From: Nitrospirota bacterium
GTDB taxonomy: Bacteria > Nitrospirota > UBA9217
Length of the DNA stretch: 64,000 bases
NCBI GenBank assembly: GCA_963737155.1
Contig: CAVTRN010000002.1
Span: 2,272,001-2,336,000 of the forward strand
Direction of reading: 5' to 3'
Shown: positions 1 through 64,000 of the stretch, piece after piece
How the letters are laid out: each line of letters opens with the position of its first letter
How positions within the stretch are numbered: position 1 is the stretch's first letter
The notes under the pieces: generated by a model
Databases searched by the model: none
Seen by the model: only the letters and a program-made list of their open reading frames with translations
What the model was told of the DNA's origin: nothing
Made by a program: the position numbers and the translations under genes

Positions 1-2
1 AC

Positions 3-719
3 CACATTTCCTCTTCTCTTAACAAGCTCAAAGTGGCCACCGCTCACATCGCTGAAGGTAATTTCGACTACGACCCCGAAATTAAAACAGATGACGAAAT
101 TGGCAGGCTTTCCGAGGCATTTCTCGCCATGGGAAAACGGTTGAGGAAACTGGAGGAAATGTACCTCGACGCAAGTCCCCTTACCCGACTGCCGGGCGGC
201 ATCGCAATTGAAAACATCCTCAAGAAACGACTGGAATCTAAACAGCCTCTCGCCTTTTGTGTCCTCGACATAGATAATTTCAAAGCATTTAACGACCGTT
301 ACGGTTATGCGAATGGAAGTGAGGTAATTAAAGAGACTGCCAAAATCATAGAAGACATTGTTAAATCAAAAGGCGGAGCGGATGACTTTATCGGCCATGT
401 CGGCGGTGATGATTTCGTTATCGTTACAGAACCGCTCCGCATGCGCGAAATATCCTCCGGAATAACAGCTGCTTTCGATAAGCGGATACCATTGTTTTAT
501 GAACCAGGCGACCGGGAACGGGGCTATATCCAGGGAAAAACAAGACAAGGCATTGAAATGCATTTCCCCATAATGACCATATCCATTGCCATCGTAACGA
601 ACGAACGACTAAAGTTGACGAACGCGCTTGAGGCTTCCGAAATCGCTGCGGAGCTTAAGGATTATGCAAAGACGATCCCCGGCAGCGTCTTTGTTGTGGA
701 CAAGAGGAGGAGTGGGTGA
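3..719 (+). CDS. HAMP + GGDEF-domain diguanylate cyclase (5' end outside window)
   Basis: HAMP motif (DEIGRLSEAF), then LDIDNFKAFNDRYG and HVGGDDF; the frame is open back to the window edge. Confidence 0.9.
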   Translation, partial: HISSSLNKLKVATAHIAEGNFDYDPEIKTDDEIGRLSEAFLAMGKRLRKLEEMYLDASPLTRLPGGIAIENILKKRLESKQPLAFCVLDIDNFKAFNDRYGYANGSEVIKETAKIIEDIVKSKGGADDFIGHVGGDDFVIVTEPLRMREISSGITAAFDKRIPLFYEPGDRERGYIQGKTRQGIEMHFPIMTISIAIVTNERLKLTNALEASEIAAELKDYAKTIPGSVFVVDKRRSG

Positions 720-1171
720 AAAAGGCAATTAGTCTGTGTCTTTTGATTATAATCTTTGGGTGTGTACCTTTTAAACCTACGCCAAAGCCCCGAGTTATTG
801 CCGGTCCCGAGGCCGATATGCGGAGGGCTGTTGCTTTTGAAAAAGAGAAAAGATACCCTGATGCCATTGCGGCGTATCGCAAGATCTTGACCAATTATCC
901 CCAGTCGCCCGTTGCATCTGATGCGCTTTTCGCGATCGCCCACCTGCACGCCTTCTATGATAACCCGCAGAAGGATTATACAAAGGCGCTTGCTGATTTT
1001 GAGAACTTTGAGAAACGGTATCCTAACCATGAAAAAGCTGAGGAGGCTAAAAATTGGCAGGCAGTTCTCAAATTGATCATTGACATGAGAAAGGAAAATA
1101 GCCTTCTGCACATGAGCATTGATCAACTTGAAAAGGAAGATATTCGGCATGAGGAGAAGCGAAAACAGTAG
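716..1171 (+). CDS. TPR lipoprotein (BamD/YfiO-like outer membrane lipoprotein)
   Basis: Lipobox IFGC; TPR helices (AIAAYRKILTNYPQSP, ALADFENFEKRYP); overlaps the upstream stop codon. Confidence 0.75.
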   Translation: MKKAISLCLLIIIFGCVPFKPTPKPRVIAGPEADMRRAVAFEKEKRYPDAIAAYRKILTNYPQSPVASDALFAIAHLHAFYDNPQKDYTKALADFENFEKRYPNHEKAEEAKNWQAVLKLIIDMRKENSLLHMSIDQLEKEDIRHEEKRKQ

Positions 1172-1173
1172 GG

Positions 1174-2055
1174 CTAATGAAGCGATTTTGCCAATGGTGA
1201 AAGGTAAGGCTCCAACTCGGATCGGCTTGAACTTCTTATCTTCCCATCCTTGGTTATATAAAAGCTGCCTCCATAGGGGTCCTGCGGCAATTGACTGAGT
1301 ATTTTCTGTTTCACGAGTTCGTCGACATTCGCTGGCGTTCGCCCTAATTTCTTTTTATATAAATCAATTCCTTTTTCGAGCACAACTATTGATCGCAGGG
1401 CCTTGATGCGAATCTCATACCGTTTTTTAACAGTCATATCTTCCGAATTCTTTGTTAACTCTTCTAAAAAATATAAAGCGTTTTCTGTTCGGTTTTCTTT
1501 GAAGGCAAGTCTTGCTGCTATACTTGCGAAGAGAGGATCACCACCAGGCCTTCGAGATGCTTCCATAAGGTATTCCGACGCTTTGCCGTCATTATGGAGA
1601 AAGAAAAAATTATTGAAACCAATATAAAAAGGCAGCCGCCAATCCCAATTTCGATAACGATTTCCCTTTTCAAGGAGGCGATTTGCCTCCTCCGTTTTAC
1701 CTGCATCCCAAGGCAGAAAAGCATTGGCGTACAGATAGGGATCTAAAAAATAAGGGTCCAAATCAGTGGTGATATCAAGAACTTTAGCAAACCACTCCCA
1801 TTCCCATGCTTTGACCTTTGGACTTTCCTTTCTCTCTGATGCGCCTCCAATAAAACCCATTGATTTCAGAAAGAGCACATCCGATACAACCCCCTGAAAC
1901 TCCAAAGACATTATTTTCAGGACCGGCGAAGGAATGACAAAATCGCTGTCATCGCTCTGAGGGAGTCTCTTTACCGACTCTCCGGCTTTACCCAAAATGA
2001 TGATATGGAGGCAAACCATGAACAAGAGCAGACTGACGAGGAACACCCGTCGCAT
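1174..2055 (-). CDS. Pilin-associated TPR membrane protein (Myxococcus PilG / Geobacter Xap-like)
   Basis: N-terminal TM helix, LDPYF and WRLPFYIGF motifs, C-terminal LPQDPYGG; last gene of the ABC cassette downstream of pilA. Confidence 0.65.
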   Translation of the reverse strand: MRRVFLVSLLLFMVCLHIIILGKAGESVKRLPQSDDSDFVIPSPVLKIMSLEFQGVVSDVLFLKSMGFIGGASERKESPKVKAWEWEWFAKVLDITTDLDPYFLDPYLYANAFLPWDAGKTEEANRLLEKGNRYRNWDWRLPFYIGFNNFFFLHNDGKASEYLMEASRRPGGDPLFASIAARLAFKENRTENALYFLEELTKNSEDMTVKKRYEIRIKALRSIVVLEKGIDLYKKKLGRTPANVDELVKQKILSQLPQDPYGGSFYITKDGKIRSSSRSELEPYLSPLAKSLH

Positions 2056-2871
2056 TTAAGGAAACTCCTTTTTTCTGAAAATCAATGCAGCCAAAGTTAT
2101 GGTCAGTGCAATGTAGACCAAACCATACATTACAGACCATGCGATAAACGATGCGGGTACTGATATGCCGTGTGCTGCCTGAAGTTTGATGTTGAAGAGA
2201 GAAAGATTGGGGAAAATATAATAAGCAACCTGAATCATTTTCGATGTCACGGGAGAAATCGTGAATCCCAGATCCTTAGGCGAGGACTCAATAAGAGCTT
2301 TAACTCCGCTCATGGATGACCCGATGATATAGGTTATAATACTCAAGATCAGAGTAACAAACGACGAAGAGGTAAATGATGAAAAAAGAAAACTTACTGC
2401 GGACAGAAGTATCAACATAATAATTATGAAAAAAATCGCGAGGAAAACGACCGGCCATGAAAAGTGAATGAAATAACTCGTAAAAACTAAATTCAAGACA
2501 AATATAAGAGATAAAGCCATTAAACTTAAAACAGACATTGCTGTACAAATGAGGAGAACCATACCGAAAAACTTGCCGAAGATGTACTGAGATCGTGAAA
2601 TCGGCCGTGACAGGACTGAATAGATAGTACGCCTGTCCAGGTCCTTTGCCATCACATTTATCCCTATAAACAACACTAGAATAAGTCCAGAAAAGGATAC
2701 CGTTGAGAGGGCCAAATCAATGGTAACTTTGCCCACATCCATGGGGATCAAAGTTGCTAATAAGGCAGTGGTCCCGAAGAGCAGTAGCGCAAAGAGGGTA
2801 AGTCCATAAATAGCCTTGTTTCTAATGCCTTCTTTGAAGGTGACCACTGCTATTGGCCAGAGAACGGTCAT
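2056..2871 (-). CDS. ABC transporter permease (PilI-like, ABC-2 type)
   Basis: About 6 TM helices; RRTIYSVLSRPISRSQYIFGKF motif; translationally coupled to the ATPase. Confidence 0.85.
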   Translation of the reverse strand: MTVLWPIAVVTFKEGIRNKAIYGLTLFALLLFGTTALLATLIPMDVGKVTIDLALSTVSFSGLILVLFIGINVMAKDLDRRTIYSVLSRPISRSQYIFGKFFGMVLLICTAMSVLSLMALSLIFVLNLVFTSYFIHFSWPVVFLAIFFIIIMLILLSAVSFLFSSFTSSSFVTLILSIITYIIGSSMSGVKALIESSPKDLGFTISPVTSKMIQVAYYIFPNLSLFNIKLQAAHGISVPASFIAWSVMYGLVYIALTITLAALIFRKKEFP

Positions 2872-3611
2872 GCTGCACTACCTCCTTCCGCTATCGCGAC
2901 CTGTTGCATGAAAACCGATTCAAGGTTTAAATTGCCGGAAAGAAGATTATCGATGGTGTCGACCCGCCTGAGTCGCCCGTTGATAATTATTCCTGCCCGG
3001 TCACTAAAACGTTCTATATCATTCAGAATATGTGAAGAGAAGAAAACCGTTTTTCCCTGGCCTTTTAACTCAATAATCAAATCGCCAACCATTTTTCTGC
3101 CGATAGGGTCAAGACCACTCATCGGCTCGTCCAGAAGGACAACATCAGGATCGTGAATCAGCGCGAATGCCAACCCAGCCCTTTGAATCATCCCTTTTGA
3201 ATACGTCCTGAGTGGCCTCTTTCGGGCATTTTGAAGATTGACCTTGTTGATAAGAAAATCGGAACGTTCATGCACATCTTTAGAATTCATTCCAGCCGAT
3301 TTCCCGCCGAACCAAAGGAGTTCATCCGCTGTAAGATAGTCATAATAATAAGGGTTTTCCGGTAGATATCCCACAAGCCTGCGTGCATCGGGATTATTGG
3401 CATCTTTGCCGGCGATCAAGGCACTGCCTGTATCAGGAAAAATAAAGTTCATGAGGATTTTTATCGTTGTTGATTTCCCCGCTCCGTTAGGGCCAAGAAA
3501 CCCGAACACTTCTCCTTTATGGATTTCCAGATCGAGCTTATTGAGCGCTCTTACTTTCCTCCCTCGAATGCCTTCTTTAAATTCTTTCGATATTTCAATA
3601 AGCTTAATCAT
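2868..3611 (-). CDS. ABC transporter ATP-binding protein (PilH-like)
   Basis: Walker A GPNGAGKST, signature YSKGM, Walker B LLDEP, H-loop SSH. Confidence 0.92.
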   Translation of the reverse strand: MIKLIEISKEFKEGIRGRKVRALNKLDLEIHKGEVFGFLGPNGAGKSTTIKILMNFIFPDTGSALIAGKDANNPDARRLVGYLPENPYYYDYLTADELLWFGGKSAGMNSKDVHERSDFLINKVNLQNARKRPLRTYSKGMIQRAGLAFALIHDPDVVLLDEPMSGLDPIGRKMVGDLIIELKGQGKTVFFSSHILNDIERFSDRAGIIINGRLRRVDTIDNLLSGNLNLESVFMQQVAIAEGGSAA

Positions 3612-3789
3612 TTTAGGAGTCTCTGCTCGTCTCTCAAAGGATATTTTAGTAAAAAAACATGAGACTATAATTTACACCAATGTAGCACAATTTTGAAGAG
3701 GGTTTTACTACGCTATCGTTGGCATCGTAAGCATCTGGCGGGTATCGCAGGCGTATTGGATCTCAGTGTCTTTAGTAGGCTCTACTATC

Positions 3790-3916
3790 ATTGTTGAGTA
3801 TATCATTCTGGTGTTCATTTGTCCGCTCATCAGCGGTACTATCTTATTTGGTTGCTTCGCAACCAGCGCTTTAACCCCACCCTGAAGAAACAGGTGTTTT
3901 CGGCGCAGTAGGATAA
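3790..3916 (-). mobile_element. Degenerate IS200/IS605 left-end remnant
   Basis: Minus strand reads TTAT then cctactgcgccgaaaa, a degenerate cttcagggtgggg hairpin and the GGTTGCGAAGCAACC hairpin; similar to 22620-22700, 5199-5309 and 26849-26960. Confidence 0.55.
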
Positions 3917-3997
3917 CTTTGCACTTCCGCGTTGCCAATCAAGCTCCATGCCTATTTCTGTATATATCAATCATGCTGTCATACACGGCATACATAA

Positions 3998-4032
3998 ATA
4001 TACAGGCCGGGGGAATACCCCGGCCTGTATAT
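3998..4032 (-). terminator. Intrinsic terminator hairpin downstream of pilA copy 1
   Basis: 15-bp inverted repeat ATATACAGGCCGGGG-gaata-CCCCGGCCTGTATAT. Confidence 0.8.
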
Positions 4033-4064
4033 ATTTTATTTTGATACTATTGCTATTAAACTGA

Positions 4065-4640
4065 TTACAATGTTGCCCAGGCAGTCGTGCAAGTTCCGCC
4101 AGGAGCATTAACCAAGTTACTGGTAGTAGCAGTTCCAGATATGTCACCAACCTTTACCTCTGCGCCTAAGGCAGAACCAGTAGCATTTTGGGACCAATAT
4201 AGAGACGTCGTTGTGGAATCCATCCCATAACACCGATTTCCCGAAGTATTATCTGAAACTCCGGTATAAGTAACACCTGAACCATTCGCATTAATTAATA
4301 AAGAATCGTTTTGGGAAAGACCAAAATTTATGAACGTAGCAGAAGATGGAATTGTTGTACCATTAATTGCATTTTGAGCAACCATGGTGCTAACTGTTGC
4401 GTTGGTGATCACAGTTCCAACGGCACCATTACCTGCAGTCGATACATACGCCTGCCAATCAGAGTAGAAAGCTTCTTCCGAGGTGCGGGCATTGCGAAGG
4501 TCAGCCAATGCGGCGGCATTATAACCTTTCATACGATACTGAGAAAACTGAGGAATGGCGATAGCAGCCAAAATGGCAATGATGGCTACCACGATAAGGA
4601 GTTCGATAAGGGTAAAACCTTTGCTGTTTTTAATCTTCAT
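4065..4640 (-). CDS. pilA: Type IVa major pilin, copy 1 (191 aa)
   Basis: MKIKNSKG/FTLIELLIVVAII class III signal with E5; GGAGG RBS before the ATG at 4640; C-terminal Cys pair. Confidence 0.95.
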   Translation of the reverse strand: MKIKNSKGFTLIELLIVVAIIAILAAIAIPQFSQYRMKGYNAAALADLRNARTSEEAFYSDWQAYVSTAGNGAVGTVITNATVSTMVAQNAINGTTIPSSATFINFGLSQNDSLLINANGSGVTYTGVSDNTSGNRCYGMDSTTTSLYWSQNATGSALGAEVKVGDISGTATTSNLVNAPGGTCTTAWATL

Positions 4641-4780
4641 TTGTTTACCTCCCATAAAGTTAGTTGTGATAAAAGAACAAAATTGTTATATTTCATCAAT
4701 ACTCACTACTTCTGTTCAGAGATTTATACGGAATACTTACCCTCCTCTCTTTTGCTTTGCGTTTCTGTTATTTTAAAATA

Positions 4781-4880
4781 TGCACAATATATGCCATGAA
4801 ATAACGTTTGTATTATCAATTACTTATATTTAATATAATCTTAAAATGCCGTTATTTGTCATTACACACTGACAAAATAT
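4781..4880 (-). promoter_or_regulatory. Sigma-54 promoter, IHF site and TGTCA/TGACA upstream activator site of pilA copy 1
   Basis: TGGCATATATTGTGCA (GG-N10-GC) at 4781-4796; TATCAAttacTTA (WATCAAN4TTR) at 4814-4826; TTTGTCA-ttacacac-TGACAAA at ~4855-4876; all conserved in copy 2. Confidence 0.75.
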
Positions 4881-5040
4881 GTCACAAGCAGCAACTCCGG
4901 GACAAAGTTTTCAAACCTTTATGACCCTCTAAAATACCACAGCCGTAAGCTCTCTCTGACCGAAGAGCAAATTTGCATTCACTGTTTTGCTTGACCTTTA
5001 TTGCAAATCTTTTTTAATAAGATATAAAAGAACAGGAGGT

Positions 5041-5197
5041 ATCGCCCATGACACACCTCATATGCGATATATCATCGGGAATAACGTCTGCTTTCGATAA
5101 GCGGATACCGTTGTTTTACGAACCAGGAGACCGGGAACGAAGCTCTATCAAGGGAAAACAAGAAAAGACGTTTAAATTCATTTTCCCATAATGACTC
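5041..5197 (+). pseudogene. Degenerate internal fragment of the upstream GGDEF gene
   Basis: Aligns with ~420-578 (e.g. ctttcgataagcggatacc-ttgtttta-gaaccagg-gaccgggaacg) with substitutions and frameshifts. Confidence 0.85.
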
Positions 5198-5390
5198 TTT
5201 CTGGTGTTCATTTGTCCGCTCATCAGCGGTACTATCTTATTTGGTTGCTTCGCAACCAGCGCTTTAACCCCACCCTGAAGAAACAGGTGTTTTCGGCGCA
5301 GTAGGATAACTTTGCACTTCCGCGTTGCCAATCAAGCTCCATGCCTATTTCTGTATATATCAGTCATACTGTCTATACACAGCATATATA

Positions 5391-5431
5391 AATATATACA
5401 GGCCGGGGGGATACCCCGGCCTGTATATATT
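5391..5431 (-). terminator. Intrinsic terminator hairpin downstream of pilA copy 2
   Basis: AATATATACAGGCCGGGG-ggata-CCCCGGCCTGTATATATT. Confidence 0.8.
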
Positions 5432-5460
5432 TTATTTTGATACTATTGCTATTAAACTGA

Positions 5461-6036
5461 TTACAATGTTGCCCAGGCAGTCGTGCACGTTCCGGCAGGA
5501 GCATTAACCAAGTTACTGGTAGTAGCAGTTCCAGATATGTCACCAACCATTACCACTGCGCCTAAGGCAGCGCCGGTAGCATTTTGGGACCAATATAGAG
5601 ACGTCGTTGTGGAATCCATCCCATAACACCGATTTCCCGAAGTATTATCTGAAACTCCGGTATAAGTAACACCTGAACCATTCGCATTAATTAATAAAGA
5701 ATCGTTTTGGGAAAGACCAAAATTTATGAACGTAGCAGAAGATGGAATTGTTGTACCATTAATTGCATTTTGAGCAACCATGGTGCTAACTGTTGCGTTG
5801 GTGATCACAGTTCCAACGGCACCATTACCTGCAGTCGATACATACGCCTGCCAATCAGAGTAGAAAGCTTCTTCCGAGGTGCGGGCATTGCGAAGGTCAG
5901 CCAATGCGGCAGCATTATAACCTTTCATACGATACTGAGAAAACTGAGGAATGGCGATAGCAGCCAAAATGGCAATGATGGCTACCACGATAAGGAGTTC
6001 GATAAGGGTAAAACCTTTGCTGTTTTTAATCTTCAT
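5461..6036 (-). CDS. pilA: Type IVa major pilin, copy 2 (191 aa)
   Basis: Same as copy 1 except 4 C-terminal amino-acid substitutions. Confidence 0.95.
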   Translation of the reverse strand: MKIKNSKGFTLIELLIVVAIIAILAAIAIPQFSQYRMKGYNAAALADLRNARTSEEAFYSDWQAYVSTAGNGAVGTVITNATVSTMVAQNAINGTTIPSSATFINFGLSQNDSLLINANGSGVTYTGVSDNTSGNRCYGMDSTTTSLYWSQNATGAALGAVVMVGDISGTATTSNLVNAPAGTCTTAWATL

Positions 6037-6163
6037 TTGTTTACCTCCCATAAAGTTAGTTGTGATAAAAGAACAAAATTGTTATATTTCATCAATACTG
6101 ACTACTTGTTTAGAGATTTATACGGAATACTTACCTCCTCTCTTTTGCTTTGCGTTTATGTTA

Positions 6164-6262
6164 TGCACAATATATGCCATTATGTAGCGTTAGCATTATC
6201 AATTATTTACATTTAATATTACAATATTAAGATGCCGGAATTTGTCATTACACATTGACAAA
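6164..6262 (-). promoter_or_regulatory. Sigma-54 promoter, IHF site and upstream activator site of pilA copy 2
   Basis: TGGCATATATTGTGCA at 6164-6179; TATCAAttatTTA at 6197-6209; TTTGTCA-ttacacat-TGACAAA at 6241-6262. Confidence 0.75.
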
Positions 6263-6325
6263 AAATGTAACAAGGTGTTTTCTTGACAAGATGTTTGTCG
6301 GATGTTAGCATCAATCTGACCCTCT

Positions 6326-7570
6326 ATGATAATAACATCTTCATTATTAATCACTTGTAATTCCCACGCTACGGCAATTGCCGATGGGGCCATATTTATA
6401 GACAAAGGAATTATTCGTGCTATTGGCCCACTGTGTAACATTACGCAACAATTTCCTTATGCGAAGGTCATTCAGCTGCAAAATGCCCTGTTAATGCCTG
6501 GACTAATCAACACACATACCCATCTCGAACTTCCCGAGCTTCTCAACACGATACGGAGTAAGAATTTTACGGACTGGATTTTAAATCTTATTGCTGCTAA
6601 AAAAAAATTGGTCAATAAAGACTACACAATAGCGATGCACAACAATATCAGCACGCTCGTCCAAACAGGCACCACTATGGTTGGAGAAATATCCACCCAC
6701 GGCATAAGTTATGACCTGTTAAAAAGGAGCGGCCTCAGGGCAATAGTGTATCACGAAAACATAAACATGGCGTCAGATAGAAATGGTCATGGACCGAAAA
6801 ATAGCTTGTTTACAAGAGGAGACTCAGTGCTCGTTCAATCCGGTCTTTCTCCTCATTCGCCCTATACTGTTTCACAAGCAGTTTTACTCAATATCCGGAA
6901 AGCAGCACACACGAAGAATTTCAGGCTGACCATGCATATCGCAGAATCAAAAGAAGAGAACCGGTTGCTGCAACGAAAATCGAGCGGGCTTGAAAAGCTC
7001 TACCAATTCGCTGGCTGGAACCTTGACTGGGCCCCGATGGGTTCTTCGCCCTTCGAATATCTGCACAGAATCGGATTCCTATCCTCTAACCTTCTCGCCG
7101 TGCATGCGGTTCAGGTTATGGACAAGGACATCAGCCTCATAAAAAACAAAAATGTTTCGGTTGCACACTGCCCGAGGAGCAATAAAGAAACTGGTGTGGG
7201 CAGAATGCCGCTGAAACAGTTCTTGGATGCGGGGATCAGCGTAGGTCTCGGCACTGACAGCCTTGCCAGTTCCCCAACTCTTAATATGTGGGACGAGATG
7301 CGCTATGCTTACAGAATTCACCGTCATGACGGGCTCACTCCGAAGGACATCATTTTTCTCGCCACTTCCGGAGGCGCCCGTGCCATGGGAATGGACAAAC
7401 AAATCGGGGTACTTGAGCGAGGAATGAAAGCAGATGTTATTGCGGTTGCCTTACCGACAAAAAATACCGGTGATATCTATTCAGACTTGCTTAGAGAAAC
7501 AAAATCCTGTATTATAAACGTCGTTAATGGAAAGATTCTCTACCAAAAAGATGTTTTTAAACCTGTTTAA
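6326..7570 (+). CDS. Metal-dependent amidohydrolase, probable aminodeoxyfutalosine deaminase (MtaD-like family)
   Basis: PGLINTHTHLE, PHSPY, MHIAES, HCPRSN, LGTDS motifs; lies just upstream of mqnE/mqnC. Confidence 0.8.
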   Translation: MIITSSLLITCNSHATAIADGAIFIDKGIIRAIGPLCNITQQFPYAKVIQLQNALLMPGLINTHTHLELPELLNTIRSKNFTDWILNLIAAKKKLVNKDYTIAMHNNISTLVQTGTTMVGEISTHGISYDLLKRSGLRAIVYHENINMASDRNGHGPKNSLFTRGDSVLVQSGLSPHSPYTVSQAVLLNIRKAAHTKNFRLTMHIAESKEENRLLQRKSSGLEKLYQFAGWNLDWAPMGSSPFEYLHRIGFLSSNLLAVHAVQVMDKDISLIKNKNVSVAHCPRSNKETGVGRMPLKQFLDAGISVGLGTDSLASSPTLNMWDEMRYAYRIHRHDGLTPKDIIFLATSGGARAMGMDKQIGVLERGMKADVIAVALPTKNTGDIYSDLLRETKSCIINVVNGKILYQKDVFKPV

Positions 7571-7952
7571 TCCTTGGTATCTTCGGTTTCGGTCCTTGCC
7601 ATTCTTAAGAGACAACATATGAAGTTGTTTCAGCCAACTCTTGTCTTTTTCTGGGCCCATTGTTTCTGGTTGTTTCTGGTAATGAGACCTCCGTACAGCA
7701 ATATGGCACCACGATGATGCAGGCGTTACAAGAGTGCCCAATACCTTGATGTTAACGTAATCATTCAGCAGGTTCAGAAATCAATCCGGGAATTATATGC
7801 GCGTACGTTAGGTATCCTGCTGACCTTAACAAGCTATCAACATCAAGCGACCTTAACTTGCAGAACGACAATTATGTTTATAACCCCGAGAATGGAGCTC
7901 TGACAGAAAAGAAATAATTTTTTTCCCGGTGAGACGCAAAACCTTCTTAAAA

Positions 7953-9029
7953 ATGAAATCAATCGAGCAAATTAAAGACAAAGTTTTCTCCGGCAGACGG
8001 CTGACCCGCAAAGACGGAATCGATCTTTTCAAATCAAACAATCTTCTCGCACTTGGTCGCATGGCCACTCATATTGCGCGGCAAAAAAACGGGAACCGAG
8101 TCTTCTTTGTCCAGAATATGCACATCAACCCCACGAATATTTGCGTGAACCGCTGCAAGTTCTGCGCGTTCAGCCGAAGCAAGGGCGAGCCTGGCGCCTA
8201 CGAAATGAGCATTGACGATATTTTGAACAAAGCCAGAAGCGCCGGGAAAAATGTTCGCGAATTTCATATCGTTTCCGGTCTTCACCCCCACCTGCCCTTT
8301 TCCTGGTACATGGACATGCTGAGGGCGCTCAAGGAACAGTTTCCAGAAATCCATCTCAAGGCCTTTACCGCCGTGGAGATCGACTATCTTGCAAAGCTGT
8401 CCGGCCTGAGTCTGACTGACACACTCCTGAAACTCAAAGAGGCCGGGCTGGGTTCTCTTCCTGGTGGGGGCGCTGAAATATTCAATTCCTCTGTCCGCAA
8501 TACATTGTGCGCCGAGAAGATCAGCGGAGACCGCTGGCTTGAGGTGATTGAAGCTGCGCATAAAGTTGGACTTAAAACAAACGCAACCATGCTCTATGGC
8601 CATATCGAAACCGCCGAGCACCGAATCGACCATCTCATCCGTCTCCGCGAACTCCAGGACCATACTGGCGGCTTCCAGGCTTTTATTCCCCTGAGTTTCC
8701 ATTCACAGAATACGGAAATAAGAAAATCGGCTTATACTACGGGATTCGATGACCTCAAAACTCTGGCCATATCCCGGTTGATGCTTGACAATTTTGACCA
8801 CATTAAAGCCTATTGGGTTATGCTCGGCGAAAAAGTTGCCCAGGTCGCGCTCAGCTTCGGCGTCGACGACCTTGACGGCACCGTTATCGAAGAACGTATT
8901 ACGAAAGCGGCTGGCGGAGTTACCGACGGAATTATGACGAAAGACGATATTTTACACCTTATCAAGCAGGCAGGACGCACACCGGTAGAGCGCGACACAG
9001 TCTATCATTTCATCAAAACGTGGAAGTAA
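7953..9029 (+). CDS. mqnE: Aminofutalosine synthase (radical SAM)
   Basis: NPTNICVNRCKFCAF, HLKAFTAVEI, PGGGAEIF, HIKAYWVM, DDLDGT. Confidence 0.92.
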   Translation: MKSIEQIKDKVFSGRRLTRKDGIDLFKSNNLLALGRMATHIARQKNGNRVFFVQNMHINPTNICVNRCKFCAFSRSKGEPGAYEMSIDDILNKARSAGKNVREFHIVSGLHPHLPFSWYMDMLRALKEQFPEIHLKAFTAVEIDYLAKLSGLSLTDTLLKLKEAGLGSLPGGGAEIFNSSVRNTLCAEKISGDRWLEVIEAAHKVGLKTNATMLYGHIETAEHRIDHLIRLRELQDHTGGFQAFIPLSFHSQNTEIRKSAYTTGFDDLKTLAISRLMLDNFDHIKAYWVMLGEKVAQVALSFGVDDLDGTVIEERITKAAGGVTDGIMTKDDILHLIKQAGRTPVERDTVYHFIKTWK

Positions 9030-9058
9030 ATCCTCGCAAAAACCACCGATAAACAAAT

Positions 9059-10141
9059 ATGGCAAGGGAATTGGAAAAAATTGCGGTTCACATTGCAAAG
9101 GGAAAGCGCATCACTCCCGAGGAGGGACTGTTTCTCTTCAGACACGCCGACCTTCTTACTCTCGGAGAACTGGCGAACTCCGTCCGAAAAAAGCTGCACC
9201 CAAAGCGGATCGTGACCTTTGTTGTCGACCGCAACATCAATTATACCAACATCTGCGTGAACAAATGCTCCTTCTGCGCCTTCTATCGTAATGCAGACAG
9301 TTCTGAAGCATATATTCTATCAAAAAAGGAAATTTTCCGGAAAATCGAAGAAACTATTGCCCAGGGCGGTACGCAGATTCTTATGCAGGGCGGGGTCCAC
9401 CCCGACCTCGGCTTGGAGTATTTTGAGGACCTTTTTTCATCCATCAAAGCGAAATTTACTATACAGATACATTCCCTTTCTCCCGCCGAAATAACTTTCC
9501 TCGCGCAGAAATCGGGCATCTCCGTCATAGAAACACTTCGGCGTTTAAATTCTACGGGATTGGATTCGATTCCTGGGGGTGGCGCCGAAATTCTTGTCGA
9601 CCGCGTCAGAAAAAAGATTAGTCCGAATAAGATCCGCTGGCGGCAATGGGCCGATGTGATGAAAACTGCCCATGCACTCGGCATGCCGTCAACTGCGACC
9701 ATGATGTTCGGAAGCGTAGAAACGGACAAGGAGATTGTAGAGCATTTGGTCAGGATCAGGGAAATCCAGGACGATACGGGAGGTTTCACTGCATTCATTC
9801 CATGGACTTATCAGCCCGGCAATACGAAACTCGGGGGTCGGGCAGCAACAGCTGTTGAATATTTGAAGGTTCTCGCGCTTTCTCGGGTAATGCTCGACAA
9901 TGTTGCCAATATACAGGCATCATGGGTAACGCAGGGAGCAAAAATCGCACAGGTCGCGCTCGAATTTGGCGCCAATGATTTTGGAAGTACGATGATCGAG
10001 GAAAATGTCGTAGCTGCTGCCGGAGTTACGTTCAGAATGACGAAACAGGAGATCGTGAATATAATTAGTGATGCGGGCTACTCCGCTGCGCAGCGAAATA
10101 CGCGCTATAAAATTCTGAAGATCGAAGAAGTAAATATTTGA
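9059..10141 (+). CDS. mqnC: Cyclic dehypoxanthinyl futalosine synthase (radical SAM)
   Basis: DRNINYTNICVNKCSFCAF, LMQGG, NIQASWVTQG, GANDFGSTMIEENVV. Confidence 0.93.
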   Translation: MARELEKIAVHIAKGKRITPEEGLFLFRHADLLTLGELANSVRKKLHPKRIVTFVVDRNINYTNICVNKCSFCAFYRNADSSEAYILSKKEIFRKIEETIAQGGTQILMQGGVHPDLGLEYFEDLFSSIKAKFTIQIHSLSPAEITFLAQKSGISVIETLRRLNSTGLDSIPGGGAEILVDRVRKKISPNKIRWRQWADVMKTAHALGMPSTATMMFGSVETDKEIVEHLVRIREIQDDTGGFTAFIPWTYQPGNTKLGGRAATAVEYLKVLALSRVMLDNVANIQASWVTQGAKIAQVALEFGANDFGSTMIEENVVAAAGVTFRMTKQEIVNIISDAGYSAAQRNTRYKILKIEEVNI

Positions 10142-10269
10142 AATGCTAACGATGATCAAATGCCCGAATTAATATAGGGTACTCAATATTTTCCCCTTGT
10201 TACACGTCATGAAGTATTTATTTTTTGCATCGCGAATGTTAACAAATAGAAATACTTTGATTAACGGGT

Positions 10270-10330
10270 GGTTATCTACCATGTACACAAAAGGTGTGGA
10301 TAACCTGTTATTAACTCTGTGAATATATTT
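10270..10330. promoter_or_regulatory. Cluster of DnaA-box-like sequences in an AT-rich intergenic region
   Basis: Perfect TGTGGATAA at 10295-10303, plus degenerate TTATCTACC, TGTTATTAA and TGTGAATAT. Confidence 0.45.
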
Positions 10331-10407
10331 TTTTTTAGCACTGTTTTAGCTGAGAAAATGCAAATTGCTTAATAAATTAGCACCACAATATACATAATTA
10401 CAATGAG

Positions 10408-11676
10408 TTATGAGACGGTTGCGATAGTATATTCTTTTCTTACATTCAAAACACGTACATTAATTTTTCTTCCAATATGTTCTTTTTTGGCACCGATTAT
10501 ATGGACTCTAATATAGTTGTCCGAGAGACCGGAAAGCAACCCCGTTTCAGCATCCACCTTATCTTCAACTACGACAAGAAGCTCAGCATCAAGATGTTTT
10601 TGCCTGAATTTTAAGTTCTTTTCCCGTCCAATCAGACGAAGAGTTTCGCTCCGTTCTCTTTTCGTGGCCTCAGGCAGATGGGCTGTCATCTCTGACGCGG
10701 CAGTTCCGGGACGCGGTGAATAGCTGAACACATGCAAGTGGGTAAGCGGCACACTCTGAATGAGTTGCAGCGTGTTATTGAACGCGCTTTCCCCTTCACC
10801 GGGATACCCTACCATAACATCCGCGCCGAGAGCGATTCCCGGAACATTACTCGCAAGATTTTCGACAAGTTCACGGTAAAAACCAGCCGTATAATTCCTC
10901 TTCATTGACAATAGTATCCCATCATCACCGCTCTGAAGCGGTATATGGAGATGCCTGCACAGATCTTGTCCAATCAAATGAATGATGCCCTCGGTAATTT
11001 CCCGGGGTTCAATGGAACTCAAACGTATGCGTGAATGGCCTCTCATCCCTTTCAGCGACGCCAGTAGATCAGTGAGACTGGTCCTCTCTGACAAATCGAC
11101 GCCGTAGGCTCCAATATGGATGCCGGTGAGAACGATTTCAGGGCAATTTTTCTTCACCAGCCGTTCAAATTCCGACATCAGCTCCTTTGGATCAACACTC
11201 CGCGATCTACCTCGTGCGAATGGGACAATGCAGTAGGAACAGAAATTGTTGCATCCGTCCTGTATTTTGAGGAATCCACGAGTTCGGCTCTTTATTGCCT
11301 TAGATGTCTCAAATACCCTAGTTTTTTCGGGTGCCTCTTTTGACTGCGAGGCGACATACTGAGTTATTTTCGACTTCTCGCTGTTGCCGAAGACTGAATC
11401 GACACCGGGAATGCTCTTGATCTCGTCAGGCCGTATCTCCGCGTAACAACCGGTAACAATGACTTTTGCTCCCTGACCTCTGCGGGCTGCAGCCCTGATG
11501 ATCTGCCGACACTGAGCATCGCTCTTTGCCGTCACCGAACAGGTGTTGATAATATACACATCGGCCAGCTCGTTAAAAGGCACTACGGTATTTCCCTGCG
11601 ATGTAATGTCCTGGCGCAGGAGGTCTGTTTCATATTGATTGATTTTACATCCAAGGGTTGTAAAAGCTATTCGCAT
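10408..11676 (-). CDS. mtaB: tRNA t6A37 methylthiotransferase
   Basis: TLGCKINQYET, INTCSVT, KIQDGCNNFCSYC, HVFSYSPRPGT, C-terminal TRAM domain. Confidence 0.93.
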   Translation of the reverse strand: MRIAFTTLGCKINQYETDLLRQDITSQGNTVVPFNELADVYIINTCSVTAKSDAQCRQIIRAAARRGQGAKVIVTGCYAEIRPDEIKSIPGVDSVFGNSEKSKITQYVASQSKEAPEKTRVFETSKAIKSRTRGFLKIQDGCNNFCSYCIVPFARGRSRSVDPKELMSEFERLVKKNCPEIVLTGIHIGAYGVDLSERTSLTDLLASLKGMRGHSRIRLSSIEPREITEGIIHLIGQDLCRHLHIPLQSGDDGILLSMKRNYTAGFYRELVENLASNVPGIALGADVMVGYPGEGESAFNNTLQLIQSVPLTHLHVFSYSPRPGTAASEMTAHLPEATKRERSETLRLIGREKNLKFRQKHLDAELLVVVEDKVDAETGLLSGLSDNYIRVHIIGAKKEHIGRKINVRVLNVRKEYTIATVS

Positions 11677-12986
11677 AACTGGCCGGTAAGGGAATTCATG
11701 CCTGCTGCGGATATTTTCACTCTGACGAGGGCTCCGATTAGCGACGGGTCGGCTGAAACGTTTACGGTTTTGTTTCCCCGTGTTCTACCCGTAATCATCC
11801 CGCCTTTCTTGCTGATACTGTCGAGGAGTATTTCCTGAATCGTGCCGATTAATTCCCGATTCTTTTGGATGGTAATTTCCCTTTGAAGCGAGAGAATCCG
11901 GTCAAGTCGTTTTTCCTTGATATCTTCATCGAGATGCCCGGGAAACCCGAGAGCGTTCGTTCCCGGTCTTTTGGAATATTTAAACGCGAAAATACCGTCA
12001 TAGCGCACTTCCGACAACAGTTGCATGGTCATCTCGAAATCCTGTTCCGTTTCGCCGGGAAATCCGGCAATGATGTCGGTAGTAAGCGTAATACCAGGCA
12101 CTGCTTCCTGAAGTTGTTTCACTTTATCGAGGTAATCCCCTCGCCTGTATCCCCTGTTCATTGCGATGAGAATTGAGTCTGAGCCACTTTGTACTGGTAG
12201 ATGTATGGATTCGCATACTTTCGGCAATTCACGAATCGCATTGGTCAGCTTTTCAGACAGATCCCTTGGATGAGACGTCACAAATCTGATGCGTTCTATG
12301 CCGGGGATATCGTTTATCGACCGCAATAGAGCAGAGAAATCGATACCTTCTCCCAATCCTTTGCCGTATGAGTTTACATTCTGGCCAAGCAAAGTGACTT
12401 CTTTATAGCCCTTATACCCCAGTTCGCGCACCTCCGCAACAATATCCTCGGGCATGCGTGAACGCTCTCTACCCCTCAAATAGGGGACAACGCAATAGGT
12501 GCAGAAATTGTCGCATCCATACATGATTGACACCCATGCCTTGAATCTGTCGTTTCTGGCAGCGGGGAGGCGCTTCCGGTGATACTCAGGGTCTCCGGCT
12601 GTATCTACGAGGGTCCTAGTTCCAGAACGCTGCTGCTCAATAAGCGAGGAAAGACGGCCGATGTCCGAAGGCCCGAAAATCATGTCCACGTAAGGCGCTC
12701 GGGAAAGGATTCCTGCTCCCTCCTGCTGGGCAATGCAACCAGCTACGGCGATTTTCATGCTGGGATTCGTGGTTTTCAGGCTCTTCAACCTTCCGAGTTC
12801 GCTGAAAAACTTCTGTTCGGCCTTTTCCCGGATGCTACAGGTATTCAAGATAACCATGTCAGCACGCCCGGCTTCAGCCACCGATTCGCAGCCCTGGGCT
12901 TCGAGAATGCCTGTCATGCGCTCGGAATCGTGTTCATTCATCTGGCAGCCAAAGGTTATGATATGGAACGATTTCATAGAATTCAT
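11667..12986 (-). CDS. miaB: tRNA i6A37 methylthiotransferase
   Basis: TFGCQMNEHDSE, NTCSIREKAE, GCDNFCTYC, TSHPRD. Confidence 0.95.
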   Translation of the reverse strand: MNSMKSFHIITFGCQMNEHDSERMTGILEAQGCESVAEAGRADMVILNTCSIREKAEQKFFSELGRLKSLKTTNPSMKIAVAGCIAQQEGAGILSRAPYVDMIFGPSDIGRLSSLIEQQRSGTRTLVDTAGDPEYHRKRLPAARNDRFKAWVSIMYGCDNFCTYCVVPYLRGRERSRMPEDIVAEVRELGYKGYKEVTLLGQNVNSYGKGLGEGIDFSALLRSINDIPGIERIRFVTSHPRDLSEKLTNAIRELPKVCESIHLPVQSGSDSILIAMNRGYRRGDYLDKVKQLQEAVPGITLTTDIIAGFPGETEQDFEMTMQLLSEVRYDGIFAFKYSKRPGTNALGFPGHLDEDIKEKRLDRILSLQREITIQKNRELIGTIQEILLDSISKKGGMITGRTRGNKTVNVSADPSLIGALVRVKISAAGMNSLTGQLCE

Positions 12987-13071
12987 ATTATAATCCGCCG
13001 ATGACGGTTTCACAAGAGGTATCTCCAGTGCCGAGTTGCTTTATGTATTTAGGATATTGAGTCGACGAGGC

Positions 13072-13875
13072 TTAGCGGGTTATTGTAAAGAGAACGGTTT
13101 CTCCCCGCTTTACAGAAAGGTTCGTTCGGGCATTCTGCTTGTACAGGAATATTTCAAGAGCGCCGGAGCTATTGATGATAGCTCCCAGCGTCCCCGGAGT
13201 CGATTCGGCATAAAACTTATTCAAACCCATTATTTCCTTGCCGGCAATAATAACACTGGACACGTCCAGATCGGAGCCTTTGTCAAGAAACAGCTGAATT
13301 TCTTTGAAGGTGATGTCAGTGATAATATTGCCGAAGCGGTCGAAATGCACGATATGCCCTTCGATGCCATTTTCGACAATTTTCGGAGTGGGGACATTCA
13401 ACTTCACGAAATCACTAATTTCGTCCCCGAAGTTGCCCGATGCAATGCCTTTTGCAAGCCAAGCCGCGACAGGAGCAAAAATGTCCCGTCCATGGAAGGT
13501 CGGCCCCGGATGAGGGAGAAAATAATGGTCCGCAGTGATATGGTGGACGCGAATCCGCTCCGCCTCCTGGTAAATCAGGCTAAACAAGCCGTTGTCGGGG
13601 CCGACAAAATAATAGCTTTCCGTTACAACGATGATAGCTCTTCTTCCGCTCCCGACACCAGGGTCGACAACCGCGAGATGGATTGTGCCTTTTGGGAAAT
13701 GGCTGTAAGCCGACTTCAGTACATACCCTGCTTCCCAAATATCCAGTGGTGTGATCTCGTTGGATATGTCGATGATCTGAGCTTGTGGATTGATCTTGAG
13801 GATGACTCCCTTCATACTTCCAGTAAAGGGATCACGAGCACCGAAATCGGTTGTCAGTGTTATGAGAGGAAGCAT
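13072..13875 (-). CDS. SAM hydroxide adenosyltransferase / chlorinase-fluorinase family protein (DUF62)
   Basis: ITLTTDFG, VVDPGVGSGRR, GPDNG, TFHGRDIFAP, DRFGN. Confidence 0.9.
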   Translation of the reverse strand: MLPLITLTTDFGARDPFTGSMKGVILKINPQAQIIDISNEITPLDIWEAGYVLKSAYSHFPKGTIHLAVVDPGVGSGRRAIIVVTESYYFVGPDNGLFSLIYQEAERIRVHHITADHYFLPHPGPTFHGRDIFAPVAAWLAKGIASGNFGDEISDFVKLNVPTPKIVENGIEGHIVHFDRFGNIITDITFKEIQLFLDKGSDLDVSSVIIAGKEIMGLNKFYAESTPGTLGAIINSSGALEIFLYKQNARTNLSVKRGETVLFTITR

Positions 13876-14070
13876 TTATCCCTCATCGGTTCAAATTTTA
13901 AATTTGACGAATAATATCAGCACCCATATGCTTTGTCAACCTTAAGAATATGGTTTTGACTTCTCGTTATTGTACCAAGAGGAGAATTTCGCGGCCGGTC
14001 CTTGACAAATAGGTAATGTATGCTATCTTTCATTTACAGATTATCTAATCCAAAATTATGGCGGTGTTAT

Positions 14071-14385
14071 ATGAGGAGTGCTAAAGCTTGTTTGTTTATT
14101 CTCCTGGTTGCTCTACTCGGTGTCAGCAGCGCATTTGCAGTGCAGGAAGTTTCATCAGAGCTGGGGAAGAAGCTGTTTAACGATCCCAATCTCGGAACAG
14201 GGAGTAAGTCATGCAATACCTGCCACCCCGACGGTAAAGGACTTTCAAAAGCGGGAGACATGAATGATCTGCCCGATATCATCAACGGATGCATCACTCA
14301 TAATCTGAAGGGAAAGGCTCTGGATGCGAATTCTGTGGAAATGAAGTCTCTGATTCTGTATGTCAGGAGCCTTGGGCAGAAATAG
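14071..14385 (+). CDS. Small periplasmic monoheme cytochrome c
   Basis: Signal peptide ending SAFA; GKKLFNDPNL; CNTCH heme motif. Confidence 0.85.
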   Translation: MRSAKACLFILLVALLGVSSAFAVQEVSSELGKKLFNDPNLGTGSKSCNTCHPDGKGLSKAGDMNDLPDIINGCITHNLKGKALDANSVEMKSLILYVRSLGQK

Positions 14386-14469
14386 CAGGTTGCCGAGCCA
14401 AGACCAGCAGATGGATGATAATGCACGATTTATTCAGACTACACTCCATGTCGTTCACAGAGGAGAGTT

Positions 14470-15135
14470 TTATTTAAGCTGTTCTGAGATAAAATCGAAT
14501 CGGCGCTCCCTGTACGATAGAATTCCCAGGACGTGGACACCACACATTTTTTCTATAAGCGCAGGATTCGTTTTTTCCGCCAACCCCATTTTCCCTCTCT
14601 TGGCTTGGTTGATCACGATACCAGCAATATCAATCCTCTTTTCGTTCAATGACGCGACCGTCAAGAGCGTATGATTAATTGTACCGAGGCCCGGTCTTGC
14701 GACGATTAAGACAGGGAGCCCCATGTCCCGAGCCAGTTCGCGGAAAGTATAATCATGCTTAAGCGGAACCATGATCCCACCTGCTCCTTCAATAATCATG
14801 AAATCATGTCTTTGTGCAAGCTCATGATAAGCTTTCATTATTTTTCCAGGAATGATTTGCGTCCCCTCCAATTCAGCGGATACAAATGGCGCGAGGGGCT
14901 TTTGAAAGCGATAGGGATTGACAAGGGCCAGTGCGTCTCTTGCTGCCGATGATTTCATAAGCAGCATCGCATCACGAGGAATGAGCCTACCCGATTGCCT
15001 GATGCATCCTGTTTCCGCGGGTTTCATCACCCCTGCGTTAACCCCCGCATGAACAAGAGCTCGCGCTATTCCCGCAGCAACATATGTCTTTCCCACACCA
15101 GTATCGGTCCCGGTAATAAAAATGCCTCTTTTCAT
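14470..15135 (-). CDS. bioD: Dethiobiotin synthase
   Basis: FITGTDTGVGKT, MKPAETG, IEGAGG, LGTINHTLL. Confidence 0.95.
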   Translation of the reverse strand: MKRGIFITGTDTGVGKTYVAAGIARALVHAGVNAGVMKPAETGCIRQSGRLIPRDAMLLMKSSAARDALALVNPYRFQKPLAPFVSAELEGTQIIPGKIMKAYHELAQRHDFMIIEGAGGIMVPLKHDYTFRELARDMGLPVLIVARPGLGTINHTLLTVASLNEKRIDIAGIVINQAKRGKMGLAEKTNPALIEKMCGVHVLGILSYRERRFDFISEQLK

Positions 15136-15148
15136 AATCCTCCAGCGA

Positions 15149-15889
15149 TTACATCAACCGGCTGTCGAGATTGAAAACCTGGCCTGAAACATCCTGCATA
15201 CGAGATAAATGATGAACAAAATCGGCCACCTCAAGCGGATTCGAAACGCGACTTAGCGTGTTTGCCTTAACTATACGATCAAACATCACCGTTGATATTT
15301 TGCCACCCATGTCCGTGGGGAGGTAACCCGGCAACACGGCATTTACTTTTATATTAAATGGGCCGAACTCCTTCGCGCAGGCTCTGGTCAAACCGATGAG
15401 CCCTGCTTTCGAAGCTGAATAATTTGCCTGTCCTTCCCGTCCCTGCAATCCGACGATAGAAGCAATCGAAATAATATGTCCGCCATTCTTTTTCATCATA
15501 CTCTCGGCAACGGCACGAATACAGTAAAACGGCCCGGTCAAATTGGTCCCGATCACATCGTCCCACTCCGTCTGGCTCATGTGAAGGAGTAAACCGTCTC
15601 GAGTCATGCCCGCATTATTCACCAGTACATCGATGTGGCCCCATCGTTTTACCGTCTCAGCGACCATTGCATCGACTTCAGCAGCTATACGTACATCGGC
15701 GTGCACGGCAATGGCATCTCCGTCCGCAGCCATGATGTTTTCGACCACAGATGCGGCATCGAGCGCTCCTTCCCGGTAATGTATGACAACCTTGTAACTG
15801 CTGTATCCGAACCGAAGGGCAATCGCTTTTCCCAGGCCCCGCGACGCGCCGGTGACCAGCACAACCTGCTTTTTATCTCCCATTGTCAT
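15149..15889 (-). CDS. FabG-like 3-oxoacyl-ACP reductase (SDR) inside the biotin operon
   Basis: TGASRGLG, NNAG, YSASK; ATGA overlap with the bioF stop. Confidence 0.85.
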   Translation of the reverse strand: MTMGDKKQVVLVTGASRGLGKAIALRFGYSSYKVVIHYREGALDAASVVENIMAADGDAIAVHADVRIAAEVDAMVAETVKRWGHIDVLVNNAGMTRDGLLLHMSQTEWDDVIGTNLTGPFYCIRAVAESMMKKNGGHIISIASIVGLQGREGQANYSASKAGLIGLTRACAKEFGPFNIKVNAVLPGYLPTDMGGKISTVMFDRIVKANTLSRVSNPLEVADFVHHLSRMQDVSGQVFNLDSRLM

Positions 15890-17046
15890 ACTAGCAACCC
15901 TTCCTTTTTGCACTTGTCAAGAGCATCCAGCGCGCTGTCAATATCATCGTCACTATGGGTTGCCATGGCCGTGATTCGCACCCGCGCTGAACCTTCAGCC
16001 ACCGTGGGAGGTCTGATGGCCGATGCAAAGATGCCGTATTCAAAAAGCATGTTGTCCGCTCTAATCGCTTTTTCTGTATCTCCGATTATGAGCGGAATAA
16101 TCGCCGACTCAGACTTGCCGCAGCTGATACCCATTGTGCCGAGTCCGGCCACGAGCCGATCCCTGTTTTTCCAGAGAGCCATTCTTAAACCTGGCTCACG
16201 TTCGACGATAGCAATTGCCTCCATTGAAACTGCACATACCAGAGGCGGTAGCGCCGTACTGTACATAAAGCTCCGAGAACGGTTTATGAGAAAGTTTACA
16301 AGGCTCCTGCTGCCTGCCGCATAAGCACCGAACGACCCCAATGCCTTCCCGAGGGTCCCCATCTGGATAGGAACTCGGCCTCCAAGGCCAAAGTACTCGG
16401 CCGTGCCCTTGCCTCTTTCCCCCAGCACGCCCACCGCATGGGCATCATCTACCATGAGAATAGCGCCATATTTTTCAGACAGGCAAACAATTTCTGGAAG
16501 CGGAGCGATATCTCCCTCCATGCTGAATACTCCATCAGTAACAATAAGTCTGCGTCCGATGGAAGTCGCTTTTCGTAGTAGATCTTCGAGATGGTTCATA
16601 TCCTTGTGCCTGTAGACGGCGACCTGCGCTCTGCTCATGCGGCATCCGTCAATGATGCTTGCATGATTCAGGCTGTCACTTAGAATTAGATCGCCGGGCC
16701 CTGCAATCGCAGATAGGATGCCTGTGTTCGCTGCATAACCGGAGTTAAAAACAACGGCTGCTTCAGTATTTTTAAAGCGTGCAATCCGCTCTTCAAGTTC
16801 CACGTGAACCTCACTTGTCCCGGATACCAAGCGTGATGCGCCCGCCCCAAAACCATAGCGGCCTATAGCGGTCCTTGCCGCATCACACAGTGCAGGATGG
16901 CATGAAAGACCAAGGTAGTCGTTCGAGCACATGAGCAACAAGCTCCTACCGTTTACGACAATTCTTGCACCCTGGCGGGATTCAATAATGAGGGGTTGTC
17001 GTAACAGTTGTTTTTGGCTTAAATGTAAAAGTTCTTTTTCAAACAT
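15886..17046 (-). CDS. bioF: 8-amino-7-oxononanoate synthase
   Basis: SNDYLGL, NHASIIDG, DDAHAVG, GTLGKALG. Confidence 0.95.
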   Translation of the reverse strand: MFEKELLHLSQKQLLRQPLIIESRQGARIVVNGRSLLLMCSNDYLGLSCHPALCDAARTAIGRYGFGAGASRLVSGTSEVHVELEERIARFKNTEAAVVFNSGYAANTGILSAIAGPGDLILSDSLNHASIIDGCRMSRAQVAVYRHKDMNHLEDLLRKATSIGRRLIVTDGVFSMEGDIAPLPEIVCLSEKYGAILMVDDAHAVGVLGERGKGTAEYFGLGGRVPIQMGTLGKALGSFGAYAAGSRSLVNFLINRSRSFMYSTALPPLVCAVSMEAIAIVEREPGLRMALWKNRDRLVAGLGTMGISCGKSESAIIPLIIGDTEKAIRADNMLFEYGIFASAIRPPTVAEGSARVRITAMATHSDDDIDSALDALDKCKKEGLLV

Positions 17047-17064
17047 GATTTATTGATAAGTTGA

Positions 17065-17901
17065 TCAGTTTCGTTCCATGATACTGAAATAATCTTCCAG
17101 CGTCTGAGCAACTTTGTGTTCGCCAGCGGACGTAATCATCACAGGCTCAAACTGAAGATATTTAATGAATGCCCCCAAATCAAAATGATCGCCGTCGACA
17201 AAAAAAACTCTTCCGCCAGTCGGATCGCCGGTCGTCTTCAACTCAGGGAAACGAAGGTAACCTGTTTGAAGTGAGGCAACATAACCTGCTGTGTATTCGG
17301 GATCGTCGGACCAGCAAAGTTCGGCTACGTTACCGGGAGCATGCGCGACTTTCGTTGCCAGCGCAAGCGCCTCAAAGGTGCGGAAGTGAGTAAGTCCCAG
17401 TGCAGCTAACCGGTGGCGGGTAAGCACCAGGGTCTGCTCATCCCAGTCAAACCGTGAGGCACGCACTCCCCTTTCCTGGTCCGGTTCAAGCCGAACTCCG
17501 GTCCGGGCATCCATAATGATTGCACCCCGCATTACATGGCCAGAAGTTGAAACGCCCTTACTCAGGTGGTTGATGGCTTTCTCTGCAGAATAAAGCGAAA
17601 TACCGGCATGTTGAAGGGCACAAACGGCTGATGATCTTCCTGCCTGCACTGAGGAGATGCCCAATGATGTCATATTGAGAGTCTTGATCCTGCGGATAAA
17701 TTGATTTCCCAAGTTTTCGGCAGTTAAGGTTATCTTATCCGGCAAGGGAATCCTGCCTGTGGCACGCGCCATAAGTTCACGTATCATGGCATCTATCGCA
17801 TCAAATGTGACGATGCGTTCAGCGCCGGATACATGCCTGCCCTGATAGGACGCGCGCATGCGGATGCTGTAGAGCTGGTCTTTCATAACAGGCTTAGACA
17901 T
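17065..17901 (-). CDS. bioW: 6-carboxyhexanoate (pimelate)-CoA ligase
   Basis: YSIRMRAS, HVSGAERI, MRGA, RGVRAS, EALALATKV, ELCWSDDPEYTAGYVAS, GGRVFF. Confidence 0.92.
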   Translation of the reverse strand: MSKPVMKDQLYSIRMRASYQGRHVSGAERIVTFDAIDAMIRELMARATGRIPLPDKITLTAENLGNQFIRRIKTLNMTSLGISSVQAGRSSAVCALQHAGISLYSAEKAINHLSKGVSTSGHVMRGAIIMDARTGVRLEPDQERGVRASRFDWDEQTLVLTRHRLAALGLTHFRTFEALALATKVAHAPGNVAELCWSDDPEYTAGYVASLQTGYLRFPELKTTGDPTGGRVFFVDGDHFDLGAFIKYLQFEPVMITSAGEHKVAQTLEDYFSIMERN

Positions 17902-18877
17902 GGAGACCCAAATCACGAATCATGGCAAGATCTTCAGCAGGGTCAAGACCGGAAGTCGTGAGGTAATTGCCAATCATGAAGCCGTCGGCACCTGCTGTAA
18001 ATATCATGGGGTGGAGCCGTCCGAGCGCAGTACCCCTTCCTGCGCAAATACGTATTTCCTTATCCGGAAGAATAAAGCGGAACAAGGCAATCGATTGCAG
18101 GGCTTCAAGCGGCGTAATCGCGGATGTATTTTCAAGTGGAGTTCCCGCAATGGGCATCAGGAAATTGATCGGCACCGATTCAACATCGAGTTCACGCAGT
18201 GTGAGAGCCATCTCCAAGCGGTCTTTCATGGTTTCTCCCATTCCGAGAATGCCGCCGCTGCATGCAGATAGCCCTAGAGAGCGGACATGGCATAGCACTT
18301 CAAGCCGTTCGTCGAAAGTGTGGGTCGTGCAGATGCGGGAGAAATAATCCCGGGAGGTTTCGATGTTGTGATGATATCGCTCAAGGCCGGCATCCTTCAG
18401 GAAAGACAGCTTTTCTCTGGTAAGCGACCCGAGAGTGGCGCAGGGAGAAAGACCAAGTTCACGAACGATACGCACACCTTGTGCGATTTTTTCGAGATCT
18501 TCTCGGGCGTCGATGCCGCGTCCACTGGTTACGATGCAAAACCGACGGGCCTTGTTCTTTTTCGCGCTTTGTGCGGCTTTAGCTATGTCATCTGTTGAAA
18601 TCAGCGGGTAGATTGGTACCACCGTTGAATGGTGAGCAGACTGAGCACAATAGGCACAATCCTCGCTGCATGCCCCTGACTTGGCGTTCACGATCGAGCA
18701 AATGTCAACGGACGAACCGCGGAAATGTTCCCGAATACGTCCCGCAGCAGCAAAGAGATCCCATAGCTCCGATCCTTTCACAAGGGACAGTGAAATTACA
18801 GACGCCATGTCAATCCTGTTTCCGCTTAGAACGCTCTTCAAAGCCTGTGGAACAACTGACTGCGACTGGACATCCAT
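17894..18877 (-). CDS. bioB: Biotin synthase
   Basis: CSEDCAYCAQS, YHHNIETS, CSGGILGMGE, VPINFL, GNYLTT. Confidence 0.96.
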   Translation of the reverse strand: MDVQSQSVVPQALKSVLSGNRIDMASVISLSLVKGSELWDLFAAAGRIREHFRGSSVDICSIVNAKSGACSEDCAYCAQSAHHSTVVPIYPLISTDDIAKAAQSAKKNKARRFCIVTSGRGIDAREDLEKIAQGVRIVRELGLSPCATLGSLTREKLSFLKDAGLERYHHNIETSRDYFSRICTTHTFDERLEVLCHVRSLGLSACSGGILGMGETMKDRLEMALTLRELDVESVPINFLMPIAGTPLENTSAITPLEALQSIALFRFILPDKEIRICAGRGTALGRLHPMIFTAGADGFMIGNYLTTSGLDPAEDLAMIRDLGLHV

Positions 18878-18905
18878 GGCCCTGTTTTACCTGATGGCGG
18901 AGTGT

Positions 18906-18938
18906 TTGTCAACCACTTTATATATTTTAGGTTAACAA
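18906..18938. promoter_or_regulatory. BirA (biotin repressor) operator
   Basis: TTGTCAACC-N15-GGTTAACAA directly upstream of bioB; matches the tTGTaAACC-N14-16-GGTTtACAa consensus. Confidence 0.85.
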
Positions 18939-18990
18939 TTCAGAAGAGATAAAAAAAACGACAGACGATGTCACAGCACGGAATAATATG

Positions 18991-20265
18991 TTATATATCC
19001 CACCCCTTATCGGAGCGTTCGGGATAAATGAATGATGCGTCTTGTTCCTCTCGAATCTCATGCGATGATACGTCCTCAATCATGAAATGGAGCCGGGATA
19101 CTCGATATTGCAGATTCTTTCTCAAGGCTAAGACGTAAACTTTCGCCTTCATTACGCTGTTCGGAGGTATGAAAAAGGGGTTCTTTGCAATATGCAGTTC
19201 CGCGTCCTTAATACCCAATATGCTCAACTGATAAATTGCAGGTTCGAGACTCCGATTTTCAACAATCAGTGAATATACGTTTATCATGCTTTCCTTTTGA
19301 GCGATTTGAGCTATCGGTTGAGGTTCATCGCGGAATACCCAAAATGCCATAGGGATGCGAATATAGACCTGGTACGCAAAAAGCATCGCTATAATTCCAA
19401 AGGCAGCGGCAAGTCCCACCACGCGGGCGCGCGTTCCTTTTTCAGGACCGGATTCCCGAACATACCTAATGAGCGACACTTTATTTCTCGTTTTCATAAT
19501 ACCGCTGCAAGCATCGATACACTCCGCACAATTGATGCATTCAATCTGCAGTCCCTGTCGAATATCAACTCCAGCAGGGCAGGCCCGCACACAGGCCTCG
19601 CAGTCGCTACAGTCTTTGGCAAGGGCCCGTTCGAATGCAATGGTTAGTGTTTTTTTATCAAAGAAAGCACCTTGAAATTGCGCGTAGGGGCAGACCGAAC
19701 CGCAAAAATTATTGCGAACGAATGCGATGTCCAAATAGATAAGAACGGCAAAAAAAGCCCATATTCCCGTGGTCCAGGTACCCAGCCGCCGTGCAAATAT
19801 ATCGGAGGCCATTTCATAAGGGGAGACAAAGTACCAGATCAGGCTTAGCGAAACGATTGTCGAAAAGAGGAAAAGAAGGGATTGTGAGATTGCGGCTCGC
19901 AAGAAACGTCGGCCGCTAAGCCACTCCGAAAGCATCTCTATGCGACTCGAAAACACAGACAATACCGTCTGTGGACACAGCCACCCACACCATAAACGGC
20001 CATAGAGCACGGTAAATAAAATGATTCCAATTAAAAAAAGCAGAAAAATGAGCAGAAGAAAACAGGTTTCGTTGATCCAGATAACGGAGCCAAAAAAGTA
20101 CAGTTTGAGTGACAAAACATCGAGCCTCAGTGCGCTTTCGTTCTGCACGCGCAGAAAAGGTACTCCAATCATAAGTACTGCTTCAATCCAGGCGACAACC
20201 CAACGCCGTGACCGGAATGTATTAAGCATTTTATGTGCCATTGATGGCTGTTGCATGGCGTACAT
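18991..20265 (-). CDS. CcoG/FixG/RdxA-family 4Fe-4S membrane protein
   Basis: GRLWCGWLCPQT, FCGSVCPY, two ferredoxin-type Cys motifs, C-terminal Ig-like FixG domain. Confidence 0.88.
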   Translation of the reverse strand: MYAMQQPSMAHKMLNTFRSRRWVVAWIEAVLMIGVPFLRVQNESALRLDVLSLKLYFFGSVIWINETCFLLLIFLLFLIGIILFTVLYGRLWCGWLCPQTVLSVFSSRIEMLSEWLSGRRFLRAAISQSLLFLFSTIVSLSLIWYFVSPYEMASDIFARRLGTWTTGIWAFFAVLIYLDIAFVRNNFCGSVCPYAQFQGAFFDKKTLTIAFERALAKDCSDCEACVRACPAGVDIRQGLQIECINCAECIDACSGIMKTRNKVSLIRYVRESGPEKGTRARVVGLAAAFGIIAMLFAYQVYIRIPMAFWVFRDEPQPIAQIAQKESMINVYSLIVENRSLEPAIYQLSILGIKDAELHIAKNPFFIPPNSVMKAKVYVLALRKNLQYRVSRLHFMIEDVSSHEIREEQDASFIYPERSDKGWDI

Positions 20266-21043
20266 GTTTATCCTATTATATTTTATTTTACGTCATTCCG
20301 ACTTAAAAAGCTAACCAACAGCCGAGTCTACCACGTGTTTGCATACATCATGTTTTCTAATAGAAGTCTTAAAGGCTTTTGCTCTTCGACTGGCTACAAG
20401 CAACAGGAACGACTTGGCAAGATTTTCTCCGGATTTTACTCTTCCATTATGTCGATGATTTTAGTTCAGCCTTTCCTAGGGGCAGGTAAAGAAGGATGAT
20501 TGGATTACCGCAGGAGGACCAAATCGGCAAAATGTGCCGTACCGTGTCTCGACGCTTTGTTGGAAGGGTAAGATTTCAGCGAACCGAAGAAAGGATTCAC
20601 CTCGCGAAATATCCCTTTTTTTAGCTCAAGGTGATATAGTGTGGGCAAGTCAATATGGCTGTAAATCTATTTTAAGGGGGGTAGTCTGTTAGCTCCACCT
20701 GTCTTGCTTTTTACTCAAGTCATAGCTCAAAGTTCATAGCCGAAGCACTTTAGCTTCAATGTTTGGACTACATCGCTGGGAGCAATGTTGAATAAAACTC
20801 TAGGAAAGTATCGGGGAAACCTAGTCTTTCGTAGGTTGTCTAGCAATCTATTTTGGCAACATTGGACATGCAAAGCATACATGCAAGGTAAAATACCTCG
20901 ATGGACCAAACATAGCTGATTTTAGCGACATGGCAATCTTACTTTTTCAATGGATCCCAAACATTGACCTTGTTTCGTTTCCCTGTCAAATGATCGTTTA
21001 TAAAATTATAGAATGCATCAAACCATAGTTCCGTGACAAGAGC

Positions 21044-21448
21044 TCAATTTTTTCTCACAAGGTCTTCGAAACTTGTTTTTTTCAATATTTCCACAATTTT
21101 GGCCTGAACAGTCATCCACAACACGTGAGACGGACAATTCTTTGAATAAACGCAATTCTTCTTGTCCGCAGTACAAATATTCAACGCAAGTTTACCTTCA
21201 ATGGCTTCGAGTACGTCAAGTGCAGAAATGTCACGGGATGGTTTTGCCAGAGAGAATCCACCCTTAACACCTCGATAGGATCTAACTATCTTTGCCTTTA
21301 CCAGTTTTTGAAGAATTTTTGCAAGAAAAGTCCGCGGTATCTGATATTCATCAGCTATTTCTGCGATAAAGCTTACTTTTGTATACGGTTGCCGGGCCAA
21401 GTATAGAACGCTTCGGATTCCGTAATCTCCTTCGCGTGTCACATGCAT
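21044..21448 (-). CDS. Rrf2-family transcriptional regulator (3 Cys + His)
   Basis: FLAKILQKL, SYRGVKGGFSLAK, C-X6-C-X5-C-PSH. Confidence 0.92.
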   Translation of the reverse strand: MHVTREGDYGIRSVLYLARQPYTKVSFIAEIADEYQIPRTFLAKILQKLVKAKIVRSYRGVKGGFSLAKPSRDISALDVLEAIEGKLALNICTADKKNCVYSKNCPSHVLWMTVQAKIVEILKKTSFEDLVRKN

Positions 21449-21504
21449 AAATTAAATTATATCGGACCTTATTTTATTGTCAAGGAGGACTGTCCATTTA
21501 TTTG

Positions 21505-21890
21505 ATCGCGGCAGGGACGTTCGCTAGCGGACGTCCCCCTCAGGATCCGTACGAGAAGCAATACTCCACACGGTTCTTACCTCGGGTAATTCATGCGAAG
21601 CCTTTGGCACGATAAGGGGATCCATGTCCGTATCACGCATTTCATACGATTTCACGTTAGATTTCTAGCCTTGTGACAGTGTCGCCTTAATGCGAAGAGC
21701 CATTCCTTGATTATCTCCGTGCTTGACGCATCAACTGCCGTTTTGTTTCCGTGCATAGTGAAGTAGTTGAAATGAACCTGTGCTACTGACTTGAACCATT
21801 TACCAAGCGCAGGCATCTGCCCACGTATGCATCGAATAATCTCTTTTCTCGCTTCTTTCAGCTTTGCCGGGAGACGTTTGACAATTGCCT
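21505..21890 (-). mobile_element. Group II intron 3' remnant (maturase X-domain pseudogene plus domains V and VI)
   Basis: Minus strand: gaaccgtgtggagtattgcttctcgtacggatcc (DV-like), gggggacgtccgctagcgaacgtccctgccgcgAT (DVI-like, AY end); broken translation KRLPAKLKEAR..GKWFKSV..FNYF..GN..WLFALRRHCHKARNLT. Confidence 0.8.
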
Positions 21891-22190
21891 AAAACTCCGG
21901 AAACTTTATCGGATTGGTTTTGTCGAACGCTTCCTGAATCGCCTGGTTGAGGTCCATACGCTATTGCTTCAATACCTGAGCCGGAATTTCAATAGAAGAG
22001 GGAACTCCCTTCCCATTCAGGAACGGGTTGATAAATATCAAATCCAGACTGGCGCCATTCCCCTATGTCTAATCGGTCTTTTTGAAGAGCAAGAATCTTA
22101 TTCCAAACAAACCGGCCGCAGCCCGTGAATTTTCAAAAAGAGCGTCTTAACGTCATCGAGCTAATGCCGAAGTTTGATTTTATAGACCTT
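21890..22190 (-). pseudogene. tnpB: TnpB N-terminal fragment (IS200/IS605)
   Basis: Broken translation YKIKL..GCGRFVWNKILALQKDRL..AQVLKQ*RMDLNQAIQEAFDK..KFPEF; divergent from the tnpA remnant. Confidence 0.75.
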
Positions 22191-22219
22191 GCAAATAACC
22201 GTATCTTGTTATATAATTG

Positions 22220-22630
22220 GTCTATAAAAAATTAAAACAAAACGTAGTAAGGCAGGCATTGTATATTCAATTTTAATTTTCAATTGGTCTTTGACACAAA
22301 GAATCGACAGCAAATATTCCTGATAAAACATTTTGATACACTGAAATCCATGTTTTCAGAAGTTTGCCGGAATTTCGAAGCTGAACTAATTGAATTAGAT
22401 GGTGTGCGCACCATGTTCATCTTATTGTTAGCTACCAGCCCAAAACACCATTCGTAAAAATAGTAAACAGCCTTAAAGGAATCTCTTCTCGATTAATGAA
22501 TAAAAGCATCCTGATCTCATTAATCATTACTTCAAGGGTTTTTTGGTCGCCCAGTTACTTCGCTGCATGCTGTGGTGGCGCCCCACAAGAGATTATTAAG
22601 CTAATCATCGAGCAGCGAAGAACACCCCTC
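22220..22630 (+). pseudogene. tnpA: IS200-type HUH/Y1 transposase pseudogene
   Basis: Broken translation GRHCIF..LVFDTKNR..VCRNFEAELIELDG..HVHLIVSY..VNSLKGISSRL..FWSPSYFAACCGGAP. Confidence 0.85.
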
Positions 22631-22823
22631 TGGCTGTTTCGCAATCAACGCCTTTATATCCCCGGCCCGAAGGCCTAGGTTTTGCGGTGCTAGTTGATAA
22701 ATCCATCGACCCATTGAGGCCGGTTTGTAGGCGTATTGCATCAACAGCGTGTCGTCATATTTTCATTTGTATGGCCGATGATCGTAATTCCCAACAACGC
22801 CGGCTCCAAATTAAACAGAGATC

Positions 22824-23378
22824 ATGAGAGAAAGCCATCCACCACTACCAGTAAAACTTTTCATCGGCATGCTATCGTCGGAACCAAAACTGTTCACAGA
22901 GTGCACTGACATTCTCGGCCTTGAATATGGCCCCGTCGAATCCGAAAGCGATCTTTTCAGCTGGGGCAATACGGATTATTACCGCGAAGAAATGGGAGAG
23001 AACATCTTTCGAAAATTTCTCTTCTTTGAGCGGGTCATGGACCCCGGGAAACTCCCATCAGTGAAGCATTTTACCATCGATCTGGAAAAGCGGTTTGCTT
23101 TTCGTGAAAAGGATTTCCTCCGTCGCAGAATCAACATCGACCCTGGCTATGTCACGGAAGCTAAGGTCGCTCTCGCAACGACAAAAGACTTTGCCCACCG
23201 TCTTTATATCGGCGACAACCTCTACGGAGAAGTCACGCTTCGCTACAGCACAAAAGCACGGAGTTTCATCCCCCATGAATTTACCTACCCCGACTTTCGG
23301 ACAGAAGCCTATTTGACACTGTTTAACGGTGCACGGAATTCTTTGAGGTCGGCGCTGCGTAACAGATCCCGACATTGA
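22824..23378 (+). CDS. DUF4416-family protein
   Basis: TDYYREEMG, RRINIDPGY, LATTKDFAHRLYI, FTYPDFR. Confidence 0.88.
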   Translation: MRESHPPLPVKLFIGMLSSEPKLFTECTDILGLEYGPVESESDLFSWGNTDYYREEMGENIFRKFLFFERVMDPGKLPSVKHFTIDLEKRFAFREKDFLRRRINIDPGYVTEAKVALATTKDFAHRLYIGDNLYGEVTLRYSTKARSFIPHEFTYPDFRTEAYLTLFNGARNSLRSALRNRSRH

Positions 23379-23902
23379 TATACTGCAAGGAACCACTGTG
23401 GCTTCACATCAGGACGAGAGTTTTTCTCAAGTGTTCATCGAAATGTGTTGAAAAGGATTTTTTTGCCTCAATGGTTGATAGAGGGATGAATTCATACACA
23501 CCCAAGCCCTGTCTTGTTAACCGAGCATCTTCCACGAGAAGATCGCCGCATTCATGTGAATCAGAAGATAAAGCCTGAAGTATTTTCCCACCGGTCCTCG
23601 ATCATATGCCGAAGAGAAAAAGGATATTCGTAATATTCTAAGACCGCCATTTCTATGATGAACCAAGACGGCTTGATTCATAAACAGACTTCTAACATTT
23701 TGCAGGACCTCCTCTTACAAGAGTAGAGGAAGTTTAACCACTACAACGATATTGATTATGGCCCAATTATGTCTCTGTAAAAGTCATCAAGACTTCGGCA
23801 AGTCACAATTTCCAGTCCCTCCGTGGTTATTTCAAGGCCGAAACGTATCATCAAGGCAGGATCTCAGCTCCCCATGTTTATCTGCTAATTGATCTCTTGC
23901 TG

Positions 23903-24406
23903 CTACAAACCGCCGCATTCAGTAGGGTCACCTTTGATCTTTTCTATTGCGTGAGAAAGCGCTGGCAGAACCACGGCGAGATTCTCACGCACGGCCCTTG
24001 GACTACCGGGGAGGTTAACAATGAGAGTCTGCTTTCTGATGCCGGCCATGGCGCGAGATATCATGGCATTCGGAGTTTTTTTGCAGCTCTCTGCACGCAT
24101 GGCTTCGGCCATTCCGGGGAGCTCTCGCTCAATGACCTCCCGCATTGCTTCGGGGGTAACGTCCCGCGGGGACACCCCAGTCCCCCCGGTAGTAAGAATA
24201 AGATCTACCTCTCCCGCGTCACAAAGGTGCTCAAGAACTTCGACAATACGTGTTTTCTCGTCCGGCAGAATTTCATAATGGACCACTGACGCGCCGATGG
24301 CGACGATCATTTCACGAATCACACAGCCGCTTTCGTCCATTCGTTCTCCAGTGGAACCTTTGTCGCTGAGCGTAATGATTGCCGTAAGTATCCCGGGAGG
24401 AGTCAT
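23903..24406 (-). CDS. mog: Molybdopterin adenylyltransferase (MogA/MoaB family)
   Basis: ITLSDK, TTGGTGVSPRDVTPEA, VNLPGSPRAVRE. Confidence 0.9.
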   Translation of the reverse strand: MTPPGILTAIITLSDKGSTGERMDESGCVIREMIVAIGASVVHYEILPDEKTRIVEVLEHLCDAGEVDLILTTGGTGVSPRDVTPEAMREVIERELPGMAEAMRAESCKKTPNAMISRAMAGIRKQTLIVNLPGSPRAVRENLAVVLPALSHAIEKIKGDPTECGGL

Positions 24407-24439
24407 GGCACGTCCTTTTCTGAAATGTATGACGGGACT

Positions 24440-25142
24440 ATATCCCTTTGGCCTGGTGGAGAATTAATTTCACTGAGCGATACTTTGACAAGGAAATAGC
24501 AAAGACCACCAGGAGCAATTCCCGAAAAGCATCCAGTCTTAATCAAAAACGGTCTCGTCAACGTTCCCACTTGCTTCACGGCTTAACCAAAGCCCTGGTC
24601 AGCGATGAAGAGTCTCACGGCGTCTCCACGGTCATCGTGGGGGACCTCAGAGGCATTAGAGATGGCAAAGACTTGGGAAACAGGGGGAACCAGCAACTCC
24701 ACAAATGTCCGTTTGAACGGACCATCAGAATACTCACTACAAAGCCAGGCTTAAAGGTATTCGCATTGTGAAAATAGATGAGGGCCACACGAGACAAGCC
24801 TGTTATATTTGTCATGCAAAGCGAAAATCCAATCGTGTGCATCGTGGCCTCTACATTTGCAACCAACGCGGCGCCGTAATAAATGCCGACGTAAACGGAG
24901 CAATCAACATTCTGAAAAGGTATCTCCCGGGGCAAATAAATGCTTCCTGGAGTAGCGGCTGCTTGGCAGCGCCCGCGGTTAACTGGTTTGCCTGGAGAAA
25001 TACCAGGCTAGCTGCATCAGCCCATGAGCCGGGGACGTGGCAAACATCTCTGCCGCATCAGCGAACAGGATCTACAGTGGCTCTCAGCAGTTGCAAAGCC
25101 TGATTCGAGAATCCTGGGTCTTCAGACCAGTGAGGATGTCAA
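24440..25142 (+). mobile_element. tnpB: IS200/IS605 remnant A: frameshifted, 5'-truncated tnpB plus right end / omegaRNA region
   Basis: VIVGDLRGIR, QQLH, IDEGHTRQACYIC, NADVNGAINIL; terminal hairpin cctgggtcttcagaccagtgagg then TGTCAA. Confidence 0.85.
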
Positions 25143-26524
25143 GCAATAACACCGCCCACAGTGATTTCGGGGATCCGCAGCGAGGGCTGTGCATCACTCA
25201 CCGGTGATCCCTGACCGTCTTTTCCGCAGGTCCCGATTGAGAAACCAAGGTCGGAGGCTACCCTGTCGATCGCTGCCAGCACCTGAGGACCGTTTCCCGT
25301 GAGAGTTGCACCCCGGACCGGCTCCCCAATTTTTCCGTTTTCTATCTGGTATCCTTCACTTACTTCAAACACAAAATCTCCATTAACTGTGTTTACCTGA
25401 CCGCCGCCCATCTTCCTAACAAATAGCCCTTTCGGCGTTTCACGGAGAATCTCATCGGCATCGGCCTCGCCCGGCAGAATCATGGTGTTCGTCATACGCG
25501 TTATCGGGCGGTGCTTGTAGGACTCACGTCTGCCGTTGCCTGTAGAACGTGTCCCATCCTTCATTGCTGTCAATTTATCATGCATAAACGTTTTCAGCAC
25601 GCCTTTCTCAACCAGGATTGTGCGTTCTGCATCGGTCCCCTCGTCATCGAAACGGAAAGACCCTCGTTTGCCCGGGAGTGTGGCATCATCTACAACAGAC
25701 ACGAGCGGCGATGCTATTAGCTCGCCGAGCCGCTTCGAATACACAGATAAGCCCGACTGGGCAAGATCGGCTTCAAGCCCATGTCCTACTGCTTCATGGA
25801 TCATGGTCCCTCCGGCCTCAGAGGACAGGATGACCGGCATCCTCCCTGCAGGTGCCTTTCGTGCTGAGAGCATCATCACCGCCCGACGAGCCGCTTTTTC
25901 CGCTATTGCATCAAGGGCTTCCCGGTCAAACAGCTCCATCCCCGCATTGCCGCCCACTGGCTCATATCCAGTTTGGACAACATCTCCATCAGCAGCAACG
26001 ACATGAACAAGTGCAGTGAGATACAAACGCTCATCATCTGCAATCCTGCTGTCCGAAGAAGCTATCGTTACCTGCTGACGATGTTCACGGTAAGTAACCA
26101 AAGCCTGCCTTATGCGTCCATCAAGCAGACGGGCAATCCGATCCGCATTGAGCACCATCTGAACTTTATGACTCGTATCAACCGTTTCCGGCTTTTTTTC
26201 AATTCTGTAATTCACTTGCGGCTTTATTTTACATAAGTCGATTGTGGAGATATTGGCTCCACCGACTGCCGCATGCCTTACGGCATCTGCTAGTTCAAGA
26301 AGGGAAGTAGTGGTGAGGTCGTTGGTGTATGCATAGGCAGTGCGCTGTCCGAACAATAGCCGGACACCGGCGCCACAGTCGATACCGGACACTACTTTTT
26401 CCATCCGGCTGTCTTCGCAGACAAGGGAAAGCGTTGTGCTTCGTTCTACGAAGATATCAGCGTACTCTCCTCCGTTACTGAGCGCTTTTTTTAAAACTGC
26501 AGCATAGTCAATAGCAACGTTCAT
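25139..26524 (-). CDS. tldD: TldD/PmbA-family metalloprotease
   Basis: IHEAVGHGLEAD, STGNGRRES, RMTNT, GTCGKDGQ, VSDAQPSL; GGGGAG RBS. Confidence 0.93.
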   Translation of the reverse strand: MNVAIDYAAVLKKALSNGGEYADIFVERSTTLSLVCEDSRMEKVVSGIDCGAGVRLLFGQRTAYAYTNDLTTTSLLELADAVRHAAVGGANISTIDLCKIKPQVNYRIEKKPETVDTSHKVQMVLNADRIARLLDGRIRQALVTYREHRQQVTIASSDSRIADDERLYLTALVHVVAADGDVVQTGYEPVGGNAGMELFDREALDAIAEKAARRAVMMLSARKAPAGRMPVILSSEAGGTMIHEAVGHGLEADLAQSGLSVYSKRLGELIASPLVSVVDDATLPGKRGSFRFDDEGTDAERTILVEKGVLKTFMHDKLTAMKDGTRSTGNGRRESYKHRPITRMTNTMILPGEADADEILRETPKGLFVRKMGGGQVNTVNGDFVFEVSEGYQIENGKIGEPVRGATLTGNGPQVLAAIDRVASDLGFSIGTCGKDGQGSPVSDAQPSLRIPEITVGGVIA

Positions 26525-26848
26525 TTTTTCTCCCCGTCGAATCAATCCGAACTGATTCGTCTAACCTTGACTTTACAACATCGACTATCCCGCGATTGAA
26601 TTCTGCGGCTGATTACAAATCTTTTGCATCTTATAGTAACAAGGCCTGCAAGTTATTTCAATTTATATTTTTAGTCATGGTATATTGCGCAACGTATCCG
26701 GTTTCAATCGTGTCCTTCAACCCCAAACAAGAATTAAAGCAACAGCCGACCAAATTCGTTCTTCTAGGCAAAGCTGCGGCCTCAACTCAGCAAACAGAAC
26801 TGAATGATTGTCAATTTCTCCGCTTTCCGGCTTCAATCCTTCTGTGCT

Positions 26849-26960
26849 TTGTTGAGTATATCATACTACTGAATTTTTTCTCGCTCAGCGGTAAGATTTT
26901 ATCTAGTTGCTTCACAACCAGCGTCTTATATCCGTGCCCTGCTGAGACGGGGGGAAATTC
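26849..26960 (-). mobile_element. Degenerate IS200/IS605 left-end remnant
   Basis: ttgttgagtatatcat..cagcggta..gttgcttcacaaccagcg..ttatatcc, similar to 3791-3916 and 22620-22700. Confidence 0.55.
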
Positions 26961-27354
26961 AATAATATTTTTTAACGGTTCCTTGTAGTATCGGGACGAG
27001 AATCCCTGCTATCAGAGGCAAATGGGTCACCTCATTAATTGATTGGTTTTACAGGAAAAATTGGCGCTCTTGCCTTGGTTGGCCCCGGAACGCATAATTG
27101 CAGGAATATCATATAATCGAGAACCGAACAAGAGGTCTCCTCTACACCACCAATATTTTTGTAGCGAAGCCGCCTTCACATATAAGGCAATTGGTGATGG
27201 GACAATCATGCCTAATGGATTTATCTCTACTGAAAAAGCCTCACATAAAGCTCGTTCTAGCTGAACCAACGCTGCGCGCTCAATTTTCCTCCAGAGAACA
27301 TCGGGTTTCCTTTTCCTCCTTGACTTCCATCCTAGGTTGGCTGTAAATTATACT

Positions 27355-29589
27355 ATGTTTCAACGTATTATCCGCACGCTTCGGAATAAGAAAATCCTTA
27401 CCCCTGCGAGGTTCATCCTTGTTCTCCTCGTTGTTCTTTCGTTCATCATCATCCTCGGCCAGTTTTTTCAGCATTCCCTGCAACAAGAGATGGCGAATCA
27501 GTTCAATCAGCAGCAGCTGTTTCTCGCCCGTGAAGTGGCGATGAATATCGAAAGTTTTACCGACCATGTATACAAAAATCTAAAAATCCTCTCACAACAG
27601 CCGGACATCGACCACATCAATGTTGACCCTCGGGTTCGTTTAGTGGCCGACTCGATAAACTTCAACCTTCGGAACCAAGCATTGGTTTCAATCCAGGTGC
27701 TTGATCGCAATGGCATTATTCTCTATGACAGTTCCTCGCCTGGCCGCGAAAAGGTTGACCTCTCGAAAACAGATTATTTTGAAAAAGCGCGGGTGCTCCC
27801 CAAAAATGAAAAGCTGATCACTGATCTTTTCGACTCCCCCGATGCACATCGCGGTGGCAAGGAATTCATTGTGGCCGTTCCTGTCTACCAGCAGCGAAAG
27901 GAGCGAAAACTTCAAGTATTCACAGGCATCGTGCTTGCCGTCCTTTCGATGGATGGCATCACGGAACAGTACCTTTTCCCCATCAAATCAGGAACACAGG
28001 GCTACGCTTGGATGATGGATAGCGAAGGCACGCTGCTCTATCATCCCACAAAACCCGAGATGGTCGGAAGGAATCTTTACCAAACCGACAGAACCTGTTT
28101 CCAGTGCCACAAGTCATTCAACAGCGAAAAAAAAATGATCGAGGGCAAAGAGGACACGTCCGGCTACTACCAGGCACCGGGCGGAGAAAGCAAGCTTGCA
28201 TCGTTTTATAAATTTCCGATTGCTCGAAAATCCTGGATCGTAGTTGTTTCTGCGCCTTACTCTGATGTAATCAGCCTCATGCAAAAAAGCAGACTTTTCT
28301 ATTCCCTTCTGATTATTTCCATTTTTGTTACAACCCTTGTGGTATCCGCCGTTTCCATTGTAACGTATAAAAACAAGATTAAGGCTGAAGAAAAAGCAAA
28401 GCATCTCGAAAACCACCGCCGTCTGGAGCAGGAGATTGAGATAACAAAAGACTATCTGGAGAATATCATCGAAAACACCCAGACAAACTTCATGGTCCTC
28501 GATAGGGGCCTTAATGTCAAAAGCGTGAACACCGCCCAGGCGCATACCCTCGGCCGATCGAAACAGGATATGATCGGCAAGCCTTTTTTCTCGCTCTTTG
28601 CCCATGAACTGGCGCCCTATGACGGCATCTCCATAGGCACCATCCTTCAAAAAACGCTCGTTGGCCAGAGCATCGAGATCAGAGACTATCCCATCGTGGG
28701 GTTGCATGAATTCCCGGTCTATTTTACCATGAACATCAATCCACTCCTGATCGACGGGAAAGAACCGGGGATTCTTATCACGAGCAACGACGTGACCAAA
28801 CGGGTCCAGCTCGAAGAGGCACTCAAGCAATATACGGTCGAACTCGAGCACAAAGTAGACCGGGGAACCGCCACAACGAAAAAACTGGAACAGCAGGTTC
28901 TCCATTCCGAGAAGCTCGCCGCACTCGGAAGACTCGCCGCAGGCGTAGCCCATGAGATAGGAAATCCACTTACATCTATATCCACCTTCGCACAATTGCT
29001 CCGGGAGATGTCACAGGACGAATTTACACAGAATAGCTTGGACATCATCAACAATCATATCCAAAGAATTACGGACATCGTCCGCCGCATGGCCACCTTT
29101 TCCCGCGCTGACTCCTTGAACATCAAGGAGGTCAATCTAAACAAGGTCCTGAATTCCGCCCTCGAATTGATGCGGCTCGATAAACGCATGAAAAGTTACA
29201 TTAAAATCGCTGTCGCGCTTGACCCCGATCTGCCCATGGTCATGATTGATGAAGGTCAGATATCCCAGGTATTCATCAACATCATCCTCAATGCCTTCGA
29301 CGCCATGCCGAATGGGGGGACCCTTCACGTTGGTACACGGAGGGGTGGAGACGACAAGGGCCGGGAAATCGTCATCATGTCCTTCGCCGACACCGGCATC
29401 GGGATCCCGCCTATGGAACTGCAGAAGATTTACGATCCCTTTTTCACGACCAAGGAGGCGGGCAAGGGTACGGGCCTCGGACTTTCTTTGAGCTACGAAA
29501 TTATTACGCGGTTCAAAGGCGATATTAATGTTTCCAGCGAAGTCGGAAAAGGCACCGTTTTTACGATTCTCTTGCCGATTAAACAGTGA
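27355..29589 (+). CDS. Sensor histidine kinase: periplasmic Cache domain with c-type heme motif, PAS, HisKA, HATPase
   Basis: 2 TM helices; CFQCH between them; AGVAHEIGNPL, NAFDAM, DTGIGI, FFTTK, GTGLGL. Confidence 0.92.
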   Translation: MFQRIIRTLRNKKILTPARFILVLLVVLSFIIILGQFFQHSLQQEMANQFNQQQLFLAREVAMNIESFTDHVYKNLKILSQQPDIDHINVDPRVRLVADSINFNLRNQALVSIQVLDRNGIILYDSSSPGREKVDLSKTDYFEKARVLPKNEKLITDLFDSPDAHRGGKEFIVAVPVYQQRKERKLQVFTGIVLAVLSMDGITEQYLFPIKSGTQGYAWMMDSEGTLLYHPTKPEMVGRNLYQTDRTCFQCHKSFNSEKKMIEGKEDTSGYYQAPGGESKLASFYKFPIARKSWIVVVSAPYSDVISLMQKSRLFYSLLIISIFVTTLVVSAVSIVTYKNKIKAEEKAKHLENHRRLEQEIEITKDYLENIIENTQTNFMVLDRGLNVKSVNTAQAHTLGRSKQDMIGKPFFSLFAHELAPYDGISIGTILQKTLVGQSIEIRDYPIVGLHEFPVYFTMNINPLLIDGKEPGILITSNDVTKRVQLEEALKQYTVELEHKVDRGTATTKKLEQQVLHSEKLAALGRLAAGVAHEIGNPLTSISTFAQLLREMSQDEFTQNSLDIINNHIQRITDIVRRMATFSRADSLNIKEVNLNKVLNSALELMRLDKRMKSYIKIAVALDPDLPMVMIDEGQISQVFINIILNAFDAMPNGGTLHVGTRRGGDDKGREIVIMSFADTGIGIPPMELQKIYDPFFTTKEAGKGTGLGLSLSYEIITRFKGDINVSSEVGKGTVFTILLPIKQ

Positions 29590-29598
29590 GGAGCACCT

Positions 29599-30954
29599 AT
29601 GGAAAAACCGAACATTCTCGTTGTTGACGACGAAAAAGACATCTGCATGGCGTTGAATATCCTCCTGACGAAGGAAGGCTATGAGGTCAAGGAGGCATAC
29701 AACGGCGAGCAGGCTCTTGACCGCTTGCGCGAGGCGAATTTCGACGTTGTTATGACCGACATCAGGATGGGGAAAATGGACGGATTCGAAGTACTGAAGC
29801 AGGCCCAGAAGATCAGCCCTGAAACATCGGTCGTTATGATGACAGCCTTTGCCTCAGTGGGTTCTGCGGTCGAAGCAATGCGCACCGGCGCCTCGGACTA
29901 TATCACCAAACCTTTCATCAATGATGAAATCAGGCTGACGATCAGGAAACTGCTCCAGAGCAGGGAACTACAGATGGAAAACCAGATACTTCGTCAGGAA
30001 TTAAGCCAGCGGCGGGGAGAATTTGTTAACATCATCGGCAGTTCGGAACCCATACAAAAAGTTTTTGCCTTTATGGAAAAGGTCATTCCCAACAAAAGCA
30101 ACATTCTCATCACCGGGGAAAGCGGAACAGGAAAAGGTCTGGTGGCCCAGGCCATCCACACGGCTGGCCCGCGCAAGGACAAGCCCTTTATTTCCATCAA
30201 TTGTGGCGCCATCCCGGAAAACCTTCTGGAAAGCGAGTTGTTCGGCCATAAAAAAGGCTCCTTCACATCGGCGAACGAAGACAAGAAAGGCCTGATCACC
30301 ATGGCCAATGGCGGGACTCTCTTTCTCGACGAGATAGGCGAGCTTCCCCAAGCGCTGCAGGTAAAGCTGCTGCATGTTATCCAGACTAAGGAGCTTACAC
30401 CGGTGGGCGATACACGCGTCATTACTGTAGACGTTCGCATCATTGCTGCGACGAATGCCGACTTGGTACAAAGGGTCAAGGAAAACAGATTCCGCGAGGA
30501 TCTGTATTACCGCTTGAACGTGATCGAGATCCGCATGCCTTCCCTGCGGGAGCGGAGGGACGACATCCCGGTGCTCATCAAACATTACCTCGCGATCTTT
30601 ACTAAGGAATCCGGAAAAACCATCAAGGACATTGACTACGAGGCAATGCAATCTCTCCTCGCCTATGACTGGCCCGGCAATATACGAGAGCTGAGAAATA
30701 CGATTGAACGGGCTGTCGTTCTAGCTGACAATGAAGTCATAACGATTCACGATTTGCCTGATAAATTCAGAACGCTGGACATTGAAGGGGTCTCTACATC
30801 GTCACTGCGGCAGGCGCTGGATAGTTTTGAAAGGGAATACATCCGGCGCGGTCTGGCGGAGAATAAAGGGAGCAAGGAAATCACGGCGAGCAAGCTCGGC
30901 ATCGATCTCGCCACACTTTACCGGAAGCTGAAGAAGCTCAGAATCGAAGCTTAG
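29599..30954 (+). CDS. NtrC-family sigma-54-dependent response regulator
   Basis: Receiver domain, GESGTGK, ESELFGHKKGSFTSA (GAFTGA variant), WPGNIREL, Fis-type HTH. Confidence 0.95.
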   Translation: MEKPNILVVDDEKDICMALNILLTKEGYEVKEAYNGEQALDRLREANFDVVMTDIRMGKMDGFEVLKQAQKISPETSVVMMTAFASVGSAVEAMRTGASDYITKPFINDEIRLTIRKLLQSRELQMENQILRQELSQRRGEFVNIIGSSEPIQKVFAFMEKVIPNKSNILITGESGTGKGLVAQAIHTAGPRKDKPFISINCGAIPENLLESELFGHKKGSFTSANEDKKGLITMANGGTLFLDEIGELPQALQVKLLHVIQTKELTPVGDTRVITVDVRIIAATNADLVQRVKENRFREDLYYRLNVIEIRMPSLRERRDDIPVLIKHYLAIFTKESGKTIKDIDYEAMQSLLAYDWPGNIRELRNTIERAVVLADNEVITIHDLPDKFRTLDIEGVSTSSLRQALDSFEREYIRRGLAENKGSKEITASKLGIDLATLYRKLKKLRIEA

Positions 30955-31039
30955 TCCCCGTGCTGCTTCTTTGCCGGTGGATAGCGACTCGTCGTACCTG
31001 GGAAAAATAGTATGAATTTTTATAGAAAATTAATCCTAA

Positions 31040-31240
31040 CGGTTAAAACCCTTTGGGCAATTTTGGGGAGTCTTGATGATAATTTTCCCTATACTTTATT
31101 TGAGAAGCGTAACCTCGTGCTCTACCATACATAGTAATAACGGATCAACAGCAACCAAGTTTGGTAACCACACTTTCGTTGCAAAGAAGATTGCTAGTTC
31201 CACCGTTAGACCCCTGGTTTTATCCAGGGTGGTCAGAAAA
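31040..31240. mobile_element. Possible IS200-like degenerate MITE bounded by hairpins
   Basis: aaaccctttgggcaattttggggag and gacccctggttttatccagggtggtc hairpins; weak TnpA C-terminal similarity on the minus strand. Confidence 0.3.
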
Positions 31241-31280
31241 CCGAATATTCATGATCAGCCTGCAACGTGATAACCCCAGT

Positions 31281-31332
31281 TTATAAATCAGCGCCGTAAA
31301 AATCTCGGCCTTCAGGCCGGAGAGGATGTCAA
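31281..31332 (+). mobile_element. Minimal ~48-bp IS200/IS605 derivative (PATE-like)
   Basis: TTAT, then aaatcagcgccgtaaaa (left-end signature), one hairpin ctcggccttcaggccggag, and gatgTCAA (right-end signature). Confidence 0.65.
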
Positions 31333-31396
31333 CTGTTGTTAATCGCCATGTTCAGCTCTCTCATCATCAAAAGTAGTCTATGGCGCACTGCCCCAT

Positions 31397-32392
31397 TCAG
31401 CATATTCGCGGCAGCTGTTCACCCTGCAACATATCGATGATGCGCGTTCCGCCGATAGCAGTTTCCAGCAATACACCTCCGCGCGGCGAATCAGAAACCT
31501 CGCCGATTACGGCTGCTTCTCGTCCATGTTCGTGCCTTTTCATATTTGTTACCATGGCGTCGGCAATCGTCGCATCCACTATAGCTATAAGTATGCCTTC
31601 ATTTGCGACATAGAGTGGATCAAGTCCCAGCAGACTGCAGGCGCCCCTAACCCCCTTCGGAATCGGAAGGGAAGACTCCTTGATACGGATGCATAAGCGC
31701 GATTCAATCGCCGCCTCCTTGAGTGTCGTGGCAAGACCACCTCTAGTCGGATCGCGCATAAAATGAATATTTGATGAAACACTGTACATCGATTCCACAA
31801 GGCCGTTCAGCGCACGCGTATCGCTCATCACCTGTGGATCAAAGGTCAAACCGTTTCGCTCCGACATTACAGCCACACCGTGGCTACCAACCTCTCCGCT
31901 GATGATGACTTTGTCGCTTTTCCCGATTCTTGCTGCCAATATGTCCCGTCCGTCCTGCAATACGCCGATACCCGATGTGTTGATGAAAATCCCATCCGCT
32001 TTACCTCTGTTCACCACTTTCGTATCCCCTGCTACAACCTTGACGCCCGCTTTTTCAGCTGCAGAGCACATTGAAGAGATGATCTTTTTCAAATCAGCGA
32101 GAAGGAATCCTTCTTCTATTATGAAGCCTGCGGAGAGATACAGAGGATTAGCACCCGAAACAGCGAGATCGTTCACCGTCCCGTTTATGGCAAGTTCCCC
32201 GATATTACCACCCGGGAAAAAGAGCGGCGTAACTACATAGGAATCAGTAGTATAGGCCAAGCGGCGAGATGGCACGTTCACTATGGCTGAATCACCCGAT
32301 CCCTCGATGCCGAAAGCAGAACTGAATTGGGTTTTGATTAGGTCATGCATAAGTCTGCCGCCGCTGCCGTGTCCGAGGAGAATTTTATCCAC
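31397..32392 (-). CDS. hypE: Hydrogenase carbamoyl dehydratase
   Basis: HGSGG, MRDPTRGG, C-terminal LPRIC. Confidence 0.96.
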   Translation of the reverse strand: MDKILLGHGSGGRLMHDLIKTQFSSAFGIEGSGDSAIVNVPSRRLAYTTDSYVVTPLFFPGGNIGELAINGTVNDLAVSGANPLYLSAGFIIEEGFLLADLKKIISSMCSAAEKAGVKVVAGDTKVVNRGKADGIFINTSGIGVLQDGRDILAARIGKSDKVIISGEVGSHGVAVMSERNGLTFDPQVMSDTRALNGLVESMYSVSSNIHFMRDPTRGGLATTLKEAAIESRLCIRIKESSLPIPKGVRGACSLLGLDPLYVANEGILIAIVDATIADAMVTNMKRHEHGREAAVIGEVSDSPRGGVLLETAIGGTRIIDMLQGEQLPRIC

Positions 32393-32455
32393 GCTATGCT
32401 CCTTAAAGAAATGATGGTCTCGATAAAGTTGCGCTTTATATTTTTGGCAAATTCA

Positions 32456-33517
32456 TCACGAATGATTTCCATATTTATAATATGCCGCGCAGCTTCCCTC
32501 GGTGCTGACCATGCAGGGGCCAACCGGGTTTTCAGGCGTGCAGCCTGTTCCGAAGAGCGAACACTCCGTCGGGATCTTTACACCTCGGAGAATATCGCCG
32601 CAAGAACACAGTTCCGGCTCATTTGCATCCGAAGCGGGAGGATTGAACTTCCTGTTTGCGTCGAACGCGGCATACTGTTCTCGTAGCTTTAGGCCGCTTG
32701 CAGTTATCACGCCAATCCCGCGCCAGTATGCGTCGGCAGGTTCAAAATATCGATCGAGAAGCGCGATTGCGCGCGTATTTCCTTCCGGACGTACAACCGT
32801 GCGATACTGAATTTCCACGGCCGAACGCTTCTCGGCTATCTGACGTACGATCATCAGTATACCTTCAATTATTTCTTTTGCTTCGAAGCCGGTTATAACC
32901 GACGGTTTTTTATACTGCATAGCGACAAATTCGTAAGGCTTCTGTCCAATAATGGTGCTCACATGTCCCGGGAGCAGGAACCCGTCCATTTTGACATCAG
33001 ACGAATCGAGCAATGCTTTTAGCGCAGGCGGCACAAGTTTGAATGCGGCATACACTGAAACATTCCGGATTCCTAACTTTTCAGCTTGCGCAATGCTGGC
33101 GGCGATAAGCGGTGAGGTGGTTTCAAAACCTGTTCCGAAAAAAACAAATTGGCGATGAGGCTCTACCTTCGCAAGCTTCAGCGTATCGAGTGGCGAATAG
33201 AGAACTCGCACATCAGCGCCTTCCGCTCTCGCTTCCAAAAGCGATTCTGTTCCGCCGGGCACACGCATCATGTCGCCGAAGGTCGTCATGGTAACTCCAG
33301 GTATTTTTGCAATAGCGATGGCGGCATCAATATCCCGAACAGATGTTACGCACACCGGGCATCCCGGCCCGCTGAGCAGTGTTATACTCCTCGGGATCAC
33401 GTCACGGATGCCGTGTCTGAAGATTTCAACGGTATGAGTTCCGCAGACTTCCATCAGTTTCAGAGGTCTGTTGATTTCCTTTGTCAGGACCTGCAATTCG
33501 TCCAGCATCTGTTTCAT
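32456..33517 (-). CDS. hypD: Hydrogenase maturation protein
   Basis: MEVCGTHT, GPGCPVCV, GFETT, PGHVS, GPCMVSTEGSC. Confidence 0.96.
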   Translation of the reverse strand: MKQMLDELQVLTKEINRPLKLMEVCGTHTVEIFRHGIRDVIPRSITLLSGPGCPVCVTSVRDIDAAIAIAKIPGVTMTTFGDMMRVPGGTESLLEARAEGADVRVLYSPLDTLKLAKVEPHRQFVFFGTGFETTSPLIAASIAQAEKLGIRNVSVYAAFKLVPPALKALLDSSDVKMDGFLLPGHVSTIIGQKPYEFVAMQYKKPSVITGFEAKEIIEGILMIVRQIAEKRSAVEIQYRTVVRPEGNTRAIALLDRYFEPADAYWRGIGVITASGLKLREQYAAFDANRKFNPPASDANEPELCSCGDILRGVKIPTECSLFGTGCTPENPVGPCMVSTEGSCAAYYKYGNHS

Positions 33518-35979
33518 ATCCCGCGCTCCCTATACTCCACTCGAGCTTGCTTCAGTCGTTCTCGCACAAGGTAGGCCTGTCCCAGTGAAATGCACGCATC
33601 ATTACAGGGTACTTTGCTGTTCATATACACATTCAATCCCTCGCCGGAAAGAGCGGTCGTAACTCCATTCAGGAGATACCTGTTCTGGAACGTTCCACCG
33701 CTCAGGGCGATATCTCCGATACCGAAGTGCCCAGCTATCTGTTTTGCCATCGTCACAATCGCCGCGACGACGGTATTGTGAAACTTTGCAGCAATAGTTT
33801 CCCTCGGAATTCGGTGCAGTTCGCGAGCAATGGCCAGTATCGCCGGTGAAAAATCCAAGATAGTATACCCATTTTCCTGCGTGAACTCAATGGGATACTC
33901 TTCGGAAACCCCCTCTTGAGCGCAGGCTTCCAAGGCCATGGCGGCCTCACCTTCGAAGGTGTTCTGATCGCAAATACCGATCAAAGCGGATACGGCATCG
34001 AACAATCTGCCTGCTCCGGACGAGAGCGGTGAGAATTCGCGGGATCGGGCAATAATCCCGACATTTACGATGTTATTTTTGCCATACTTTTCGACAAATC
34101 CACATGTCTCGAGAAGATTCCAGGCGTCAGTACGGGCAGAGTTCATAATGAAGCTGACTGCTGTCTTCCAAGGTTCACGTATGGCAGTCTCTCCGCCGGG
34201 AAGCGGAATATAGCCCAGATGTCCCACCCGTTGAAAACCGTTGATATCTGCAATGATAAATTCCCCACCCCACAGATGTCCATCAGTGCCGTAACCCGTT
34301 CCGTCGAAGGCAACACCGATAATCCTGTGCTTCAATCCATGTTCGGCCATAACCGATCCAATGTGCGCATAGTGATGCTGGAGGCCAACGGTCGTCAATT
34401 CCTTTCCCAGCCCCTGCCCTCCTGCCCTTGTCCCATATTCCTTCGCCCATCGCGTCGACAGATACTCCGGATGCAGATCGTGAACGATTGCCTGCGGCTC
34501 AGCCCGATAAACCTTCTTGAGATTCGTAAGGATTGTTTCGAAGAATTTCATGGTTTCATAATTTTCCATATCGCCGATATGCTGGCTGGGAATAGCAAAC
34601 CTGCCTTTTGTCAGGGTAAAGGTATTCTTGAGATCGGCACCGCATCCGAGCACTTCTGGGCCTTCATCGTGCAGCATGATCGGATCAGGAGCGTATCCTC
34701 GCGAACGGCGGATAAATATCAGATCGGAGTTCACAGTTCTTGGTTCAGAATTGTAACTATTTCTCTGTTCCTTATATGAACAATCGTCCTTGTGCGCACT
34801 CCGAACTCTTAACTCTGAACTTTTTACTTTTATGACCGAGTCATCTACACGCATAAAAATATCGCGATTATGTAAGAGGAAACCATCCGCAATGTCCGCA
34901 AGTTTCACAAGAGCCTCTTCGTTGTCATGGATGATCGGCTCTTCCGAGATGTTTCCGCTCGTCATGACCAGTGCATCGAAATGAGCATCCACAACCGACG
35001 TTTTCTCATCCAGGGGGTGATGGAACAGGAGATAATGAAGCGGAGTATAGGGCAACAGAAAGCCAACATCCCTGTTGTTCGGAGACACCGCACTCGGCAG
35101 TGAGCATTTGTCCAGCTTTTGCAGCAGCACAATCGGGCGCCTGCTCGACGCCACCGCATCACGTTCAGCTCTGGAAACGATGCAAAATTTCTCTATCCTT
35201 TCGACATCGGGGGACATTACGGCAAAGGGTTTGTTGCTCTTCCTTTTTTTTTCACGCAATCTTCCGACTGCGACGTCATTCAAAGCATCGCAGGCAATGT
35301 GGAATCCCCCGACCCCCTTGACCGCGACGATCCCGCCCTGCCGGAGGACATGAATAGCTTTCTGAATAGCATGTGCGTTCTCATTTACTCTGAATTTTTT
35401 ATTCTGTTCTTTGTACTCGACACAAGGCCCGCAGGTTGCGCACGCATTCGGCTGTGCGTGAAACCGGCGATTCCTCGGTTCTTCATATTCCTTTCGGCAT
35501 GATCCACACATGATGAAACCAGCCATGGTCGTGTTCGGCCTGTCGTAAGGGATTGACCGCGTGATGGAATATCGTGGCCCGCAGTTCGTACAGTTGATGA
35601 AAGGATAGAGATACCTTCGGTTGGCGGGATCGAGCATTTCTTGAAGGCAATCAGGGCAGATCGAGACATCAGGTGACACCAGGGTAAAGGGCAAACCCTG
35701 TGCATGATCAAGACTCTGACGTATGACGAATTCACGGTAACCGTGGAAGGGGAAAGATGTTACTGTGAACTCGGTGATTTGCGAAAGCGGCGGAGCTTCT
35801 CTTCTCAGCCGTTCGATAAACTCGGGCAGACGCGTTCCCTCTACGTCGATAAACACTCCTTCGCACGTATTGGTCACATACCCCTTCAAGTCCAAAGATT
35901 CGGCAAGGTTGAAGATGTAAGGACGAAAACCAACGCCCTGGACAATGCCCTTGACTATGATTTGAGCCCGCGTAACCAT
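33514..35979 (-). CDS. hypF: Carbamoyltransferase
   Basis: GIVQGVGFRP acylphosphatase domain, two zinc fingers, QHHYAH, FEGEAAM. Confidence 0.96.
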   Translation of the reverse strand: MVTRAQIIVKGIVQGVGFRPYIFNLAESLDLKGYVTNTCEGVFIDVEGTRLPEFIERLRREAPPLSQITEFTVTSFPFHGYREFVIRQSLDHAQGLPFTLVSPDVSICPDCLQEMLDPANRRYLYPFINCTNCGPRYSITRSIPYDRPNTTMAGFIMCGSCRKEYEEPRNRRFHAQPNACATCGPCVEYKEQNKKFRVNENAHAIQKAIHVLRQGGIVAVKGVGGFHIACDALNDVAVGRLREKKRKSNKPFAVMSPDVERIEKFCIVSRAERDAVASSRRPIVLLQKLDKCSLPSAVSPNNRDVGFLLPYTPLHYLLFHHPLDEKTSVVDAHFDALVMTSGNISEEPIIHDNEEALVKLADIADGFLLHNRDIFMRVDDSVIKVKSSELRVRSAHKDDCSYKEQRNSYNSEPRTVNSDLIFIRRSRGYAPDPIMLHDEGPEVLGCGADLKNTFTLTKGRFAIPSQHIGDMENYETMKFFETILTNLKKVYRAEPQAIVHDLHPEYLSTRWAKEYGTRAGGQGLGKELTTVGLQHHYAHIGSVMAEHGLKHRIIGVAFDGTGYGTDGHLWGGEFIIADINGFQRVGHLGYIPLPGGETAIREPWKTAVSFIMNSARTDAWNLLETCGFVEKYGKNNIVNVGIIARSREFSPLSSGAGRLFDAVSALIGICDQNTFEGEAAMALEACAQEGVSEEYPIEFTQENGYTILDFSPAILAIARELHRIPRETIAAKFHNTVVAAIVTMAKQIAGHFGIGDIALSGGTFQNRYLLNGVTTALSGEGLNVYMNSKVPCNDACISLGQAYLVRERLKQARVEYRERGI
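34723..34825. repeat. Inverted heptamer-repeat insertion inside hypF (in frame)
   Basis: GAGTTCA CAGTTCT TGGTTCA GAATTGT ... ACTCCGA ACTCTTA ACTCTGA ACTTTTT; encodes an insert of roughly 30 aa between VDDSV and FIRRSRG. Confidence 0.6.
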
Positions 35980-36599
35980 TGAGCCCACGCGTCGATCCCC
36001 AAGCCTGTGGCGCAGGAGACTTCGAATATCTTTAGATTAGGATTGAGGGCAAGCGAATCATTCCGGACCTTGTTCATGTCCGTGTTCATGTAGGGTAGAA
36101 GATCTATCTTGTTCAACACCAGGGCTGAGGACTCGCGGAACATGAGGGGGTATTTTAGTGGTTTGTCGTGCCCTTCTGCGATGGAGAGCACCATCATTTT
36201 CATATCCTCTCCGACCTTGAACTCGGCCGGGCAGACCAAATTCCCGACATTTTCGATAATCAGCATGTCTAGGTCCCTGAGCGGCAGTTCATCGAGCACT
36301 TCATTTATCATGTTCGCGTCCAGATGGCAGGCTCCGCCGGTGTTTATCTGAACCACTGGCACTTCAAGCGCTCCAATCCGTTCTGCGTCATCGAATTCGA
36401 CGATATCACCTTCAATCACCCCGATTTTCAGATAAGGTTTGATCGCCTGAATCGTCCGTTCGAGAAGAGTCGTCTTCCCCGCTCCCGGAGCACCCATGAG
36501 ATTGACCACATAGACGCCGGCATTGTGGAATCTCCTGCGGTTTTCTTCCGCGATCCTATCGTTAGCTTCTAGTATACGGGTGACGACCTTTACCTTCAT
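35955..36599 (-). CDS. hypB: Hydrogenase nickel incorporation GTPase
   Basis: GAPGAGKT, CHLDA, ENVGNLVCPA, KPLKYP, NKIDL. Confidence 0.96.
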   Translation of the reverse strand: MKVKVVTRILEANDRIAEENRRRFHNAGVYVVNLMGAPGAGKTTLLERTIQAIKPYLKIGVIEGDIVEFDDAERIGALEVPVVQINTGGACHLDANMINEVLDELPLRDLDMLIIENVGNLVCPAEFKVGEDMKMMVLSIAEGHDKPLKYPLMFRESSALVLNKIDLLPYMNTDMNKVRNDSLALNPNLKIFEVSCATGLGIDAWAQWLRGLKS

Positions 36600-37138
36600 T
36601 CATTTATCTCCATATCGACGATTTCCATTTCCCGTCCACTTTTCATTTCAATAAATTGGGATCCACAAAGCGGGCAGGAAAAAAAGAACCCGGCATTATC
36701 CACGGTAAAATTTTTTTTGCACTCGGAGCACACGCCGCTTATAGGAACTGGTTCTATGACCAGTTGGGCATTTTCAGCCACCGTATTTGTCTTCGATGCA
36801 TCGAATGCAAACTTGAGCGCCTCGGGCATGACACCGGCCGCTTTTCCGATACGCAGCCTCACAGAATCGACCCGATGACCACCTGCCTCGCGGCATTTTT
36901 CCACGACAATATCGAGAATACCCAGAGCAAGAGCTGTTTCATGCATGGCATTTCCTGATTCAACGATGTCCTTTTCGATCTTTTGTATTGCAAATCCGGC
37001 ATGGACAAGGACATAGTCCCCCACCCGTGGTTCTTCAGGCATGAGCATGAGGTTTACTTCTTTCCTCGCTCCGAATACGTCTATTATTGCAGACAAATTA
37101 TCTATGCTGATGATTCTCGAGGGGATTGCGAGACACAT
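36596..37138 (-). CDS. hypC-hypA: HypC-HypA fusion protein
   Basis: N-terminal MCLAIP..VGDYVLVHAGFAI (HypC), in frame with MHETALA..CSEC..CPLC..GREM (HypA, ATG at 36946). Confidence 0.9.
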   Translation of the reverse strand: MCLAIPSRIISIDNLSAIIDVFGARKEVNLMLMPEEPRVGDYVLVHAGFAIQKIEKDIVESGNAMHETALALGILDIVVEKCREAGGHRVDSVRLRIGKAAGVMPEALKFAFDASKTNTVAENAQLVIEPVPISGVCSECKKNFTVDNAGFFFSCPLCGSQFIEMKSGREMEIVDMEINE

Positions 37139-37277
37139 AGAAAAATCCGATCACTACAAGAGAATTGACTGCCGATGTTACTGACACCATTTATCGCACA
37201 TCTCGTCTGTCCTGTCAAGCGCCTGCAGGACATCGTCCGGGCGGCTGCCGTGACAAGCCAAGCATAACTGACCACCG

Positions 37278-37784
37278 TCAGATAGCCTTCAGCTTTTTCA
37301 ATTCCTCGAAAATCAGATCTTTCACCTTCGGGATAACCGCTTTCAATTCATCGCTCAATTCGAGTGACCATGAGGTGACATCCTTTGGTTGAACGCCTAT
37401 GATGACCGTTTTCGGCTTCCTCCCGGTCAATTCGGCCATTTGAAGAACGTCGATGATACTAATCTGATGAAGGGAAACCTGCTGCTCTACAGCGAACTTC
37501 ATGTCGTCGGGTGAGAAACGAAACAGAGAACCAGGAGTGTCATTAGCCTCAACAACATCAATAATGATAAGGTTATCGACCTCATGGAGCAACGGGATCA
37601 ATTGATGACTGACCGTGCCCGCTTCCATCACTTTTACGTTTTCTGGAAAAGCTGTATCTTGAAGGGCGTTTATCAGATGGACGCCGAAACCATCGTCCTT
37701 GAGCAGGAGATTACCGACACCGAGTATGAGAACTTCCTGGGGAGGCGCCGAAACGCCTCCCCGGATCTGATCATCTAATATCAT
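37278..37784 (-). CDS. Hydrogenase maturation protease (HyaD/HybD family)
   Basis: LGVGNLLLKDDGFG, IIDVV, SLHQ. Confidence 0.93.
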   Translation of the reverse strand: MILDDQIRGGVSAPPQEVLILGVGNLLLKDDGFGVHLINALQDTAFPENVKVMEAGTVSHQLIPLLHEVDNLIIIDVVEANDTPGSLFRFSPDDMKFAVEQQVSLHQISIIDVLQMAELTGRKPKTVIIGVQPKDVTSWSLELSDELKAVIPKVKDLIFEELKKLKAI

Positions 37785-37785
37785 C

Positions 37786-38427
37786 TTAATGTTTTTTGAG
37801 TTTGTATCCCGTAAAGATGGACGTAAGTGAATGATCCTTGTTAATCATGGTGATCATGATGCTCATGTACACGTGGATCAGCACGAAGATGACGAAGAAC
37901 CACATGACGAGGATATGCCAGATCCTGGTATAGGATTCTCCCCCGAGCATATTACTCACCCACAGGAAACTGTTCGGCGTCTTGATGAACCCGAAGAGAT
38001 GGCCGTGGTATAACGCTGCCCCGGTCAGTGCCTCGAAGATGATTGCGAGGCCAACCACGATGTAGGCTAAAGCTTGGAGCGGGTTATATTTTCGGTAATC
38101 CTTATGCGAGCCTTTCATGAAGAGATAATAGCCAAGGATATCTGGGACATTCTTCAGGTTCTCAATGACCGAGAAGTCCTTCCAGTCGGCATCAAAAGTC
38201 GATCGGAAAGCCATATAAATCCTCACAATGAGCCCCAAGATGAGCGCATAAGCCGCCACAAAATGGGCAAAACGCACCGATGCCATGATCATACTACCCG
38301 GCCCGCCGGATATGAACGGCCAGTGGATATAGATGCCGGTGAAGACGAGCACTGCGATCGCAATGACCCTGATCCAGTGGTCCAGAATGTAGCCGAAGCT
38401 CCACTCCTTTATCATTTCATTTCCCAT
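37786..38427 (-). CDS. [NiFe]-hydrogenase cytochrome b subunit
   Basis: DHW, RFAHF, KYNPLQ, WH..IHVY; 4 TM helices. Confidence 0.92.
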   Translation of the reverse strand: MGNEMIKEWSFGYILDHWIRVIAIAVLVFTGIYIHWPFISGGPGSMIMASVRFAHFVAAYALILGLIVRIYMAFRSTFDADWKDFSVIENLKNVPDILGYYLFMKGSHKDYRKYNPLQALAYIVVGLAIIFEALTGAALYHGHLFGFIKTPNSFLWVSNMLGGESYTRIWHILVMWFFVIFVLIHVYMSIMITMINKDHSLTSIFTGYKLKKH

Positions 38428-38437
38428 AGTGTCCTCC

Positions 38438-40030
38438 CTATACGACCTTGAAGTCCATGATACGGTTCGACTCTGGATGAATCACATGCACCGTACAGGC
38501 AAGGCACGGATCAAAGGAATGGACTACGCGCAGAACCTCAAGCGGTTTCTCGGCGTTCTCCACCGCCGTACCAATAAGAGCATCCTCGATCGGTCCGCGC
38601 ACCCCGTTGTCATCTCTCGGGCTGACATTCCAAGTTGTTGGCACAACACACTGATAGTTCTTGATCCTTTTCCCCTCTACTTCTATCCAGTGGCCTAGAG
38701 CACCGCGCGGGGCCTCCCACAATCCTATTCCCTGTGCCGTATCAGGGATTTCGTAATCAGCGTACACTGCAGTATTCCCGCTCTTGATGTTCTCGATGAG
38801 GGTGAGTCCCCACTGTTGCATGGCATCCGCCACCATCTTGCATTCCAAGGTGCGCCCGGCAATTCTGCCGATTATACCAAAGAGCACTTCCGGATGCCCC
38901 GCGTGTCCGATTTTTGCAAGGGTATCGTCAATGAGTTTTGTGGCCGTGGGCTGCCCGGAGGCATAGGCTACGACCATCCTGGCAAGGGCGCCCACTTCCA
39001 TTGGTTTGCCCTGAAGCCGTGGCGCTTTCCCCCAGCTGTATTTCTTGTCGGAATCGTAACCAGTGAACACAGGAGCCGTCTCACCCATAGCGGGATTAAG
39101 CGGTTTTGAATCCTTATACCAGCTGTGCGCCGTAGACTCCGTGACGTCTTCCGGCTTCGCATCATGGACTTTGGGGAAATCGTCAGCGAAGATCGCTCCC
39201 CTAGGCAGCATCCGCTTTTTGGGGTCGAAGGACGCATCCTCGAACACGCCCCATGAAAGGAAATTGGCATATCCTTTGCCCACACCTGCAGCACCTAGAT
39301 AGTATGGCGCAATGGCAAGCAAGTCAGTGATAAATACATTGTCGATCCAGTCCTGAAGCTCTTTCACCCTAAAGAGATAGTTCTTAAGGTCATCGACCGA
39401 CGGGACATGCGTCACACCGCCAGGAGGGCTTGTCATAGTCATCGGCATTCTGCCGCCGAAAAGGGCGCTCACTGAGGCAGCCTTTGCCTGCATCTCAAGA
39501 GCTTCCAGGTAATGAGCCACTGCCAATAGGTTCACATCCGGCGGAAGTTTGTACGCCGGGTGCCCCCAATATCCATTTGCAAATGGTCCAAGCTGTCCAG
39601 ACTCGACAAACGCTTTCAATTTCCCTTGCACCTTCTTAAGAGATGGCTCCTTCGGCTGGGCCTTGAGCGCCGACACCACATCAACATAGTCAAGGGCATT
39701 CAAATGATAGAACCAGAGGATGTGGGAGTGAACAAACTGGGCACCTTCAATTATATTTCTGATGATACGACCATTGTCTGGCGGTCTTACCTTGAATGCA
39801 TCGTCCATGCTCATGGAAGAGGTATGACCGTGTGATGTAGGACATACGCCACAGATGCGCTGGGTAATATGCCACGCGTCACGCGGGTCCCGTCCCTGCA
39901 GGATGATTTCAAAACCGCGGAACAGAGTGCCCGTTGTCCAAGCGTCTTTAACCTTGCCGCCCTCGATCTCCACATCAATTCTAAGGTGGCCCTCAATTCT
40001 CGTCATTGGATCAATGGTTATCCTGGCCAT
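38438..40030 (-). CDS. Group 1 [NiFe]-hydrogenase large subunit
   Basis: L1 ITQRICGVCPTSH, L2 SFDPCLACTVH, cleavable C-terminal tail. Confidence 0.96.
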   Translation of the reverse strand: MARITIDPMTRIEGHLRIDVEIEGGKVKDAWTTGTLFRGFEIILQGRDPRDAWHITQRICGVCPTSHGHTSSMSMDDAFKVRPPDNGRIIRNIIEGAQFVHSHILWFYHLNALDYVDVVSALKAQPKEPSLKKVQGKLKAFVESGQLGPFANGYWGHPAYKLPPDVNLLAVAHYLEALEMQAKAASVSALFGGRMPMTMTSPPGGVTHVPSVDDLKNYLFRVKELQDWIDNVFITDLLAIAPYYLGAAGVGKGYANFLSWGVFEDASFDPKKRMLPRGAIFADDFPKVHDAKPEDVTESTAHSWYKDSKPLNPAMGETAPVFTGYDSDKKYSWGKAPRLQGKPMEVGALARMVVAYASGQPTATKLIDDTLAKIGHAGHPEVLFGIIGRIAGRTLECKMVADAMQQWGLTLIENIKSGNTAVYADYEIPDTAQGIGLWEAPRGALGHWIEVEGKRIKNYQCVVPTTWNVSPRDDNGVRGPIEDALIGTAVENAEKPLEVLRVVHSFDPCLACTVHVIHPESNRIMDFKVV

Positions 40031-41136
40031 TATTTTTTTCCTCCGTCGTCTTTAGTTCTGCCGGAAGCAGCTGTTGCCGCAGCATGAATCGCGATACCGG
40101 CCACCGTGGCTACCGCAGCTACTGCGCCGATCTTGTCAGCGCCGGCCTCCACCCCGCCGAGACCCGGAATTTTCACGCCAGGCAGCGGTTCATAGAATCC
40201 TGCAAACTTGTCCGTCCATTCCCTTTCGGCGCAGCCTATACACGGTCCGCCAGCTTTAATACACCAGCTGGTCCGGTCATTGTATTGAATCTTGGGGCAT
40301 GCCGAATAGGTCATCGGTCCTTTGCAGCCCATCTTATATAAGCAATATCCCAAGGCCTCTTCGTTTGAACCGAATCTCTCAACATATCTGCCTGCGTCAA
40401 AATGGGCCCTGCGTTCGCAATTATCATGGATGGTTTGACCGTAGAACATTTTCGGTCTGCCTAAACCGTCGAGTTCAGGCAATTTCCCGAGAAGCAGGTA
40501 GTTGACCACAACCCCGACGAGGTATTGTGGGTTCACTGGACAAAGATCGAGATTGACCAGTGGCTTACTGATACCAACCCTCTGCATGGCCTCTTGCGTG
40601 CCGATAATCTGGGCAGGATTCGGTTTCGCGGCAGGCACCCCTCCGTAGGTGGCGCAGCTTCCGATGGCAAGAATGGCTACGCAGGGACCGGCCATTTCCT
40701 TAAACACATCGAGCATTTCCTTGTTGCCGATCATGCCAAAGCCTTTGTTCGTCGGGATGCCGCCCTCCACTATAAGGATATAACCGCCGGTTTTTGCGGA
40801 ATTGGCAAGTATTTCTTCCGCTTGTTTACCGGCTGCGGCCATGATCGTTTCATTGTAATCGACACTGAGAATATCAAGTATAACTTGTGCGGGGTCCGGA
40901 TAAGTGGCTTTAATGAAAGCTTCGGTACAACCGGAATCTGATGCGAAGTTGAGCCAGACGACAGGTGTTCGTTTTGTGGCTTTTTCCAAGGCGGCAGCGA
41001 TTTTGGGACCGAATGATTCAGAGAGACCAAGAAGAACAGCAGTTGCACCACAGTACTTTAAAAAATCTCTTCGTTTTATTCCACGAAATTCCAGCGAATC
41101 TAGAAACTGCTTACTTACTTCTTCTTTCTTACTCAT
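40030..41136 (-). CDS. Group 1 [NiFe]-hydrogenase small subunit (Tat-exported, C-terminal TM anchor)
   Basis: RRDFLK; GSCATYGG; IHDNC; CKGP; PCIGC; AGGAGG RBS. Confidence 0.95.
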   Translation of the reverse strand: MSKKEEVSKQFLDSLEFRGIKRRDFLKYCGATAVLLGLSESFGPKIAAALEKATKRTPVVWLNFASDSGCTEAFIKATYPDPAQVILDILSVDYNETIMAAAGKQAEEILANSAKTGGYILIVEGGIPTNKGFGMIGNKEMLDVFKEMAGPCVAILAIGSCATYGGVPAAKPNPAQIIGTQEAMQRVGISKPLVNLDLCPVNPQYLVGVVVNYLLLGKLPELDGLGRPKMFYGQTIHDNCERRAHFDAGRYVERFGSNEEALGYCLYKMGCKGPMTYSACPKIQYNDRTSWCIKAGGPCIGCAEREWTDKFAGFYEPLPGVKIPGLGGVEAGADKIGAVAAVATVAGIAIHAAATAASGRTKDDGGKK

Positions 41137-41569
41137 AAGCGTCCTCCTTAGAATTTGGTTCAAAAAAATATAACTATTTTTTTGTGGATTAGCCGGAGTG
41201 GACAGAAGAAAAAAGTGAACCCGCTCTCAAATTGTTACCGGTAGTTATAACTTAAAGGAAGGTTAGCATAGCCCATTCTATTTGTCAAATTTATATAAAT
41301 ATAAAATAATATTTCTGCCTCAAGGAAATACAGCGTGGCGCCAAATTATTTATGATTGTAAATCGATTTTTTATAAGCTTCCGTTGAATGGCGCAACGAC
41401 ATATTAGCCTTTATTTTTCAATGACTTACAAAGTTCACTTCATTTCGCTAGCAATGACCGCACAAAAAAAGTTATAGAGCTCGTCACAGATAGTTCCGTG
41501 GCAAGAACCATGTTTTTTTTAAAATACTTCATGAACTATATGAAATTATGTTGGAACGGATCGCGACTG

Positions 41570-42398
41570 GGCAATTACGGTCGCATCAATCCTGGGGGGT
41601 GGCGCAGCGAAGGTAAGATCGCAGCATTCGGATGCGCTCATGTTACTTATCATGGCAGATGGTGGTGGTAGCATTGTCTCTTCGGTTGCAGCTTTGCAAA
41701 TTGGGGTTGATTAAGTTTGCGGATGAAATAGGCTCGTCTATTTCCGTAAGTCATTTTCGCCTGGCACCAGTAAATGGAACAAAATTGAAGCTCACTAATT
41801 ATCGTTCATCTCCTCGAATGGGCGCTACGCGGAGCCGCTTCGGATTACGATACTATTGTTAATATGATTTCTCGCACAGCGACTTTTATATCCACAATGG
41901 TCGTGAGGGAATTTAGGGACAACAGAGAAGGCAATGATTGCGAAAACTGCCGGAACCAATAGCTCCGTCCACGGCCGTTCAGCCGCATCGTCAAGATGAT
42001 CACGTACAAGACTCAAAAGCATGCACATTATGAAAATAGCGGATAAAACAAGAGACATACTTGTTGCATGTGCACAATAAGACAAAACCCAGTCGTGCAC
42101 ATACTGGCTCTAAAGTTTGCAAACAATGCGGCGAAGAAATCATTTCCTACGTGAACAGCGCAATCAACATTCTCAAGATGTCTCTCCCAAGCGAATAAGT
42201 GTCTACTGAAGCCGTAACTGCTTGGCGCAGCCTACGAGCAACCGGTTTGTCTTTAGAAAAAACACGCCTGGAATGTCAGCAATAAACCGTGGACTTGGGA
42301 AATATCTCTGCCGCATCTGCAACTAGTATCAACAGTAGCTCTCTGGCTAACTAGACACTTATTCGGGGATACTCGGCTTCTGAACGGCAAAATGTCAT
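41570..42398 (+). mobile_element. tnpB: IS200/IS605 remnant B: highly degenerate tnpB plus right end
   Basis: Colinear with remnant A (VVREFRDNREG, PFSRIVKMITYK, CKQCG..VNSAINILK, and the 3' non-coding tail with atctctgccgcatc); ends in atgTCA. Confidence 0.7.
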
Positions 42399-42727
42399 TT
42401 GAAGTTCTTAAGAATGTACTCTGCTATTTTGTGAGCATCGTGGTCCGACAGGGTCTTCTCGTCAAATTTGGTCATGCCTGGACCGGGGTTTCTCACAATG
42501 TGCATAATGTCGGCAGCGGTCATAACATGGTTCGCCTCGCGATCTTTTTTATGAAGCGTTTTCGCCGGGTTTATAATATTACCGCCATCAGGATGGCAAA
42601 CTTTGCAGTTTGCGGCGAATAACGCTGCACCTGACTGTGCAGCCGCGTTCTCAGCTACAGCATATGCAGCGCTCAAACAGATGACCACCAACGCAACAAA
42701 CCCGAGCAACACATTTTTCTTAACCAT
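42395..42727 (-). CDS. Cytochrome c6-like class I cytochrome
   Basis: GAALFAANCKVCHPDGGNII.PAKTL; distal Met (GMTKF). Confidence 0.9.
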   Translation of the reverse strand: MVKKNVLLGFVALVVICLSAAYAVAENAAAQSGAALFAANCKVCHPDGGNIINPAKTLHKKDREANHVMTAADIMHIVRNPGPGMTKFDEKTLSDHDAHKIAEYILKNFK

Positions 42728-42772
42728 AGATTCTCCTTTTTAATGTAATTTTTTTTTGAAATACTCTCTGCT

Positions 42773-43114
42773 CTACTTTCCCGTTCCGTATTCCGCACTC
42801 AAGTACTCAGTGATAATTTTTGCGTCTTCTTCATTGATCGGCGCACCCATCACCTTGATCATTTTATTCACTTCCGCTGACCACGTAGCCCTCGGCAATG
42901 CCGGCTGCATGGTAATATATTCGAGGCTGTGGCAAATATTGCATAGTGAACTTACCTTGTCCAAGCCAGGTCCAGCCTTCAACTTCATTTCAAAGACCGG
43001 AAGCGTAATGGAGCGAACACTGCTCTTATCCTGATCGATCACACTCTGCCCTTGGGCATTACCCAAGAGCGATGTCAACACGACGATAATGGCTATTAAT
43101 AAGAGATTTTTCAT
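42773..43114 (-). CDS. sorB: Sulfite dehydrogenase cytochrome c subunit (SorB-like)
   Basis: ITLP, GPG, CNICHSLEYITMQP, WSAEVNKM..MGAPI. Confidence 0.85.
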   Translation of the reverse strand: MKNLLLIAIIVVLTSLLGNAQGQSVIDQDKSSVRSITLPVFEMKLKAGPGLDKVSSLCNICHSLEYITMQPALPRATWSAEVNKMIKVMGAPINEEDAKIITEYLSAEYGTGK

Positions 43115-43124
43115 TTTCTGTCTC

Positions 43125-44330
43125 CTATCGCACGTTCACAGTGACTTTTTCGACAACGTTCCTCATGAACCCTGCGGGATTCCAGCGAGCCTCGAATCGC
43201 TGCGATTCGCCATTATTATCCGTAGCTCGAGCCATGAGTGTATACTTCCCCTTTTTCCGGGGATGCCACGGATAACTCCACTGGATCCAGGAATACTTGC
43301 CCATGTCTTTCCCCAGTTTCGTCTCATACCATGTCTTGCCGCTGTCAAATGATAGGAGCACATCCCTGATACCGTATCCTCCGGAAAAAGCGATTCCCTT
43401 CAAATCCACCATAGTGTTCACTTTGAGGGACGCACCCTCTTCCGGCTCGACGATGAACGACCTCGTATCCATACGGTTGATAGGCACTGATTTCGCTACG
43501 TTCCCTCCCGGCACAACGCAGGCGCAGGGGTTGTCAGGAATCCGATATGCCGTCTTAACCCAGAATCCCTCAAATGGCTCGGAAAGGACTGTTATATCGC
43601 TCAGGGCTTTTACCCAATAGGTAGCATACCAGCCAGGCACGATAAGACGGGCAGGGAAGCCGTTCAGCATAAGCAGAGACTCGCCGTTCATTTCGTAGGC
43701 GACCAGGATTTCCGCGTTAAGAGCTTTGTCAATAGAAATGCTTTTTATGAAATCTGGGACGGTAGGCAGGGGCGGTTTATCAAGTCCATTGAAGGACACA
43801 TCAACTGCGCCGGCTTTGATTCCGGCTGCGGCCAGAATGTCTTTGAGCCTGACCCCCGCCCAGGTCACATTTCCCATGGCTCCGTTCTGCCACTGACCAC
43901 CGGCCACAGGCGGTTCGAAATAGCTTCTGCTGTTCCCGGAACATTGAATAACTGCAGTTATCGTTACTTTTTCATATTTTGTTTTAAGATCATCCATAGA
44001 AAGCCGCAGCTCTTTATCCGTATGACCGCCCACCTTAAGTCTCCACTCTTCTAAATCCACAGACATGGGAATATCAGAAATATGCCACCTCACAAAGAGG
44101 GCATCGTTCGGCGTTATCAGCTTCCGGAAATACTGCATCGGTGTTTCCAATTGCGGAGGGCGAGATGTCAGAAGAATCATTTCCGTTTTCTCGGGAAACC
44201 GCACAAGGTTTTTTCTGTCCACGGCGGCCAGAAGTTCACCGGGAATTTCACCAAGCGACGTCATGCCGGCTACAATGCCGGCAGTCTTGAGAAAATCCCT
44301 TCGTGTGAATTTTACTTTTGGGTCTTCCAT
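43125..44330 (-). CDS. sorA: Molybdopterin sulfite:cytochrome c oxidoreductase subunit A (sulfite oxidase family)
   Basis: Tat signal RRDFLK; RPPQLETP, FVRWH, QCSGNSR (Mo-ligating Cys), PGWYATYWVK, C-terminal dimerisation domain. Confidence 0.88.
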   Translation of the reverse strand: MEDPKVKFTRRDFLKTAGIVAGMTSLGEIPGELLAAVDRKNLVRFPEKTEMILLTSRPPQLETPMQYFRKLITPNDALFVRWHISDIPMSVDLEEWRLKVGGHTDKELRLSMDDLKTKYEKVTITAVIQCSGNSRSYFEPPVAGGQWQNGAMGNVTWAGVRLKDILAAAGIKAGAVDVSFNGLDKPPLPTVPDFIKSISIDKALNAEILVAYEMNGESLLMLNGFPARLIVPGWYATYWVKALSDITVLSEPFEGFWVKTAYRIPDNPCACVVPGGNVAKSVPINRMDTRSFIVEPEEGASLKVNTMVDLKGIAFSGGYGIRDVLLSFDSGKTWYETKLGKDMGKYSWIQWSYPWHPRKKGKYTLMARATDNNGESQRFEARWNPAGFMRNVVEKVTVNVR

Positions 44331-44672
44331 GGTGATATCCTCCTTGAAAAAAGATGGAGTGTCTACTTGATGCTAAACGCAAGATCCTCTTAAAGCAGAC
44401 ATTTATACCGCCCGGCGCGCATATCATATCAAGAAGAACCCGGAGAGTAACTCTCAGGGCGGTATGGGAGCAAATAAGGACCCGGAAGAGTGGAAACCGC
44501 ATGCAATTACTTATGATTGATTATAGCTTAAATTTCTAAGATTTCAAGATATCGTCAGATATTGCGACCTTAGAAACATCCCTGCTTATCGGCAAGGCAA
44601 CCCGACGTCAACAACAATAAAAACCGATTAAAAACAACAGAGCCATCAACCGAATAATGTTTACGAAAGAAC

Positions 44673-45539
44673 TCAACGATCATTTTCATCTATGCTCTTT
44701 GACTGGACGACAAGGTAGCCGGAAAAAAGAATCAGCACGCCGCCGGCTAGGGCAGTCAACGCCGGTTTTTCTGAGAGGAGCAGATAGGCCATTGGGATCG
44801 CCGACAGCGGTTCCATGTACCCCAGAATAGCGGCGCGCTGCGCCATCACCTTCCTTAGAGCATTGTAGTAGAGAAGCGGTGCAAGTGTGGAGTGCAACAA
44901 TCCCGTAATCGTCAGGAGGGCCAAGATGCGAAGGTTCAAGTGATACTCAATTAAAAACGCCGCTGGTGCAAGCACAACCGTCGTTAGCCAGGGGAGAACA
45001 ACAACCGCCTTGTGATGCATCAACATCCGGCTTAATTTTCTTGAAAAGAGGATGATGAAGGCGTAAGCCACTCCGGAGGCCGTGCCAGCAATAATACCGG
45101 ACCGATGAGGCCCGCCGGTACTCAGGCCCCCATTGGCAACAACAATCATAATCATCCCGAGCAGTGCGATGGGCAGTGAAAGGATGGTTACTTTTAACAG
45201 ACGTTCGGATATAACAAAGGGAGCGAGCAAAGCTACGAATAGGGGCGCTGTATAGTGAGTGAAAACAGCATTTGCCACTGTGGTATGACCTAATGCGTAA
45301 AAATAGGTGAGGTTATTCGTAATGGAAGAAAGCGCAAGTAAACCCAAGACCCATCGGACTTTTGAAACGCCTTCGAGACTCATTTCTCCCCGAATGGTGA
45401 GATACGCTGGCACTGATAAGCTGGCAATCAGGGACGTGTAAAATAAAACGATAACGGGAGGCAGGGCCAGCCAGCGGATCATCGGGCCCCATGTGCTCCA
45501 GATCAGCATTGCGGCAATGATTTTCAGGTAGTTGTTCAT
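44673..45539 (-). CDS. DMT/EamA-family transporter
   Basis: About 10 TM helices; HYTAPLFV, GYMEPL. Confidence 0.88.
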   Translation of the reverse strand: MNNYLKIIAAMLIWSTWGPMIRWLALPPVIVLFYTSLIASLSVPAYLTIRGEMSLEGVSKVRWVLGLLALSSITNNLTYFYALGHTTVANAVFTHYTAPLFVALLAPFVISERLLKVTILSLPIALLGMIMIVVANGGLSTGGPHRSGIIAGTASGVAYAFIILFSRKLSRMLMHHKAVVVLPWLTTVVLAPAAFLIEYHLNLRILALLTITGLLHSTLAPLLYYNALRKVMAQRAAILGYMEPLSAIPMAYLLLSEKPALTALAGGVLILFSGYLVVQSKSIDENDR

Positions 45540-45671
45540 AAAAAAAGGGGCAAAGGTCATAGGTCATGGCCTAAAAACAAGACACTGGTCCGTGTCCCGC
45601 TTTACGCTTTCTTGACCCCAGCCCCTTAACCCCTGATCTTGCTGTTTATTCCAGTCCTCGTTCTTTCGCTT

Positions 45672-46937
<1,266 letters not shown>

Positions 46938-46962
46938 TTAGGTTGGCATTCGGTCTTCCGTC

Positions 46963-48120
46963 TTAAAGTCCAGCATCCTTCTTGAGGGTAGCAGCCTTGT
47001 CAGTCCGCTCCCAGGTGAACTCAGGCTCGGTTCTACCGAAGTGACCATAAGCCGCAGTTTTCTTGTAAATGGGTCTCCTCAGATCAAGCGTTGACATGAT
47101 CCCCTTGGGCGTCATGTCGAAGTTCTTTCTAATTATCTGGACAAGTTTTTCATAGGAAACCTTGCCGGTCCCGAAATCATCCACATGGATTGATACCGGT
47201 TCGGCGACGCCGATGGCGTAAGCGAGTTGGACTTCACATTCGCCAGCTATGCCTGCCGCCACAATATTCTTGGCAACATAGCGGGCCATATAAGATGCCG
47301 AACGATCAACTTTGGTCGGGTCCTTGCCTGAAAAACAACCGCCGCCGTGGCTTCCTACGCCGCCGTAAGTATCCACAATGATCTTGCGGCCGGTGAGGCC
47401 GGTGTCTCCCATGGGACCACCTGTCACGAACCTGCCTGTAGGATTGATGTGGTAGACGATCGTCTTTTCGTCGAGAAGATTTTTCGGGACCACCGGAAGG
47501 ATCACTTTCTCGACAATATCCCTGCGCAGATCCTTGAGGTCGATTTCGGGGCTGTGCTGGCTGGACACTACGATCGTATGGAGCTTGTAAGGTTTTCCGT
47601 CACGATATTCGATGGTCACCTGGGATTTTCCGTCAGGCCTAAGATAGGGTAAGATCTCTTCCTTTCTCACCTCCGAAAGCCGTCGCGTAATCTTGTGAGC
47701 AAGCATGATGGTCATGGGCATAAGTTCGGGAGTCTCATCACAAGCATACCCGAACATCAAACCCTGGTCCCCGGCGCCACCGGTGTCCACGCCCATGGCA
47801 ATGTCAGGAGACTGCGAGTGGACGGATGTGATAACCGCGCAGGTTTCCGCATCAAAACCATACTTGGCCCGAACGTATCCGATTTCCTTGATAGTCTGGC
47901 GGACGATATCCGGGATTTCGACATACCCCTTGGTTGTGATCTCACCTGCAACCATGGCAAGTCCGGTGGTGAGAAGCGTCTCGCAGGCAACGCGACTCAT
48001 AGGATCCACAGTCAATATCGCGTCAAGAACAGCGTCGGAAATCTGATCGGCTATTTTGTCTGGATGTCCCTCGGTAACCGATTCCGAGGTAAAAAGATAG
48101 TTCTTGGTGCAACTGCTCAT
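46963..48120 (-). CDS. metK: S-adenosylmethionine synthetase
   Basis: [28 protein letters not shown]. Confidence 0.98.
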
Positions 48121-48559
48121 CTGGTTTCCTCCTCGTTTTTAAGACCGTAAAAATTTGTTTTTTATAGCATAGATGCCGATTTTGTCAAGAGGAAAATATC
48201 ATTTTTACAAGAGATTCTGCGATACTGCATCGAAGCCGTAAGAGCCACAAGCAAGGTTGAAGAATACATTAACCGGGTTAACATTTCAACATGTTTTTTT
48301 GTATGCCGATACCAGTGTACCGATTTAAAGTTTACAGTTCACTGCCCATGAAGTTAATGACGCAGCCAGGACAATAAGGAAAATTGCCCCCGTTTTGATC
48401 GTATGGAGAGTCTGCAAATTGACGGAAATTCAATTTAAAATTTCTCGGTCATCCACCCAGGGATTTTAGAAGTGTAAAACTGATATGGTTGACAGTTGTC
48501 AATAGGGAAAATAGTCTCCTGCCCCTTTTTTTCAAAGGGTTCGTTGTTTCAATATGTTC

Positions 48560-48745
48560 CAAGGCGTAAGGAGGGACGGGGCCGACTTGTGCGACGTTTG
48601 ATCACTCTGATATTCGCGGGTTTGACCGCAAGACCTTTCTTCGCCGCGGAGCTGCCTCGCTCTATTAACGGAAGTTCGGCATTGCCTTATTCCATAGTTT
48701 GGACGAGGATTCTCCGTAAACGTGGCCGCGTCCCCGCTTATGCCT
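48560..48745 (-). ncRNA. Putative bridge RNA / seekRNA of the IS1111 element
   Basis: Two-loop structured region (stem cctcg/cgagg, then gcgg/ccgc) with segments matching the reconstructed target and donor; boundaries approximate. Confidence 0.7.
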
Positions 48746-49009
48746 TGGAGGTTGTTTATTGTTTGCTTGCGTCCTCCTTTGTTTTGCCTCAGTCGTTTGA
48801 GTCGCCATTGTTACCGGGTGACTTCAAGTTTTTGATCCTGTTCTTTGGAAAGCTCGATGCTTCCGCCTATGTTGACGATTTGAGCGGTTTTTACCTTTGA
48901 GGGTTGATTTTTTCTTTCATAAATGCCCCAGGATTGATTTTCCAGAGACAGTCCATGCCAAGATACCCCCTCAAGTTTTGTGTGACGCCTTGTTCTTGGG
49001 TTAATCTTC

Positions 49010-50122
49010 TTATGCGCTCTGGAGATTCACTTCCCGGGCAATTGCCCATATGAAGCCGCATAGTTCCCTGGCAATGGCGGTTACCACCTTGTTCCTGGGC
49101 TTCCCTTTGGCCGTGAGTTTACGGAACCGTCCGCAGAGACGCACCTGGGCTTTCCAGGAGATATCACAGATATTTTTCGGCAGCCCCTCCTGCCGCTTGA
49201 GGATTACCCGGCTCACTCGGGCCGGCAGACTGTAGGCTTGGGCCGCTTCAATCAATGCGCGCCTGACGTGGGTGTTTCCGGTTTTGGTGATAGCACCCCG
49301 TCTGGTGCTGTCGCCGCTGGAGTATTCGGAAGGGACCAATCCAAGGTATCCCATGAGCTGCTTGGGATTTTCAAAACGTCCCAAGTCTCCGATCTCGGCC
49401 ATGGTGGTCGCGGCAGTTACATCCGCGATGCCGCGTAACGATTGGATTGCGAGTGCAACAGGGGCCGTTCGGCATGTGGGCATAAGCGTTTGAATCTGCT
49501 CCGTAAGCCGGGCCACACGCTCTGCGCATTCCTTCACCGTGTTGATGTACTCTTGCAGCGTGATCTGCTGTGCAGGGTGTGGCATCTTGATATCAGACAA
49601 CCAGCGCATGTGGGCTTGGGTCCATGCGGTTTCTCCAGAGTAACGGTGTCCATGCCGCAGGAGCATCGCGCCTAACCTCTGCCGGGCAGTGCGATGGGCC
49701 TTGACTGCGTCTTCGCGGCATCGGGTCAGGTCTCTCATGGCTTCCTCATCCTCTTGGGGCACGTAAACAGGAGTCAGTTCTCCGGCCCGATACAGCCTGG
49801 CTAGACTTTGCGCGTCACGACGATCGGTCTTGACGCGATCTCCGCTTTTCTTGGGAATCAGCGATGGTGCCACAACCGTGCATTTGTAACCTCTCTTGGT
49901 TAGATGGCGGTATATTTCGTAACCACACGGCCCGGCTTCATAGACGAAGTGCAGTTCTGAGCCTTTGCTTTCAAGCTTTCTGACCATTTTGTCCAATGAC
50001 GCCATGTCGCCGCCGATTTTGCCGTAGTAGCGAACCTCTTGGCTGCCGCCAATTTCGGCCGTTGCTACAGCTATGGAGTTTTTTGCTGAATCGAGTCCTA
50101 CGATTGTGATAGAATCTTTCAT
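49010..50122 (-). CDS. IS110-family DEDD recombinase/transposase (370 aa)
   Basis: VGLD, YEAGPCG, KTDRRDA, GLVPSEYSSG (catalytic Ser), AIAREL; AAGGAGG RBS. Confidence 0.95.
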   Translation of the reverse strand: MKDSITIVGLDSAKNSIAVATAEIGGSQEVRYYGKIGGDMASLDKMVRKLESKGSELHFVYEAGPCGYEIYRHLTKRGYKCTVVAPSLIPKKSGDRVKTDRRDAQSLARLYRAGELTPVYVPQEDEEAMRDLTRCREDAVKAHRTARQRLGAMLLRHGHRYSGETAWTQAHMRWLSDIKMPHPAQQITLQEYINTVKECAERVARLTEQIQTLMPTCRTAPVALAIQSLRGIADVTAATTMAEIGDLGRFENPKQLMGYLGLVPSEYSSGDSTRRGAITKTGNTHVRRALIEAAQAYSLPARVSRVILKRQEGLPKNICDISWKAQVRLCGRFRKLTAKGKPRNKVVTAIARELCGFIWAIAREVNLQSA

Positions 50123-50378
50123 GACCTGCCTCCTTGTTTGTGGCTCTGTATTTGGACACCCATTGCATCCAAGTATAACCCACGGTGACAAGGGGCAGGT
50201 CACTTTTTCAACTGTCAACCATTATGTCTATTGCGGATCTCCAATATAAAAATCAACGAGGAAGGCGTAAATTATTATAGGGCTTTTGAGAACATGATTT
50301 TTTCTCGTTCTTCTTCAGGGGTGGAATACTGTTAATATTTATATTGTATAATATAATTTTATATGATATTACGTATTT

Positions 50379-50945
50379 ATGAAGCTAAGCGTATGGGCAA
50401 AGCAACAAGGTATAACCTATCAAGCGGCATGGAAATGGTGGAAGGCTGGCAAGCTGCCGGTTGAGGCTGAGCAGATGCCTACCGGAACCATCATTATAAA
50501 AGAGCAGAAAACTGCCCAAGGTTCTGTTGCTATTTATGCCCGGGTATCCAGTCATGACCAAAAGAAAGACCTGGACGGGCAGCTCGGGCGGCTTTCCGTA
50601 TATGCCGCTTCCAAAGGGTTGTCAGTTTCAAAAGCGGTGTCTGAGGTTGGATCTGGTCTTAATGGGCACAGGCCAAAACTCATGAAGCTGCTTGCCGACT
50701 CCAACGTCAGTATTATTGTCGCCTTGCATCGTGACCGGCTTATGCGGTTTGGATCTGAGTATGTAGAATCGGCACTTCGAGCTCAAGGTCGTCAACTTAT
50801 TATTGTAGACCAGACCGAGCTAAAGGACGATCTGGTGCAGGACATGATTGAAGTATTGACATCGTTTTGCGCAAGGCTCTACGGACGCCGGTCAGCGGCC
50901 AATAAAGCAAAAAAAGCTCTGGAGGCCATGGAGAATGGCAAGTAA
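50379..50945 (+). CDS. tnpA: IS607 serine recombinase (MerR-like HTH plus resolvase domain)
   Basis: MKLSVWAKQQGITYQAAWKW, IYARVSS, GSGLN, RDRLMRFG, DLVQD, ARLYGRRS. Confidence 0.95.
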   Translation: MKLSVWAKQQGITYQAAWKWWKAGKLPVEAEQMPTGTIIIKEQKTAQGSVAIYARVSSHDQKKDLDGQLGRLSVYAASKGLSVSKAVSEVGSGLNGHRPKLMKLLADSNVSIIVALHRDRLMRFGSEYVESALRAQGRQLIIVDQTELKDDLVQDMIEVLTSFCARLYGRRSAANKAKKALEAMENGK

Positions 50946-52398
50946 TAAGGATAAAATGGGCAAGAGCGGCAAAAGTGAAGCACTTTCTTTTACCGCTCAA
51001 ACTTTGCTGATTGACATGTCTTACCTGGACACAAAGAAGTCTCTTTATCATGTTCTTGACGATATCGGCGACTCATACGGGCACATCAAACGCTCTCTCT
51101 TTAAAGACAGCGTTCGTTCCGGCAACAAACCCATTTCATTCAAAAATGAGTATCTTGTCAGGTATGGTATCACCGCCCGGCAGTTTAACGCTATCCGCTA
51201 CGATCTTGACGGCAATATCAGCTCCGCGGTTGAGGTATTAAAACTACGGATTGAAAAGCTCGAGCACAAAATAAAATCTGCGAGAAAATGGATTAGAACC
51301 AAAGAGAACAGTATCATTGACATACGCAAAGACACGGAATTGTCCGGACATGAGAAAACGACCAGCGTGAAGTCTCTCCGGTTTGCGGTCCACAACAAAA
51401 AACGGAAGCTCCATTCATCGGTGCAGAAACTGGAAAAGCTGAAGTACGATTTGGACAAAGGCCGAATCAGGATTTGCTTTGGGACAAAGAAACTTTTCCA
51501 CAAGCAGTTTAACCTTTCTGAAAACGATTATAAATCCCACAATAACTGGCTGTCTGCCTGGAAGGCTGCCCGAAGCTCTTCATCGTTTTGTCTGGGATCG
51601 AAGGATGAAACGGCCGGCAACCAGACCTGCACGCTTGGCGTCGACGGGTCGCTCAGGATACGGGTCCCAAACTATCTTGCCAAAAAATACGGTAAACACA
51701 TCATGGTGCCTACCGTAACATATCCTTACGGGCAGGAATATATTGAGCAGGCACTCCTGCGCGGCCAGGCAATCACCCACCGGTTTGTCCGTGGCGAGAA
51801 GGGTTGGTATCTGTATTCTTCATTTGATATCCCCCAAAGAGAAACAGTAACCGGGAAACCGCAAGAAATCGGATGTATTGGCGTAGATGCAAACGAAAAA
51901 GAGATTGCTGTTTCCGAGACTGACCGGTTCGGCAATCTTGTCTGGCACACAACGTATCCTGCATGTATAAAAGACAGAACCACGGAACAGACCAAGGCAA
52001 CTTACGGTGATATCTGCGTCGGCATTATCGACCGGTCAATTAAAACCGGGAAACCCGTCGCTCATGAAACTCTTGACTTCGAAAAGAAGAAAGCATCTCT
52101 TAAGGAACAGGGAGTAACGTATGCGCGGATGCTGTCCGGGTTCGCCTATTCCACCTTTTTAAACATGCTTGACCGCAGAGCATTTAAGGCAGGCGTCGGT
52201 GTGCTCTCCGTGAATCCTGCTTACACATCCGTTATCGGCAGAAACAATTATATGTCTCATTATGGCATTTCGCTGCATGAAGCAGCGGCGCTTGCTATTG
52301 CGAGAAGAGTTCAAGGATATTCCGAGTCTCCCATACCAGGCAGAACCGCCTCCCCTCTACCTGTAAGGAATCGAGAGGAGCACATCTGGAAGTTTTAG
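50935..52398 (+). CDS. tnpB: IS607-associated TnpB, zinc-finger-less type
   Basis: RuvC-I IGVDAN, RuvC-II HETLDF, VNPAYTS, HEAAALAIARR; possible premature TAG near the C-terminus. Confidence 0.88.
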   Translation: MASNKDKMGKSGKSEALSFTAQTLLIDMSYLDTKKSLYHVLDDIGDSYGHIKRSLFKDSVRSGNKPISFKNEYLVRYGITARQFNAIRYDLDGNISSAVEVLKLRIEKLEHKIKSARKWIRTKENSIIDIRKDTELSGHEKTTSVKSLRFAVHNKKRKLHSSVQKLEKLKYDLDKGRIRICFGTKKLFHKQFNLSENDYKSHNNWLSAWKAARSSSSFCLGSKDETAGNQTCTLGVDGSLRIRVPNYLAKKYGKHIMVPTVTYPYGQEYIEQALLRGQAITHRFVRGEKGWYLYSSFDIPQRETVTGKPQEIGCIGVDANEKEIAVSETDRFGNLVWHTTYPACIKDRTTEQTKATYGDICVGIIDRSIKTGKPVAHETLDFEKKKASLKEQGVTYARMLSGFAYSTFLNMLDRRAFKAGVGVLSVNPAYTSVIGRNNYMSHYGISLHEAAALAIARRVQGYSESPIPGRTASPLPVRNREEHIWKF

Positions 52399-52739
52399 AG
52401 CAGGATGAAGACTCGGGGAGGTTGTGGAAATCATCACAGTCTCTATCAACGACGGTCCTTACAGGACTCCCCAGGCTGCGCTGAATTGCAGAAGAAGCCA
52501 TCACCCCGTCGACAGCGCAATTCTCCGGGCCACCTGCCAGCAGCAGTCTTGCTGAAAAGGCGCCAGAAGCAATCCCGATCAGCAAACAACGGGACTTGGG
52601 CGAATCAGGGCGGGAATCCCTGACGTTAACCGGCAGCAGCACTGTTCGGCTGCCGTCATAGTTATGAGAAATAAAATACTATGTTTTTAGGAACGGTGGG
52701 CAATATCTTGACAAAAAAATAGCAAAGATCACCAAGAGC

Positions 52740-53022
52740 AACACCAGATAAACATCCGGGCTTAAATGCTGACGAAATCGGAGCAATCAGCATCCTGAAA
52801 AGGTCTCGCCCGGGGCAAATAAATATCTCCCGGAGCGGTGGCCGCTTGGCACAGCCTGCAGTTAACCGGTTTGCCTGGAGGAATACCTGGCCAGCTACAT
52901 AGACCATAAGCGGGAACGCGTCAAACATCTCTGCCACATCTACGAACAGAATCTGCAGCGGCTCCCAGCAGTTGCAAAGCCTGATTCCGGAATCCTCGGC
53001 ATTCAGGCTGGGGGGATTTCAT
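52740..53022 (+). mobile_element. IS200/IS605 remnant C: tnpB 3' tail plus right end / omegaRNA region
   Basis: Clearly similar to 24880-25142 (aaatgctgacgaaatcggagcaatcagcatcctgaaaagg...cagcagttgcaaagcctgatt...); hairpin cctcggcattcaggctggggg then ttTCA. Confidence 0.85.
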
Positions 53023-54749
53023 TTGGTCTGGTCTTCTATCTCTTTGGACAAACGCGCAGGATCAAAGGGCTGCAGTGTGGCATTAAAGCTTGCGATACCG
53101 GCAGGCGGCTGAAGGTAACGAATCTCGAATGGAACCTTATCCTCTGGAGGGATGACCGTCCCCTGCCCCTGAAGAACATTTGCTTTCATTTGTTGGACAA
53201 GTGCTCCACGTTTAGCGAGAATGGCGTAATCACTCCTCGAATAAAGCTGTTTTCCGTCCAACAGTTTTATTTTGTTTATCACCATCCCCCTTGCATCGTA
53301 GACGTCTACGACAACCAACCATGCCGACCGTGGCTTGTTTGTTGAATTTTCAACAACCCCTGATATAAGCAGGTCGCCATTCGGCTCCAGAGACCCTGCA
53401 GCATTCGTAATCCGCAGGCCTCCCGTCGAGATCATATGCGCCGCGGCATCGTTAGATGACTGCTCCGGTGACTGCAGGAACACATATGCACCGAAGCCGC
53501 CCAATACCAAAATAATGGCAGCGGCTACCATGACCATTACCCTTTTGCCAGACCGGTGTGATTTGGTCGGTGACGCACCTATTACAGGAGAGAAAGCTGG
53601 TGACGGGTGATGGGAAGATTCTTTTTTTAACGCCTGTGAAGCGGGACCCCCGGCCGGTTTGGACCGATGCACCGCTTGTGGCCCGGTCTGGAAGCGAGGA
53701 ATCTTTTGAACAGATTGTTGCCCGACATTGGAAATTGCAGATGGTTTCGGCTCCGGCCGGGTCTCCGGTGGAGATATTGACGCCGGCATTACTGCAGACC
53801 CTATTTCAGGTTCTGGATTTTGTTTATGATGGGCCGTTCCGGAAGTTTCGCTTGGCGATGCAATGTCCGATTGCAGTTCAGGCACTGCAGTTGGATCTTC
53901 AGACATTTCTGTTTTCAGTTCCTGTTGAGGTTCCTGCGGTTCTTCGGGTTCCGTCTGAGATACCTCTGTTTTTTCGCCCGTAATTGTCACAATAGGTTCC
54001 GGTTCAGCTGCAGTAATCGAATCCTTAACTGTTGTCTCTGTATCCGGTTTCAGCTGAGGTTCAGACTTTTGCTCAGGCGGAGTTTGAACCGCCTCAAGGG
54101 CCTCGCTGACCGCTGCAATCCCCGCTTCTGGCGCAACCATCATTTGCAAAGTTTCTGTTTGCGGTTCCGTTTGAAGTTCAAGCTGCTGCTCAAAAGCAGG
54201 ATGAACATTCTCTCCGACAGCTGAGGCCGGCGTCATGTCCGATTCCGATTCAGATATTTTCCCCTCTTCAGATTGGGCAATATCAGACTTCTGGCTCTCC
54301 GGTTCTATCTGAGGAGGGAATTCAGTCTCACGCTCCGGAATCGGCTTAACCCGAGAAACAGCCTCCTCTAAGGGGGAACGATCTGGCAGGGATGTATCTT
54401 CGTTTTCAAGGCGGAAATAAGACATCGGAGACTTTAAAAAATCATTTACCGTTGTCCCCATGGTTGGTTCAGTGGCCGTTTTCCCCGAGATCGTACTTAT
54501 TGGTGTTGTTGCAGCCTCAGCAGTTTGTGCCACTGTCAGTCCAATTTCAGATGTTGCCTGACGTGGTTTATTTTCGAACAGGTCTAGCGGGGAAACAGCG
54601 GATTTAGATAGAGTATAGGTCGAAAAATCCTCTATAGTGATTCTTACATATACCCCACATCGTGTACAAACAAACTTGACGCCCTTGCCACTGATCTTAT
54701 CATCGGAGACACGAAATAACTTATGACAATTCCCACACCGGACTTCCAT
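53019..54749 (-). CDS. Zinc-ribbon (MJ0042-type) / DUF3426-like bitopic membrane protein with a long acidic Pro/Glu-rich linker
   Basis: MEVRCGNC..VKFVCTRC; ~350-aa low-complexity linker; one TM helix; periplasmic domain LLISGVVENS. Confidence 0.75.
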   Translation of the reverse strand: MEVRCGNCHKLFRVSDDKISGKGVKFVCTRCGVYVRITIEDFSTYTLSKSAVSPLDLFENKPRQATSEIGLTVAQTAEAATTPISTISGKTATEPTMGTTVNDFLKSPMSYFRLENEDTSLPDRSPLEEAVSRVKPIPERETEFPPQIEPESQKSDIAQSEEGKISESESDMTPASAVGENVHPAFEQQLELQTEPQTETLQMMVAPEAGIAAVSEALEAVQTPPEQKSEPQLKPDTETTVKDSITAAEPEPIVTITGEKTEVSQTEPEEPQEPQQELKTEMSEDPTAVPELQSDIASPSETSGTAHHKQNPEPEIGSAVMPASISPPETRPEPKPSAISNVGQQSVQKIPRFQTGPQAVHRSKPAGGPASQALKKESSHHPSPAFSPVIGASPTKSHRSGKRVMVMVAAAIILVLGGFGAYVFLQSPEQSSNDAAAHMISTGGLRITNAAGSLEPNGDLLISGVVENSTNKPRSAWLVVVDVYDARGMVINKIKLLDGKQLYSRSDYAILAKRGALVQQMKANVLQGQGTVIPPEDKVPFEIRYLQPPAGIASFNATLQPFDPARLSKEIEDQTK

Positions 54750-54900
54750 CCTGCGCTGCCTCCTTAAAAATTAACTTTATCGAATTTACGATATTAAGTC
54801 CTGCATCGATCCATAGACGCTTATTGCATAACACCATATCCCGCATCGGATAATGTTTTCTCCCTCGTTGTGCTATTGTAATATATTTTTAAAAAATTAT

Positions 54901-55098
54901 CTACTTCTCTGAAGTGTTTTTTTCATCCTCACTCCCGGTGGGGGAATCCTTCTTCTCCCCTGGAATGCGATATTCGTCGGAAGCCCATTTCCCCAAATCC
55001 ATGAGTTTACAGCGTTCTGAACAGAAAGGACGGAATGGATTATTTTCCCAAGCTACTTTTTCCCCACATAATGGGCAGTTTGTATGTTTTTTTTTCAT
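54901..55098 (-). CDS. yacG: DNA gyrase inhibitor YacG
   Basis: [30 protein letters not shown]. Confidence 0.93.
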
Positions 55099-55139
55099 AT
55101 ATTTTGCCTGTCCTCTTGTCTTCGCATTGTCCACTTATT

Positions 55140-55580
55140 TAAGTACCTAAGCGATTGGGATTTTAACCTTTTCATCAACAAAGACAACGGCACGGCCTGA
55201 CACACTGTCTGCATAAAACGTTGTCCAATGATGCCCTCCGGAAGTTCATTAAGCCGCGTGCTTATGTGCAGCAATTGAAAGCGGTTGCAAGTTCCTTCGG
55301 AATACCATCTGTGATCATGTCAACGATATTAGACTTGAACGATAATTCCGCATCCAGTGATGAATTGGACATCTCCCCATCTTATGCTTCTTTTCACCTT
55401 CTCAGGATAGTCGCAGAACGTCGTCACCCAAAGATTTTTTCCTCGAGCCCCAGCACACACATGATATCAATCATATTGGGCGCGAGTGAGACTATCTTCA
55501 TAGGCGGAGTTGCAGAATCGGCAGCAGAAAGCGAATAATACATGCTTAAGATAGTCAACACTATGATGATATTTATTTCA
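55140..55580 (-). pseudogene. btuF: Cobalamin-binding periplasmic protein (BtuF-like) pseudogene
   Basis: Broken translation PMKIVSLAPNMIDIMCVLGLEEKI / GVTTFCDYPEKVK / MSNSSL..MITDGIPKE with frameshifts, stops and an internal deletion. Confidence 0.75.
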
Positions 55581-55697
55581 TGGGCAGCGTAACAGTTTGT
55601 GATTCCCTAGAGCATCCATCGGAGAAAGTTTTTATACTACTCGATTCCAGAGCCAACACCCAGGACTGATCAAATTTCATATTCCAACCTGTTGACC

Positions 55698-55734
55698 AAA
55701 AAAATCCCCAGTCTTCTGAAGAAAGCTGGGGATT
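55698..55734 (-). terminator. Intrinsic terminator (riboswitch expression platform)
   Basis: AATCCCCAG/CTGGGGATT stem followed by a U-run on the minus strand. Confidence 0.8.
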
Positions 55735-55789
55735 AATAGATACTATTAACCCACACAGTATCTCAGCGCCGAAGACTGTGCGAGAGCAT

Positions 55790-55950
55790 CTAAGCAAGTT
55801 TCTGGTTCTTCTACTCTGCCTTCCCGACCCTTTCGGGCATCTGAGACAGAGTAATCGACCTCGTTTTTCGCAAGGCCGGGATTACAGCGACGGGTCCGCG
55901 CCCGATTCACACGGGATTCCTTTTGCATGGAGTATCACTATTCAAATAAT
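55790..55950 (-). promoter_or_regulatory. Cobalamin riboswitch (partly degenerate)
   Basis: Minus strand aaaggaatcccgtgtgaatcggg..cccgtcgctgtaa..gggaagg..gaaccagaaacttgc (B12-box-like), upstream of a terminator and the btuF remnant. Confidence 0.75.
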
Positions 55951-56063
55951 GAATTTTATAGCACATGGAAATTGTAAAGTCAAAATGTATTCCTTTCTCT
56001 TTGATTGTTGCATGCGATTATGGTATAATCTGCGGCACTTTCATTAATGTATAGGAGACAGAA

Positions 56064-57171
56064 ATGCTTTTAGAAGATATCAAGCAGCAACTCAACAACA
56101 TCAAAGGCAGGCTGGAAACCCTGCGGAGGCATCTTTGACACTCCCACCAAAGAATCACGCCTGGAAGAACTCACACGCCTTTCGGAAACCGCGGGTTTCT
56201 GGGATAGCAAAGACAAGGCAAATACCATATTAAAAGAAAAGGGGTCCCTCGAACGTTCACTCAGGAATTGGAAAGCACTTGCGACTCGGTTGAGCGACCT
56301 GGAAGCCATGGCGGAGCTTGCCGGGGAGGAAGGCGGGGATTCCCTGCGGGCTGAACTGGAGCAGGAAATCTCGATCATCGATAAAGACATCGCATCCGCA
56401 GAGGTTGCAGCGCTGCTTTCCGGCGAACGTGACGCGTCAAATGCTATCGTATCGATCCACCCGGGTGCGGGGGGGACTGAAGCCCAGGACTGGGCCGAGA
56501 TGCTCATGCGCATGTATCTGCGCTGGGCCGAGAATCGCGGGTACAGCACCGAAATCCTTGACTACCAGGCTGGCGAAGAAGCAGGAGCGAAATCTGTCAC
56601 GTTCACCGTTTCCGGCGATTATGCCTACGGTAGGTTGAAAGCCGAAGCGGGTGTGCACCGCCTCGTGCGTATCTCGCCTTTCGACGCGAACAAGCGCAGG
56701 CATACCTCGTTCGCCTCTGTCTATGTTTACCCCGAAGTCGAAGACGACATCGACATCGTGATTGATGACAAGGAACTTCGTATCGATACCTATCGCTCTT
56801 CGAGCGCAGGTGGACAGCACGTGAATAAAACCGATTCGGCCGTGCGGATCACCCATCTGCCGACCGGCATTGTGGTCCAATGCCAAAATGAGCGATCTCA
56901 GCTCAAAAACAAGAATGTCGCAATGAAGGTTCTGAGGTCGCGACTCTATGAAGTTAGGAAGAAGGAACAAGAAGAAAAACTGGGAAAACTCATGAGTGAG
57001 AAAAAAGACATTGCTTGGGGAAGCCAGATCAGATCATATGTATTCCAGCCTTACCAGTTAGTGAAGGATCACCGAACCGGCGTTGAGGTGGGGCATGTTG
57101 CGTCCGTGATGGATGGAGATCTGGACCAATTCATCGACGCATACTTAATAGCAGGAACCGGCATACGGTAG
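56064..57171 (+). CDS. prfB: Peptide chain release factor 2 (programmed +1 frameshift)
   Basis: ATG at 56064, 24 codons ending CTT then TGA C (56133-56139) with an internal GGAGG; the +1 frame contains SPF and GGQ. Confidence 0.96.
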
Positions 57172-57248
57172 GCGTCACAGTAGGGAAAATCGGCTTCTCT
57201 TCCTCCTGATCTATCGTTTTTCTTCCTGCTTGCTATCTCCTGCTTCAT

Positions 57249-59099
57249 TCACATTCCTGCCATCCGCGGACTCCGTGATTCAATATATTTCTTTACCCCC
57301 TGATACAATGCTTCTGCAATTGCCTGCCGGTAGGAATCTGTCTTGAGCAATTTTTCCTCATCAGGGTTGCTTATAAACCCTACTTCAGCAAGAATACTGG
57401 GAATGTTAGTATTCATTAAAACATAGAAAAAAGCGCTTTTAACCCCATGGTTTACAACGCTGGTTTGTATCGGTCTTACGGAATCAACGAGTGAAGCCTG
57501 CACAACGCCGGCAAGCTGTATTGACTCCTCAATTTTGTTGTCAATCTTCAAATCCTTCAGCATCTTGTCAACATCGGAATCAAGTTCGCCCAAGTTCCTG
57601 GTCGACATTTCATTTTCACGCGCCGCTGTCGCCATGGCTTCCCGATCGGACGCCTTGAGCCCCTGCACATAAGTTTCGATACCCCGTGTATTTCGCTTTC
57701 TGCTTGCATTGGCATGAATGGACACGAATAAATCGGCATTGTGCGACTTGGCGATAAACGGACGCTGGTCCAAGGGGATAAATACATCGTGATCCCGCGT
57801 CATCACCACATTGCATCCAAGGCGATCTCTTACTAGGGCAGCCAACCTCTTCGCAATGTCTAATGTTACATTTTTCTCCTTCAATCCTCTCTTGCCGATA
57901 GCGCCTGGGTCTTTGCCTCCGTGGCCCGCATCAATACAAATCGTCTTCACTTTAAGACCCATCTGCCTTGACAGCGTAAGCCGGTCACCATCAGTGTTTG
58001 CTTCGGCTGGTTCGGGAATCACAGGCGTAATATTCGGAATCTCGGTTTTTCCCGCCGCTTTGGGCTCCTCCTCCGCACTTGGCTTCTGATCGGTTTCGTG
58101 ATTTTCAGCGGTCAGCACCGTCTGCTGCGTATCTGTACCCGAGCTCTCGATGCGACTCTCAGTCTCCTTTTCACCTTCGCCAGTCACATCAACGACAAGA
58201 CGATTGGGATCGCGGAGAGGAAATGCCACATAACTTTTGATGCTGGCGAGGTCCAGCACCACCCGGACGATATCAGGAGCGTACTGGCTTGCGCGCACTT
58301 GTTTGAGAATACCGTCGTTCACCGGCAACGGCTCTTTATTGACTGACTGGTCAAGCCGTGTGTTTAAAAGATCGAATACCAGGCGGTCCGGATGTTTCAA
58401 CTCCTTCGCTTGAAACTGAACTGAGTTGTTCTGTTCAATAACGATACGGGTATAGTCGCCACCAGACCAGTATCGGATGTTTTGCACAACATTGCCCGGA
58501 TTTGTCTTGTCGGGAGCCGCAATCACCGGCACAGGCTCTTTCCGGGGTTCCATCTCCCGTTTGCGTTTCACGCTTTTGCTCATTGGCGGAGAAACGCGAT
58601 CCTTTGCCCTGTTTGTCCAAGAACTATTGGGATAGGCTTTCGACAGCCTACCCAAGGCGTCAGCGGCGCCCGCGCTATCTTTCCGGTAATTGAGCGCTAT
58701 TTCAAAAACATGGTACAACGCCTCGGGAGCTTTGGCATTTTTAGGAAAGGCTGACTGGCACGAGAGAAAAGTTTCAGACGCCTCATCCAAGTCTTTTGAT
58801 CGTTTATTATAACGGTAGAGTGCCTCGTATGCAGCAGCGCGGTCAAAGCACGCTTCGGGGGCGCTTGGGCTCTTAGGATATTTTTTTTCAACCAATTTTA
58901 GCGTCCGGATGCAATCCATCCAGTAGGAACGATACTTTTTCTTTTTTGATTTTTTCAGTTCGGCCAGACGCTGGGCAGCAACATTATACTTGTGCCCAGC
59001 TTCGGTGTTATAAGACGGGTAGGCAGGCGCAGAAAAAGCCAGCAGGAGAGTGCAAGTCATTAAAGCCGCGATAAAGGAACGGCCACGTGTCATCATCAT
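57249..59099 (-). CDS. N-acetylmuramoyl-L-alanine amidase with TPR and AMIN domains
   Basis: Signal peptide, TPR repeats, AMIN (YTRIVI, PDRLVFDL), IDAGHGGKDPG, FVSIHAN, ILAEVGFISN. Confidence 0.92.
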   Translation of the reverse strand: MMMTRGRSFIAALMTCTLLLAFSAPAYPSYNTEAGHKYNVAAQRLAELKKSKKKKYRSYWMDCIRTLKLVEKKYPKSPSAPEACFDRAAAYEALYRYNKRSKDLDEASETFLSCQSAFPKNAKAPEALYHVFEIALNYRKDSAGAADALGRLSKAYPNSSWTNRAKDRVSPPMSKSVKRKREMEPRKEPVPVIAAPDKTNPGNVVQNIRYWSGGDYTRIVIEQNNSVQFQAKELKHPDRLVFDLLNTRLDQSVNKEPLPVNDGILKQVRASQYAPDIVRVVLDLASIKSYVAFPLRDPNRLVVDVTGEGEKETESRIESSGTDTQQTVLTAENHETDQKPSAEEEPKAAGKTEIPNITPVIPEPAEANTDGDRLTLSRQMGLKVKTICIDAGHGGKDPGAIGKRGLKEKNVTLDIAKRLAALVRDRLGCNVVMTRDHDVFIPLDQRPFIAKSHNADLFVSIHANASRKRNTRGIETYVQGLKASDREAMATAARENEMSTRNLGELDSDVDKMLKDLKIDNKIEESIQLAGVVQASLVDSVRPIQTSVVNHGVKSAFFYVLMNTNIPSILAEVGFISNPDEEKLLKTDSYRQAIAEALYQGVKKYIESRSPRMAGM

Positions 59100-59139
59100 T
59101 TTCTGTTGATTTTTAACCGAATTTGCGAGCATTGTCAAC

Positions 59140-59164
59140 AAAAAAAAGCCCCGGAAACCGGGGC
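59140..59164 (-). terminator. Intrinsic terminator after rplT
   Basis: GCCCCGG-ttt-CCGGGGC followed by T8 on the minus strand. Confidence 0.85.
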
Positions 59165-59248
59165 CTCCACATTTTTTTTGAATCAATTGAATAGGCAATG
59201 CAGTGAAAGCGGTGTTACCGCCTTACCTTTCATAATCGGGATCGTGGA

Positions 59249-59602
59249 TTACGACGCAGCCTTAGCCGTCTCGACCAGTTTGGTGAAACTGGCCGGGTCG
59301 GTTACGGCGAGTTCCGCAAGGATCTTCCGGTCTATCGCCACTCCAGTTTTCGTGAGACCAGCCATAAACCTGCTATAGGTAACTCCATTCAACCGTGCGG
59401 CAGCATTAATGCGTGCGATCCAGAGTCTACGGAAATCCCGCTTGCGTGCCTTCCGGTCCCGGTAGGCATATTTGAGCGCACGGTCAACCGCCTCAGTAGC
59501 TGATCGGAATAATTTTGATTTTGCTCCCCAGTATCCCTCAGCAAGGTTGAGCACCCGCTTTCGTCTGGCCCTCGTCTTGGGGCCGCCTTTAGCTCTCGGC
59601 AT
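59249..59602 (-). CDS. rplT: 50S ribosomal protein L20
   Basis: [31 protein letters not shown]. Confidence 0.98.
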
Positions 59603-59680
59603 TGTTAAAACCTCCTCTGTTCATACATTCCGGTTCACAGTCTACACACTCTGAACTCTTAATGTTATTTTCTGCGTTCA

Positions 59681-59920
59681 TTATCCTATTCCATACGGCA
59701 ACATCTGCTGGAAATTTTCCCGTTCACTCTTGTCGATCTCAAAATCACCGGTGAGTCGTCTTTTACGGGTAGCATTCTTGCCAGACAACAAATGGCGCTT
59801 CCAGCCTTTGCGCCGCATGATCTTTCCCGACCCACTCACCTTGAGCCGTTTGGCGGCACTACGGTTCGTTTTCAGTTTTATCTTTGTCTTTGTCTTTGCC
59901 TTTGTCTTTGTCTTTGCCAT
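59681..59920 (-). CDS. rpmI: 50S ribosomal protein L35 with an N-terminal repeat extension
   Basis: KLKTNRSAAKRLKVSGSGK..RHLL, ends LPY; lies between infC and rplT. Confidence 0.93.
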   Translation of the reverse strand: MAKTKTKAKTKTKIKLKTNRSAAKRLKVSGSGKIMRRKGWKRHLLSGKNATRKRRLTGDFEIDKSERENFQQMLPYGIG

Positions 59921-60029
59921 GATTTCTTCCCTTTCCGAAATCTCTTTTTAAGTCCTCTGTATAGCTATCAGGGAGGCATACCACCTCTTCGGAATTACTC
60001 CGGTAAGCATCGTTGATCGTAAGATCGGG

Positions 60030-60551
60030 TTATGCAGTTTTTGCTTTGGCACCGAGCAGCAGCGTCATGTTCCTGCCTTCCATGCGCGGTGGCTGTTCCA
60101 CGACAGCCTCATTCTGAAGTTCGGTAACGACCTTCTCAAGAAGAGCTCTTCCATGTTCGGTGTGAGCCATTTCGCGTCCGCGGAACATGATAGTCACTTT
60201 GACTTTGTTGCCTTCTTCGAGGAACCTCTTCATGTTGTTCATTTTAAAATTTACATCGTGCTCGTCAGTTCGCGGCCGAAGTTTTATTTCTTTTACAACG
60301 ATGACAGTCTGATGCTTTCTGGATTCTGCAGCTTTTTTGGCAATTTCGTACTTGTATTTCCCGAAATCCATGATCCGGCATACTGGCGGCTTTGCCGTAG
60401 GCGCCACTTCGACCAGGTCCAATCCCGCCTCCTCGGCTTTTTTGATTGCCTCCCGAGTATCGAGTATGCCGAGCTGCCCACCATCCGCATCAATGACCCT
60501 GATTTCCCTAACCTTAATGCCGTAATTGATTCTTGTCGTAATTTTACTGAT
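60030..60551 (-). CDS. infC: Translation initiation factor IF-3 (non-AUG start, probably ATC)
   Basis: LDLVEVAPTAKPPVCRIMDFGK, KEIKLRP, FRGRE; GGGGGTGA SD 6 nt upstream of ATC. Confidence 0.95.
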   Translation of the reverse strand: MSKITTRINYGIKVREIRVIDADGGQLGILDTREAIKKAEEAGLDLVEVAPTAKPPVCRIMDFGKYKYEIAKKAAESRKHQTVIVVKEIKLRPRTDEHDVNFKMNNMKRFLEEGNKVKVTIMFRGREMAHTEHGRALLEKVVTELQNEAVVEQPPRMEGRNMTLLLGAKAKTA

Positions 60552-60557
60552 AAACAA

Positions 60558-62498
60558 TCACCCCCTTATTAATTCTGTGGAAATTACTTTACCTTTGATT
60601 TTTTTCCCGACGGCATCGATGAATTCTGTAAGTTTCATGACCCCGTGATCCTTCCCGCCTCGCTCGCGGACAGCCACGGCATCCTGTTGCATTTCCTTAT
60701 CCCCGATAACAAGGATATAAGGCACTTTCTCCATCGCTGCCTCGCGAATTTTGAACCCAATCTTTTCCGACCGGCCGTCGAGATCTGTCCTGATCCCCGC
60801 CGCAAGGAGCTGATCCCGAACACTCTTGGCGTAATCCAACTGCTTGTCCGTGATGCAAATCACCTTTACTTGTAGCGGTGCGAGCCAGACTGGGAACGCC
60901 CCTGCAAAGTGCTCGATCAACATCCCGAAAAAACGTTCGATCGAGCCGAGCAATGCCCGATGAATCATGTATGGGCGGTGCGCCTGATTGTCGACGCCGA
61001 TAAAGGTCATGCCAAACCGCTCCGGCTCGTTGAAGTCAAACTGAACCGTTGAGCACTGCCAGAGACGCCCTAGAGCATCCTTGATCTTGATATCGATCTT
61101 GGGACCGTAGAAGGCGCCGCCGCCTTCATCCATTTCATAACCCAGACTGGCCTTGTCAGCGGCGATTTTAAGAGCCTGCGTAGCCTGCTCCCACATCAAG
61201 TTATCACCCACAGACTTCTCCGGCCGCGTGGCGATGTATGCTTTAAAATCACTGAACCCGAAGGTCCTGAGCATCTTTAAGACGAATTCAAGAACCCGGA
61301 TGACCTCTGTTTCCATATCTTCGGGCGCCACGAAGATATGTGCATCGTCCTGCGTAAAACCACGAACGCGCAACAGTCCGTGCAGCACGCCGGAGCGTTC
61401 GAAGCGGTACACCGTGCCCAACTCCGCATACCGAAGCGGCAATTCACGGTACGAACGAAGCTTGTTCTTATAAATCATGATATGAAACGGGCAATTCATC
61501 GGTTTAACATAATACTCCTGCCCTTCCACATCCATGGAAGAATACATGTTCTCCCTATAGAATCCTAAATGACCCGACGTCTCCCACAGTGTACCCCGAC
61601 CCACATGAGGCGAGTACACGAAATCGTAGCCATTCGTTTGATGCTCGTCACGCCAGAAATCCTCGATGGTCTTGCGGATAATCGCGCCCCGTGGATGCCA
61701 CAGAACCAGACCGCCGCCGATATCATCGGATAGCGAGAAGAGATCGAGATCCTTGCCTAGTTTTCTATGATCGCGGCGCTTGATCTCTTCGAGTCTATCG
61801 ACGTAAGCTTCCAACGCATCCTTGTTCGGGAACGAGATTCCGTAAATACGCTGGAGCATCTTATTCTTCTCACTGCCGCGCCAGTAAGCACCCGCAATCG
61901 AGAGAAGTTTGAAAGCCTTTATCTTCGATGTCCACGATACATGGGGCCCGCGGCAGAGATCCATAAAATCGCCCTGTTTGTAAATCGAGATTGTGCCATC
62001 GGGGAGCTCTCCTATTAGTTCGACTTTGTATATCTCGCCCAGTTTTTCAAACAACGTCAAGGCTTCCGCCTTCGGAAGTACTTTTCTCGTGATCGGCAAC
62101 GCAGCCTTGACAAGTTCCACCATCTTGTTTTCGATCTTAACCAAGTCTTCCGGAGTCAAAGGACGTTCAAGGTCAAAATCGTAATAGAATCCCTCTTCAA
62201 TGGCTGGTCCGATTGCAAGTTTCGCTTTTGGGAATAGCTGTTTCACCGCCTGGGCCATGAGGTGCGAAGTGCTGTGCCAATACACTTCGCGGCCCTCCAA
62301 GGCGTCAAAAGTCACTATCTCAATCGCGGCGTTGCGATCAACGGGGACATTGAGATCCTGAAGATGACCGTCTAACTTTATGGCAAGCGCGTCTTTAGCG
62401 AGGCGAGAGCCGATTTTCTCGGCAACTTCCTGACCGGTGATGCCAGATGGCATACTTTTGTCCCGACCGTCAGGCAGCCTGAGTTGTATTTCACTCAT
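60558..62498 (-). CDS. thrS: Threonine-tRNA ligase
   Basis: TGS domain, HSTSHLMA, DLCRGPH, RDHRKLG, KPMNCP, MIHRALLGSIERF. Confidence 0.98.
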   Translation of the reverse strand: MSEIQLRLPDGRDKSMPSGITGQEVAEKIGSRLAKDALAIKLDGHLQDLNVPVDRNAAIEIVTFDALEGREVYWHSTSHLMAQAVKQLFPKAKLAIGPAIEEGFYYDFDLERPLTPEDLVKIENKMVELVKAALPITRKVLPKAEALTLFEKLGEIYKVELIGELPDGTISIYKQGDFMDLCRGPHVSWTSKIKAFKLLSIAGAYWRGSEKNKMLQRIYGISFPNKDALEAYVDRLEEIKRRDHRKLGKDLDLFSLSDDIGGGLVLWHPRGAIIRKTIEDFWRDEHQTNGYDFVYSPHVGRGTLWETSGHLGFYRENMYSSMDVEGQEYYVKPMNCPFHIMIYKNKLRSYRELPLRYAELGTVYRFERSGVLHGLLRVRGFTQDDAHIFVAPEDMETEVIRVLEFVLKMLRTFGFSDFKAYIATRPEKSVGDNLMWEQATQALKIAADKASLGYEMDEGGGAFYGPKIDIKIKDALGRLWQCSTVQFDFNEPERFGMTFIGVDNQAHRPYMIHRALLGSIERFFGMLIEHFAGAFPVWLAPLQVKVICITDKQLDYAKSVRDQLLAAGIRTDLDGRSEKIGFKIREAAMEKVPYILVIGDKEMQQDAVAVRERGGKDHGVMKLTEFIDAVGKKIKGKVISTELIRG

Positions 62499-62528
62499 AA
62501 GATAGATAACATAGGATGTATTAAATCA

Positions 62529-62603
62529 TGGTAGGCCCGGGCGGTATCGAACCGCCGACCTCTACCGTGTCAAGGTAGCGCTCTCCCCCTGAGCTACGAG
62601 CCT
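62529..62603 (-). tRNA. tRNA-Val(GAC)
   Basis: AGGCTCGTAGCTCAG..CTACC-TTGACAC-GGTAG..GGTTCGATACC..CCTACCA cloverleaf with encoded CCA. Confidence 0.96.
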
Positions 62604-62684
62604 ATATGTGCTATTTCGTAACAAGAGCGAATTTTATTAAATTCCAGAGGGTTTGTCAAGAATAAAAACATCCCTTATATCCCG

Positions 62685-63320
62685 TCAAATACGCGATAAG
62701 GTTAAAAATCTCAATCAGGGCAGGATAATACACTACGATTCCGCTTACAGCATATTCGGAAATGTTGTGGAGCGGCTTTGCCGATTCTTTCTCATATCAA
62801 ATGGGTAAGCTCCACCTTGTTGTAGTCAAGCCTACTTATGAGCATGCAGATGGGAGCTACAAAGTTGTTGAATTTACAGTATTTTCATGCTTTCCATTTT
62901 TCAACCTAAAACCGCAAACTTTACCCACTTTATAAGAGACTAACAAGTTATACTGCACTTAATCCCATCTGCCAAAGATGGAGAACCGAAGCTCTACGTC
63001 AGAAAAACATGCAAAATAAGGCGAACGAATATGTTATGGGGCGCCTTAAAATAGGTGACCCAGAGGGTCCGTTTTTGGCGGCGTAAAGAAAACCAAGCCC
63101 TCTTTTCAAACTGTTTTAGGAGGTCGTGGTAAACTATGTCCTTCAGCAAACCGTTGGACCGAATCCATCTAGCTGTCCGCATATTTCCCGGGATATGAAG
63201 TGCCAGCCCTTTCCTGGATTTGAGTCTGTGCCTTCTCTGATTTGATTAGTTTCGCGCGGTAACCGCCTGTCCCGATAACTTATAGCAGCGTCTATGTGGT
63301 ATGCTTACCGTATCGGAATG
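62685..63320 (-). pseudogene. DUF4338-like (DruA-related, usually transposon-associated) pseudogene
   Basis: Broken translation ICGQLD..SNGLLKDIVYHDLLKQFEKRAWFSL and RNRSVIILPLIEIFNLIAYL, resembling NGxLKDMxCR and NNxRFLILPWVxxxNLAS. Confidence 0.5.
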
Positions 63321-63673
63321 CAAATAGTATGAACTTTTTTGGCCCTCCATACCTGAATCATTACCGCAAAATTTATTCTATATCTTGACAGGTGCAATAT
63401 GGTATGTTATACAATGAAAAATTCGGCATTTGCGTTCGGAATGCGAAGATTTTTGATGAACGAGAACATAGGGTATGCTGACGCTTAATCCGGAGCCAGT
63501 CTCAGGCTTGAGGTTTATGCTGAATCCGCATTTGCAGCCAGTCCAGCAGAGCTACTTCTGGTTTTTCTGCAAAATCTACTGTAATACTATCCTTATAAAA
63601 AATCCCCAGACGGAAGGACGTTGTCGTGCCTTCTCCACCTTGTACCGTCAGAATTGAGGAGGTAAGAAAAATA

Positions 63674-64000
63674 ATGGGATTTATGCAAAAACTCATATCA
63701 ATTGTTTTGCTATTGTTGTCTTGTGGCTGTGCCACTCTCCCAACAGGACCGAGCGTCACTGTCCTACCCACACAAGGAAAGCCTTTTGACACCTTCCGAG
63801 CCGAAGACGCAACCTGCAGACAGTGGGCGCAACAAAATATCGGGACGTCAGGTCAACAGACCTACGATAATAACGTTGCCATGGGAGCAGTTGCGGGTAC
63901 AGCCATAGGAGCCGGCCTGGGTGCGGCCGTAGGTTCAGCTTCCGGCCACGCTGGGGCAGGTGCCCTTATTGGTGGCGCATATGGGCTTCTAGTCGGATCA
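63674..64000 (+). CDS. Glycine-zipper (YMGG-like) lipoprotein, truncated by window end
   Basis: GAGGAGG RBS; lipobox SCGC; PTGPSVTVLP..GKPFDTF..DATCRQWA; GTAIGAGLGAAVG glycine zipper. Confidence 0.85.
   Translation, partial: MGFMQKLISIVLLLLSCGCATLPTGPSVTVLPTQGKPFDTFRAEDATCRQWAQQNIGTSGQQTYDNNVAMGAVAGTAIGAGLGAAVGSASGHAGAGALIGGAYGLLVGS

What the first reader, a model, noticed from the sequence alone, without database searches (positions are those of the whole stretch)
24440..25142. IS200/IS605 family that appears to insert at stop codons without harming the gene (TTAT target, TCAA end)
Seen: all three long right-end remnants (ending 25142, 42398 and 53022) finish so that their terminal TCA is the TGA stop of a convergent host gene (tldD, cytochrome c6, zinc-ribbon protein). 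Left ends in the window follow TTAT. Known: these elements insert 3' of a fixed tetramer without duplication. Inference: TTAT is A-TAA on the other strand and TCAA is T-TGA, so insertion swaps xxA-TAA for xxT-TGA in frame (tldD now ends GCT TGA, predicted ancestor GCA TAA). The end hairpin could then serve as terminator, explaining why right ends persist after tnpB decays. Any omegaRNA guide would be antisense to the host mRNA 3' end. This assumes the left and right ends belong to one family.
Basis: partly seen in the sequence, partly recalled or inferred. Interest (0 to 1): 0.7.

Follow-up and report, generated by a model that had tools for sequence, protein, structure and literature searches.

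The report
Transposon that lands on stop codons
Decayed copies of a small tnpB-carrying transposon sit exactly on the stop codons of neighbouring genes, because its TTAT target is the mirror image of A-TAA and its own last bases supply a new TGA stop, so the host gene stays intact.

Summary
Window 24431-25142 is the 3' half of a dead tnpB gene plus the right end (RE) of a tnpB-only IS200/IS605 element. Its last bases, TCAA, give tldD its TGA stop. Two more REs (ending 42398 and 53022) do the same for a cytochrome c gene and a zinc-ribbon gene, but they end TCAT, not TCAA. Left ends of the family follow TTAT, and two-ended copies show that both ends belong to one family. Empty orthologous sites in congeners read xxA TAA for 7 stop-docked insertions. 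A 47-nt two-ended mini-element in G011 still keeps ATAA at its left flank. One case shows CAA TAA becoming CAT TGA (Gln to His), which fixes the cleavage register. An open frame of at least 100 codons ends at the RE's stop in 15 of 93 REs across seven genomes, against about 3-5% expected. However, REs are enriched across the whole 0-65 nt zone behind convergent genes. Within that zone the stop-codon share is as expected, so dedicated stop targeting is not shown. The terminator idea and "right ends persist more" are not supported. I found no paper describing the stop swap.

The parts
24431..25142 (+). Remnant 1: 5'-truncated, frame-broken tnpB (3' half) plus right end; no left end
   Evidence: Pfam OrfB_IS605 on 24448-24771 and Cas12f1-like TNB on 24768-25103. 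Homology to the longest copy in this genome starts at 24431, inside the RuvC-I region. Matches reference element positions 791-1492 at 78% identity.
25139..25142 (+). Terminal TCAA of the right end; TCA is the TGA stop of tldD on the other strand
25139..26545 (-). tldD (468 aa), ends GCT TGA
   Evidence: ORF. Pfam PmbA_TldD domains 1-3. Orthologues in 30 of 30 relatives searched, besides G000 itself (31 of 31 genomes).
23903..24406 (-). Molybdopterin-binding (MogA/MoaB-like) gene downstream of tldD. The remnant fills almost the whole tldD-mog spacer.
   Evidence: Pfam MoCF_biosynth. In several relatives a gene that starts like this one lies about 50-110 nt after the tldD stop (read from the sequences printed).
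41891..42398 (+). Remnant 2: tnpB 3' part plus right end, ending TCAT
   Evidence: Matches reference element positions 974-1467 at 70% identity. RE profile hit. Sequence.
42395..42727 (-). Cytochrome c (110 aa), ends AAA TGA; the stop comes from remnant 2
   Evidence: Orthologues in G003 and G011 end AAA TAA.
52697..53022 (+). Remnant 3: internally deleted tnpB piece plus right end, ending TCAT
   Evidence: Repeat families D3, D4 and D7. Matches reference element positions 1233-1491. RE profile hit.
53019..54749 (-). Zinc-ribbon protein (576 aa), ends AAA TGA; the stop comes from remnant 3
   Evidence: The G003 orthologue ends AAA TAA and the G011 orthologue AAG TAA.
31285..31332 (+). 48-nt terminal-only mini-element (PATE-like): left-end start, one hairpin, GGATGTCAA; it follows TTTAT (31280-31284). 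Intergenic, not on a stop.
3756..3926 (-). Left-end fragment of the family, preceded by TTAT; duplicated at 5196-5319
   Evidence: Tandem duplication families D1/D2.
26849..26982 (-). Diverged left-end-like fragment upstream of tldD, with TTAT at the projected boundary
22606..22704 (-). Left-end-like fragment beside a Y1 transposase remnant (22263-22612, + strand)
   Evidence: Left-end profile hit. Y1_Tnp matches. Boundary not examined.

Best explanation
These are decayed copies of a tnpB-only (IS1341-type) member of the IS200/IS605 family, about 1.49 kb when intact.

Shown for IS608 and inferred here: a Y1 transposase acting in trans inserts the single-stranded element 3' of TTAT, with no duplication. 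The element's own right end finishes with TCAA.

On the other strand TTAT reads A-TAA. Every gene that ends xxA TAA therefore carries a target exactly on its stop codon, in the orientation that makes tnpB convergent with the gene. After insertion the gene reads xx + T TGA. Its length is unchanged, the stop is replaced in frame by the element's TGA, and only the third base of the last codon changes from A to T. That change is silent for four-fold codons and Ile, and otherwise gives Lys to Asn, Gln to His and so on. The old TAA stays behind at the left-end flank.

Such insertions are nearly neutral, so they survive. Later the element decays, but the few terminal bases that now carry the stop cannot be lost.

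In the two old window copies that sit on AAA codons, the element's last A has since changed to T (TCAT), which restores Lys. This is an inference: selection on the host protein once the element no longer needed its cleavage site.

I see no evidence that the element seeks out stop codons beyond (i) the motif and (ii) a general excess of surviving copies at or just behind the 3' ends of convergent genes.
For: Family and ends.
- TnpB: NCBIfam guided_TnpB at 208 bits (cut-off 100), plus Pfam OrfB_IS605 and TNB.
- The RE profile finds 33 ends in G000, most of them ...GGAGGATGTCAA.
- 15 of 18 aligned left ends start after TTAT. All 10 left ends located among 17 loci of relatives examined follow NTTAT.
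- Intact two-ended copy L069 171-1662: TTTAT|left end ... TCAA|, a 453-aa tnpB ORF, no duplication.

Stop docking.
- G000: 5 of 33 REs give the stop to ORFs of 110-1001 aa.
- Other genomes: 7 of 51 and 3 of 9 new rows, one of them doubtful.

Empty sites in close relatives.
- Cytochrome c: AAA TAA in two relatives.
- Zinc-ribbon gene: AAA TAA.
- Phosphoglucomutase-like gene (my label; not checked against a family library): CAA TAA against CAT TGA in the occupied genome.
- MgtE-like gene (my label): ATA TAA against ATT TGA.
- L115: AAA TAA against AAT TGA.
- L120: GTA TAA against GTT TGA.
- L126: AAA TAA.

Cleanest case. G011 locus L101 carries a 47-nt two-ended mini-element. Removing it gives AGT GCA TAA CAGGGG..., which is collinear with G000's AGT AAA TAA CAGGTG....

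Gene lengths equal those of orthologues, so these are not truncations.
Against: - The tldD ancestor cannot be shown: the closest relatives end TCC TAA.
- For the 456-aa gene at C2:689351 the orthologues end 4-5 residues earlier. For L135 the C-termini differ. The radical-SAM-like gene (my label) reads CGA TGA in its nearest relative, not TAA.
- L126 needs one extra substitution (now ATT, expected AAT).
- At C2:2133203 the RE end now reads TTAT and the gene ends CTA TAA, which needs two later substitutions.
- No cognate TnpA was found. None of 29 Y1 transposase loci in five congeners has this left or right end within about 1.5 kb. No copy in G000 has an intact tnpB.
- My null rests on crude ORF calls, and the genomes are related. 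Two genes are hit in two genomes each.
Confidence: 0.85

Rival explanations
1. Adaptive safe landing. The target/end pair (TTAT/TCAA) has been selected as a pair of in-register reverse-complement stop codons, so the element can colonise gene ends harmlessly, and it lands on stops more often than motif and tolerance alone predict.
For: - The exact-overlap share is about 4 times a uniform TTAT null: 5 of 33 against 3.4%, P = 0.005, and 15 of 93 overall.
- Among the 14 copies with an open frame of at least 400 codons upstream of the RE, presumably young, 2 firm and up to 4 sit on stops.
- The published pairs IS608 TTAC/TCAA and ISGst2 TTTAT/TTCAC also carry TTA and TCA in the same register. This is my reading of their motifs.
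Against: - Within the zone 'on the stop or up to 65 nt behind a convergent gene', the stop share is 5 of 14 against 29% expected (P = 0.39). The excess therefore belongs to the zone, not to the codon.
- With a 10% null, 15 of 93 is only P = 0.04.
- The end motif resembles the target motif for mechanistic reasons: both pair with similar DNA guides (passages seen).
- The ISDra2 target TTGAT contains no stop complement.
- 0 of 9 copies of the active IS200 that uses TTTAT sit on a stop. This sample is too small to decide anything.
Confidence: 0.3
2. Chance adjacency: the right ends merely happen to lie next to gene ends.
For: Intergenic spacers are short and TTAT is common: 45,191 sites in the genome.
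Against: The overlap is exact and in frame at 15 places in seven genomes. Empty sites read xxA TAA at the same codon. L101 keeps the old ATAA.
Confidence: 0.02
3. Another cleavage register: the element ends with TCA and inserts after TTA, so the host's last codon is never changed. That would explain TCAT at copies 2 and 3 without any mutation.
For: Both window copies on AAA codons read AAA TGA, exactly as this register predicts.
Against: - The phosphoglucomutase-like gene is CAT TGA where the 95%-identical empty orthologue is CAA TAA.
- L115 is AAT TGA against AAA TAA in two relatives, and L120 is GTT against GTA.
- In L101 the left flank keeps ATAA, not TAA alone.
- The base after TCA is A in most of the 33 ends.
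Confidence: 0.04
4. The right ends are kept because their hairpin works as a transcription terminator, or as another cis element or small RNA, for the convergent gene.
For: A G+C-rich subterminal hairpin lies just behind the new stop in well-kept copies.
Against: - No T-run follows the hairpin on the host-sense strand (read from the sequence).
- The three window hairpins fold no better than shuffles: z = +1.5, +0.7 and -0.6.
- The terminator scan lists none at the RE.
- tldD is followed by a co-oriented gene, so termination there is not obviously wanted.
- Left-end-like fragments are at least as numerous as right ends, 43 against 32.
Confidence: 0.08

Closest known systems
IS608 (ISHp608) of Helicobacter pylori, the mechanistic model of IS200/IS605
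   Same: Inserts 3' of a tetranucleotide (TTAC) without duplication. The right cleavage site TCAA is the element's last four bases. The left cleavage site lies 19 nt 5' of the left hairpin, and TCAA lies 10 nt 3' of the right hairpin (PMC3201880, passages seen). Here TTAT lies about 18 nt before the left hairpin and TCAA a few nt after the right one (read).
   Different: The target here is TTAT, not TTAC. The element has no tnpA. The hairpin sequences are unrelated. I saw no statement about stop codons in the passages read.
ISGst2 of Geobacillus stearothermophilus (TnpB2)
   Same: Target (TAM) TTTAT and element-encoded end motif (TEM) TTCAC, both recognised through DNA guides. Related PATEs without genes are described (bioRxiv 10.1101/2023.03.14.532601, passages seen).
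   Different: ISGst2 has a tnpA partner that was shown to be active. The term 'stop codon' does not occur in its main text.
ISDge10 TnpB
   Same: Recognises a 4-nt TTAT motif (PMC13507860, passages seen).
   Different: It is known as a genome-editing nuclease. I did not compare its sequence or ends with this family.
PATEs and terminal-only derivatives of IS605-type elements in Haloquadratum
   Same: Repeat-mediated core deletions shrink a roughly 1500-bp element to a 52-bp terminal-only form (PMC3119063, passages seen). Here there are 47-48-nt forms in L101 and at window 31285-31332.
   Different: Different organisms and sequences. No stop-codon link is mentioned in the passages seen.
IStrons (IS607/IS605 elements with a group I intron)
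   Same: Another route by which a tnpB transposon limits harm to an interrupted gene (bioRxiv 10.1101/2023.11.20.567912, passages seen; PMC4227781, abstract seen).
   Different: IStrons repair the transcript by splicing. Here the DNA insertion itself leaves the reading frame whole.

Membership tests
IS200/IS605 family (tnpB-only, IS1341-type) | Encodes a TnpB (RuvC-like nuclease with zinc-ribbon/TNB domain) | tested here: met
   The intact relative in L069 scores NF040570 guided_TnpB at 208 bits (cut-off 100), and hits Pfam OrfB_IS605 and Cas12f1-like TNB. PDB matches are to TnpB and Cas12f chains. The window remnant's two ORF pieces hit the same Pfam families.
IS200/IS605 family (tnpB-only, IS1341-type) | Subterminal hairpins at both ends; no terminal inverted repeats | tested here: met
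   Left-end and right-end hairpins are visible in the aligned ends. The window mini-element folds into the hairpin. No inverted-repeat pairs of at least 40 nt in the window.
IS200/IS605 family (tnpB-only, IS1341-type) | Inserts 3' of a fixed tetra- or pentanucleotide, without target duplication | tested here: met
   TTAT precedes 15 of 18 left ends in G000 and all 10 left ends located in relatives. The flanks of L069 and L101 show no duplication, and removing the L101 element restores a collinear empty site.
IS200/IS605 family (tnpB-only, IS1341-type) | Mobilised by a Y1 (HUH) TnpA transposase | tested here: inconclusive
   There is no tnpA inside the 1492-bp element. None of 29 Y1_Tnp loci in G001, G003, G009, G010 and G011 carries this left or right end. 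G000 has about 9 intact IS200 tnpA copies that use TTTAT but have different hairpins.
IS200/IS605 family (tnpB-only, IS1341-type) | omegaRNA encoded at the tnpB 3' end and right end, with its guide in the right flank | not tested
   Rfam at gathering threshold finds only a tRNA in the window. No RNA run was listed.

The most novel reading that the evidence does not exclude
Stop-codon mimicry could be a general, selected property of a large part of the IS200/IS605 family. In this view the target motif and the element's own terminal motif are reverse complements of stop codons held in the same register: TTAT/TCAA here, TTAC/TCAA in IS608, TTTAT/TTCAC in ISGst2. Gene ends would then act as scar-free landing pads, where a TAA is exchanged for a TGA. 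The TnpB guide would automatically be the antisense of the host gene's last codons.
Probability: 0.25. Interest if true: 0.75.

Novelty: new member of a known kind. Interest (0 to 1): 0.55.

Why it matters
The finding shows, with empty sites, a simple way in which a very common class of transposons can sit inside the last codon of a gene at almost no cost. The element brings its own in-frame stop.

This matters in four ways.
- Annotation: the stop codon, and sometimes the last residue, of such genes is transposon DNA.
- Reading tnpB remnants next to gene ends.
- Estimating the fitness cost of IS200/IS605 spread.
- The open question of why these elements' target motifs look the way they do.

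If the mimicry proved to be selected, it would be a third harm-limiting strategy. The other two are intron splicing in IStrons and docking behind conserved genes as Tn7 does (the Tn7 case is recalled, not checked here).

Tried and rejected
- RNA evidence: no RNA holder was listed for window 24300-25900.
- Rfam at gathering threshold gave only a tRNA.
- Terminator idea: the scan and the folds gave nothing at the RE.
- Internal control: the 9 active 550-bp IS200 copies use TTTAT, and 0 of 9 sit on stops. The sample is too small to be informative.
- I tried to define the ends of a second, larger TnpB family (516-527 aa). The right end reads ...GAGTTCAT, but the left boundary and target were unclear, so I dropped it.
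- Search for a cognate TnpA: none was linked.
- Orthologues of the L069 host gene: none in 5 genomes.
- The alternative cleavage register (TTA/TCA) was considered and rejected on the Gln-to-His and Lys-to-Asn cases.
- The 85-aa ORF at C2:2227134 and the 180-codon frame at L165 look doubtful as genes. The first is not counted; the second is flagged.
- Rows with an ill-defined terminus (L070, L088, L121, L127, L132, L138) were kept in the denominators.
- Literature: searches found no paper stating a stop-codon swap for IS200/IS605. Subscription papers and supplements were not visible, so this is not proof of absence.

Full report
**What is at the coordinates.**
Window 24431-25142 (+) is the 3' half of a broken tnpB gene followed by a transposon right end (RE). 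Its two ORF pieces hit Pfam OrfB_IS605 and the Cas12f1-like TNB domain. Homology to the longest copy in this genome begins at 24431, inside the RuvC-I region, so no left end (LE) is present. Against an intact 1492-bp relative (L069 171-1662) the remnant covers positions 791-1492.

The RE ends ...GGATGTCAA at 25142. The ORF 25139..26545(-) is tldD (Pfam) and ends GCT TGA, with TGA being the complement of tca at 25139-25141.

The other two remnants behave the same way. RE 42398 abuts cytochrome c (ORF 42395..42727) and RE 53022 abuts a zinc-ribbon protein (ORF 53019..54749). Both of these REs end TCAT, not TCAA, and both genes end AAA TGA.

It is a 48-nt terminal-only mini-element at 31285-31332 that follows TTTAT, and it is intergenic.

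**The family.**
The window lies in a 4.84-Mb genome of two contigs. Related loci carry record titles reading Nitrospirota MAGs.

An RE profile finds 33 ends in this genome, most of them reading ...GGAGGATGTCAA. LEs start after TTAT in 15 of 18 aligned cases, often TTTAT. In relatives, all 10 LEs located among 17 loci examined follow NTTAT.

LE and RE belong to one element. The evidence is the frameshifted 1.45-kb copy at C2:2821020..2819575, the intact L069 copy with a 453-aa tnpB ORF, and the mini-elements.

The TnpB scores 208 bits on NCBIfam guided_TnpB, against a cut-off of 100. The geometry matches IS608 as described in PMC3201880: the target lies about 18 nt before the left hairpin and TCAA a few nt after the right hairpin.

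No copy in this genome has an intact tnpB. No Y1 transposase locus in five congeners carries these ends, 0 of 29. The family is therefore non-autonomous, and in this genome it is extinct.

**Does it land on stop codons?**
In G000, 5 of 33 REs give the stop to an ORF of at least 100 aa on the other strand. These are tldD, the zinc-ribbon gene, cytochrome c, a 456-aa gene at C2:689351 and a 1001-aa gene at C2:2133203. An 85-aa ORF is doubtful and not counted.

In congeners, 7 of 51 RE rows do the same. In two further genomes, 3 of 9 new rows do, one of them (L165) doubtful.

Three more frames of 81-88 codons also end at an RE stop. Two of them have orthologues and the third, L163, was not tested for orthologues.

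**Empty sites.**
The closest relatives read as follows.
- Cytochrome c: AAA TAA in G003 and G011.
- Zinc-ribbon gene: AAA TAA in G003.
- Phosphoglucomutase-like gene (my label): CAA TAA in G003, where the occupied G011 gene reads CAT TGA.
- MgtE-like gene (my label): ATA TAA against ATT TGA.
- L115: AAA TAA in two relatives against AAT TGA.
- L120: GTA TAA against GTT TGA.
- L126: AAA TAA in two relatives; the occupied gene now reads ATT TGA, which needs one extra change.

The cleanest case is L101 in G011. A 47-nt two-ended mini-element sits between ...AGT GC and ATAA CAGGGG.... Removing it gives AGT GCA TAA CAGGGGCACGGG, which is collinear with G000's AGT AAA TAA CAGGTGCATGGG.

These cases fix the register. 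Cleavage is after TTAT, and the final A of TCAA belongs to the element.

Uninformative or only partial cases:
- tldD: the closest relatives read TCC TAA; others read GCA TAG or GCA TGA.
- The 456-aa gene at C2:689351: orthologues end 4-5 residues earlier.
- L135: the C-termini differ.
- The radical-SAM-like gene (my label): CGA TGA in the nearest relative.
- The 1001-aa gene: CTA TAA in two orthologues, TTG or CTG TAA and CTG TAG in the three others. The G000 RE end itself now reads TTAT.

**The TCAT ends.**
With the register fixed, AAA TAA should become AAT TGA (Lys to Asn). That is what is seen at L115, at the intact copies L069 and L164, and at C2:689351.

The two old, decayed window copies read AAA TGA instead. 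The element's last A has changed to T there, which restores Lys. I read this as later selection on the host protein, or as drift, once the element was dead. This is an inference.

**Is it a preference?**
I built a null from rough ORF calls. Of the TTAT sites whose use would not break an ORF of at least 100 aa, 3.4% lie on an A-TAA stop, 8.3% lie 0-65 nt behind a convergent gene, and 9.1% lie 0-65 nt before a co-directional gene. An earlier, cruder count gave about 5% on stops.

Observed in G000:
- 5 of 33 on a stop (P = 0.005).
- 9 of 33 at 0-65 nt behind a convergent gene (P = 0.001).
- 3 of 33 before a co-directional gene.

Taking on-stop and 0-65 nt behind together gives 14 of 33 against 11.7% expected (P = 8e-6). 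Within that zone the stop share is 5 of 14 against 29% expected (P = 0.39).

Across all genomes, 15 of 93 gives P = 6e-7 at a 3.4% null, 6e-5 at 5% and 0.04 at 10%.

Two cautions apply. The genomes are related, and two genes are hit in two genomes each: the aminotransferase-like gene (my label) in G003 and G011, and the 1001-aa gene in G000 and L179, apparently one codon apart.

My reading is that surviving copies pile up at and just behind the 3' ends of convergent genes, where harm is least. The stop codon is one of the TTAT sites on offer there. It is made harmless by the in-frame TGA of the RE. A dedicated preference for the codon itself is not shown.

**What is not supported.**
- The terminator idea. 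The hairpins of the three window copies fold no better than shuffles, no T-run follows them, and the scan lists no terminator at the RE.
- 'Right ends persist more than left ends'. The LE profile gives 43 hits against 32 for the RE profile. The LE profile may also catch related subfamilies.
- What does hold is narrower. All five stop-docked copies in G000 have lost their LE side, while the terminal bases that carry the stop remain.

**Known or new.**
Target TTAT or TTTAT is known for ISDge10 and ISGst2. TCAA is known as the terminal cleavage site of IS608. Terminal-only PATEs are known from Haloquadratum.

In six literature searches and in the passages I read, I found no statement that these elements exchange a host stop codon for their own. 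The Meers et al. preprint has no occurrence of 'stop codon' in its main text. Supplements and subscription papers were not visible.

The element is thus an ordinary new member of a known family. The stop swap is a neat and apparently unremarked consequence of its motifs.

The published pairs TTAC/TCAA and TTTAT/TTCAC have the same in-register property by my reading. That keeps open the bolder idea that the mimicry is selected. ISDra2's target TTGAT argues that it is not universal.

Noticed in passing
G000 C1:884139, C2:657666, C2:1327967 and six more (outside the window): Nine near-identical IS200 elements of 549-550 bp with 147-aa TnpA frames (8 intact; one has an in-frame stop). All follow TTTAT and end ...GGGGTTATTTAC(T). 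They look active and share the target motif with the dead tnpB family, but their hairpins differ.
   Followed up: partly
window 50935-52398 (+): A 487-aa ORF with only a weak TnpB-like C-terminus (NF040570 at 39.9 bits, below the cut-off; no Pfam hit). It lies just upstream of remnant 3. Paralogues are at C2:1397197-1398960 and C2:183106-183969.
   Followed up: partly
window 3803-4289 and 5196-5685: A tandem duplication with a period of about 1.39 kb and 96-98% identity. Each unit contains a left-end fragment of the family.
   Followed up: no
G000 C1:1199482-1201266: A 595-aa open frame, transposase-like by eye and not checked against a family library, interrupts another remnant of this tnpB family (pieces at C1:1199233-1199314 and 1201316-1201914).
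   Followed up: no
G000 C2:2133203 and L179:3537: The same orthologous gene of about 1000 aa carries an RE on its stop in two genomes, apparently one codon apart (CTA TAA against TTA CAT TGA). This is either independent hits or an old shared insertion.
   Followed up: partly
G000 C2:1184367-1185950, C2:2134798-2136348 and three partial copies: A second TnpB family with 516-527-aa frames and conserved ends. The right end reads ...GGGAGAGTTCAT; the left boundary and target are unclear.
   Followed up: partly
G000 C2:687969-689351: The 456-aa gene whose stop comes from an RE is 4-5 residues longer than its three orthologues, which end ...NMA, ...HLA and ...HLV. The insertion may sit on a lineage-specific extended end.
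   Followed up: partly
window 22263-22612 (+): A Y1 transposase (TnpA) remnant with in-frame stops, next to a left-end-like fragment at 22606-22704 (-).
   Followed up: no

Follow-up and report, generated by a model that had tools for sequence, protein, structure and literature searches.

We suggest that positions 48480-50229 of the window (the whole 64,000-nucleotide stretch of DNA that was analysed) very probably constitute an intact element of the IS1111 group of the IS110 family, carrying an RNA that reads both its target and its donor. The mechanism has been known since 2024; the element is a well-supported new example and no new kind of system, and closer relatives may already be among the published seekRNA folds or IS1111 bridge RNA tables. 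What it adds, from an uncultured soil bacterium, is an apparently young IS1111-type element with well-defined limits and a target guide that can be read directly (~10 bp, xAT|AGTTTGG). Its relatives hold ~30 natural guide variants, a ready retargeting series, and for tool mining it offers a compact recombinase with a mapped RNA scaffold in which variable and fixed loop positions are known. All features described below lie on the minus strand, and statements on published systems refer to the parts of the cited texts on which we draw.

Recombinase, element ends and insertion sites

The recombinase gene (49010-50122) encodes 370 aa and starts with an ATG that follows AAGGAGG. Its product has the two-domain layout of the IS110 family, an N-terminal DEDD RuvC-like and a C-terminal Tnp domain, with Pfam matches to PF01548 (residues 8-155, E 6.8e-17) and PF02371 (residues 225-298, E 1.1e-23), and it scores 273.9 bits against a cut-off of 140 for NCBIfam NF033542, 'IS110 family RNA-guided transposase'. 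Full-length relatives align over residues 1-370 at 51-91% identity. Sequence similarity to the IS621 recombinase is weak (E ~1e-11, in two stretches); the phmmer alignment with IS621 (8wt6) nonetheless pairs GIDTAK with GLDSAK, IEA with YEA, KTDxxDA with KTDxxDA and YESG with YSSG, and the residues at the IS621 catalytic positions (D, E, D, D, SG) are conserved. The nucleophile of IS621 is S241 (PMC11208158). The IS1111 group is further marked by a GL-P----S(t)G motif in the C-terminal domain (PMC11187229), and this is found in the translation as GLVPSEYSSG. The length of 370 aa lies outside the 330-350 aa given for IS1111 transposases (PMC11187229), a descriptive range and no strict criterion. 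With both Pfam domains and NF033542 matched, the catalytic positions kept and the ORF whole, the protein is an intact IS110/IS1111-type recombinase, as the original prediction had it.

The element measures 1748 bp plus one AG that is ambiguous between element and target, and exactly the stretch 48480-50229 is common to six copies in the genome, which differ by 0-5 of 1750 bases, none of these within a guide loop. At the left end, the terminal extension AGACATA (50223-50229) overlaps the predicted -10 hexamer CATAAT (50226..50221); AG ACATA is kept there in nearly all relatives, in which the AG is donor-derived. Next to it lies the left subterminal inverted repeat ATGGTTGACAGTTG (50209-50222), a perfect 14-bp match to 48498..48485, the right subterminal repeat CAACTGTCAACCAT (48485-48498); the right terminal extension is ATC followed by AG (48480-48484), which in this copy is identical to the target dinucleotide. 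Between repeat and element end there are thus 7 nt on the left and 3 nt on the right (5 if the AG is counted), in agreement with the subterminal inverted repeats of 7-17 bp and the short terminal extensions that characterize the IS1111 group (PMC11187229). The CT core predicted for both ends is present at each as AG on the minus strand (CT on the plus strand). The non-coding region 3' of the gene is 530 nt long, against 107 nt upstream of it.

All six copies lie in xAT|AGTTT, in the same orientation relative to xAT-AG-TTT. Copies at sites unrelated to AAACTAT had been named beforehand as an observation that would speak against RNA guidance; the RNA-guided reading survives this check because 6/6 copies sit in xAT-AG-TTT. 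One copy (L006) lies inside an IS607-like element that is itself repeated; where this element is uninterrupted, as in one case inside the window, it reads ...ggcaagat-AG-tttgggaccc... with a single AG. The empty counterpart of the L006 site is the unoccupied target-like site GATAGTTTGG (51667-51676) in the IS607-like element that neighbours the window copy. With one AG in the empty site there is no target duplication, a further IS1111 trait, and the six copies and the uninterrupted IS607-like copies together uphold the predicted boundaries. Of the reconstructed empty target, what stands is an analogous empty site in the IS607-like copies; for the window copy it is inferred by analogy, and a search for an empty allele of its own locus found none. 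The empty site also decides a point raised by BLAST, which extended the shared stretch by 2-3 bases per side: were xAT and TTT part of the element, target specificity could not be read at all. The uninterrupted IS607-like copies refute this, since they hold contiguous gat-AG-ttt without the element, and the bases farther out vary between copies; we consider such an extended element next to impossible.

The element has low specificity for its target. The genome contains ATAGTTT 588 times, against an expectation of 628, and 41 ATAGTTTGG sites stand empty, of which 13 fall in IS607-like copies; among these IS607-like copies with ATAGTTTGG, only one further copy carries an insertion.

The non-coding RNA and its loops

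A structured RNA of ~190 nt (48559-48751), predicted to be a long seekRNA or bridge RNA, lies downstream of the gene and consists of a long closing stem around two stem-loops. It begins ~260 nt past the stop codon; the spacer (48752-49009) is ~170-200 nt longer than in most relatives, in which the RNA starts ~60-90 nt after the gene, while in the closest, such as L018, this distance is ~230 nt. The minimum free energy fold has a z of -6.08, and 0/200 shuffles were equally stable. A homologue of the RNA is found downstream of the gene at 69/79 related loci, and 22/41 consensus pairs show compensatory changes, with pairing kept through double changes in related RNAs. The alignment comprises 46/56 distinct RNAs; it excludes three that are truncated (L044, L076, L085) and seven that are diverged (L071, L078, L079, L082, L084, L086, L091). 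A search of Rfam at E <= 1 over window positions 47500-53500 returned no family matching the RNA; the sole match, sot0042, is located elsewhere and reaches 16 bits against a gathering score of 88.

Stem-loop 1 (48655-48708), the predicted target-binding loop, has a stem CCUCGU/GCGAGG and a 7x7 internal loop. In reverse complement, the 5' strand of this loop, CCAAACU (48696-48702), reads AG + TTTGG, which is the target's right half; the strand is hypervariable across the family and complementary to the right flank. The 3' strand, UAAUAGA (48661-48667), corresponds to the left flank AAT, then AG and the element's first base; it varies with the left flank, and the base after AG tracks that first base. 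Stem-loop 2 (48591-48647) is the predicted donor-binding loop; since its stem hexamer is present at three places in the element, the 5' end was set at 48647, six bases before the start of the loop (48641). The 3' strand of the donor loop (48597-48613) starts with AUAUCAGA, which is the right end ATATC + AG + the first base of the left end, and hence the sequence of the circle junction; ATATCAG, the right end plus AG, is invariant in 46/46 aligned RNAs. The 5' strand (48632-48641) contains GUCU, the reverse complement of the left-end AGAC, and in the two lineages with a left end other than ACATA it has GAC in place of GUC. A longer pairing of this strand with the left end was sought, and just GUC(U/A) was found.

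The original prediction had read most of this layout from short motifs, and recomputing their positions places them as described there: AAACTAT at 48700..48694 and AATAG at 48666..48662, the closing stem CCTCG(T) at 48708..48703 and (G)CGAGG at 48660..48655, and in the donor loop ATATCAGA at 48613..48606 with GTCT inside 48641..48632. Two of the motifs need qualification. In AAACTAT, the trailing AT sits in a conserved inner stem and is target-independent in relatives; the actual guide of the 5' loop strand is CCAAACT (48702..48696). GTCT is indeed present as a donor match, but a weak one of just 3-4 nt.

In the RNA, the top-strand match CCAAACU precedes the bottom-strand match UAAUAGA on the 5' side, and this order distinguishes the IS1111 group (PMC11187229). 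A bridge RNA has been predicted at the right end of 93% of IS1111 elements (PMC11208160). The fold, its covariation, the invariant ATATCAG and the permutation tests described below all point to an RNA whose loops are complementary to target and donor on both strands, which is the mark of the IS110 family. The proposed IS110/IS1111 RNA-guided layout agrees with PMC11187229 in its subterminal inverted repeats, its long 3' non-coding region and the order of its strand matches.

Guides and flanks across the family

It had been cautioned that such short matches need statistical support, and a single copy bears this out. When the 530-nt non-coding region was simulated with a first-order Markov model (20000 trials), AAACT followed by ATAG within 60 nt appeared in 13.6% of the simulated regions, and ATATCAGA in 0.56%; at 13.6%, the target-loop matches of one copy are not significant alone. 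Support comes from the family, in which the suggested comparison of loop sequence with insertion sites across homologs was run as a permutation test. Guides and flanks could be parsed at 69/86 loci, and loci without a flank at a contig end were excluded from that side only. On the right side, with 25 distinct 5'-strand guides and 48 distinct right flanks, 3.84 of 5 non-core positions match, against 1.53 by chance (sd 0.21, maximum 2.41), and 0/20000 permutations reach 3.84. On the left side, with 18 distinct 3'-strand guides and 53 left flanks, 2.36 of 3 positions match, against 1.19 by chance (sd 0.15), and again 0/20000 permutations reach the observed value. Both strands of the loop thus track the flanks.

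Seventeen loci failed parsing, and six of these, further diverged and outside the permutation test, were read by eye; 6-8 of 8 positions match in them. Poor fits at fixed offsets were seen at L022 and L090 (4/8 each), L060 (2/8) and L075 (1/8). L060 and L075 were scored as mismatches because the offsets were fixed and their loops are shifted by 1 nt; once shifted accordingly, both fit.

These data bear on whether the protein itself chooses the target, through the inverted repeats and a DNA-binding surface, with the RNA serving as a scaffold or regulatory leader and the loop matches being incidental. The matches in a single copy are short, and on the donor side both ends and loop hardly vary, which leaves little covariation there. 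A mere association of guide and flank could also be inherited; what is observed, however, is base complementarity, position by position, over 25 guide types. Moreover, the ~90% identical proteins of L018, L022 and L023 come with different guides and correspondingly different sites, and dependence on the seekRNA as well as its reprogramming were demonstrated experimentally in other IS1111 members (PMC11187229). We thus regard target choice by the protein as very unlikely, and favor the RNA as the part that reads the target. A relative within the same genome, L007, which encodes an intact protein of 369 aa, has the guide ACCUACU and sits at AG TAGGT; judging from these sequences, it is a natural retargeting inside the genome.

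Predicted circle junction, proposed cycle and strand exchange

When the ends are joined with a single AG, the predicted circle junction reads right end ...CCATATC + AG + ACATAATGG..., and it brings TTGACA (48502..48497) to 18 nt from CATAAT (50226..50221). This is the TTGACA-N18-CATAAT that circularisation had been predicted to create upstream of the recombinase; it holds in silico and is conserved in relatives, where the -35 hexamer (48497-48502 here) has the same offset in 24/33 distinct right ends and is one base closer in 4 more. A promoter scan of the integrated copy gave just weak 9-of-12 matches; one of these, a flank/element hybrid TTTATA-N18-CATAAT at 50250..50221, was given no weight.

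We propose that the element would excise as a circle in which the right end ...ATATC is joined to the left end AGACATA..., creating a sigma-70-type promoter that may drive the recombinase gene and then, by read-through, the 3' non-coding RNA. The transcript would probably be processed to the ~190-nt RNA (48751..48559) with its two internal loops, possibly further to the first stem-loop of ~54 nt plus flanks, and be bound by the recombinase. In the target loop, CCAAACU on the 5' side is predicted to pair with the top strand of the right target half (AG TTTGG), and UAAUAGA on the 3' side with the bottom strand of the left one (AAT + AG + A); in the donor loop, AUAUCAGA and GUCU would pair with both strands at the joined ends. 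The RNA-held recombinase could then exchange strands at AG (CT on the other strand), and insertion would follow in one orientation into xAT|AGTTT(GG), without target duplication.

Of the 22 sequencing runs that a search listed, 20 contain some of the element, one of them an RNA run (0.05 of sampled words); all are assembled contigs, in which RNA ends cannot show. No circle junction was seen in the assembled contigs of four runs. The RNA run yielded two contigs, fragments with 3 and 10 mismatches that leave the window inside the element; because of these differences and the departure within the element we assign them to relatives, and they are therefore uninformative on expression of the window copy. 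The element could be real but now inert, having expanded recently in a host that, for example, fails to make the RNA or the junction promoter. The copies number only 6, although 7-nt target matches run into the hundreds and 41 of the 9-nt kind are unoccupied, and neither the circle junction nor the RNA of the window copy was seen in the runs examined. Against inertness speak an intact ORF with full-length relatives, copies that are nearly identical and unchanged in their guide loops, a copy that interrupts a young repeat with many empty copies, and metagenome contigs from other samples that carry the element with different flanks beginning exactly at the element ends. We consider inertness unlikely. 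The window copy is probably active, as originally predicted, a view for which the intact ORF, the six near-identical copies and the contigs leaving the flank at the element ends argue.

The closest known systems are the IS1111 elements ISEc11, ISKpn4, ISPa11 and ISPst6 with their seekRNAs (Siddiquee et al. 2024, PMC11187229). As described there, their recombinase is likewise a DEDD enzyme with GL-P----SG, their inverted repeats are also subterminal with short extensions beyond them, and the gene is again followed by a long non-coding region. In both, the RNA has its top-strand match on the 5' side of the bottom-strand match, the two overlapping at the insertion point; insertion makes no target duplication, relatives show natural retargeting, and a promoter forms at the circle junction, which for the window element is predicted from sequence. 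The window element differs in its lineage (uncultured Nitrospirota, Desulfobacterota-type genomes), its own target, the length of its recombinase (370 aa vs 330-350) and the extra ~170-200 nt of spacer before the RNA. The bridge RNA of IS621, of the IS110 group (Durrant et al. 2024, PMC11208160; Hiraizumi et al. 2024, PMC11208158), likewise has a target and a donor loop, each of which reads the DNA around a CT/AG dinucleotide on both strands, as predicted here. In our family, the target-loop base after the core tracks the element's first base, and its counterpart in the donor loop often agrees with the right flank; these bases behave like the handshake guides of IS621. Compared with IS621, the RNA lies at the opposite end of the element and presents its strand matches in reverse order; the window element also has long inverted repeats and shorter target recognition (~2-3 nt left, 2 core nt, 3-5 nt right). 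ISPpu9 of Pseudomonas putida, an IS110 family element (PMC12288879), is also multi-copy and site-specific, with an RNA gene downstream of the recombinase gene; unlike the window element, it targets REP sequences.

The relatives also bear on how strand exchange is completed in the family, as their target and donor dinucleotides can differ. At 17 insertions in relatives the left junction has AG and the right junction another dinucleotide, GG in 9 and AA in 8, matched by CC/UU in the 5' strand of the target loop; the reciprocal pattern was found in none of the relatives. In the GG group, 28/29 unoccupied copies of a REP-like target read CT|GGATTCC, without AG. Read on the CT strand, the dinucleotide retained at each junction is the one on the strand cut 3' of the core, the outcome expected of top-strand exchange of the IS621 type (PMC11208158). 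A 2025 preprint (10.1101/2025.10.25.684509) proposes for an IS110 element that top-strand transfer settles integration without requiring core identity. We tentatively raise the possibility, from these junction sequences, that in this IS1111 clade the target dinucleotide at the crossover need not equal that of the donor; if true, this would be natural evidence that top-strand transfer settles integration and that core identity is unneeded. The window copy is silent on this question because AG is present in both its donor and its target. A single locus, L031, has GG at both junctions.

Element, copies and insertion site

The element occupies window positions 50229..48480 on the minus strand and measures 1748 bp plus one AG. 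In its own orientation it opens with a 7-nt left extension, AGACATA, directly followed by the 14-bp left repeat ATGGTTGACAGTTG; the recombinase ORF (50122..49010, minus strand, 370 aa), whose start is preceded by AAGGAGG, is followed on its 3' side by a 530-nt non-coding region, the right repeat CAACTGTCAACCAT, which is an inverted copy of the left one, and a terminus of ATC and then AG. The recombinase contains the Pfam domains DEDD_Tnp_IS110 and Transposase_20 and scores 273.9 bits against NCBIfam NF033542, 'IS110 family RNA-guided transposase' (cut-off 140). The most similar proteins of solved structure are the recombinases of ISCro4 and IS621 (E about 1e-11), and the same alignment places its acidic residues and SG serine opposite theirs; the C-terminal motif, GLVPSEYSSG, is of the type described as the IS1111 form in PMC11187229. 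Apart from protein size, where 370 aa lies outside the descriptive range of 330-350, the element has the IS110-family and IS1111-group features examined, with the circle-junction promoter present as a predicted sequence.

The 4.84 Mb genome (2 contigs) holds six full copies of the element: compared to the window copy, one is identical, one has 2 base differences and three have 5 of 1750, and none of these differences falls in the guide loops. In element orientation, the left flanks end in caat, atat, gaat, taat, caat and agat, while ttt opens the right flank in all six, with AG at both ends. One copy, L006, sits within a repeated IS607-like element, whose uninterrupted copies read ...ggcaagat-AG-tttgggaccc... 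with a single AG; one of these (window 50318-52697) adjoins the IS1111-type element. The single AG at the empty sites, taken together with the six sets of flanks, shows that the element inserts without target duplication and that its target is xAT|AGTTT. The same comparison confirms the element ends of the original prediction, and the empty target reconstructed there for the window copy is borne out by analogy with the uninterrupted IS607-like copies. Element-bearing contigs from other soil samples depart from the window flank exactly at 48477 and 50232 and nonetheless retain the target's AAA and ATT; they thus represent other insertion sites.

The readable specificity is a short one: the genome contains 588 ATAGTTT sites, vs 628 expected. 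Of 41 unoccupied ATAGTTTGG sites that we counted, 13 fall in IS607-like copies and 6 in the DNA encoding the guide loop of the element itself. In the guide-loop DNA (48694-48702, + strand) this target-like sequence lies on the strand opposite the guide and fits it as well as real insertion sites do; it is unoccupied in all six copies. A gap of 88 bp separates the IS1111-type copy from the neighboring IS607-like element, which codes for a serine recombinase (50379-50945; 197.8 bits on NF033518) and, at 50935-52398, for a TnpB-like protein of 487 aa with a weak NF040570 match. About 13 copies of the IS607-like element in the genome hold the ATAGTTTGG site, and only one further copy, L006, carries an IS1111-type insertion, at this site.

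A conserved two-loop RNA

The region 48751..48559 is predicted to fold into a long closing stem around two stem-loops. For a 221-nt piece the fold has z = -6.08, with none of 200 shuffles equally stable, and folding the complete non-coding region yields it again (z = -4.63). Stem-loop 1, the target loop, has a symmetric 7x7 internal loop with CCAAACU on its 5' side and UAAUAGA on its 3' side; in stem-loop 2, the donor loop, the internal-loop strands are ...GGUC (5') and AUAUCAGAGUG... (3'). Rfam contains no family matching this RNA.

In a scan of one genome per species, we found recombinase relatives at 51-91% identity in 79 loci, mostly in metagenome-assembled Nitrospirota and deltaproteobacterial-type genomes, and 69 of these loci have a recognizable RNA homologue 3' of the gene. 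Across 46 aligned distinct RNAs the scaffold is conserved; sequence is hypervariable on both sides of the first internal loop, and the second keeps an invariant ATATCAG. The RNAalifold consensus includes the closing stem and the two outer stems, and 22 of the 41 consensus pairs are preserved via two-sided changes. The spacer separating the stop codon from the RNA (48752-49009) is ~260 nt long in the window copy, ~230 nt in the closest relatives (e.g. L018) and ~60-90 nt in most others; we found no function for the extra spacer, which is overlapped by a 56-aa ORF (48891-49061).

Guides covary with insertion sites

Evidence that the loops read the target is weak in one copy and strong family-wide. 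In first-order Markov simulations of the non-coding region, 13.6% of trials produce AAACT with ATAG following within 60 nt, and 0.56% produce ATATCAGA. Across the family, the two loop strands were compared at fixed offsets in each locus, the 5' strand with the bases after ...CCATATC and the 3' strand with those before AGACATA, against 20000 permutations of flanks among guide types. On the right side (25 distinct 5' strands and 48 distinct right flanks) the reverse-complement match was 3.84 of 5 positions beyond the dinucleotide, compared to a permuted mean of 1.53 (sd 0.21, maximum 2.41); on the left side (18 distinct 3' strands and 53 left flanks) it was 2.36 of 3, compared to 1.19 (sd 0.15). 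No permutation reached the observed value on either side. Agreement per position was 0.87, 0.88, 0.95, 0.73 and 0.40 for right-side positions 3-7, and 0.93, 0.77 and 0.66 on the left. Six more diverged loci, missed by the parser, match by eye at 6-8 of 8 right-side positions. Poor fits were kept in the test: L022 and L090 (4 of 8 each), L060 (2 of 8) and L075 (1 of 8), the last two of which fit after a 1-nt shift. L060 has a 13-nt duplication in the 5' side of its target stem-loop (L060:1532-1761), and its guide fits the flank only when so shifted.

These permutation tests supply the statistical support that the short matches of the original prediction were said to need, and the insertions at unrelated sites that were to count against it did not turn up: all six copies sit in xAT-AG-TTT, and family guides track their insertion sites. 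Of the proposed target match AAACTAT, the part within the guide, CCAAACU, stands; the trailing AT is part of a conserved inner stem and does not change along with the target.

The window element and L007 are a natural retargeting pair within one genome. L007 (L007:1502-3046; G000 C1:1719225-1720771) is a single diverged relative whose 369-aa ORF is intact and whose ends are the same; identity to the window element is about 70% for the gene and 82% for the RNA. The L007 guide reads ACCUACU and the insertion site AG-TAGGT. It is without the window copy's pre-RNA spacer. Degenerate fragments of further relatives lie at L008 and L010-L015.

In relatives, the target dinucleotide itself can differ from the donor's. 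Nine insertions in relatives have GG after ...ATATC and a guide ending in CC, and eight have AA and a guide ending in UU; the left junction is AG in all 17. The GG subgroup (L028, L029, L032, L033, L036-L038, L054, L066) targets a REP-like palindromic repeat, CT|GGATTCCGGCTTTCGCCGGAATGAC, the 15-nt core of which has 58 copies in one genome; of 29 unoccupied copies, 28 have the sequence CT|GGATTCC, without AG. The left AG is therefore derived from the element. L031 alone has GG at both junctions. On the CT strand, the pattern would be expected if both top strands, cut 3' of the core, retained their own dinucleotides and the product were fixed from that strand, a possible but rather doubtful explanation; top-strand cleavage 3' of the core is described for IS621 (PMC11208158), and a 2025 preprint proposes fixation from the top strand for an IS110 element (10.1101/2025.10.25.684509).

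Donor loop, junction and proposed mechanism

The donor-loop sequence AUAUCAGA equals the right end ATATC, AG and the first base of the left end, i.e. the predicted circle junction, and donor-loop GUCU complements left-end AGAC. The near-constancy of the ends across the family leaves little donor covariation to test; GAC replaces GUC in the two lineages with other left ends (CCATC, TCATA). In all 28 guide/site combinations listed, the 3' strand of the target loop has, right after AG, whichever base opens the element (A 26 times, C and T once each). Most loci have A, the base that opens the element, as the eighth base of ATATCAGN; where a parsed locus has another base there, that base equals the first right-flank base beyond the dinucleotide (6/6 combinations), and among six diverged loci, all with C, this right-flank rule holds in five and fails in L084. 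Small as these numbers are, the behavior resembles that of the IS621 handshake guides, for which pairing is possible either before strand exchange or after it (PMC13626964).

The published IS1111/IS110 model is the most likely account of how the element works. The excised element would form a circle, with a junction promoter that would transcribe the recombinase gene along with the 3' RNA; bound by the recombinase, this RNA would bridge the joined ends and the target, with the CT/AG dinucleotide as the probable place of strand exchange. The element is probably active at present. No circle junction was seen in assembled contigs of four sequencing runs, and a search of sequencing runs found no RNA evidence for the element, the sole RNA run yielding contigs of relatives. 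The mechanism was already published in 2024, for seekRNA (PMC11187229), for the bridge RNA (PMC11208160, where 93% of IS1111 elements have one predicted in their right end), and in IS110-family structures (PMC11208158), so that this element is a further example of a known system.

Joining the ends creates TTGACA-N18-CATAAT. Among 33 distinct right ends of relatives, 24 have the -35 hexamer at an identical offset and 4 more have it one base closer, by our count. At the integrated copy (window 50221-50250), the flank places TTTATA 18 nt upstream of the element's CATAAT (9/12 matches), and TTTATA-N18-CATAAT may act as a weak hybrid promoter.
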